From positions 1 through 32,460 of the forward strand of contig JAGQYU010000067.1 in assembly GCA_020435885.1 (NCBI GenBank): a stretch of 32,460 nt of DNA, read 5' to 3'. Made by a program: the position numbers and the translations under genes. The notes below the pieces were generated by a model. That model searched no databases and was not told where the DNA came from. It was given only the letters and a program-made list of their open reading frames with translations. How positions within the stretch are numbered: position 1 is the stretch's first letter; each line of letters begins with the position of its first letter. This DNA is from Flavobacteriaceae bacterium (lineage in GTDB: Bacteria > Bacteroidota > Bacteroidia > Flavobacteriales > Flavobacteriaceae). This document shows, in pieces, positions 1-32,460 of this stretch.

Positions 1-144
1 AAAAAAAAATTAAAAATCAATATCGATTTTATTTTTTTTTAATAAAAAATATTCACATTTTTGTAACACAAATGTCTGAGAGAATTAACCCTTATGCCTC
101 TCTCATGTATTAGAATTAACCAAACAAAAACTATACCCTACAAA

Positions 145-1572
145 ATGACAAAAACTGCTGCTTCAGTTTGGAATAATTGCCTGTCTTTCATAAAGGACAA
201 TATTAAACCTCAAGCATACAAAACTTGGTTTGAACCAATTAAGCCAATTAAATTAACTGGAGAAGCATTGACCATACAAGTACCTAGTAAATTTTTTTAT
301 GAATGGTTAGAAGAACATTATATTAAATTATTAAGGGTTGCATTGGTTAGAGAGTTAGGTGAAGACGCTAAGTTGATTTATGATGTACGGATGGAAAATG
401 CTTATAGTAGTAAAAATCCTCATACTGTAAAAATACCTAGTGCTAATAGAAAGCCTTTCAATTCTCAAGGGATTACACTTCCGTTGGATATTGATAAGAG
501 AGAACTAAAAAATCCTTTTGTTATTCCGGGAATTCAAAAAGTTAAGATTGAATCGCAGTTAAACCCTAACTATAATTTTGATAGTTTTATTGAAGGAGAT
601 TCCAATAGGTTGGCTCGTTCTGCCAGTATGGCGGTAGCCAATAAACCGGGAGGTACTTCCTTCAACCCATTACTTATTTACGGTGGGGTTGGTTTAGGTA
701 AAACGCATTTGGCACATGCCATAGGTGTTGATATTAAAGATAAATATCCTGAAAAAACAGTGTTGTATATCTCTGCTGAGAAATTTACACAACAATATAT
801 AGATTCGGTTAAAGGAAATACCAGAAACGATTTTGTGCATTTTTATCAGATGATTGATGTGTTGATTATTGATGATGTGCAGTTCTTCTCTGGTAAAGCC
901 GGGACACAAGATGTGTTCTTCCATATATTTAATCATTTACATCAAAATGGTAAGCAGGTAGTTTTAACTTCTGATAAGGCGCCTGTAGATATGCAAGATA
1001 TTGAACAACGCTTATTATCACGTTTTAAATGGGGCTTGTCAGCTGAGTTGTTACAGCCTGATTATGAGACGAGAATCTCTATTTTAGAGCGTAAGTTATT
1101 CAGAGATGGCGTTGAAATGCCAGATGAAATTATCGAATATATTGCTAAAAATATAAAAACCAATGTAAGAGAGCTGGAAGGAGTGCTTATCTCTATGATA
1201 GCTCAAGCATCTTTTAACAGAAAAGAATTTACGTTAGCACTTACCAAACAAATTGTAGATAAATTTGTTAAAAATACCAAGCGAGAAGTTTCTATAGACT
1301 ACATTCAAAAAGTAGTGTCTAAATATTTTGAGATAGATGTAACCATGTTACAATCTAAAACCCGCAAAAGGCATATTGTACAGGCTCGTCAGTTGGCCAT
1401 GTATTTTGCTAAAAGAATGACAAAAGCATCATTGGCTAGCATTGGTTCTCAAATTGGTAATAGAGATCATGCAACCGTGCTACATGCTTGCAAAACAGTT
1501 GATAATCTTACTGAAACTGACAAGCAGTTCAGAAAATACGTTGAAGACATTACCAAAAAGCTGTCTTTCTAA
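145..1572 (+). CDS. dnaA: Chromosomal replication initiator DnaA (ORF track starts at 94; MTKTAASVW at 145 is the more likely start)
   Basis: Walker A GGVGLGKT, Walker B LIIDDVQF, RLLSRF, C-terminal RDHATVLHAC DNA-binding signature. Confidence 0.98.
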   Translation: MTKTAASVWNNCLSFIKDNIKPQAYKTWFEPIKPIKLTGEALTIQVPSKFFYEWLEEHYIKLLRVALVRELGEDAKLIYDVRMENAYSSKNPHTVKIPSANRKPFNSQGITLPLDIDKRELKNPFVIPGIQKVKIESQLNPNYNFDSFIEGDSNRLARSASMAVANKPGGTSFNPLLIYGGVGLGKTHLAHAIGVDIKDKYPEKTVLYISAEKFTQQYIDSVKGNTRNDFVHFYQMIDVLIIDDVQFFSGKAGTQDVFFHIFNHLHQNGKQVVLTSDKAPVDMQDIEQRLLSRFKWGLSAELLQPDYETRISILERKLFRDGVEMPDEIIEYIAKNIKTNVRELEGVLISMIAQASFNRKEFTLALTKQIVDKFVKNTKREVSIDYIQKVVSKYFEIDVTMLQSKTRKRHIVQARQLAMYFAKRMTKASLASIGSQIGNRDHATVLHACKTVDNLTETDKQFRKYVEDITKKLSF

Positions 1573-1583
1573 TCCCTTTTATT

Positions 1584-2042
1584 ATGGTTCGTGTATTAAT
1601 GGTATGCTTAGGAAATATCTGCCGCTCGCCATTAGCCGAAGGTATTTTGCAGTCTAAAATTAATCCTGATAGAGTTTTTGTAGATTCAGCGGGTACATCC
1701 AATTATCATATTGGTGATACTCCTGATAGGCGCTCCGTATCCATAGCTCAGAAAAATCGAATCGACATAACATATCAAAGAGGAAGGCAATTTAAAGTTG
1801 AAGATTTTGATACTTTCGATCACATTTATGTAATGGATAATTCTAACAGACGTGATGTGTTGAGTTTAGCAAGAGATGATAATGACAGGGCTAAAGTTAA
1901 GATGATATTGAATGAGGTCTTCCCAAATGAAAATGTAGATGTGCCAGATCCATATTATGGAGGAGATTATGGTTTTGAGAATGTGTTCAAATTGTTGGAT
2001 GAGGCCTGCTCTGTAATAGCCGAAAAACTCCAATATGAATAA
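1584..2042 (+). CDS. Low-molecular-weight protein-tyrosine phosphatase
   Basis: P-loop VCLGNICRS and DPYY motif. Confidence 0.95.
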   Translation: MVRVLMVCLGNICRSPLAEGILQSKINPDRVFVDSAGTSNYHIGDTPDRRSVSIAQKNRIDITYQRGRQFKVEDFDTFDHIYVMDNSNRRDVLSLARDDNDRAKVKMILNEVFPNENVDVPDPYYGGDYGFENVFKLLDEACSVIAEKLQYE

Positions 2043-2748
2043 ATTAGGCAATTTATATTTAATTCCTACTACACTTTCCGAAACCGAACCTTTGGAAGTG
2101 TTGCCTATTTCTGTTAAAAAGATTGTTGAACAGGTTAATAGTTATATTGTTGAGAATGAAAAATCGGCACGTAGGTTTATTAAAAAGATATCGCCAAAAA
2201 AATCACAACCTTCACTAAAAATATATTTACTGGATAAGTTTACAAGTGAATCTGAAACCATACATTACTTAGATGCTTGTTTAAAAGGTGAGCATATAGG
2301 TTTATTGTCCGAGGCAGGCGTACCAGCCATTGCTGATCCAGGAGCTACTATGGTTAAATTGGCGCATCAAAAGGGAATAAGAGTAGTGCCGTTAGTAGGC
2401 CCTTCATCCATAATTATGGCGATGATGGCTTCCGGATTGAACGGGCAAAATTTTGCTTTTAATGGTTATCTACCGATTGAAAAAGCAGATCGCAAACGCA
2501 GTATCCAAAAACTGGAAAAATTGTCGTTTGAAAAGGATCAATCACAGTTGTTTATTGAGACTCCTTATAGAAATGATAAGATGCTAGCTGACCTTTTGCA
2601 ATATCTGTTTCCAGACACATTGTTGTGTGTAGCGGTGGACATTACATCTCCGACTGAATTTATCAAAACATATTCGGTTAAAGAATGGAAGCAACAGCAA
2701 ATAGATTTGCATAAACGGCCTGCAATCTTCATTATTCATAAAAAATAA
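2035..2748 (+). CDS. SAM-dependent methyltransferase, tetrapyrrole methylase/RsmI-like family
   Basis: LYLIPT, LLSEAGVPAIADPG, VVPLVGPSS, FIETPYR motifs. Confidence 0.88.
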   Translation: MNKLGNLYLIPTTLSETEPLEVLPISVKKIVEQVNSYIVENEKSARRFIKKISPKKSQPSLKIYLLDKFTSESETIHYLDACLKGEHIGLLSEAGVPAIADPGATMVKLAHQKGIRVVPLVGPSSIIMAMMASGLNGQNFAFNGYLPIEKADRKRSIQKLEKLSFEKDQSQLFIETPYRNDKMLADLLQYLFPDTLLCVAVDITSPTEFIKTYSVKEWKQQQIDLHKRPAIFIIHKK

Positions 2749-2781
2749 AAAAGCCTTCAATTTTTACTGAAAGCTTTTTTT
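2747..2781. terminator. Probable bidirectional intrinsic terminator
   Basis: AAAAAAGCCTTCA...TGAAAGCTTTTTT hairpin between convergent genes. Confidence 0.75.
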
Positions 2782-2808
2782 ATGTAATATTCAAATAAGT
2801 ATTACTAT

Positions 2809-3438
2809 TTAAATTTTAGGCTTTTTTTGTGGTTCTACAAAGGAAGTGTCATAGCCTGCAAATTTTCTTAAATAATGCTCAATATTAGTGCCGTAAGCAT
2901 CAGAAAAGCCTTCTTCGCCATTACTTCGTAAGTATTTTTTTACACTTCCGGCGCCAGCCAAATGTGCAGCTGCTAAAATACCGGATTCTGTTATTCTGAT
3001 TCCATTTATTTTTTTACCAACGCTTCTTTTAATGTCTCTTTTTAAGATCCATTTGTTCAATGAACAAAGTGCTAAAAAGGCGTCTTCTTGCATTTGGGCA
3101 TCTTTTAAAAACTCAGCAGAATCATAAATGTGGAATCTGCGTAAGGTAGATTTTCCAAATTGATATTTTCCTAAATAACCAAGGTCATTTATTTTACTAT
3201 ACATACCTTGTGATTCTCTAAAGCCCAACGCTTCTTTAAAACCGACATAAGACTTTCCTGTAAAAGGAAAATTAATGGCAGTGTAAGGTTCCATTTCTTC
3301 TTCTTGTAAAACGTTAGCAAAATAATCGCCTTGAGGTACATTATAGATTGCCTCTGTTTTATTCCATGAAGAAAAACTTGTGGTTACAAAGTGTAAAAGA
3401 AGTATTACACCTGCAAATTTTAGGAGTTTCTTTTTCAT
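2809..3438 (-). CDS. Secreted lysozyme-like/lytic transglycosylase-like protein (likely start MKKKLL at 3438; ORF track starts at 3471)
   Basis: N-terminal signal/anchor; FKEALGFRES...GYLGKYQFG and ILAAAHLAG resemble lysozyme-fold motifs; -7 element TACATTTG on minus strand at 3489-3496. Confidence 0.55.
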   Translation of the reverse strand: MKKKLLKFAGVILLLHFVTTSFSSWNKTEAIYNVPQGDYFANVLQEEEMEPYTAINFPFTGKSYVGFKEALGFRESQGMYSKINDLGYLGKYQFGKSTLRRFHIYDSAEFLKDAQMQEDAFLALCSLNKWILKRDIKRSVGKKINGIRITESGILAAAHLAGAGSVKKYLRSNGEEGFSDAYGTNIEHYLRKFAGYDTSFVEPQKKPKI

Positions 3439-3557
3439 ATAGTTTACTTTAAAAAGGTGCATATAACACACATCTTAAATTCAGCGTGCAAATGTACGGT
3501 AAAAAAATGAGCTAACCATGCTTTTAGCAAAAAATTAACAATCTGCTTATCAGCTGA

Positions 3558-4469
3558 TTAAAAATATAATAGGTAGAATTTAGGTTGATTTTTACTATTA
3601 AATTCGATAGTTGGGGCGGGTATTTTAATAAAATTTATCGTAGAAAAAACAGTTTTAAGGAATTTAGATTGTGTTTTTACTTTTGACAGGTCTACATCAA
3701 AACTGAGGTAAAATTGTCGTTGTCTTTGAAATGTATAATCACTTTCCAATTGGTCACTTTTGGTTCCGTAAAGCATACCATCAGCACTATAACCCACAGC
3801 TATATTTAACCATTTTGGGAAAGAACTGCCTTTTGAAAAAGACCAAATATTTGCTGAAAGCCAGTAGGTTTGCCCATTATAATCTTTCAACGATTGTTCT
3901 ATAAAATTCTCGCCTAATGTCTCTGGGCGTATATCTGCATACTTAGTTGTATGGAATGAATATTTTAGTAAAATACGCTGCTCATCCCAAAGTAATTCTT
4001 GCCCTACTAATAAACCTGTACCTGTAGCATTTGCTACCATGTCTCCGGTTGAAAACCCCCATTCTTCTGAAAAGCCATCCAGTACTTCAACGGTAGTTAA
4101 AAAAGCGAAGCCCAATGTTGCTCCATATAGTAATTGATTCTTTTTACTCTCTCCTGCCCATTTCAATAGGTTCATACCAGTTTTACCTACATAATATGAA
4201 CTCATAATATGCCCCATTTTATCCATTTGAAGCCATTCATTATTATCATTAATTGCATGAAAGCTGGAACGCGGATGATTTGCATACCATAACTGATTGA
4301 GGCCAATCAAGGCAGTTGAAGCTGCAGCTGCTTCGGTAATGTAAATAGTGTTGCGCCTTTTGGTGTTTAGCGTATCTGAATTTTGCCAAAAACTGATAGA
4401 ATTTTGAGATGTAATAGTATGAGTCGTAATATAAAATATTAGAAAGAATGTAAATCTAACATGCTTCAT
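3558..4469 (-). CDS. DUF2279/YfiM-like exported protein
   Basis: Signal peptide, MDKMGH, EVLDGFSEEWGFSTGD, KDYNGQTYWLS, terminal Phe. Confidence 0.75.
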   Translation of the reverse strand: MKHVRFTFFLIFYITTHTITSQNSISFWQNSDTLNTKRRNTIYITEAAAASTALIGLNQLWYANHPRSSFHAINDNNEWLQMDKMGHIMSSYYVGKTGMNLLKWAGESKKNQLLYGATLGFAFLTTVEVLDGFSEEWGFSTGDMVANATGTGLLVGQELLWDEQRILLKYSFHTTKYADIRPETLGENFIEQSLKDYNGQTYWLSANIWSFSKGSSFPKWLNIAVGYSADGMLYGTKSDQLESDYTFQRQRQFYLSFDVDLSKVKTQSKFLKTVFSTINFIKIPAPTIEFNSKNQPKFYLLYF

Positions 4470-4470
4470 A

Positions 4471-5505
4471 TTAGCGATTTATACCTTGTTTAGCTACCCA
4501 TTTTCTGTATTTATCGGCATTTACATTATGCTGGGCCAAAGTTCTGGCAAATTCATGTTTCCCTAAATCGCTAACACTGGCACACATATAGTAATAATCA
4601 TGTTTTGAAGGATTTAGTACAGCATCAATGGTGAAAATATCCGGCATGGCGATAAGCGCAGGAGGTAAACCTATATTTTTGTAAGTATTATATGGTGAAT
4701 CTATTAATAGATCGTTATTCAAAACACGTTTTACTTCATAGTCTTGCCCATACTTTTGTTTTAATGCAAAAATGATGGTAGGATCGGCCTGTAAAGGCCA
4801 TTTATCACGTAATCTGTTTAAGTAAAGCCCTGCAACTACAGGCCTTTCAGAAGATAATGCTGTTTCTTTTTGAACGATGGAAGCTAAGGTCATTACTTCA
4901 CTTTTAGTAAGATTTAGTGCTTTGGCTTTGGCTATTCGCTGTTCATTCCAAAAGGTTTTATACTCTTTTAGCATCCTGTCCCTAAACTTTTCGGCAGAGG
5001 TATTCCAGTACAATTCGTATGTATTTGGTATAAAGATTTGTAAAGCACTTTGCTTTGACAGATTATTTTCACTTAAAAAAGCAGGATCGAGTATAGTATT
5101 TAATATGGTGAGGGAATCTGCTTCTAGTTGAGTTGCAATTCTACCTGATAACTTCTCCAATGTATCCTGATTATTGAAAGTAAGCATAACGGGAGTTTGT
5201 TTTCCACTTCGCAAAAGATCAATAAGATCATTATTGTTCATCCCTTCTTTAACGATATACCTTCCGGGTTTTATAACATTAGGGTAGTTTTTTTTCTGAG
5301 CCACCCATTCAAAACTGCTCATGTTATCTAGGTAAGGCTCAATGGCTTCCTTTACTTCAGAAAAATCTGCATTAGTAGGAATATAAACTGCAGCTTCTTC
5401 AGTTACGTTTGGAGCATATATTTTTACATAAAATTTATATCCGATAAGGCCTCCGATTATCAGGGTGATAGCAATTATTGAAAGAATGATTTTCTTTAGA
5501 TTCAT
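4471..5505 (-). CDS. mltG: Endolytic murein transglycosylase MltG (YceG family)
   Basis: N-terminal TM helix, LASIVQKET, LQADPT, SPYNTY, GLPP motifs. Confidence 0.95.
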   Translation of the reverse strand: MNLKKIILSIIAITLIIGGLIGYKFYVKIYAPNVTEEAAVYIPTNADFSEVKEAIEPYLDNMSSFEWVAQKKNYPNVIKPGRYIVKEGMNNNDLIDLLRSGKQTPVMLTFNNQDTLEKLSGRIATQLEADSLTILNTILDPAFLSENNLSKQSALQIFIPNTYELYWNTSAEKFRDRMLKEYKTFWNEQRIAKAKALNLTKSEVMTLASIVQKETALSSERPVVAGLYLNRLRDKWPLQADPTIIFALKQKYGQDYEVKRVLNNDLLIDSPYNTYKNIGLPPALIAMPDIFTIDAVLNPSKHDYYYMCASVSDLGKHEFARTLAQHNVNADKYRKWVAKQGINR

Positions 5506-6026
5506 TTTTTGATCAATTGGAATAGTATTTCATCTTTATATACACCGTTGGTATATATCCATTCTTTTTTAACGCCAACTTCTGCAAAATGGTATTTTTT
5601 AAAGAGCTGTAAACTTTTATGATTATCAGTAGTTATGTTTGCAAACAACTGGTGCAGGTCTAACTGATTGAAACTATAATTAATAAGGAGTTTTAGGGCT
5701 TCGGAAGCATATCCTTTACCTTGTTCACTTTCAATTAGTAGGATGCCTATTCCTGCTCTTTTGTGTTGGGGGTTAAAATCAAAAAGATCAATAATGCCTA
5801 CTGCTTTATTACTTTTTATTTCAGTTATTACTAGGCGTAGTTGTTTGGCTTCGTAAATATCTAAATGTGCATTGGCAAGGTATTGAGTCAGTAAATGCCT
5901 GCTATACGGGGTTTGCGTACTGCTGACTTCCCAAAAAGTACTATCATTTTCTATGGTGTACAATAGTTCAATATCTTCAGGTTCTAATGCCCTTAAGTAA
6001 ATATTGGTGCCTTGTAGTGCTTGCAT
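5502..6026 (-). CDS. GNAT family N-acetyltransferase (RimJ/SpeG-like)
   Basis: IYLRALEPED start, QGKGYASEAL acetyl-CoA motif. Confidence 0.88.
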   Translation of the reverse strand: MQALQGTNIYLRALEPEDIELLYTIENDSTFWEVSSTQTPYSRHLLTQYLANAHLDIYEAKQLRLVITEIKSNKAVGIIDLFDFNPQHKRAGIGILLIESEQGKGYASEALKLLINYSFNQLDLHQLFANITTDNHKSLQLFKKYHFAEVGVKKEWIYTNGVYKDEILFQLIKK

Positions 6027-6805
6027 CAGATTTCTATTTGTCCTTTAAACACTAATGTGGCTTCGCCTTTTAGGTAGATATTTTTATAACCTTCACCATC
6101 AGTTTCAAAAGAAACTTCCAATGTGCCACCTTGAGTTTCTAAACGGATAGTAGTGTCTTTTGTCTTATTGGATTTGTGAGATGCCAGTGCTACAGCCGTA
6201 ACTCCTGTACCACAACTCAAGGTTTCATCTTCCACGCCACGTTCATAGGTGCGTACTTTAAAGGTATTTCCATTTTGTTGTTCTACAAAATTCACATTAC
6301 TGCCTTCTTCAAAATAAGGAGCTCCGTAACGGATATTTTTACCAACACCATAAACATCAGTTTTAGTAATGTTATCTACGTATGTGATATGATGAGGTGA
6401 TCCGGTATTTAAAAAAAGATGGTTGTCAAATGTTTCAACGGAAGTTACATCGCTCATTTTAAGACTTACCACGGCATCTTTGATAGATGCTTCGTGTAAA
6501 CCGTCAAAAGCATCAAAAACAGTCTTATTTTCAATAATTCCTAACTGTTCGGCAAAAGCGACTGTGCACCTACCACCGTTACCACACATACTGCCCACTT
6601 TTCCGTCGGCATTGTGGTATATCATAGTAAAATCATGTAAATCTGACAGTTCTAACAGTATCAAACCATCGGCACCTATGCCAAATTTTCTGTCGCATAA
6701 ACGCTCAATGAGTTTGGTATCGTTTTTGGGAAATATTTGCTGACGGTTATCAATCATGATAAAGTCATTTCCCGTACCTTGATATTTATAAAACTGTAGT
6801 AACAT
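6026..6805 (-). CDS. dapF: Diaminopimelate epimerase
   Basis: GTGNDF, MCGNGGRC, ERGVEDETLSCGTG catalytic Cys motifs. Confidence 0.97.
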   Translation of the reverse strand: MLLQFYKYQGTGNDFIMIDNRQQIFPKNDTKLIERLCDRKFGIGADGLILLELSDLHDFTMIYHNADGKVGSMCGNGGRCTVAFAEQLGIIENKTVFDAFDGLHEASIKDAVVSLKMSDVTSVETFDNHLFLNTGSPHHITYVDNITKTDVYGVGKNIRYGAPYFEEGSNVNFVEQQNGNTFKVRTYERGVEDETLSCGTGVTAVALASHKSNKTKDTTIRLETQGGTLEVSFETDGEGYKNIYLKGEATLVFKGQIEI

Positions 6806-6812
6806 AATAGGG

Positions 6813-6896
6813 CAAATGTAAACATTTTTTTAGGTAAGGTGCGTTGTTAAAGTATAGTTAAAGTAAAAAAACTTTACCAATAAACAGGTAATTTTG
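6813..6896. promoter_or_regulatory. Divergent Bacteroidota promoters for dapF and degP
   Basis: TACATTTG (minus, 6813-6820) and TAATTTTG (plus, 6889-6896) match TAnnTTTG; GTTAAAGTA direct repeat at 6846 and 6857. Confidence 0.6.
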
Positions 6897-6949
6897 ATTG
6901 TTGAATTTAATTAAAAAACAGATTAATCAATAAAATTTAAAGAGTAAAG

Positions 6950-8392
6950 ATGATGAAAAAAATAGCAAGTTTATTGTTAGCATCTGTTCTTGGAGGTGCA
7001 TTGGCTCTGGGAGGCTATGTATATCTTCAAGGCGAACAAACATCAGCAGTTACCTCTAAAAAAGCTGATGATTTTGGTGTAGTGCAAACTAGTACTATTG
7101 CCTCAAAAGCTGCTTATGCTGCTGAGAATACTGATTTTACAAATGCTGCTGAGCAGACGGTTAATGCGGTTGTCCACGTTAAGAATGTGGCTGTTTCTAA
7201 TCCTAATCCGTTGTATGAGTTCTTTTATGGAAATGGCGGAAGTGGTGGCAGGGCTGTAATAGGAACCGGATCTGGAGTGATCATTTCACCAGATGGATAT
7301 ATCGTTACAAATAACCATGTGATACGTGGTGCCAAAGAGTTGGAGATAATACTAAATAACAAGCATACTTATAAAGCAGAAGTAGTTGGAACACATGAAA
7401 GTTCTGATATAGCATTGTTGAAAGTTGAGGCCTCAAATCTTCCTTATATCACATTTGCAGATTCTGATAATGTACGTGTTGGCGAGTGGGTGCTTGCGGT
7501 GGGTAATCCTTTTAATTTAACTTCTACGGTTACAGCAGGTATAGTAAGTGCCAAGGCTCGTGAAATTAACATAGCTAGTGATAGAGCTATGATAGAATCA
7601 TTCATTCAGACTGATGCGGCTGTAAATCCGGGGAACAGTGGTGGTGCTTTGGTGAATGTAAGAGGTGAATTGGTGGGTATTAATACAGCAATCAGTTCAC
7701 AAACAGGTTCTTATGTGGGTTATTCCTTTGCGGTTCCTTCTAATATTGCTAAAAAAGTAGTAGAAGATATTATGGAGTTTGGCGATGTACAAACGGCCTA
7801 TTTAGGTATTGTTCCGGCTGAGTTGAACAGTGAAATTGCTAAAGAATTTGATGTAGATATTACTGAGGGTGTGCTAATTGCTGAAGTTACGGAAGAAGGA
7901 GGTGCAAAACCTGCAGGTGTTAGAAAGAATGACATCATCACACAAATGGATAATGTAAAAATTAGAAAGTTCTCTGACCTTCAAGGTTTTTTAAGTACCA
8001 AACGCCCAGGAGATGTTGTAAAAGTAAAAGTATTGAGAGGAAATTCTTCTAAAGAGTTTGATGTTAAGTTGAGTAACCAATTCGGTAAAGAATCAGTTGG
8101 GAAATTAGATTTTAGTAAAAAATATATTGGTGATTTAGAGAAAATTTCTAGTAAGAACGCTGAAAGGTATAGAATTAACTATGGAGTGGAGATTTCAGTA
8201 CTTAGAAATAATTTATTGATTGCTAACAATGTCAAAAAAGGTGATATAGTGTTAAAAATTGATAATGAAAAAGTATATAATACAGAAGATGTAGAAAATA
8301 TTTTAAGGAACAACAAAGGGAAGCGAGTAATGCTACAAATCCTTAATCAAGAAGGTTATGTAGATTATCAACCTTTGGTTGTGTTGAATTAA
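6950..8392 (+). CDS. degP: DegP/HtrA (Do) serine protease with PDZ domains
   Basis: TNNHV, DIALLK, GNSGGAL catalytic triad motifs; two C-terminal PDZ-like regions. Confidence 0.93.
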   Translation: MMKKIASLLLASVLGGALALGGYVYLQGEQTSAVTSKKADDFGVVQTSTIASKAAYAAENTDFTNAAEQTVNAVVHVKNVAVSNPNPLYEFFYGNGGSGGRAVIGTGSGVIISPDGYIVTNNHVIRGAKELEIILNNKHTYKAEVVGTHESSDIALLKVEASNLPYITFADSDNVRVGEWVLAVGNPFNLTSTVTAGIVSAKAREINIASDRAMIESFIQTDAAVNPGNSGGALVNVRGELVGINTAISSQTGSYVGYSFAVPSNIAKKVVEDIMEFGDVQTAYLGIVPAELNSEIAKEFDVDITEGVLIAEVTEEGGAKPAGVRKNDIITQMDNVKIRKFSDLQGFLSTKRPGDVVKVKVLRGNSSKEFDVKLSNQFGKESVGKLDFSKKYIGDLEKISSKNAERYRINYGVEISVLRNNLLIANNVKKGDIVLKIDNEKVYNTEDVENILRNNKGKRVMLQILNQEGYVDYQPLVVLN

Positions 8393-8412
8393 TACGTTTA
8401 ACAATCAATCCT

Positions 8413-8443
8413 AAAATCCTCCGAAATTTCGGAGGATTTTTTT
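8413..8443 (+). terminator. Intrinsic terminator after degP
   Basis: Perfect inverted repeat AAAATCCTCCGAAA/TTTCGGAGGATTTT followed by T run. Confidence 0.9.
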
Positions 8444-8513
8444 ATAGAAAAAGTTTTACGAAAACGATTGAAATGGTACTTTTGCAAAAAACTAACTAAT
8501 TTAAAAATTCAAA

Positions 8514-9959
8514 ATGCAAACAAACGAAATCTATGAAAAAGAACTGGCGTATCAGGCAGACAGACGCCGTGCCACGGTAGAGTTCATTAAAATTACTAGT
8601 GATCTTTGGTTTGATAATGCCGTTGAATTGGTACTGTTCAGAAATCAGCTTATCAATAGAAATGTGAGCGAAATCCTAAACTTGGTAGAATATGCAAGTG
8701 AGTTTGTAAACAAACCTATCTCTATTTTTGATGCCGTTGAAATTTCAAGGGCTATTAAAGATCTGAACATCCCTCCGGCAAAAATAGACATCGGCAAATT
8801 AGCTTATGAATATGTGTTGGCTGAAGATGATGACGATATCATTCACTTTGTGAGCAATAAATTGAAAGACGCTGAAAATTTCAACGAAATTGAACCAAAA
8901 GACATCGTTCTATATGGTTTTGGAAGGATAGGGCGCTTGTTGGCACGTGAACTGATGATGCGTACCGGAAAAGGCAAACAAATGCGTTTGAGGGCTATTG
9001 TTACTCGTGGCGAAATGAATGAAACCGTATTGGAAAAAAGAGCAGCATTGCTAAGAAACGATTCGGTACATGGTGAGTTTGAAGGAAGCGTAAGTGCCGA
9101 TTTTAAAAACAAAGCCTTAGTAATTAACGGAAGCACTGTTTATATGATCTCAGCCAATGCTCCGGAAGAGATAGATTACACAACATACGGAATCCATAAT
9201 GCCTTGGTAATTGATAATACAGGTGCTTACAGAGATGAAGCCGGTCTGGGTCGCCATTTAAAAAGTAAAGGAGTTGATAAAGTATTGCTTACAGCTCCAG
9301 GCAAGGGCGTTCCAAATATTGTTCATGGGGTAAACCACAAAGAATACGACCCCGATAAGATAGATGTTTTTTCGGCGGCTTCTTGTACTACCAATGCCAT
9401 TACGCCAATTTTAAAAGTGATTGAAGATAGTTTTGGTATTGTTGGCGGACATTTGGAAACCATCCATGCTTATACCAATGACCAAAATTTAGTTGATAAT
9501 TTTCATAAAAAATACAGAAGGGGCAGGGCGGCGGCGCTGAATATGGTTATTACAGAAACGGGTGCCGGAAGTGCTGTGGCAAAAGCTTTACCTTCTTTGG
9601 CAGGAAAACTTACTTCCAACGCTATCAGAGTTCCGGTTCCAAATGGTTCGCTAGTGGTGTTGAATCTGCACTTGGAAACTGAAACCAGTGTAGAAACTGT
9701 GAATGCCGTAATGAAAAAATATGCCTTGGAAGGCGATTTGGTAGAGCAGATAAAATACTCATTAAGCAATGAATTGGTATCGTCTGATATAGTAGGTACA
9801 TCGGCCCCAGCCATATTTGATAGCCATGCCACTATTGTAGGGCCTGACGGTAAGAATGTGGTCTTGTATGTTTGGTATGATAATGAATATGGATATAGCC
9901 ATCAAGTAATACGGTTGGCAAAACATATAGCCAAAGTAAGGCGCTATACATATTATTAA
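8514..9959 (+). CDS. gap: Glyceraldehyde-3-phosphate dehydrogenase, long form with N-terminal extension
   Basis: GFGRIGR, ASCTTNA catalytic motif, WYDNEYGY; -7 element TACTTTTG at 8477-8484. Confidence 0.95.
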   Translation: MQTNEIYEKELAYQADRRRATVEFIKITSDLWFDNAVELVLFRNQLINRNVSEILNLVEYASEFVNKPISIFDAVEISRAIKDLNIPPAKIDIGKLAYEYVLAEDDDDIIHFVSNKLKDAENFNEIEPKDIVLYGFGRIGRLLARELMMRTGKGKQMRLRAIVTRGEMNETVLEKRAALLRNDSVHGEFEGSVSADFKNKALVINGSTVYMISANAPEEIDYTTYGIHNALVIDNTGAYRDEAGLGRHLKSKGVDKVLLTAPGKGVPNIVHGVNHKEYDPDKIDVFSAASCTTNAITPILKVIEDSFGIVGGHLETIHAYTNDQNLVDNFHKKYRRGRAAALNMVITETGAGSAVAKALPSLAGKLTSNAIRVPVPNGSLVVLNLHLETETSVETVNAVMKKYALEGDLVEQIKYSLSNELVSSDIVGTSAPAIFDSHATIVGPDGKNVVLYVWYDNEYGYSHQVIRLAKHIAKVRRYTYY

Positions 9960-9987
9960 ATTAAACACTATTTATTGATTGAAAGGG

Positions 9988-10027
9988 CTGCCTTACTGTT
10001 GGATGTTAACGTTAAGGCAGTTTTTTT
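9988..10027 (+). terminator. Probable terminator after gap
   Basis: CTGCCTTA...TAAGGCAG stem followed by T run. Confidence 0.7.
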
Positions 10028-10032
10028 ACAAA

Positions 10033-10200
10033 AAAGAGAGTTGTATATAGCTTACAAGATTCCTTAGTTAGCAATTTTTTTATAGCAATCATCTACCGGT
10101 TGATTAATGTAGTATTTTACCATGATTGCCCATTGCCTTGCTTTTACCGTAGAGTGAAAGGCAAAAAAGGAATTATAAGTTTCTATAACAACTCTCGTTT
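10033..10200. ncRNA. Candidate structured RNA or structured DNA element (unassigned)
   Basis: Nested inverted repeats GAGAGTTGT/ACAACTCTC, ATTCCTT/AAGGAAT, GCAATCAT/ATGATTGC, TTGCCTT/AAGGCAA. Confidence 0.4.
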
Positions 10201-10319
10201 AAACTGGTTAATTCTGATTTTTATGGTATTGCTTTTAGTAGCTTAAAAGCATGTTAATTCTATGGTGACTAAAATACGGTTTAGCGGTAACTTTGTATTA
10301 TGGTAAAACCACAAAAATT

Positions 10320-10336
10320 TTACGGGAAAACCGTAA
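10320..10336. promoter_or_regulatory. Palindrome TTACGG-N5-CCGTAA (copy 1)
   Basis: TTACGGGAAAACCGTAA; near-identical copy at 11852-11868. Confidence 0.5.
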
Positions 10337-10629
10337 TTTGAGTATAAAAAGAAGTAGTTACGCAACTTAAGTTACTTAAATAAGAATTTAGTTAACTACT
10401 CATCTTTTTTATAGGTAGTAATTTATACGTTTTGTTAGATTGATGTATGATGTTTTGAATAAATGTTGCCCAAAACAAGTAGCACTTATAAAAATGAGTA
10501 AAAGAATAAGGTTTTTCTAAGCATAATATAGCAACAAAAGTTAGCTTAAGCTGAATGTGTTCTATAGGTGAAATAATGCGGCAGCTTACTAAAAGTGCTA
10601 ATTTTAGGTTAGTAACATATTTAAAATAA

Positions 10630-10663
10630 AATAGCGGTTTAAGTGCAAACTTGAACCACTATT
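10630..10663 (-). terminator. Hairpin/terminator downstream of the SDH protease and small ORF pair
   Basis: Minus strand AATAGTGGTTCAAGT-TTGC-ACTTAAACCGCTATT followed by TTATTTT. Confidence 0.6.
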
Positions 10664-10687
10664 GTATTTATACGTTGTTGCGTAGTG

Positions 10688-10885
10688 TTATTTCCTATTT
10701 AAATTAGAATAAGTTTGTTCACCTAATGTGTCTGCTAATGGAAAACTGTAAGTGGTTTTTTCAGATTTTTCCACATTCCCTAACATTTTAATAGTTTCAT
10801 CAAATCTGGAAATCTGCTCGAACTTATTTTTTTCCTCTTTAGTCTTATTGACTATTTGCTCTACAAGTTTTGCTATATTTTCCAT
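10688..10885 (-). CDS. Small hypothetical protein (65 aa, MENIAKL...), probably co-transcribed with the SDH protease
   Basis: ATG at 10885 lies 10 nt after the protease stop; charged helical sequence. The ORF-track start at 10945 overlaps the upstream gene. Confidence 0.6.
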   Translation of the reverse strand: MENIAKLVEQIVNKTKEEKNKFEQISRFDETIKMLGNVEKSEKTTYSFPLADTLGEQTYSNLNRK

Positions 10886-10895
10886 AAATACAAAT

Positions 10896-11756
10896 TTATA
10901 TAAATTTTCTTGTGTGAAAAAACATTTCTCCGTTATTTCGACCAATATATTGGCATATTAGGTCGTTATATTCTCTAATAATTTTAGTTAAAATAGGCTC
11001 CCCTGAATAATCTTCGATTTTGAGTTTTAGTATATGAGTTAAAGCCGACACCCCTATTGAACGACCATGAGAGTGCCATATTTTGTTATCTCCTAAATCT
11101 CTTGCAATTTCTGTAGCTCTATCCTCTTTTTCTTTCAATGTTACAGGATTTCCTGTCGAATTATGAGTGTTCCAATTTTTAAACTTATATTTTACTAACC
11201 ATTCTTTTAAAAGTGCAATTGTTAAGTCTCTGGCTTGTTCGTGTCTTCTCAACATAGCTAAATCTTGTTCTCTTAACATTATCAACTCTGCTTGTGAAAT
11301 TGTTCCTGCAATTGATTTATTTATTAATTCTTCCACTTTGTCAAGATAACCTAAAGCTGGCACCCAATTTTTTCCATTATATACTTGTGGGTCAATTGGT
11401 CCAAGAGAAGATGAGTAGTCCATATAAATAGCATCTCCCGATAGACAAAATATTGTTCCAGCTGAATATGCTGCATCAGGAACTATGAAGTTTACAGTCT
11501 GATAATGATGTCGAGTTATTTTAACTAATCTTTCGACAGTTTCAGCACTACCTCCAGGCGTGTTAAGCATTATAAATAAAGTATCCTTTGTGTCAGGTTC
11601 AGCTTTTAATTCTTCTACCAAATCTCTAAAAGGTTTGTCAAGAGAATCAGTTATAGGGCCATAATAAAATAAAAAGTCCGAATCAAAATGATTTTCAAGT
11701 TCTCCTAATCTTTTGTTTAGGATTTCGTGCAATGTTGAATCAAATATTGGTTTCAT
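10896..11756 (-). CDS. SDH-family (serine dehydrogenase proteinase) ClpP/crotonase-fold serine protease
   Basis: LNTPGG, AYSAGT nucleophile Ser, SLGPIDPQ, WHSHGRSI motifs. Confidence 0.85.
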   Translation of the reverse strand: MKPIFDSTLHEILNKRLGELENHFDSDFLFYYGPITDSLDKPFRDLVEELKAEPDTKDTLFIMLNTPGGSAETVERLVKITRHHYQTVNFIVPDAAYSAGTIFCLSGDAIYMDYSSSLGPIDPQVYNGKNWVPALGYLDKVEELINKSIAGTISQAELIMLREQDLAMLRRHEQARDLTIALLKEWLVKYKFKNWNTHNSTGNPVTLKEKEDRATEIARDLGDNKIWHSHGRSIGVSALTHILKLKIEDYSGEPILTKIIREYNDLICQYIGRNNGEMFFHTRKFI

Positions 11757-11769
11757 TTCGTTTTTTTAT

Positions 11770-11814
11770 ATTGTGTACAACAATTGGATATACATATTAT
11801 GCATATATCCAATT
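11770..11814 (-). other. Putative recombination (attI/attC-like) site upstream of the protease gene
   Basis: 11-bp inverted repeat AATTGGATATA/TATATCCAATT abutting minus-strand GTTGTACACAAT, 13 nt before the ATG. Confidence 0.4.
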
Positions 11815-11850
11815 TAACTACACTAATATACCAATAAAATATAAATTTCT

Positions 11851-11869
11851 ATTACGGTAAAACCGTAAT
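11851..11869. promoter_or_regulatory. Palindrome ATTACGGT-AAA-ACCGTAAT (copy 2)
   Basis: Perfect 8-bp inverted repeat with 3-nt spacer. Confidence 0.5.
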
Positions 11870-11945
11870 TTTCAAGTAGATAAATAGTTGCTAACAAGCA
11901 ACAAATGTTGCACTTGTAAGCTGTCAATAACCGTACCTTTATACC

Positions 11946-12839
11946 ATGCAACAGAAAGGATATGTAAAAGGTATTTTACTGGCGTTTGTATCGGTCATAG
12001 CGGTTTCAAATGTGTATATTTTCAGTAAAGCGGCTCTAATGGAGGTAAGCCTGCCACAGTTTGGTGTCTATTGGTTTTCCTTTGGCTTGCTATGGGCGCT
12101 TATCTATGCTTGTTCGCAAAAAACATTCCGTACTATTACAACATTTGCTAAACGTAATTATTTGATATTGTTTGTATTAGGTATTATAGAGGTTGTAGGT
12201 ACGTATTATTTCTTTAAAGCCATACATACTATTTCAAACCCGGCACTGGTATCTTTTATTGGCAATTTATCTCCGGTATTTATCATCACCTTAAGTTTTT
12301 TTATACTAAAAGAAAGGTTCAATTTATTGGAGTTTTTTGGGATGGTCTTGGCAATTTTCGGTGCTTTTATCATCAGTTACAAAGGCGATGCTAATTTGCA
12401 AGGCATGTTTATTGACGGAGCGCAATATGTGTTGTATTCAAGTATTTTTGCGGCTATCAGTGCAGTGATCATCAAAAAGAATATCGATAAAATAAACCCC
12501 ATTATACTTACCACCAACCGCAGTTTGTTTTTGTTGTTGTTTTCCATAGCAGCTTTAGTCTTTACCAACGATTCAATGAACATTAGTTTTAAACCCTTAC
12601 TGAATATTTTTATCGGTTCGCTATTAGGACCATTTTTAACGGTCATAGCCGGATATTTGGCATTGCAATACATTCCGCTTTCACGGAGGGCAGTTATCAA
12701 TAGCACACGGGGTCTTTTTGTACTGTTAGGGGCCTATCTTTATTTTGGTCAATTCCCCTCAACCGTGGCTATAATTGGAGGTTTACTTACCATTTTCGGT
12801 TTATTGCTCATTGCTTTTGGTAAGATCAGATCAACTTAA
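11946..12839 (+). CDS. DMT/EamA family transporter
   Basis: About 10 hydrophobic helices in two repeats; LSFFILKERF EamA signature. Confidence 0.88.
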   Translation: MQQKGYVKGILLAFVSVIAVSNVYIFSKAALMEVSLPQFGVYWFSFGLLWALIYACSQKTFRTITTFAKRNYLILFVLGIIEVVGTYYFFKAIHTISNPALVSFIGNLSPVFIITLSFFILKERFNLLEFFGMVLAIFGAFIISYKGDANLQGMFIDGAQYVLYSSIFAAISAVIIKKNIDKINPIILTTNRSLFLLLFSIAALVFTNDSMNISFKPLLNIFIGSLLGPFLTVIAGYLALQYIPLSRRAVINSTRGLFVLLGAYLYFGQFPSTVAIIGGLLTIFGLLLIAFGKIRST

Positions 12840-12912
12840 TGGAGTAAAAACCTGTTGTATCAACATGCCGAATCAATAAAATAATGTTTATTTTTAGGCA
12901 TTATTTCTGTAA

Positions 12913-15569
<2,657 letters not shown>

Positions 15570-15621
15570 AATTTGTCCTTTGTACATAATGATTTTTATC
15601 AAATGTAGTTTATGCAAAAAT

Positions 15622-15651
15622 AAAAACTCCTGACAATTATCAGGAGTTTTT
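15622..15651 (-). terminator. Intrinsic terminator after the porin gene
   Basis: AAAAACTCCTGA-CAATTA-TCAGGAGTTTTT. Confidence 0.85.
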
Positions 15652-15677
15652 TAATCCAAATAAAAATCTATGAACAA

Positions 15678-16730
15678 TTAGAACTTAACTTGAACTTGCA
15701 TTAACAAGGCACTGTCGTAGCTGCTAACACCAGGTTCAACGTAGTATTCATAGTTAAGTTGCACTCTTGTTTTATCGTTAAAGAAGTAATTCAAACCAAA
15801 GGTCATTAATTCTTGGTATCCTAATATTTTGGTATCAAGGTCTGCATCAAAATATTCATATTTGAATACTGGGTGCAATTTACTGTCTTCAGGAGCATAC
15901 CAAGCCATTAGATAGGCACCTTGTCTTTGTTCTCCTAATTCCATTGGAGTTGATCCGCAACCACCTTCTGCAGCTCTGTTATAATCACCTTCATCATGGA
16001 TATATTCACCTTGTAAGTTAAAGCCTTTGTAGTTTAACTGAGCTTCAAAACCGTAAGTAGTACGATCATTATCATCATTGTTTGGATATCCGTAACGGAA
16101 GCTGGCACCCACTGACATAAAGTCGAACAATTTATAATTGGCACGTCCTATAACGTCTTTTTTATTGTTGTTGTCTTTAATTCCTAATCCTCTACCATTC
16201 ATTAAAGCTAATGCATAACGGAACTTATCATTTTTACCAAGTATTGTTGCTCCGATGTCTCTTTGAGGAGATACTAATTGATTAGAAACGATTGATCTGT
16301 TAATAGTTGTTAAGCCATGGCAAGGAGTTTCTACTTCTAAACCAAAAGGTTGTTTGAATGAACCCATAGAAACTTTAAACATATCACTTTTTGTATAGGT
16401 TACAAAAGCGTCTAATAAGTACACATTACCGTCAGAAGCGATAAAATCACTAGCTTCTAGCATTACATAGTAAGAAAAACTACGGCTAACTTTACCACGT
16501 ACACCTAAACGAGCTCTTTTAAAGTAGAAAGAGTTGTCATTGTCAGGATCAGCAAAATGATAGTCATATTCAGGTTGAAAGAAACCGAATACTACTGGAG
16601 TCATATTATTTGCTCCGGCAGCAGCGCCACTTGCTGGAGCAGCATCATCCTCACAACCTTGAGCAAAGGAATTTGTAGAAAATAATAGAGAAACTGCCAG
16701 AGCAAATAGAAATATTATTCTTGTTTTCAT
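15678..16730 (-). CDS. Outer-membrane porin, OprO/OprP (anion-selective)-like, with three Cys
   Basis: Signal peptide ending SFA-Q, FKRARLGVRG, LLDAFV, GSFKQPFGLE, amphipathic beta strands, terminal VQVKF. Confidence 0.85.
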   Translation of the reverse strand: MKTRIIFLFALAVSLLFSTNSFAQGCEDDAAPASGAAAGANNMTPVVFGFFQPEYDYHFADPDNDNSFYFKRARLGVRGKVSRSFSYYVMLEASDFIASDGNVYLLDAFVTYTKSDMFKVSMGSFKQPFGLEVETPCHGLTTINRSIVSNQLVSPQRDIGATILGKNDKFRYALALMNGRGLGIKDNNNKKDVIGRANYKLFDFMSVGASFRYGYPNNDDNDRTTYGFEAQLNYKGFNLQGEYIHDEGDYNRAAEGGCGSTPMELGEQRQGAYLMAWYAPEDSKLHPVFKYEYFDADLDTKILGYQELMTFGLNYFFNDKTRVQLNYEYYVEPGVSSYDSALLMQVQVKF

Positions 16731-16749
16731 AAGATTACTTTTTATTTTA

Positions 16750-16830
16750 AAAGCCCTAAAAACGATCGATTCTGGAATAAAAACATTATTAACTATTATA
16801 TGGATAATGCTAATGTGTTTTTAGGGCTTT
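16750..16830. repeat. 14-bp perfect inverted repeat enclosing 53 nt in an intercistronic region
   Basis: AAAGCCCTAAAAAC (16750-16763) and GTTTTTAGGGCTTT (16817-16830). Confidence 0.8.
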
Positions 16831-16847
16831 GTTTACATTTTTTTAAT

Positions 16848-17843
16848 TTATTGAACTAACGGTAAAGATTTAGGTTTGCTATCAACTCCCCATTGGTTAC
16901 TTGAAAATGCACTATTGGAGTTGTACATACCATTCATACCAAAAGTTAAGCTATAGGCGTCATAACCTAGTACTCTTAAACATGCTGTAACCACAGCAGA
17001 AGTTTGTCCTGTATAACAATAGGTAACAACTTTAGCTTCAGGGTCTAATCCTCTATAACTGTTATCAGCTAATGTTAATGGATTGATTCTGTAAGCTCCA
17101 TTGATGTGGCCAAAACCAGTATAATCAGCAGAACTAAAGAAGTTGTTTATAAAGTAATTATTTGGGCTATTTAAGACATCTGTACCTTTAACAGTTTTGA
17201 AGCCTTCTTGCACAGCTAGCTCAACACGGCTTTTTAAAATATTTTCTCCAATTGTTGATAAACTAGATATTTCTGGATCATCATATACATTGTTTGATGG
17301 GGCTGCACCGTATGACCAATTTGCATGGCCATTAGCTTCATTACCAACAGCATTGTTCCATGCATAAGCAGTATTTTCATTCCAACCAGACATACCCCAT
17401 TTCAATGCTTGAGTGTTAGAATAACCATACATACGCATCAAAGCAGTTGCATAACATGCAGTTTGTCCTGTATAACAAACAACCAAAGCTGGTTTACCGG
17501 CAGCTTGTGCAGCAGCACCTTCAGTAAGAATATTAGCAAAAGCTACATTCTTAGCTCCAGCAATATGTCCTTTAGTTGTAAAATCAGCCGCACTTCTAAT
17601 ATCAATTATATAGTATTTGTTTAAGAAAGCATCTAGATCAGCATCAGCTGGAGCTCCAGCGACAAAGTTTATACCATTGTTTATTACTTTATTGATATCA
17701 AGATCATTTGTTATCATATAATCTTTCATGGTTGTAAACGCCGGTGTAATAGTAGTTTCCGGTGTATCACCTTGATCACATGATGTTAAGAATAGTGAAG
17801 GAATCAGTAAGAGTCCTATTAAGATTAAATGTAACCTTTTCAT
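16848..17843 (-). CDS. Tandem-domain rhodanese (sulfurtransferase) lipoprotein
   Basis: Lipobox LTSC; IIDIR..GHIAGA and GHINGA; two active loops CYTGQT. Confidence 0.9.
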   Translation of the reverse strand: MKRLHLILIGLLLIPSLFLTSCDQGDTPETTITPAFTTMKDYMITNDLDINKVINNGINFVAGAPADADLDAFLNKYYIIDIRSAADFTTKGHIAGAKNVAFANILTEGAAAQAAGKPALVVCYTGQTACYATALMRMYGYSNTQALKWGMSGWNENTAYAWNNAVGNEANGHANWSYGAAPSNNVYDDPEISSLSTIGENILKSRVELAVQEGFKTVKGTDVLNSPNNYFINNFFSSADYTGFGHINGAYRINPLTLADNSYRGLDPEAKVVTYCYTGQTSAVVTACLRVLGYDAYSLTFGMNGMYNSNSAFSSNQWGVDSKPKSLPLVQ

Positions 17844-17888
17844 AATTAGTTTGTTTTGATTATTATTATTTTATAGATTCAGTTTTTA

Positions 17889-18878
17889 TTATTCTACTAC
17901 TGGGAAATTTTTGATCTCGTCTTTAGAGAAACCATTCCAGCCTTTTTCTACTAAAGTTTTGTTCATATAACCATTAGCACCGTAGGCTAAATTGGCTACG
18001 TCATAACCTAGTACTTGTAAGTAAGCTACTACATAGGCTGCATGTTGCCCTGTTAAACAATTAACAAGAACTTTTTTATCAGTAGGTAGTGTATAAAGAT
18101 CTTCAGTTGAAGAAAGAGATTTATTCGGTTGATATAACACGGCACCTTTAACATGGCCTGTATTATATTGTTCTTCATTCATATAATTTACTACATAGTA
18201 ATCTGATGGATTTTCAACAGCTACATCAGGGTTTACAACAAATTCTTTATAAGGTTTTGCAAAAGCTTCAACTATGCGTTGTTGTAAAATATCTTTAGCC
18301 TCTGTTTTACCGGTGTTTATTGTAGGAACATTTCCTTTTTCAGGCATTGGATTTGCAGTAGTTTCTAATTTATCTGAATAATCATTTGCAGTATTTTTTG
18401 TCCAGATGTTTGCTGCAAAATCATCAGCCCAAGAGCTCATTCCCCATTTAAGGTTGTATACGTTGTTATATCCGTATAGTCTTAGTAAACTGGTGTAGTA
18501 AGCTGCTGATTGACCTGAATAACATACAATAGTAATTTTATCGTATGCAGTTGGGTCAATTTCATTTTGAAAATACTCTAGTAATTTTGGGCCTTCTACA
18601 TTTTTAGCATTTTTAATATGTCCGTAAGAGAACCAGCTATCGCTTCTAATATCAAGAACTAAATATTTATCATTCTTAAGATTATCTTTGATCTCTTCTG
18701 GAGTAATAATGGCAGGAGCCATATCACTATTGATAAAGTTTCCGTTTGCTTCAAGATAGGCAACTAATTTTCCAAATTCTGAAGTAGGATCTACATCCTG
18801 TTGTTGTATACTTTTAAAACCGCTGAATACTACAGCAGCCATAAAAAGCAAGATAAAATATGATTTAATGTTTTTCAT
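17889..18878 (-). CDS. Exported tandem-domain rhodanese (sulfurtransferase)
   Basis: N-terminal signal/anchor; LDIR..GHIKNA and GHVKGA; active loops CYSGQS and CLTGQH. Confidence 0.9.
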   Translation of the reverse strand: MKNIKSYFILLFMAAVVFSGFKSIQQQDVDPTSEFGKLVAYLEANGNFINSDMAPAIITPEEIKDNLKNDKYLVLDIRSDSWFSYGHIKNAKNVEGPKLLEYFQNEIDPTAYDKITIVCYSGQSAAYYTSLLRLYGYNNVYNLKWGMSSWADDFAANIWTKNTANDYSDKLETTANPMPEKGNVPTINTGKTEAKDILQQRIVEAFAKPYKEFVVNPDVAVENPSDYYVVNYMNEEQYNTGHVKGAVLYQPNKSLSSTEDLYTLPTDKKVLVNCLTGQHAAYVVAYLQVLGYDVANLAYGANGYMNKTLVEKGWNGFSKDEIKNFPVVE

Positions 18879-18920
18879 TTTACGATATATTTAATAGTTA
18901 ATAATCATTTTTTATAGACG

Positions 18921-19084
18921 TAAAATTACTTTGATTGAGAGGGTGTTTTTATGACTTTTGTCATGCATATATCTATATATAATCATTCTTCTTAGTAACA
19001 ATAGTTACAATTTAATATAATGATTATCAGATATTTATAATTTGCTATAAGTAGAAGGAAGAGTAGACTGTAACATCTGTTACG
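18921..19084 (-). promoter_or_regulatory. Promoter of the rhodanese-rhodanese-porin unit with three CRP-like palindromes
   Basis: -7-like TAATTTTA (minus, 18921-18928); TATGAC-N4-GTCATG (18950-18965), AGTAAC-N4-GTTACA (18994-19009), TGTAAC-N4-GTTACG (19069-19084). Confidence 0.7.
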
Positions 19085-19147
19085 ATGTGTTTAAAAAAAA
19101 TGTATTGTTAGGGTTATTATGGAGGGAAAATTAGAGGTAAGAAATAA

Positions 19148-19176
19148 AAAAAACTGCTTCTAAGAAGCAGTTTTTT
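19148..19176 (-). terminator. Intrinsic terminator ending the psr operon
   Basis: AAAAAACTGCTTC-TAA-GAAGCAGTTTTTT. Confidence 0.88.
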
Positions 19177-19194
19177 ATTAAAAATAATTTTGTT

Positions 19195-19806
19195 TTAACA
19201 ACCACCTTCAACCGGCAGTTTTTTCTTTTTCTTAACCGGAACAACTTGTTTAACCGGAGCAGGTTTTACTTCTTTTATAACAGGTTTTGCATTAGCTTCT
19301 TCAGCTTTTTTAACACTGTTATCAATAAAACCTTTTATATCTGCCACAGCAGTTTCTATGGTGGCAGGTTCTGTAATTAATTTATTATGGTCATAACTGT
19401 TTTTAACAGCCAAAACCTTTACATTACTATAACCTAGCTGGCGTAAAAGTATTAACGGAGTAACGGCATCATTAGGAGTATTTCCATAAAGAACTATGTT
19501 ATCCTTGGTTTTGAATACATTAATAGATTCATCTGTTAACAAATCAGTAACAGGGATATTAATAGCTCCCTCTAAATGGCCTTTTTCATATTCATATTGA
19601 TTTCTAATATCAATAAGCTCAGTGCCTTCAGTCACATCTTTTTGGGCAATAATATAAGTATCTGCTGTTAGCTCAGTAAGTGCTTTTTTTGTGTCAACAA
19701 CATACATGTTTTTGGGTCTTTTAAAAGATAAGATACCAACAAGTACTACTAGTATGGTTAATACAGCAGCTATAGATATTCTTTTAGTTTTTTCTAACTC
19801 TTTCAT
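19195..19806 (-). CDS. Membrane-anchored rhodanese-fold protein lacking the catalytic Cys, with C-terminal GGC tail
   Basis: N-terminal TM helix; LIDIR..GHLEGAINIP; active-loop position IVLYGNT has no Cys; only Cys is the last residue. Confidence 0.85.
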   Translation of the reverse strand: MKELEKTKRISIAAVLTILVVLVGILSFKRPKNMYVVDTKKALTELTADTYIIAQKDVTEGTELIDIRNQYEYEKGHLEGAINIPVTDLLTDESINVFKTKDNIVLYGNTPNDAVTPLILLRQLGYSNVKVLAVKNSYDHNKLITEPATIETAVADIKGFIDNSVKKAEEANAKPVIKEVKPAPVKQVVPVKKKKKLPVEGGC

Positions 19807-19883
19807 AAAAGTCTATTTTTTAAGTTTACTTAACAACCTCCTTCAACGGGTAGTTTTTTCTTTTTCTTAACCGGAACAACTTG
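19195..19883 (-). repeat. 54-nt direct repeat (19195-19248 and 19830-19883) encoding QVVPVKKKKKLPVEGGC-stop
   Basis: 51 of 54 nt identical by manual alignment; all three differences are synonymous third positions. Confidence 0.95.
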
Positions 19884-20495
19884 TGTTGGAGCTGCTTTTT
19901 TAGGTTCAACTTTTACAGGTTTAGCCACTTGATCCGGATAGGCAACACCAAAATACATACTGGCTGCTTTTCTAGTATTATACAACTCAAAATCATTTGC
20001 AGGCATTTCTTCTGTTGGCACAGGAGGATTTATAATAGTGCTGTACCACTCATTTACACCACCTTTTAACACTTTAAGATTTTTGTATCCTAAACGGTTA
20101 CCAAACATCCATGCCTGGTCTGCATAAAAATTATCATCAGAAATAAATACTACGTTATATTGATCTTGATTGATATAAGATTTGTTATCATCGTCTAACA
20201 ATTTTGCTAACGGAATATTTACTGAATTAGGAATACTATATTTTGTAAAATCATCTTCACTTCTAACATCTATCAATAAATAAGAAGGATCTTGATTGAT
20301 AAGTACATCTGCTAATTTATCTGTAGAGATATATCTCTGTGGATTAATAGCATTACTCAACAGTTTTTCAGGAACAATACCTTCATGTTTTTGATATTTT
20401 GGCAACAGTACCAATCCGGCTGCCAAAAGAATAAAAATGGCTGCCAAAATCATATATCTGAATGAAAGTACTTTTACTACATTTCTATTTACCAT
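19830..20495 (-). CDS. Second membrane-anchored rhodanese-fold protein lacking the catalytic Cys, with identical C-terminal GGC tail
   Basis: N-terminal TM helix; LLIDVR..SIPNSVNIP, LKGGVNEW; active-loop position VVFISDD has no Cys; only Cys is the last residue. Confidence 0.85.
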   Translation of the reverse strand: MVNRNVVKVLSFRYMILAAIFILLAAGLVLLPKYQKHEGIVPEKLLSNAINPQRYISTDKLADVLINQDPSYLLIDVRSEDDFTKYSIPNSVNIPLAKLLDDDNKSYINQDQYNVVFISDDNFYADQAWMFGNRLGYKNLKVLKGGVNEWYSTIINPPVPTEEMPANDFELYNTRKAASMYFGVAYPDQVAKPVKVEPKKAAPTQVVPVKKKKKLPVEGGC

Positions 20496-20512
20496 GATCG
20501 TTCAAATTTTTA

Positions 20513-21103
20513 TTAATAGAAGACTTTTTTGACCCTTTTACGGATTTGGTCTGACAAAGCAAAAATTACTACAGCTGCTACTGTAAGTATAAATACAAAC
20601 CAATAAGGAGAAACTCCTAACGAATCCATTAAAGTTATATTACCTTCAAAATATCCGTTATAAATTGGTTCGAATAGGGTGTAAGCTTCTGAAAAGATAA
20701 ACACACCTATCATTATACCTAAGACATAAATCATTGCATCAATTTTGCCAATGGCAACTGCACATAGGCTGGTTCCGGGGCAAAAACCTCCGGCAACAAA
20801 TCCTACACCCATAATAGCTCCGCCAATAATGGCTCCCCATAAATAAGTTGGATGAATGTATAGTTTTGAAATATCTAAATATCCTAGATAATCCATGTAT
20901 AAAAGTCCTATAATGGCAGTCAAAGCAGCAGTAAAGAATACTTTAAGAACGGCAAAGTCGTATCCGTAAAATACTCCGGCAAGTTTTCTTGAAGATGAGA
21001 ATCCTGACGATTCTAAAATAAACCCGAAAGCTATACCTATTATTATTGCGATGACGTTGTTCCATTCATAGGGAATGATATCATTTGGAATTAATGGTCC
21101 CAT
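20513..21103 (-). CDS. YeeE/YedE family sulfur-compound transporter half-protein
   Basis: GIAFGFILE, GGAIMGVG..GGFCPGT motif, multiple TM helices. Confidence 0.88.
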   Translation of the reverse strand: MGPLIPNDIIPYEWNNVIAIIIGIAFGFILESSGFSSSRKLAGVFYGYDFAVLKVFFTAALTAIIGLLYMDYLGYLDISKLYIHPTYLWGAIIGGAIMGVGFVAGGFCPGTSLCAVAIGKIDAMIYVLGIMIGVFIFSEAYTLFEPIYNGYFEGNITLMDSLGVSPYWFVFILTVAAVVIFALSDQIRKRVKKVFY

Positions 21104-21124
21104 ACTAATAGTTGTTTATTATTT

Positions 21125-21655
21125 TTAAATCCAGTTTTTTCTAAAGAAATACGCTACTAAATACCCAGTGCCAAATATGGCTAGCATGGTTATAAAACCT
21201 CCGGTTGAAAGTACGGCCATTCCGCTAAGAGCGGCACCACTTGTACATCCGCGGGCAATTTGAGCTCCTAAGCCAAATAAAACACCACCACCAAGAGCAA
21301 ACCAAAGTCTTCTTCTGCTAGTTATTTTTGGTGAATGTTGTACTCTCCAACCAATTCTTCCTGCTAAACCACCGGAAATGAAAGCACCTATCAATACTCC
21401 CAAAGTTTCTAATACTAACCAGTTATTTAAAGTTGACTTGTCATCATCAATAAATTTGCTGTAATAAGCATTCTTTTCGGCATGCTCAGGAGTTACAGTA
21501 TCTACAATAGCAACCACACTACTTTTCATGGCTCCACTGGCACCTAAACCTCTACCGGTTATATAAAAAGTAAAGATGATTAAGATACCGAGCAAGAAAC
21601 CACCAAAGTAGGGGTTCCAGTATATGTGTTTATTTTGTTCTTTATGATTTTCCAT
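21125..21655 (-). CDS. YeeE/YedE family sulfur-compound transporter half-protein
   Basis: GLGASG, GGVLFGLGAQIARGCTSG motif, multiple TM helices. Confidence 0.88.
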   Translation of the reverse strand: MENHKEQNKHIYWNPYFGGFLLGILIIFTFYITGRGLGASGAMKSSVVAIVDTVTPEHAEKNAYYSKFIDDDKSTLNNWLVLETLGVLIGAFISGGLAGRIGWRVQHSPKITSRRRLWFALGGGVLFGLGAQIARGCTSGAALSGMAVLSTGGFITMLAIFGTGYLVAYFFRKNWI

Positions 21656-21668
21656 AATAATCTTCAGT

Positions 21669-22610
21669 TTAATATAAATATCTGGTTATTTGTCCGGCTT
21701 CTACCATTACAAATCTAAATACCAATCCGCCAATTAAAACCAATATAGCAGGGATTGCTACCGGCACTTTAAAGCCTACAAGTTCTGTAAGTTCCATAAC
21801 AGCAGGAACTAAAAGGCCTAGTATTACTACAAAGCCAAAGAACATCAATGTAAATTCTCCACCTACCAATAATTGCATAGCTTCCAATTGTACTTCAGAA
21901 CCTGCATACATACCCATTAGCATGTGTATGATAAGCCCAAGTTCTACAATAATTAAAACCAAGTCAATTTTACCAAACAGGTGTTTTTCTTTAGCTGTTT
22001 TAGCCATTAAGATGATGGCTGCAGCCCCAGTTGAAAGCCCCGATGTTAAGAATAAAGGTCCTAAAATAGCATTGTTCCACAATGGACGTGCATTGAATGC
22101 TGATAGTAAGATGCCAGTATAAATACCCAATACTATTGATAATGGTATGAAAGCCATTGCCATATACTTTCTGTTCTTAGCTAAAAATGCTTCCAGTTTT
22201 TGAAACCAATTGAATTTGATGTTCCATTTAGGGAACATTTCTTTCCAATAACTAATCACCCATAAAAATGACATAGGTGTAGTTACCAATAATACCCAAG
22301 CACCCCAAGACATTGGCGATTCTATACGTACAGTCATGTACAGTTGCCAAGCATATAAAGGATGTTTAAGGTCATAAATCAATGCCAATAAACCTAAAGA
22401 TAGTGCTATAGGAGGTATAATAGAGGCATATTTAACTACTGTTGGATATTCTTTATCCTTTTCCATCAAAGTGATTATGGCCATAAAGAATAATAATCCG
22501 GCAGCCAGTCCACCTAAGAATAGGTAAACTGATATAGGCCAGTGCCAAATCTCTAAAGACGGATCTATATGAGGAATGTTTCTACCGCTTGTAAAAAGTT
22601 CTTCTTGCAT
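21669..22610 (-). CDS. psrC: Polysulfide/thiosulfate reductase membrane subunit, NrfD/PsrC family
   Basis: WHWPISVYLFLGGLAAG, SPMSWGAW, YTGILLS..RPLW; about 8 TM helices. Confidence 0.9.
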   Translation of the reverse strand: MQEELFTSGRNIPHIDPSLEIWHWPISVYLFLGGLAAGLLFFMAIITLMEKDKEYPTVVKYASIIPPIALSLGLLALIYDLKHPLYAWQLYMTVRIESPMSWGAWVLLVTTPMSFLWVISYWKEMFPKWNIKFNWFQKLEAFLAKNRKYMAMAFIPLSIVLGIYTGILLSAFNARPLWNNAILGPLFLTSGLSTGAAAIILMAKTAKEKHLFGKIDLVLIIVELGLIIHMLMGMYAGSEVQLEAMQLLVGGEFTLMFFGFVVILGLLVPAVMELTELVGFKVPVAIPAILVLIGGLVFRFVMVEAGQITRYLY

Positions 22611-22624
22611 GATCTAGTTGAATT

Positions 22625-23158
22625 TTAAATTAAATAAAATACATGAGGTTTAGTACCTGCTTCGGGTGCTAATGTTTTCCATGTTCTGTTTTTCAGTAAT
22701 TGAGAGACTTCACTGTTAGGATCGTCTAAATCACCAAAATACATACACTTGGTTGGACAAACGGATACACACGCAGGTTGCTGACCTTTCTCTACTCTAT
22801 GATGGCAGAAGGTACATTTATCAACATATCCTTCAGGGTGTGAATAACGTGCATCATAAGGGCAAGACTGTATACAAGCACCACAACCAATACATTCATT
22901 GGGGGTTACTAAAACTATTCCGCCTTCAACAATGTGGCTGGCGCCTGTTGGGCAGCATCTTACGCAAGGAGCGTTGTCGCAATGGTTACACCTTTCGGAT
23001 TTTAGTTCTAATTCTACATTTGGATAAGCACCGTTAACGGTTTCTGTTATCCAGTCTCTACAATATCCTATAGGTACATTATTCTCTGTTTGACAAGCAA
23101 CAACACAATCGCTACATCCAACACATTTAAGTGTGTCTATTACCATTGCATATCTCAT
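22625..23158 (-). CDS. psrB: Polysulfide/thiosulfate reductase 4x[4Fe-4S] electron-transfer subunit
   Basis: CVGCSDCVVAC, CNHCDNAPCVRCCP, CIGCGACIQSCP, CTFC..CVSVCP; ATGA overlap with psrA. Confidence 0.92.
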   Translation of the reverse strand: MRYAMVIDTLKCVGCSDCVVACQTENNVPIGYCRDWITETVNGAYPNVELELKSERCNHCDNAPCVRCCPTGASHIVEGGIVLVTPNECIGCGACIQSCPYDARYSHPEGYVDKCTFCHHRVEKGQQPACVSVCPTKCMYFGDLDDPNSEVSQLLKNRTWKTLAPEAGTKPHVFYLI

Positions 23159-25401
23159 ATCGCTGTATTTTTGTTTGGATTTTCAGTTAAAAACTTAACA
23201 AAGTTACCTCTCATACCTGTTCCTCCCATCAATGGGTCTATGGTAACTTTTGTAATTAGGTGGGTATCATTGGCGCCTTTTGCATAAGCTCTGGAAAGCT
23301 TTTTGTTGTTATGCCCAAAACCATGATACATATAAACGGAATCCCAACGGATACGTTCGGTTACCCTTACTTTGATTGGGAATGTAGATATAATACCGTC
23401 TTGATTTTCTAACCAAACTTCCTGACCATTTTTAAGTCCTTCAATTCTTGCAACTTTAGGGTTAACCCAAAGATTGTTCTCATCTTTCAAGTCATTTAGG
23501 TTAGGGTTATTGATGGTTCTACTGAATGTATGCATTGGAGAACGCCCGTAATTAAGCCTGTAAAAACCTTGAGCGGGTTGCTCATGAGGTGTATAAACAG
23601 GCATAGGATCGTGTCCTAATGATTTTAATTTTTCTGAATAGAACTCAATTTTTCCTGTTGGAGTTGTAAACTCATAATCTTGACCATCAGTTAAATACAT
23701 AGGGCCAGATTTTCTTTTGAAGTTCTTAACTCCAATTTTTTCCATTTCTTCTAATGAAGTTCCCATTTGTTCTAACTGCCAAGCTATTACTTCTTTATAA
23801 TCATTATAGTTGAAGTATTCTCCTAAACCAAGCTTTTCACCAATTTGTTTAGATATCCACCATGCAGGTTTAGATTCAAATCTAGGTTCTGCAGCAGGCA
23901 TCCTCAAGGCAATAGAAGGTTCTCTATTAGTAGAAGAGCGGATACCATCATAGCGTTCTAAATAAGTACATTCTGGTAATACCACGTCAGCATAACCGGT
24001 TATTTCCATTGGCATGGTATCCATAACAACCATAAAATCTAATGACTCTATAGCTTTTTCAATAACCTCACGTTGTGGAACGGTACTTACTAAATTAGTA
24101 CCTGCAACAAACCAGCCTTTTATAGGATGTTCTTCATTTTCACCAGGAATGGTAGCTTTTATAACTTCATTGGTAATACCCATTTGTGCTAACGGATATT
24201 TTTCACCAATTTGTTCCCATCCCCACTTAGGAGTTGGATAAGGTGGATGTGGGAATGAAGGTACTTTTATACTTTCTTTAAAGTAGAAACCACCACGTCT
24301 TCCCCAAGAACCTAGTAAACCATTTAATATGGCAATAGCTCTTGAACGTTGCGTATCATCGCCGTACCATGTTACGTGTCTTCCAGGATGTACAATTACT
24401 GATGGAGCAGCGGCGGCCATAGATCTGGCAGTTCTTCTGATATCATCAGGTTTTATAGTTGTAATGCTGTAAGCCCACTCAGGGGTGAAAGTTCTGACAT
24501 GTTCTTTTAATTGATCAAAACCATGTCCGTATTTTTCAACATATTTTTTATCGTATAGTTCTTCATAGATCAATACATGCATCCACGAAAGTAGTAAGGC
24601 AATATCAGTAGCAGGTTTAATAGCTAACCAATATTGTGATTTACTGGCCGCTGTTGAAAAACGAGGGTCTACAGTTATAATGGTAGCACCGTTGTCAATA
24701 GCATCAGACATTTCTTGTACTTGGGTATTGTGCATGTTTTCGCCAATGTGGGAACCGATTAGCACCAAACATTTGGTATCTCTAATATCGGTTGGTTCTG
24801 GTGAACCTACCCAAGAACCGAAAGTTAATCCGAAACCGGTTTCTCTTGGTCCTCTACATTGTGCGTAAGCAGGCTCAGCAACGGTATCAGAACCGTAAGC
24901 TTGGAACAAATGTTCTAAGTGGCTTCCGGGTGATCCGTGTTTAAGTAATGCCATACTTTCAGCACCATACTTGTCTTTTATTTCCTGCATTTTAGAAGCA
25001 ACCAATGTAAGGGCTTCTTCCCAGCTGGCTTCTCTAAAAGTTTCTTCACCGTCAACGGTTGTTCTGATTAGAGGTGTTTTTAAGCGGTCATTGTCAGAAT
25101 ACATTCCTACTCCGCCTGTTCCTCTAGGGCATAAACGACCATTACAGTGTGGGTCAGATTCGTTTCCTATTATTTTTTGAATGTTGTTATCTTCATCAGT
25201 GTAAGCCCAAGCAGCACACTTCCAGAAACATACTTCGCAATAGGTTGCTGATCTTTTTAAGTTTTTTGTGGCATTTATTAATCCTTTTTCGGTTTTAACA
25301 GAAAAATTATTTCCTAATGCATTTAGTGCGGGAGTAGTCAAAGCTAAACCCCCAGCACCTAGTGCTGAAATCTTAATAAATGTTCTCCTTGAATTATTCA
25401 T
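23155..25401 (-). CDS. psrA: Mo-bisPGD catalytic subunit of polysulfide/thiosulfate reductase (PsrA/PhsA clade)
   Basis: Tat signal SRRTFIK; FS0 motif CEVCFWKC..C; Mo-ligand region AQCRGPRE and PGRHVTWYGDDTQR resembling Thermus thermophilus PsrA. Confidence 0.88.
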   Translation of the reverse strand: MNNSRRTFIKISALGAGGLALTTPALNALGNNFSVKTEKGLINATKNLKRSATYCEVCFWKCAAWAYTDEDNNIQKIIGNESDPHCNGRLCPRGTGGVGMYSDNDRLKTPLIRTTVDGEETFREASWEEALTLVASKMQEIKDKYGAESMALLKHGSPGSHLEHLFQAYGSDTVAEPAYAQCRGPRETGFGLTFGSWVGSPEPTDIRDTKCLVLIGSHIGENMHNTQVQEMSDAIDNGATIITVDPRFSTAASKSQYWLAIKPATDIALLLSWMHVLIYEELYDKKYVEKYGHGFDQLKEHVRTFTPEWAYSITTIKPDDIRRTARSMAAAAPSVIVHPGRHVTWYGDDTQRSRAIAILNGLLGSWGRRGGFYFKESIKVPSFPHPPYPTPKWGWEQIGEKYPLAQMGITNEVIKATIPGENEEHPIKGWFVAGTNLVSTVPQREVIEKAIESLDFMVVMDTMPMEITGYADVVLPECTYLERYDGIRSSTNREPSIALRMPAAEPRFESKPAWWISKQIGEKLGLGEYFNYNDYKEVIAWQLEQMGTSLEEMEKIGVKNFKRKSGPMYLTDGQDYEFTTPTGKIEFYSEKLKSLGHDPMPVYTPHEQPAQGFYRLNYGRSPMHTFSRTINNPNLNDLKDENNLWVNPKVARIEGLKNGQEVWLENQDGIISTFPIKVRVTERIRWDSVYMYHGFGHNNKKLSRAYAKGANDTHLITKVTIDPLMGGTGMRGNFVKFLTENPNKNTAI

Positions 25402-25480
25402 AAGTTATAAATATTGAGACTGTAATTGCATCAAAGGTTGTAATATATTGTCATATAAATGACTGTAATAATTTACGAAA

Positions 25481-25557
25481 CAAAATTAGGTGACTTGCAT
25501 AGCCCCTGATATGATTTTAGTCATAAAAATAGCAAATTATATGTTACAATTGTTACA
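25481..25557 (-). promoter_or_regulatory. psr operon promoter with CRP-like palindromes
   Basis: -7 element TAATTTTG (minus, 25481-25488); TATGAT-N4-GTCATA (25510-25525); TGTTAC-N4-GTTACA (25542-25557). Confidence 0.72.
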
Positions 25558-25685
25558 GAAAAACCTCTAATTTATGCATATTTCAGAATAGTTGATTGTT
25601 GTTGTTAGTTCATTTTTTGTGATGATATTAAGCAGGTTTTACGCTTAAAAAATTGTAGTTTTGTTACCCTAAGATTCGAGTATTA

Positions 25686-27554
25686 GTGAAAGTTTTAAAG
25701 AAAGAAGTTTTGCCGTTTTTGATGCTTATCGTTGTGATAGGAGCCTACTTTATTTTTAGAAATGTAAAGTTAACTGATGCTGTTTTTAAAGATGGAGATA
25801 ATTATTCTTCGGTAAAAACTGATAAAGAATCTTGTTTACAATGCCATGCTCAGATGACGGGTTTTTCAAAATACCATGATCCAAACAATATTGGATGTGC
25901 AAGTTGCCATTTAGGCGATATAAATTCTACAGATAAAGATGAAGCACATAAAGATATGGTGCTTATCCCCGGGAATTTATCTGATGCAGAAAAGACTTGT
26001 GGTAAGTGTCATATCAATGAACTCAAAAAAATAAATACTTCGTTAATGACAACCAATAGTGGTATTGTTGCAGTTGATAAATTCATTTTCGGTGAGGCGG
26101 ATTCGCCAAATTATCACTACCATATAAAAGATATACAACAATCCCCGGCTGATAAACATCTGCGAGATCTCTGCGCCAATTGCCATTTAGGGGCAGAAAA
26201 AAAAGAATTTGGAGGCATAACGGAGCTGAGTAGAGGAGGCGGTTGCAACGCTTGTCATTTAAACTATTCTGAAAGTGCTACAAAAGGTTTGGCAGAATAC
26301 TTAAGCTCTAGCAAAAAGGAGTTGCCAAAAGTACATCCGTCCACAGATATTTTTGTAAAGGATGAGCATTGTTACGGTTGTCATAGCCGTTCTAGCAGAA
26401 TTTCTACTAATTATCAAGGCTGGTACGAAACACTATTGGATGAAGAAGATGTTGTTGGAGATACAAATTATAAAGTGGCTGAAGATAAACGTGTGTATGG
26501 TTTTATGGGGGAAGATGTGCATCATGCAAAAGGGATGCTATGTATTGATTGTCATTCTTCACATGAAGTGATGGGAGATGGAAAAACTTACACACACGAG
26601 GAAGATGCTGTGCATGTACAATGTTCTGATTGTCATATAAAAGAAAAACCAAACACATTGTCATATAACGAGTTAGATACAGAATCGTCATTGGTTTTTT
26701 TGCATAGAGATTATAAACATACCGATAAGCAACTACTTAAAGTTAAAAAAGACGGACATCCTTTGGTGAATACATATTTGGATGAAGATGGTGAGCTGTA
26801 TTTGCTAAGCAAAAAGGATGGAACAAAACATTTAATAAAAAAGCAACCTGATGTTTGTGCCAGAGATGTGGCTCATTCTAATGTAACGTGTGCAGCCTGT
26901 CACTCGCAGTGGACATCCAGATGTATCGGCTGTCACAACACTTTTGATAAAAATGATAAAGGTTTTGATCTATTAGACAGAAAAGATATTACAGGCAAAT
27001 GGTCTGAGCATGTTTTTGAGTTTTCTGCAGAGAGGCCTGCACTTGGTGTACGGAAAGACAGTACAGGCTATACCATTGAACCTGCCGTACCGGGGATGAT
27101 ATTGACTATAGATCATCAAAGTTTTAGCGGAGATGTAAATGATAAAACAGCATTCCACAGATTATATGCGCCTAATTCTCCTCATACAACCAGTAAAGAG
27201 GTAAGAGATTGTAAATCGTGTCATGCAAATCCGATGGCAATTGGCTACGGAAAAGGAACGTTGCTTTATAAAGATGGAGTTTGGAATTTTACACCGGAAT
27301 ATGCTCAAAATCCAAATGATGGACTGCCGGAAGATGCTTGGGTGCCATTTTTAGAAGAGCCTAAAGCTAAAGTACTTTCTACAAGGACTAATTTTAAACC
27401 TTTTACTGTTGATCAACAGAAAAGAATTCTGTTGGTTGGTGCTTGTTTGCAATGCCATAAAGATGATTCTAAAGTAATGCAGCAAACTTTATATGAAGGT
27501 TTAGATGTGGTACTTAAAAATATAAGTAAACAATGTATATTGCCTAAACAATGA
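25686..27554 (+). CDS. Membrane-anchored multiheme cytochrome c (12 CxxCH motifs)
   Basis: GTG start, N-terminal TM helix, 12 CxxCH counted by eye; -7 element TAGTTTTG at 25656-25663. Confidence 0.92.
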   Translation: MKVLKKEVLPFLMLIVVIGAYFIFRNVKLTDAVFKDGDNYSSVKTDKESCLQCHAQMTGFSKYHDPNNIGCASCHLGDINSTDKDEAHKDMVLIPGNLSDAEKTCGKCHINELKKINTSLMTTNSGIVAVDKFIFGEADSPNYHYHIKDIQQSPADKHLRDLCANCHLGAEKKEFGGITELSRGGGCNACHLNYSESATKGLAEYLSSSKKELPKVHPSTDIFVKDEHCYGCHSRSSRISTNYQGWYETLLDEEDVVGDTNYKVAEDKRVYGFMGEDVHHAKGMLCIDCHSSHEVMGDGKTYTHEEDAVHVQCSDCHIKEKPNTLSYNELDTESSLVFLHRDYKHTDKQLLKVKKDGHPLVNTYLDEDGELYLLSKKDGTKHLIKKQPDVCARDVAHSNVTCAACHSQWTSRCIGCHNTFDKNDKGFDLLDRKDITGKWSEHVFEFSAERPALGVRKDSTGYTIEPAVPGMILTIDHQSFSGDVNDKTAFHRLYAPNSPHTTSKEVRDCKSCHANPMAIGYGKGTLLYKDGVWNFTPEYAQNPNDGLPEDAWVPFLEEPKAKVLSTRTNFKPFTVDQQKRILLVGACLQCHKDDSKVMQQTLYEGLDVVLKNISKQCILPKQ

Positions 27555-28207
27555 ATTCCAAAAGAAAAATAGCATTACTGTTTTTTGCAGCGGTTTCCAT
27601 AGTTCACGTGTTGGGGATACTTCTAAAACACGATCCATTACAATTAATTACCAAGCCGCTTCTTATTCCTGCATTGATAGTATTGTATAGACTTTCTGTA
27701 GAAAAGGTAAACAAATGGTATATTATTGCATTAGTATTTTCCTTTTTGGGAGATGTTTTTTTAATGGATAAAGGGAGTTATTTTATTTACGGAATAGCAT
27801 CCTTTTTGTTGACGCAACTTATCTATATAAAAATTGTTTTAGGCAAATTAAAACCTTCCAAACTGATTCAGAAAATAATTACAATAATTCCTTTTAGTGT
27901 ATTTTTTATAGTGTTGATAGGATTATTGAAAGATAATTTAGATGCCTTATTTTATCCTGTAATTATTTACGGAATAGCCATTTCCATTTTCGGGATGGTT
28001 TCCTTATTGAAATATTTAACTGATAAAAGTATAAGTTCTTTATACCTATTATTAGGAGCAGTTGTTTTTATTTCTTCGGATAGTATGATTGCTTTGCATC
28101 AATTTTACGAACCCAAACCATATTACGGACTATTTATTATGATTACTTACATAGTAGCCCAATACCTCATTTATAGGTTTATGATTTTAGAAAAAAAGCC
28201 TACTTAA
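27551..28207 (+). CDS. YhhN/lysoplasmalogenase-like membrane protein
   Basis: TKPLL, FSFLGDVFL, FISSDSMIA, TYIVAQYLI motifs. Confidence 0.88.
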   Translation: MNSKRKIALLFFAAVSIVHVLGILLKHDPLQLITKPLLIPALIVLYRLSVEKVNKWYIIALVFSFLGDVFLMDKGSYFIYGIASFLLTQLIYIKIVLGKLKPSKLIQKIITIIPFSVFFIVLIGLLKDNLDALFYPVIIYGIAISIFGMVSLLKYLTDKSISSLYLLLGAVVFISSDSMIALHQFYEPKPYYGLFIMITYIVAQYLIYRFMILEKKPT

Positions 28208-28525
28208 TTATTTGAACATGTCCAACCCGGGAATATCCGGTAAACCGTTTTTAGCAGCAGCTGCCATTTCTGCTTCGTGGATAGCGTTTGCTTTTTCCAA
28301 TGCTTTGTTCAAAGCGAGTATCAGGTAGTCTTCTAATTCTTCTTTATCGTCTAACGAAGTATCGTCAATAGTAATGCTTTTAACATTTCTATTAGCAGTA
28401 ACCACTACTTTTACAGAACCTGCTTCGCCATCAACCATAATGGTGTCTAACCGCTTTTTTGTAGCTTCAATGTTTTGTTGGGCTTGCTTTAATTTGCCCA
28501 TCATATCAGATAAGTCTCCGAACAT
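28208..28525 (-). CDS. ybaB: YbaB/EbfC nucleoid-associated protein
   Basis: [35 protein letters not shown]. Confidence 0.92.
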
Positions 28526-28595
28526 AATTTATAATAATATGTGTTAATTAGCTGCAAATTTACTATTTTCGAGGCAATATAAAATCTTCAAAAAA

Positions 28596-30761
28596 ATGAA
28601 AAGATTAACACTGCTTATAATAATTACTTCAATTATTTTTGCAACTTCTTGTAAAAAAGACAAAATGACAACAACAGATGCTAAGCCACCCATAGCAGAA
28701 AAGATTCCTAAAGAATTAGAAAAACATGGTGATGTACGTGTAGACAATTATTATTGGATGCGCTTAACTGATGAACAAAAAAATGCTAAAGACCCTGATG
28801 AGCATACTCAAAAAGTGTTAGATTATCTGAATGCCGAAAATGATTACTTAGATAAAGTGCTGGGGCATACCAAAAAGTTTCAGGAAGATCTTTTTGAAGA
28901 AATGAAATCGAGAATAAAAGAAGATGACGAATCGGTTCCATATAAAGATAATGGCTACTTCTACATTACCCGCTATGAAATCGGTGGGCAATACCCAATC
29001 CATTCTCGCAAAAAAGGCTCATTAGAAGCTGAAGAAGAAATTATGTTCAATGTAAATGAAATGGCCAAAGAGCATGATTATTACGCTTTAGGCGGAATAA
29101 ATGTAAGCCCTAATAACAAAATGGTTTCTTTTGGTGTTGATACTCTAAGTAGAAGGCAATATGTTATTCAAGTTAAAAATTTGGAAACTGGTGAAATCTA
29201 CGCTGATAAAATTAAAAACACTACCGGTTATGCCGAATGGGCAAATGATAATAAAACACTTTTTTATACTAAAAAAGACCCTGTAACGCTTAGAAGCGAG
29301 CGTATCTTTAAGCATGTATTAGGCACAGACCAATCGGAAGATGTTGAGGTTTATAATGAAACTGATGAAACATTCAGCACGTATGTGTATAAGACCAAGT
29401 CAAAAAAATATATCGTAATCGGTTCTGGAAGCACATTGACTACTGAATATCAGGTATTAGATGCCGATAACCCAAATAGCGAACTTAGAATGATTCAGCC
29501 GAGAGTTAGAGGATTAGAATACAGTATTTCACATTATGGAGATCATTTCTACATTCTTACCAATAAAGATGATGCTAAAAACTTTAAGTTAATGCGAACT
29601 CCCGAAAATAAAACTACAGAAGAAAACTGGGAAGACGTAATTCCGCATAGAGATAATGTACTATTGGAGGATATTTCTATTTTCAAAGATTATTTAGTAT
29701 TGGAAGAGCGTTCAAATGGTTTGAACAAAATACGTATTAAGCGTTGGGATGGAGCCGAAGATTATTACCTTCCTTTTGACGAAGAAACGTATTCAGTTAG
29801 TGTTTATGACAATCCTGAGTATGATACAGATATTATAAGATACAATTATCAGTCATTTACTACGCCATCTTCTGTTATTGATTTTAACATGAAAGACAGA
29901 AGTAAAGACATTAAAAAAGAACAAGAAGTCCTTGGCGGAAAATTTGATAAAAACAATTACAAAAGTGAGCGTTTATGGGCAACAGCCAGAGATGGAAAAC
30001 AAGTAGCTATCTCTTTGGTGTATAGAAAAGATACCAAGTTGAATGAAAATACCCCTTTATTACTATATGCATATGGCTCTTACGGATTTACAATTCCGGA
30101 CAGGTTCAGTACAACACGTTTAAGTCTTTTAGACAGAGGCTTTGTATATGCTACGGCACATATTAGAGGTAGCCAATATTTAGGCAGAGAGTGGTATGAA
30201 GACGGAAAAATGTTTAATAAGAAAAATACTTTTACCGATTTTGTTGATTGTGCTAAATTTTTGATCGATAAAAAATATACTTCAACAGATCACTTATACG
30301 CTATGGGCGGTTCTGCCGGAGGTTTATTAATGGGTGCTATTGTTAATATGAATCCTGAGTTATTCAATGGTATAGTTGCAGCCGTTCCTTTTGTGGATGT
30401 AATGACAACCATGCTGGATGAAAGCATTCCGCTTACAACATCTGAATATGATGAATGGGGAAATCCTAATGAAAAAGATTCGTATGATTACATGCTATCC
30501 TATTCGCCATATGATAATGTTGAGAAAAAAGCTTATCCAAACATGTTGGTAACCACTGGCTTACACGATTCTCAAGTGCAATATTACGAACCTGCCAAAT
30601 GGGTTGCTAAACTAAGAGAATATAAAACAGATGATAACGTTCTATTAATGCATACCAATATGGAAGCAGGGCATGGTGGAGCATCCGGAAGGTTTGATTC
30701 CCTAAAGGAAGTAGCAATGGAATATGCATTTATTTTAGATTTGGAAGGAATTAAAAACTGA
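28596..30761 (+). CDS. ptrB: Oligopeptidase B (S9A family), lipoprotein
   Basis: Lipobox ATSC, HGDVRVDNYYW, GGSAGG, HDSQV, AGHGG catalytic motifs. Confidence 0.93.
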   Translation: MKRLTLLIIITSIIFATSCKKDKMTTTDAKPPIAEKIPKELEKHGDVRVDNYYWMRLTDEQKNAKDPDEHTQKVLDYLNAENDYLDKVLGHTKKFQEDLFEEMKSRIKEDDESVPYKDNGYFYITRYEIGGQYPIHSRKKGSLEAEEEIMFNVNEMAKEHDYYALGGINVSPNNKMVSFGVDTLSRRQYVIQVKNLETGEIYADKIKNTTGYAEWANDNKTLFYTKKDPVTLRSERIFKHVLGTDQSEDVEVYNETDETFSTYVYKTKSKKYIVIGSGSTLTTEYQVLDADNPNSELRMIQPRVRGLEYSISHYGDHFYILTNKDDAKNFKLMRTPENKTTEENWEDVIPHRDNVLLEDISIFKDYLVLEERSNGLNKIRIKRWDGAEDYYLPFDEETYSVSVYDNPEYDTDIIRYNYQSFTTPSSVIDFNMKDRSKDIKKEQEVLGGKFDKNNYKSERLWATARDGKQVAISLVYRKDTKLNENTPLLLYAYGSYGFTIPDRFSTTRLSLLDRGFVYATAHIRGSQYLGREWYEDGKMFNKKNTFTDFVDCAKFLIDKKYTSTDHLYAMGGSAGGLLMGAIVNMNPELFNGIVAAVPFVDVMTTMLDESIPLTTSEYDEWGNPNEKDSYDYMLSYSPYDNVEKKAYPNMLVTTGLHDSQVQYYEPAKWVAKLREYKTDDNVLLMHTNMEAGHGGASGRFDSLKEVAMEYAFILDLEGIKN

Positions 30762-30814
30762 TTTTAAAAAAAAATAGTAAATTTGCCTCGACTTTATAAT
30801 TAAACATTATAAAA

Positions 30815-31852
30815 ATGAAAAAACACCAAGGAATTTCCAACAATATTTTAGACTTGGTTGGTGACACCCCCTTAATTAGGTTAAATAAGATCACAAAAAA
30901 GTTAGATGGACAATTCTTAGCAAAATACGAAGCCTTCAACCCTGGCCATTCTATGAAAGATAGAATAGCCATCCACATTGTAGAACAGGCGGAGAAAAAA
31001 GGAATACTAAAAAAAGGTAGTACGGTAATAGAAACTACTTCAGGTAATACTGGTTTTAGTGTTGCTTTAGTATGTATTATTAAAGGATACGATTGTGTTT
31101 TAGCTGTTAATTCTAAAGCCTCTAAAGGAAAGATTAATATGCTAAAAGCTATGGGAGCTAAAGTATATGTTTGTCCTGCGCATGTAAGTGCTGATGACCC
31201 TAGGTCATATTATGAAGTAGCTAAAAAGTTACATGCCGAAACAGCTGATTCTGTTTACATAAACCAGTATTTTAATGAACTGAATTCTGAAGCTCACTAC
31301 CTCTCTACCGGACCTGAAATTTGGGAACAAACTGAAGGTAAAGTAACACACGTAGTTGTTGCCAGTGGAACAGGAGGTACTATTTCAGGAATTGGCAAGT
31401 ACTTAAAAGAAAAGAATCCTAACATCAAAGTGTTGGGTGTTGATGCTTACGGGTCTGTATTAAAAAAATACCATGAAACTTCTGAGTTGGATATGAAAGA
31501 AGTATATCCTTACAGAATTGAAGGATTAGGTAAAAACCTGATACCTACAGCTACCAATTTTGAAGTAATTGATGTTTTTGAAAAAGTTACAGATGAGTCT
31601 GCAGCGCATAGAGCCAGAGAGTTGGCCTTTACTGAAGGGTTATTTACTGGTTATACAAGTGGCGCTGTATTACAAGCTACTTTCCAATATGCAGAAAAAA
31701 ACTATTTTAATAAAGATTCTGTTGTTGTTCTTCTATTTCCTGATCATGGTTCCAGATACATGGAAAAGATTTATTCTGATGACTGGATGAGAGAACAAGG
31801 TTTTTTTGATACACAAAAAATTGCTCAGTCAGAAGTAGAGTTTATAGAGTAA
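30815..31852 (+). CDS. PLP-dependent cysteine synthase/CBS-family enzyme, probable cysteate synthase CapA
   Basis: [12 protein letters not shown] lysine, TSGNTG, SGTGGT; adjacent to a CapB-like gene. Confidence 0.8.
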
Positions 31853-31875
31853 AAAAATTACAGAAATGAATAGAG

Positions 31876-31900
31876 AGGAGCCTTTAAGGCTCCTTTTTTT
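31876..31900 (+). terminator. Intrinsic terminator
   Basis: AGGAGCCT-TTA-AGGCTCCT followed by T run. Confidence 0.85.
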
Positions 31901-32023
31901 ATGGATACAACTGTAAATCAATTATATATTAATAATTGATTGGTTATAAAAATGTTAAAAACACATGCCATGTGTTTTTGAAAAGCATCAAAAAAAGTAG
32001 TTACTTTGCAAAGTCATAATTTT

Positions 32024-32460
32024 ATGAAGATGAAAGATTTATTTGATAGAATAAAAAAAGATAAAGGGCCATTAGGCAAATGGGCACAGCAGGCCGAAGG
32101 CTATTATATCTTCCCTAAATTAGAAGGGCCTATATCTAATAGAATGGGTTTTAACGGCAAAAGAGTTATCACCTGGAGTATAAACGATTATTTAGGATTA
32201 GCTAATCATCCTGAAGTACTAAAAGCAGATGCCAAAGCTGCTGCTGAACATGGAATGGCCTACCCTATGGGTGCCAGAATGATGTCCGGTCATACGGTTT
32301 ATCATGAACAATTAGAAAGAGAATGTGCTGAATTTGTTAAAAAAGAAGCTGCTTATTTGGTAAATTTTGGTTATCAAGGTATGGTTTCTGCCATTGATGC
32401 GTTAGTTACCAAAAATGATGTTATTGTGTATGATGTTGACTCACATGCTTGTATCATTGA
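32024..32460 (+). CDS. Partial alpha-oxoamine synthase family enzyme, probable cysteate acyltransferase CapB (runs off the window; absent from the ORF track)
   Basis: Manual translation MKMKDLFDRIKKDKGPLGKWAQQAEGYYIFPKLEG..WSINDYLGLANHPEV..GARMMSG..SHACII; NDYLGL and GARMMSG are family motifs. Confidence 0.8.
   Translation, partial: MKMKDLFDRIKKDKGPLGKWAQQAEGYYIFPKLEGPISNRMGFNGKRVITWSINDYLGLANHPEVLKADAKAAAEHGMAYPMGARMMSGHTVYHEQLERECAEFVKKEAAYLVNFGYQGMVSAIDALVTKNDVIVYDVDSHACII

Follow-up and report, generated by a model that had tools for sequence, protein, structure and literature searches.

In Geobacter sulfurreducens, as in the locus analysed here, a rhodanese lipoprotein gene is followed by an OprP-like porin gene (ExtH-ExtI); both belong to a cluster for chalcogen reduction, and an ExtM-like cytochrome is encoded close by. 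ExtKL/MccSep of the ext cluster is described as a polysulfide reductase (excerpt of PMC13510729), and ExtI has one Cys (excerpt of PMC5877670). Earlier work notes the occurrence of OprO/P-like porins close to sulfur reductases and offers no Cys model (excerpt of PMC13490349). A thiol route through the outer membrane has long been proposed, as in the model of Rohwerder and Sand, in which thiols of the outer membrane take up sulfur as -SnH for transfer to the periplasm; the excerpted account gives the proteins as not experimentally confirmed and names Omp40, Omp44 and an OprD-like protein as candidates (PMC10045233). In the inner membrane, YeeE offers a precedent with three conserved Cys along its sulfur pathway (excerpt of PMC7449682). 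For YeeE/TsuA and SoxT together, excerpted sources give three conserved Cys ordered from outside to inside, selenocysteine (Sec) forms, sulfurtransferase partners, a helical fold and Cys ~7 Å apart. Non-covalent passage has been proposed for these proteins: the authors doubt direct transfer between Cys and favour either hydrogen-bonded passage or free polysulfide (excerpts of PMC7449682 and PMC11582611). SoxY carries Gly-Gly-Cys-Gly on a flexible segment, its C-terminal arm (excerpt of PMC6067878).

We analysed a porin gene on a 32,460-nt contig of a Flavobacteriaceae bacterium (JAGQYU010000067.1, assembly GCA_020435885.1; hereafter the window). Its product shares the outside-to-inside order of three Cys with YeeE/TsuA and SoxT, but it is predicted to be an outer-membrane barrel with two of the Cys on flexible arms. 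It also differs from ExtI in having three Cys rather than one. The porin scored below the cut-off of 150 for the ExtI family (NF040900), at 52 bits (42-53 bits for seven relatives), and its rhodanese partner, RhdA, gave no ExtH profile match at E 0.001 and is not an ExtH family member. No match was found between the porin and the YeeE/TsuA profile PF04143, which two of its neighbours do match, or between the porin and the SoxY profile; the resemblance to SoxY and YeeE comes without demonstrated homology. A sequence-only reading of the window had called its loop motif SoxY-like. The likeness holds for the motif and not for its position, as the GGCGG of SoxY is C-terminal and the porin motif lies in an internal loop of the barrel. 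In distant loci, lipoproteins encoded near the porin carry GGCGG at their ends, like SoxY. Coordinates are collected in Table 1.

Table 1. Features of the porin locus in the window, with predicted properties.
Feature	Coordinates	Strand	Remarks
Porin, OprO/OprP fold	15678..16730	(-)	350 aa; 16 strands predicted; C-terminal Phe
Signal peptide (predicted), residues 1-23	16662..16730	(-)	Signal peptidase I type; ends S-F-A before invariant Gln24
C26, third residue of predicted mature protein	16653..16655	(-)	Codon TGT; variable-length acidic tail, predicted periplasmic
C137, loop 3 (residues 127-156, 16263-16352)	16320..16322	(-)	Codon TGC; aligns with OprP S125
C258, GGC motif, loop 6 (residues 249-267, 15930-15986)	15957..15959	(-)	Codon TGC; predicted extracellular
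Terminator-like hairpin directly 3' of porin	15622..15651	(-)	z -3.9
Long hairpin, rhdA-porin intergenic region	16750..16830	(-)	z -3.9; 0/200 shuffles
rhdA, double-rhodanese lipoprotein	16848..17843	(-)	Lipid Cys22 followed by acidic stretch; predicted surface-exposed
rhdB, double-rhodanese paralogue without lipobox	17889..18878	(-)	C119 kept in 70/70; predicted periplasmic
Terminator-like hairpin between rhdC and rhdB	19148..19176	(-)	z -4.5; 1/200 shuffles
rhdC, rhodanese fold, N-terminal hydrophobic segment	19195..19806	(-)	Sole Cys ends Lys/Pro-rich tail (EGGC)
rhdD, second tailed rhodanese-fold protein	19830..20495	(-)	Ends EGGC
Split YeeE/YedE sulfur-transport pair	20513..21655	(-)	Halves 21125-21655 and 20513-21103; one invariant Cys per half
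psrABC, Psr/Phs-type molybdoenzyme complex	21669..25401	(-)	psrA 23155-25401; psrB 22625-23158; psrC 21669-22610

The identification as an anion-porin homologue, proposed in the sequence-only reading, was borne out. The porin matched Pfam Porin_O_P (PF07396) at 62.3 bits (gathering cut-off 20.9), and both AlphaFold models, built from alignments of 120 and 21 sequences, had 16 strands and a long loop 3 (mean pLDDT 83 and 81). The Pseudomonas phosphate porins OprP (2o4v) and OprO (4rjw) were the top structural matches to the model (Z 28.5 and 28.4; next, 24.8), with 291 residues aligned to OprP at rmsd 2.6. These two proteins alone were significant among PDB sequence matches, at ~20% identity. 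The closest named relatives come from Lutibacter and other Flavobacteriaceae (51-66% identity), and the subfamily is present in isolates of Lutibacter, Maribacter, Polaribacter, Algibacter, Maribellus and Carboxylicivirga. It was found in 53 of 401 genomes sampled from one Bacteroidota order (Bacteroidales). In a phylum-wide sample of 400 genomes, with the best 30 loci inspected, the three-Cys type occurred in two genomes beyond that of the window, and the remaining matches among those loci were Cys-less porins. The window's own genome holds a second ExtI-like porin (L082, partial), which has no Cys in 279 aa.

Re-translation of the gene confirmed that C26, C137 and C258 are its only Cys. We observed that all three are very strongly conserved. 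Among 183 unique full-length matches of at least 250 bits (from loci up to L253, which gave 214 matches, 203 of them full-length), 173 have Cys at all three positions, nine have Cys at the first two and an in-frame TGA at the third, and one has none of the three. This sole Cys-less case is a tandem paralogue, the second copy in L142. All three Cys thus persist in 182/183 sequences when the TGA forms are included, and the lack of conservation that was to count against the sequence-only reading did not appear. Smaller sets gave the same picture: 81/81 for the window with loci L001-L080, 27/27 at identities down to 36%, and 118/120 close relatives, where the exceptions are one N-terminally cut sequence and one with Phe at 137. 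A more distant profile search also returned three Cys in 120/120 sequences, two of which were already in alignment A2. As an outgroup we used 103 more distant full-length porins (P0147-P0269, at least 290 aa). Here the GGC loop motif was absent from every sequence and an N-terminal QxC was present in one; at the C137 column, Cys was not among the eight commonest residues, which cover 97/103 rows. This all-or-none pattern, together with distant porins that lack the motifs, indicates that the three Cys were gained or lost together and define a subfamily.

The Cys differ in how firmly they are held in place. C137 is fixed: its spacing from K126 is 11 residues in 181/182 sequences and from R145 eight residues in 181/181, and pLDDT in its region is 87-88. 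The outer two lie on variable-length, low-confidence segments. The distance from C26 to G49 is 12-27 residues across 182 sequences and that from C258 to G271 is 13-20; pLDDT is below 50 for residues 14-40 and reaches 62 and 46 in the C258 region, with low confidence at residues 253-259. Two descriptive details of the sequence-only reading survive in part. In the loop described as EGGCG, the G-G-C-G core is conserved and the Glu is not (Gly 94, Glu 15 and Asp 11 of 120), and the Ala/Gly/Pro-rich tether behind C26 is a feature of the window's lineage that is not kept elsewhere, and the tether varies in length. At least two acidic residues occur in the six positions after C26 in 151/182 sequences.

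Porins by convention have both termini in the periplasm and their long loops outside. The topology predicted in the sequence-only reading agrees with the AlphaFold models, which put C26 in the N-terminal tail, where confidence is low, C137 in loop 3 and C258 in loop 6. An outside-middle-inside placement of the three Cys fits both models and the OprP alignment. The residues before C26 read A-Q-G-C, with an invariant Gln preceded by small residues at -1/-3, and some relatives carry Q-C, Q-L-C or Q-A-C at this site. A lipobox has the consensus [LVI][ASTVI][GAS]C right after the hydrophobic region. We considered lipidation of C26, which would have undone the proposal, and rejected it on this sequence test because A-Q-G-C with its invariant Gln fits a signal peptidase I site and fails the lipobox. 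Cleavage by signal peptidase I in Bacteroidetes exposes Gln (excerpt of PMC5837995).

We compared the pore site with that of OprP, where the central phosphate sites are D94, Y62, S124, S125, K121, K126, R34 and R133 (excerpt of PMC5877670). The profile alignment is gapless here and places C137 on OprP S125 and R145 on OprP R133. Of the eight-residue phosphate site, R133 alone is kept (as R145), and the porin therefore does not carry the OprP phosphate site. S125 is replaced by Cys, K121 and K126 of OprP are lost, Y62 becomes Arg, R34 becomes Tyr or Phe, and D94 becomes Leu, followed at the next position by an invariant Asp; the S124 position varies. The porin has a basic set of its own (n = 183): R72 (181 Arg and two Lys), R74 and K126 (183/183 each), and R145 and R157 (182/183 each). 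The Cys-less outgroup often has these basic residues too (66-85 of 103), so the Cys, and not the charge, is the new feature of the pore. A basic constriction is common to OprP/OprO and the porin; the porin adds a Cys-tipped N-terminal tail, the GGC loop and a rhodanese context.

The C258 codon, TGC in the window gene, is an in-frame TGA in 11 related loci, which are not independent, as L146 and L210 are nearly identical. In four metagenome loci the reading frame halts at this codon (L164, L146, L158 and L155). Read-through restores a normal C-terminus in the first three and runs to the contig end in L155 (partial). Within the 401-genome Bacteroidales sample, six of the 53 porin genomes have one in-frame TGA each, all at the C258 codon, and a seventh genome (G850, with an N gap) has TGA at the same codon. 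An altered genetic code was rejected for these loci, as each gene has a single TGA, its codon position is constant, and TGA still serves as the stop of other long ORFs in L164. We observed selB above cut-off in 6/6 TGA genomes and in 6/47 others, with a partial gene among the 47 (Fisher P = 4e-5, a value that is overstated because related genomes are not independent). Counting G850, selB is present in 7/7 tested TGA genomes. selA was found in 5/6 TGA genomes and 6/47 others. Six selB genomes retain Cys at C258, and Sec machinery was not found in 41/53 porin genomes; in the window's own genome (87% complete), a search for selA found none.

Hairpins follow the TGA in 10/10 TGA genes by a simple SECIS test. 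By neither energy (-5.9 vs -6.0) nor a G in the loop (5/10 vs 42/78) could the same test tell TGA genes from Cys genes. The hairpin loop lies at 16-18 nt in 7/10 TGA genes vs 5/74 Cys genes, a pattern noticed post hoc. On a FastTree tree of 106 sequences (Flavobacteriaceae thinned; L155 and G850 left out), we counted at least five Cys/Sec changes. No TGA forms were found in the family of G401 (porin in 7/12) or in that of G130 (porin in 4/101). In databases, the likely Sec members appear truncated after the GG that precedes the UGA. The functions known for Sec are redox ones, and Cys/Sec pairs mark redox-active Cys (excerpt of PMC2673044). The position of the TGA and its association with selB point to selenocysteine and to a reactive rather than a structural residue. 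We conclude from these sequence patterns that the C258 TGA likely encodes selenocysteine in some relatives. The Cys/Sec exchange is our strongest argument that C258 would be reactive. Because Sec occurs at one of the three positions, it supports reactivity for C258 alone and bears directly on neither C26 nor C137, which could form a disulfide pair.

The porin is the last gene of a same-strand run comprising psrABC, the YeeE pair, rhdD/rhdC, rhdB and rhdA. The terminator-like hairpin between rhdC and rhdB suggests that rhdB-rhdA-porin forms its own unit. Four RNA runs gave small shares (0.05-0.19); their contigs, which cannot show transcription, touched 26, 13, 3 and 16 of 30 bins, with the middle of the porin barely covered. 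The best NCBIfam match of the Psr complex was PhsA at 497 bits, under the cut-off of 694. No sox genes were found in the window. In RhdA, C123 and C276 are kept in 74/74 sequences. The EGGC end is kept in 49/50 matches of rhdC and 49/53 of rhdD, the other four being shorter, different rhodaneses. The GGC motif of the porin is found again at the free C-terminal end of proteins encoded nearby, in many cases as GGCGG.

The sequence-only reading had suggested comparing homologues linked and unlinked to psr. We found that the constant partner of the porin is the rhodanese lipoprotein. rhdA lies directly upstream of the porin in 170/170 members with enough flank (in a further 12 the flank did not suffice). 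The Cys-less paralogue in L142 has no rhdA immediately before it, and among Cys-less outgroup loci a weak rhodanese match appeared in 1/38. Conversely, an RhdA match at E <= 1e-58, a threshold chosen post hoc, was found in 51 genomes, of which 49 have an intact porin and two a gapped or broken copy adjoining. A prediction of the porin-RhdA complex scored 0.02 against a mark of 0.32, with RhdA entered without an alignment and controls not folded, and counts neither for nor against an interaction. At least two acidic residues follow the lipid Cys in 117/119 lipobox-bearing RhdA sequences, vs an acidic stretch in 1/19 short GGC/GGCGG-tailed lipoproteins. Read by the Bacteroidetes lipoprotein surface-export signal (excerpt of PMC5080379), for which our acidic-residue criterion is a simplified proxy, this assigns an outside location to RhdA and an inside one to the tailed carriers.

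We rejected psr as the defining partner, since psrA is missing from 18/53 porin genomes; these assemblies are incomplete and the count refers to the query used. psrA was matched in the other 35 porin genomes and in 83/348 sampled genomes without the porin. Against a relay, an open porin could pass polysulfide unaided. Among loci of at least 15 kb, the close group has Psr in 39/52. The 27 such loci of the distant group comprise nine with Hdr-like proteins alone, six with Psr, four with an octaheme reductase (two of them with Psr) and ten with none of these; nine loci also carry TusA and DsrE. Because the sink varies, the porin-RhdA pair appears to be an entry module shared by several systems that handle sulfur.

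We propose that the three-Cys porin is a persulfide relay across the outer membrane, running from RhdA through C258, C137 and C26 to periplasmic carriers, and we give this reading an even chance. The fold, the topology and the location of the partners are predicted, and we infer the persulfide chemistry, the order of transfer and its inward direction. RhdA, predicted at the surface, would charge its two active-site Cys with sulfur taken from polysulfide, S0 or thiosulfate. C258, carried by loop 6 with its flexible, Gly-rich sequence, would then attack the RhdA persulfide and dip into the outer vestibule; its reactivity at this step is supported by the Cys/Sec exchange. Sulfur would next pass to C137, which the alignment puts at the constriction, where R72, R74, K126, R145 and R157 would stabilise the anionic persulfide. 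From the periplasm, the acidic N-terminal tail would enter the basic pore, and C26 would take over the sulfur for delivery to rhodaneses of the periplasm and to carriers with GGC tails. These proteins would in turn supply the genome's sink: PsrABC here, and an octaheme reductase or YeeE/TusA/DsrE/Hdr-like proteins elsewhere. Unlike in YeeE, the flexible arms that bear C258 and C26 could close the Cys-Cys distance.

The main rival to the relay, itself unlikely in our estimate, is capture and release of free polysulfide. Here C258 would unload RhdA at the pore mouth, C137 would resolve it through a transient C137-C258 bond, and free HS- or polysulfide would diffuse through the basic pore. C26 would re-reduce C137 or recapture sulfur, and the thiols would be reactive without a continuous covalent chain. 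The conservation and the Sec data fit this rival too, the basic constriction is kept, and free short polysulfides are favoured for SoxT (excerpt of PMC11582611). A free anion, however, would need no invariant Cys on both faces, and a protein-bound hand-over suits the acidic tail with its Cys tip and the periplasmic neighbours that end in GGC. Reactive thiols are also needed if the porin is a thiol-disulfide electron wire, in which a disulfide moving along C26, C137 and C258 would send reducing equivalents out to RhdA-held sulfur, or if it exports sulfane sulfur. An odd, three-thiol chain could move a disulfide, Sec would suit a terminal reductant, and in 17/18 porin-less genomes examined a paralogous rhodanese lipoprotein stands beside a multiheme cytochrome, like an electron-delivery alternative. 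Those neighbours of the porin that were identified are nevertheless sulfurtransferases and sinks on the inward side (Psr, octaheme reductase, YeeE/TusA/DsrE/Hdr-like), and the window's cluster has no thioredoxin or DsbD gene; we consider the wire distinctly improbable.

Still less probable is a non-covalent guided channel, in which S-H...S contacts steer thiosulfate or polysulfide, or a gate whose thiols open and close the pore according to redox state. The three Cys of YeeE are essential and are proposed to act by hydrogen bonds (excerpt of PMC7449682), and YeeE also has Sec forms (excerpt of PMC13188914), so Sec does not prove covalent carriage. In the porin, on the other hand, two Cys sit on floppy arms rather than at fixed 7 Å intervals, and the coupling to sulfurtransferases is tight. 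The periplasm and the cell surface are oxidising. This would suit structural or metal-binding Cys, whether a stable disulfide that pins loop 6 to loop 3 or a metal or metalloid site, and all-or-none conservation would fit such a shared site. This is highly improbable, given that Cys and Sec have exchanged repeatedly at C258, that the spacing around both C258 and C26 varies, that model confidence at loop 6 is low and that the Cys are predicted to lie on opposite faces. In particular, the stable C137-C258 disulfide that the sequence-only reading had named as a refutation is unlikely, as C258 alternates with TGA in selB-bearing genomes. Equally remote, in our view, is a role as a pore for selenite or tellurite uptake, like that put forward for ExtI and ExtH of Geobacter. 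The gene logic is the same, a rhodanese lipoprotein and then an OprP-like porin (excerpt of PMC5877670), and there are weak ExtI and ExtM profile matches. Against this reading stand the ExtI score of 52 bits far from the cut-off, the single Cys of ExtI, the sulfur enzymes that neighbour the porin, and the Sec machinery not found in most porin genomes or in the window's genome.

On the sequence evidence, the three Cys are a real, strictly conserved feature that defines an unnamed porin subfamily, and this subfamily likely carries a reactive Cys/Sec. We found no published description of it, in a search whose coverage of subscription journals was thin. The word 'porin' is absent from the excerpted text of a 2026 review of the prokaryotic selenoproteome (PMC13188914), whose outer-membrane entries there are an MtrB/PioB-like protein and a TonB-dependent receptor. 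A stronger claim is tentative and falls a little short of an even chance: that this is the first porin to move its substrate covalently, by a three-station persulfide relay, with Cys or Sec on a swinging outer loop and Cys at the constriction and on a periplasmic tail, that is fed by a surface rhodanese and completes a protein-bound sulfur chain. On this claim the Sec forms would be a selenoprotein family of the outer membrane that is so far undescribed.

Because porins are generally seen as passive, a pore with a reactive thiol or selenol would, if true, represent a new transport chemistry, and covalent transfer would be categorically new. For the passage of elemental or polysulfide sulfur through the outer membrane, this porin family is a concrete candidate, with three residues that can be named, one constant partner and a Cys/Sec control provided by nature. 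Even the weaker outcome would add a selenoprotein family not found in the excerpted 2026 review (PMC13188914). If the relay is true, a protein-bound sulfur chain would run from the cell surface to periplasmic or cytoplasmic reductases in Bacteroidota.

The porin family was found to reach outside the Bacteroidota, with members named Calditrichia and Cloacimonadota (P0280, P0207/P0420). These are known as proteins, and in both the sequence breaks off after the GG that would precede C258. Judged from the protein ends, they are possible additions to the Sec porins, a name used here for relatives with an in-frame TGA, likely selenocysteine, at the C258 codon.

RhdA, the double-rhodanese lipoprotein that is the porin's constant partner, was doubled in some lineages to ~625 aa with four rhodanese domains (loci L162, L170 and L255; genomes G630, G853, G746 and G771). 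Three Sec-porin genomes were among those with the doubled form. Two further rhodanese-fold proteins of the window, RhdC and RhdD, carried an EGGC tail end in 49/50 and 49/53 of their matches, respectively. We also observed lipoprotein rhodaneses with a C-terminal GGC or GGCGG in distant loci.

The stable hairpin between rhdA and the porin gene might determine how much porin is made relative to RhdA. The crp-like gene was present in 68 of the 80 close loci, and many distant loci had upstream ORFs that we read as candidate Crp/Fnr-like genes. The ExtM-like cytochrome was found in 39/80 close loci. The CapA gene is unrelated to the porin cluster.

Coordinates of features in the window and in relatives' loci
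Feature	Position	Remark
Crp/Fnr regulator	window 14916-15617	downstream of porin
Hairpin, rhdA-porin intergenic region	window 16750-16830	long, stable; z -3.9
RhdC, rhodanese-fold protein	window 19195-19806	sole Cys is last residue of Lys/Pro-rich tail
RhdD, rhodanese-fold protein	window 19830-20495	sole Cys is last residue of Lys/Pro-rich tail
ExtM-like multiheme cytochrome, divergent	window 25686-27554	253 bits vs cut-off 800
Cysteate synthase CapA	window 30815-31852	613 bits vs cut-off 600
Lipoprotein/multiheme cytochrome locus, example	L259:6926-8284	
Lipoprotein/multiheme cytochrome locus, example	L265:2992-4344	
Tandem paralogue of porin	L142:4921-6042	all three Cys and GGC loop lost
Split-ORF porin	L254:6931-7817	intact rhdA adjoining
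Split-ORF porin	L175:9959-11093	intact rhdA adjoining

In distant loci, TusA, DsrE and HdrA-like genes adjoined the porin-RhdA pair (L137, L154, L164, L238-L240, L245, L248, L252), and L137 additionally contained YeeE, MvhD-like and QmoC-like genes. We read the TusA/DsrE/HdrA-like neighbourhood as an Hdr/Qmo-like sulfur module in Bacteroidota.

Among 18 porin-less genomes examined (L256-L273), a paralogous double-rhodanese lipoprotein adjoined a 450-aa multiheme cytochrome in 17. This cytochrome has 10 CxxCH motifs, with ~24 Cys in full-length copies, and the three copies tested matched no NCBIfam family above cut-off. The lipoprotein and cytochrome pair is possibly an alternative front end.

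The porin itself also varied. The distant porin P0148, seen as a protein with no locus, lacked the loop-3 Cys and bore a CC-x3-C cluster in loop 6; loop 6 of P0130 held three Cys. The split porin ORFs of L254 and L175 represent either pseudogenes or assembly errors. The tandem paralogue of L142 fell on a long branch of the tree; being Cys-less, it provides a natural negative control for the three-Cys porin.

Follow-up and report, generated by a model that had tools for sequence, protein, structure and literature searches.

Membrane-anchored rhodanese-fold proteins with a conserved terminal cysteine, encoded beside a split YeeE/YedE channel, are candidate periplasmic sulfur carriers in Bacteroidota

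Two adjacent genes on the minus strand of the window (the whole stretch of 32,460 nucleotides analysed here; features are on the minus strand unless stated otherwise) encode proteins of similar build. Protein A (19195..19806, 203 amino acids) consists of a transmembrane (TM) anchor, a rhodanese fold with Gly at the catalytic position, a linker and a terminal EGGC. Protein B (19830..20495, 221 amino acids) has a TM anchor, a rhodanese fold with Ser119 at that position, an extra helix, a linker and again a terminal EGGC. A hydropathy scan predicted one TM helix in each, at residues 10-28 of A (19723..19779) and residues 14-32 of B (20400..20456), the latter being a helix in the structural model as well. 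Both proteins scored above the cut-off of the Pfam family Rhodanese PF00581 (E 5.8e-13 for A and 1.9e-14 for B), and a Foldseek search with the AlphaFold model of B returned rhodaneses (E down to 4.4e-5). This model is of modest confidence (mean pLDDT 60.6), with the tail as a low-confidence coil, and was used for fold and tail disorder only. No NCBIfam model reached its cut-off for A or B, ESM Atlas matches were to rhodanese clusters without names, and the closest named relatives are Lutibacter proteins (64-69% identity).

The position of the rhodanese catalytic Cys is taken by Gly108 in A (19483..19485, by alignment) and by Ser119 in B (20139..20141), which aligns with the catalytic Cys in homologue alignments and with that of solved rhodaneses. 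Among the best 120 homologues listed for each protein, Ser was found there in 120/120 for B and Gly in 113/120 for A; of 127 aligned rows from distant representatives, two had Cys at this position. The sole Cys of A is its last residue, as is that of B, and the C-terminal 17 residues, QVVPVKKKKKLPVEGGC, are shared by both. The tail DNA, 17 codons and a stop at 19195..19248 in A and 19830..19883 in B, is identical at 48 of 51 sense bases, and all three differences are synonymous. An earlier note on this DNA had described this anatomy (TM anchor, rhodanese loop without Cys, common 17-residue end), and it was borne out at this very place. Its description of the terminal residue as the only Cys holds for the A and B of the window and fails for the B family: in 108 of 120 B homologues a further Cys is found at position 132, which is not part of the active loop. 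The two proteins, which the note called otherwise divergent, are not unrelated either: judged by sequence comparison they are old paralogues, 32% identical over 211 columns. Body identity between A and B was 28.6% within genomes and 28.0% between them, and 24 of 25 A bodies fell into one clade with support 1.0, the 25th being a mis-extracted sequence. The equal identity and the single A clade rule out a recent whole-gene duplication as the source of the pair.

The gene for B follows those for the two halves of a YeeE/YedE channel, which in turn follow a set of reductase genes. By profile and motif, 20513..21103 encodes a PmpB-like N-terminal half with Cys108 as the equivalent of C91 and no equivalent of C22, and by profile and alignment 21125..21655 encodes a PmpA-like C-terminal half. 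Further upstream lie genes for a PsrC/NrfD-type membrane subunit (21669..22610) and a PsrB-type iron-sulfur subunit (22625..23158), both named by profile matches, and for a PsrA/PhsA-type molybdoenzyme with a twin-arginine signal (23155..25401; best NCBIfam match PhsA, below cut-off). A terminator-like hairpin of 13 pairs directly after A (19148..19176, by consensus match only) is likely the end of a psrABC-yeeE-yeeE-B-A unit. The order psrA-psrB-psrC-yeeE-yeeE-B-A is kept in 80 related loci (yeeE N-half in 78, A in 78, psrA in 69), and gene losses are mostly at contig ends. A real exception is L073 (7845-10185), apparently a decaying operon: the YeeE pair and B are present, psrA is not found within 9 kb, and A is cut to 171 residues and lacks its tail. 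A divergent plus-strand gene for an ExtM-like multiheme cytochrome with 12 CxxCH motifs (25686..27554) adjoins the operon in 65/80 loci. Two exported tandem-domain rhodaneses that keep the active-loop Cys (16848..18878) are accessory, being found in 44/80 and 49/80 loci, as is an OprO/P-like (ExtI-like) porin with three Cys (15678..16730). The note had proposed that the tail might dock on this porin; the porin is present in only 43/80 loci and lies beyond the hairpin that directly follows A, which argues against such docking. The porin may have a cysteine relay of its own, with a Gly-Cys-(Glu/Asp) just after the predicted signal cleavage in 42/42 listed homologues and an internal GGC in 40/42.

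Several observations concern the wider window and its genome. A promoter scan found 16 candidates, with 27.5 expected by chance. Contigs from RNA libraries of one wastewater study covered A, B and the psr genes in part and the divergent cytochrome to a small extent, which falls short of proof of expression; in three runs of that study they end at 25450-25453, about 50 bases upstream of psrA, a weak hint at what is possibly a transcript start. A plasmid search gave two partial matches. A gene for an SDH-family ClpP-like protease (10688-11756, minus strand), with a small overlapping ORF and beside a G+C dip, looks like acquired cargo. Elsewhere in the genome, a second YeeE-type gene set lies directly before moaA (G000:C115, 378-2414). 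The genome also encodes MoaA and sulfate-assimilation genes, and an SQR-like gene adjoins a persulfide-dioxygenase-like gene (both named by eye); sulfane sulfur could thus be both made and consumed in the host. No TorD-type chaperone was found in this genome, which is 87% complete.

We asked how well the tail is conserved. An EGGC end was present in 120/120 B homologues (the best of 600) and 120/120 A homologues (the best of 643), so that the terminal Cys is invariant among the 240 closest homologues. For a more distant set we took the best 150 representatives at 50% clustering, kept the 126 of single-domain length and excluded 24 by length; Cys was the last or second-last residue in 122 of the 126. 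It lay within the final three residues in 62/62 complete ORFs from phylum-wide regions, and a Cys followed by a single residue forms the end of 119 of 120 fusion homologues, among which no selenocysteine variant was seen. The charge of the linker, in contrast, varies: among 122 distant homologues 87 linkers were basic, 19 intermediate and 16 acidic, and a run of at least four Lys/Arg occurred in 61/122 tails. The Cys, not the Lys run, is thus the constant of the tail, and the 16 acidic tails speak against the suggestion that the Lys run is essential for attracting anions.

The tails of A and B are matched to each other within genomes. The shared end is more than chance: of the 1804 ORFs of at least 150 amino acids in the genome, just one further real pair has its last 17 residues in common. 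We compared the tails in the 74 of 80 loci where both genes are complete, and found the last 17 residues identical in 18, as opposed to 0.9% of between-genome pairs; mean identity was 14.4/17 within genomes and 11.7/17 between. At the variable positions A/B identity was 0.57-0.82 within a genome versus 0.24-0.42. Positions 7 to 5 from the end matched in 50/74 loci, across 14 different motifs. Within versus between genomes, codon identity at shared residues was 0.64 versus 0.56 for tails and 0.50 versus 0.48 for bodies. These patterns suggest repeated gene conversion, selection for a common docking partner, or both; A and B likely have docking partners in common, which would keep the tail of A in step with that of B.

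To see what accompanies the arm more widely, we surveyed 401 Bacteroidota genomes sampled from throughout the phylum, 73 of which contained a match, with 81 matches in total; since related loci are not independent, these and the following counts are descriptive. By coordinates, a YeeE C-half lies within 2 kb upstream of 75/81 matches, and in the 60 regions around the 81 matches a YeeE half is directly upstream or fused in 59. Conversely, the arm lies downstream of 72 of 76 strong matches to this YeeE subfamily; two of the other four had an arm on inspection and two are near contig ends. Moreover, we found 24 complete natural fusions of YeeE to the domain. The linkage to sulfur genes that the note expected is therefore upheld, most firmly by the channel: psrA lies upstream of the arm in 29/81 matches only, and the constant partner is the split YeeE/YedE channel, not PsrA or the porin. 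Operons were of three types, with psrABC, with an octaheme cytochrome and a YeeE::domain fusion (four octahemes passed TIGR04315, tetrathionate reductase, the others being assigned by size and position), or with a secreted active tandem rhodanese (about 10 regions). Every upstream partner is a sulfur-compound enzyme, either Psr/Phs, an octaheme matching TIGR04315 or a secreted active rhodanese. A tandem A-B pair was found in only 3 of the 73 genomes with a match, which does not support the idea of a required heterodimer; B is the copy that occurs throughout the phylum and would be the widespread carrier, and A is a second copy in a few lineages. Named isolates with homologues belong to Lutibacter, Algibacter and Mariniflexile. 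One match, L176, is an orphan fragment. The arm is not required by every Psr, since a PsrA family (f37, in 23/86 genomes; two regions inspected) has neither the arm nor this YeeE type. In one f37 locus, L188, the arm-less psrABC adjoins an SQR-like gene (named by eye).

The YeeE of S. thermophila has C293 in the lining of its periplasmic binding site and C22 towards the cytoplasm (PMC7449682). The C-half of the window aligns with residues 238-329 of that protein (PDB 6LEO, 8J4C), which places Cys137 at C293. The C91 motif was present in 134/135 N-halves and the C293 motif in 134/134 C-halves; no Cys was found at the C22 position in the 133 N-halves that matched the pattern. A GGC recurs at the functional Cys of YeeE. 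The arm, too, is likely to face the periplasm, as the note had predicted. Net charge before the TM helix exceeds that after it in 94/126 homologues, with 19 ties, which favours an N-in orientation (the bias of A by itself is weak). A lipobox is present in 4/126 homologues, and the YeeE::domain fusion adds one TM helix past the basic C-terminus of the YeeE N-half. A complex prediction of the YeeE C-half, YeeE N-half and B scored 0.06 (mark 0.32) and counts neither for nor against contact.

The tail is portable across different proteins. In L093 three consecutive proteins carry a common tail, among them an active tandem rhodanese lipoprotein, and in L189 a GGC end is found on an active single-domain rhodanese lipoprotein. 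In L186 (2354-4687) and L190-L197, PhsA-type catalytic subunits carry an acidic tail ending in EGC and are followed by a fusion of a cytochrome b subunit to the YeeE C-half. Across 79 metagenome loci found with the L186 subunit, an EGC end was present in 8/59 complete PhsA-type subunits, and seven of these eight are the closest relatives of that in L186; that these enzymes carry their own tail of the same kind lends indirect support to a contact between the arm and PsrA. Four of these loci (L192 5318-5593, L193, L195 and L197) encode proteins of 92-133 amino acids in which a TM anchor is joined by nothing but a linker to an EGC end, with no rhodanese domain. They sit in the gene position of B, after the YeeE N-half, and have a matching, acidic tail. 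The rhodanese domain thus looks dispensable, and the arm may be the working part. As separate observations, the second tandem rhodanese of L017 and L049 has gained a short PGCD tail absent from its orthologues, and 13 small secreted ExtJ-like proteins near PhsA end in (A/S)GC (L200 238-552, L207 10305-10601 and 11 more loci; the ExtJ cut-off was passed by 2 of 5 scanned), suggesting that ExtJ is a cysteine-tipped carrier too.

The invariant Cys, the linkage and fusion to YeeE and the portable tail together support the role of carrier arm that the note had assigned to these proteins. From the sequence data we consider it fairly probable that the terminal thiol is a periplasmic carrier, moving sulfane sulfur between the mouth of YeeE and the reductase. 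The terminal Cys of A and B would be the tip of a swinging arm on a membrane anchor, loaded covalently as a persulfide or polysulfide, and would pass sulfur between the outer mouth of the split YeeE channel, where it may contact Cys137, and the molybdenum site of PsrA. The dead rhodanese domain might serve as a spacer or as a cradle for the loaded tip. Our best guess for the window operon is that PsrABC uses electrons from quinol to turn the sulfur on the arm into sulfide and that YeeE swaps sulfane sulfur with the membrane or cytoplasm; where an operon has no reductase, the direction may reverse.

A broader reading, to which we give rather less than even weight, is that the (G/E)GC end with its charged, floppy linker is a portable tag for carrying sulfur in the periplasm, that a large clade of Psr/Phs and octaheme reductases really acts on arm-bound sulfane sulfur, and that the arm is the missing periplasmic first cysteine of YeeE channels. 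The tag would have been grafted onto dead rhodaneses, bare anchors, YeeE halves, active rhodaneses, ExtJ and PhsA, matched within each genome, and its use would resemble that of lipoyl or phosphopantetheine arms. Free polysulfide or tetrathionate would then not be the reductases' real substrate. Points against a carrier are the arm-less Psr enzymes, the failure to find a chaperone, the orphan in L176 and the absence of psrA from L073; besides, a portable tail matched within genomes is also expected of a docking or modification tag. Growth of Lutibacter profundi was reported not to be stimulated by thiosulfate (PMC5219744), and Caldithrix abyssi was described as having psr genes, yet no sulfur or thiosulfate respiration (PMC5317091), reports that count against the carrier only if these strains carry the operon.

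Two identical arms side by side, matched within genomes, might alternatively act on each other. The arm of DsrC forms a disulfide or trisulfide, and the two tails could be a redox pair of this kind, reduced by the reductase or YeeE and shuttling electrons or bridged sulfur; the similar acidic tails on both PhsA and the mini-protein in L192-L197 would fit. We think this unlikely, as most genomes have one copy per operon, so that a homodimer would be needed, and the second Cys of B is not universal. Next comes the possibility, also rather doubtful, that the module does not carry respiratory substrate and instead deals with selenium or tellurium oxyanions or a thiophilic metal, or provides the sulfur needed in reductase maturation. 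The porin, the multiheme cytochrome and the small GC-ended proteins resemble ExtI, ExtM and ExtJ of a Geobacter cluster linked to selenite and tellurite (PMC5877670), the YeeE halves weakly match selenium-linked YedE models, and the second YeeE-type set is next to moaA. However, the same arm occurs in octaheme or rhodanese operons without a molybdoenzyme, and all Ext matches of window proteins are below cut-off. Least likely, the tail is a docking or modification tag for a protease, acyltransferase or binding partner, its Cys anchoring or assembling a complex, as its spread over unrelated folds and the within-genome matching at variable positions could indicate, but TM helices or lipids already anchor the proteins, none of the genes in the conserved order could be recognised as coding for a modifying enzyme, and GGC is also found at the functional Cys of YeeE and in the porin.

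No published description of the proposed sulfur-carrying arm was found in the main texts of openly licensed PMC papers and bioRxiv; A and B are real and conserved, and probably an undescribed variant of cysteine-arm sulfur carriers. The presentation of sulfur to YeeE-type channels on the periplasmic side is, according to the account in PMC11582611, still only modelled, and possession of Psr does not guarantee growth on free sulfur compounds (PMC5219744, PMC5317091). With one invariant terminal Cys, present in named isolates, both the channel-loading and the Psr-growth question become accessible to a one-codon test. The module is common, as its frequency in the sampled genomes indicates, and a carrier arm would mean a hidden step of sulfur cycling in marine and wastewater heterotrophs.

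The arm can be set beside several known systems. The Geobacter extHIJKLMNOPQS cluster likewise brings rhodanese, porin and multiheme genes together, and ExtJ-like proteins occur near PhsA in related loci; the Ext-like proteins of the window, however, stay under the Ext thresholds. ExtJ is described as a protein of unknown function, in passages of PMC5877670 that do not mention a terminal Cys. PmpA and PmpB form a two-gene YeeE with one conserved Cys per half, C91 and C293 (PMC11582611), and the YeeE halves of the window carry both equivalents, but they are longer (176 and 196 amino acids versus about 130) and have a dedicated tethered arm alongside. The Cys of YeeD/TsuB is described as a 'fourth cysteine' that extends the cysteine relay of YeeE on the cytoplasmic face (PMC11073785). 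Like A and B, YeeD is a small single-Cys partner encoded beside YeeE and sometimes fused to it. A and B have the rhodanese fold and are predicted on the other side of the membrane, whereas YeeD, a cytoplasmic TusA-like protein, meets C22, a residue without an equivalent in the YeeE type found with A and B; no TusA match was found in the 87% complete genome. With active rhodaneses A and B share the fold, and they fail the criterion of the catalytic Cys. Sud is a periplasmic polysulfide-sulfur transferase, proposed to deliver polysulfide sulfur to Psr, and is not known to have a terminal Cys arm or a TM anchor. A and B resemble the Sud of Wolinella succinogenes (PDB 1QXN) in their single rhodanese domain (profile match E 4.3e-6) and in their predicted periplasmic location, but Sud uses the active-loop Cys where they have Gly or Ser. 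The swinging arm and GGC motif of SoxY have been described (PMC11237559), and A and B are similar in their predicted export and in a C-terminal Gly-Gly-Cys on a flexible arm, some relatives even ending in GGCG. The SoxY domain PF13501 had no match in A, B or the 87% complete genome (a control genome was positive), and no sox family was found among the 16 window proteins scanned, the operon being psrABC-yeeE. A and B differ from SoxY in their rhodanese fold, their membrane tether, a Cys that is usually the very last residue, and their partners, YeeE and reductases. We infer that they would be functional analogues of SoxY or Sud and members of neither family.
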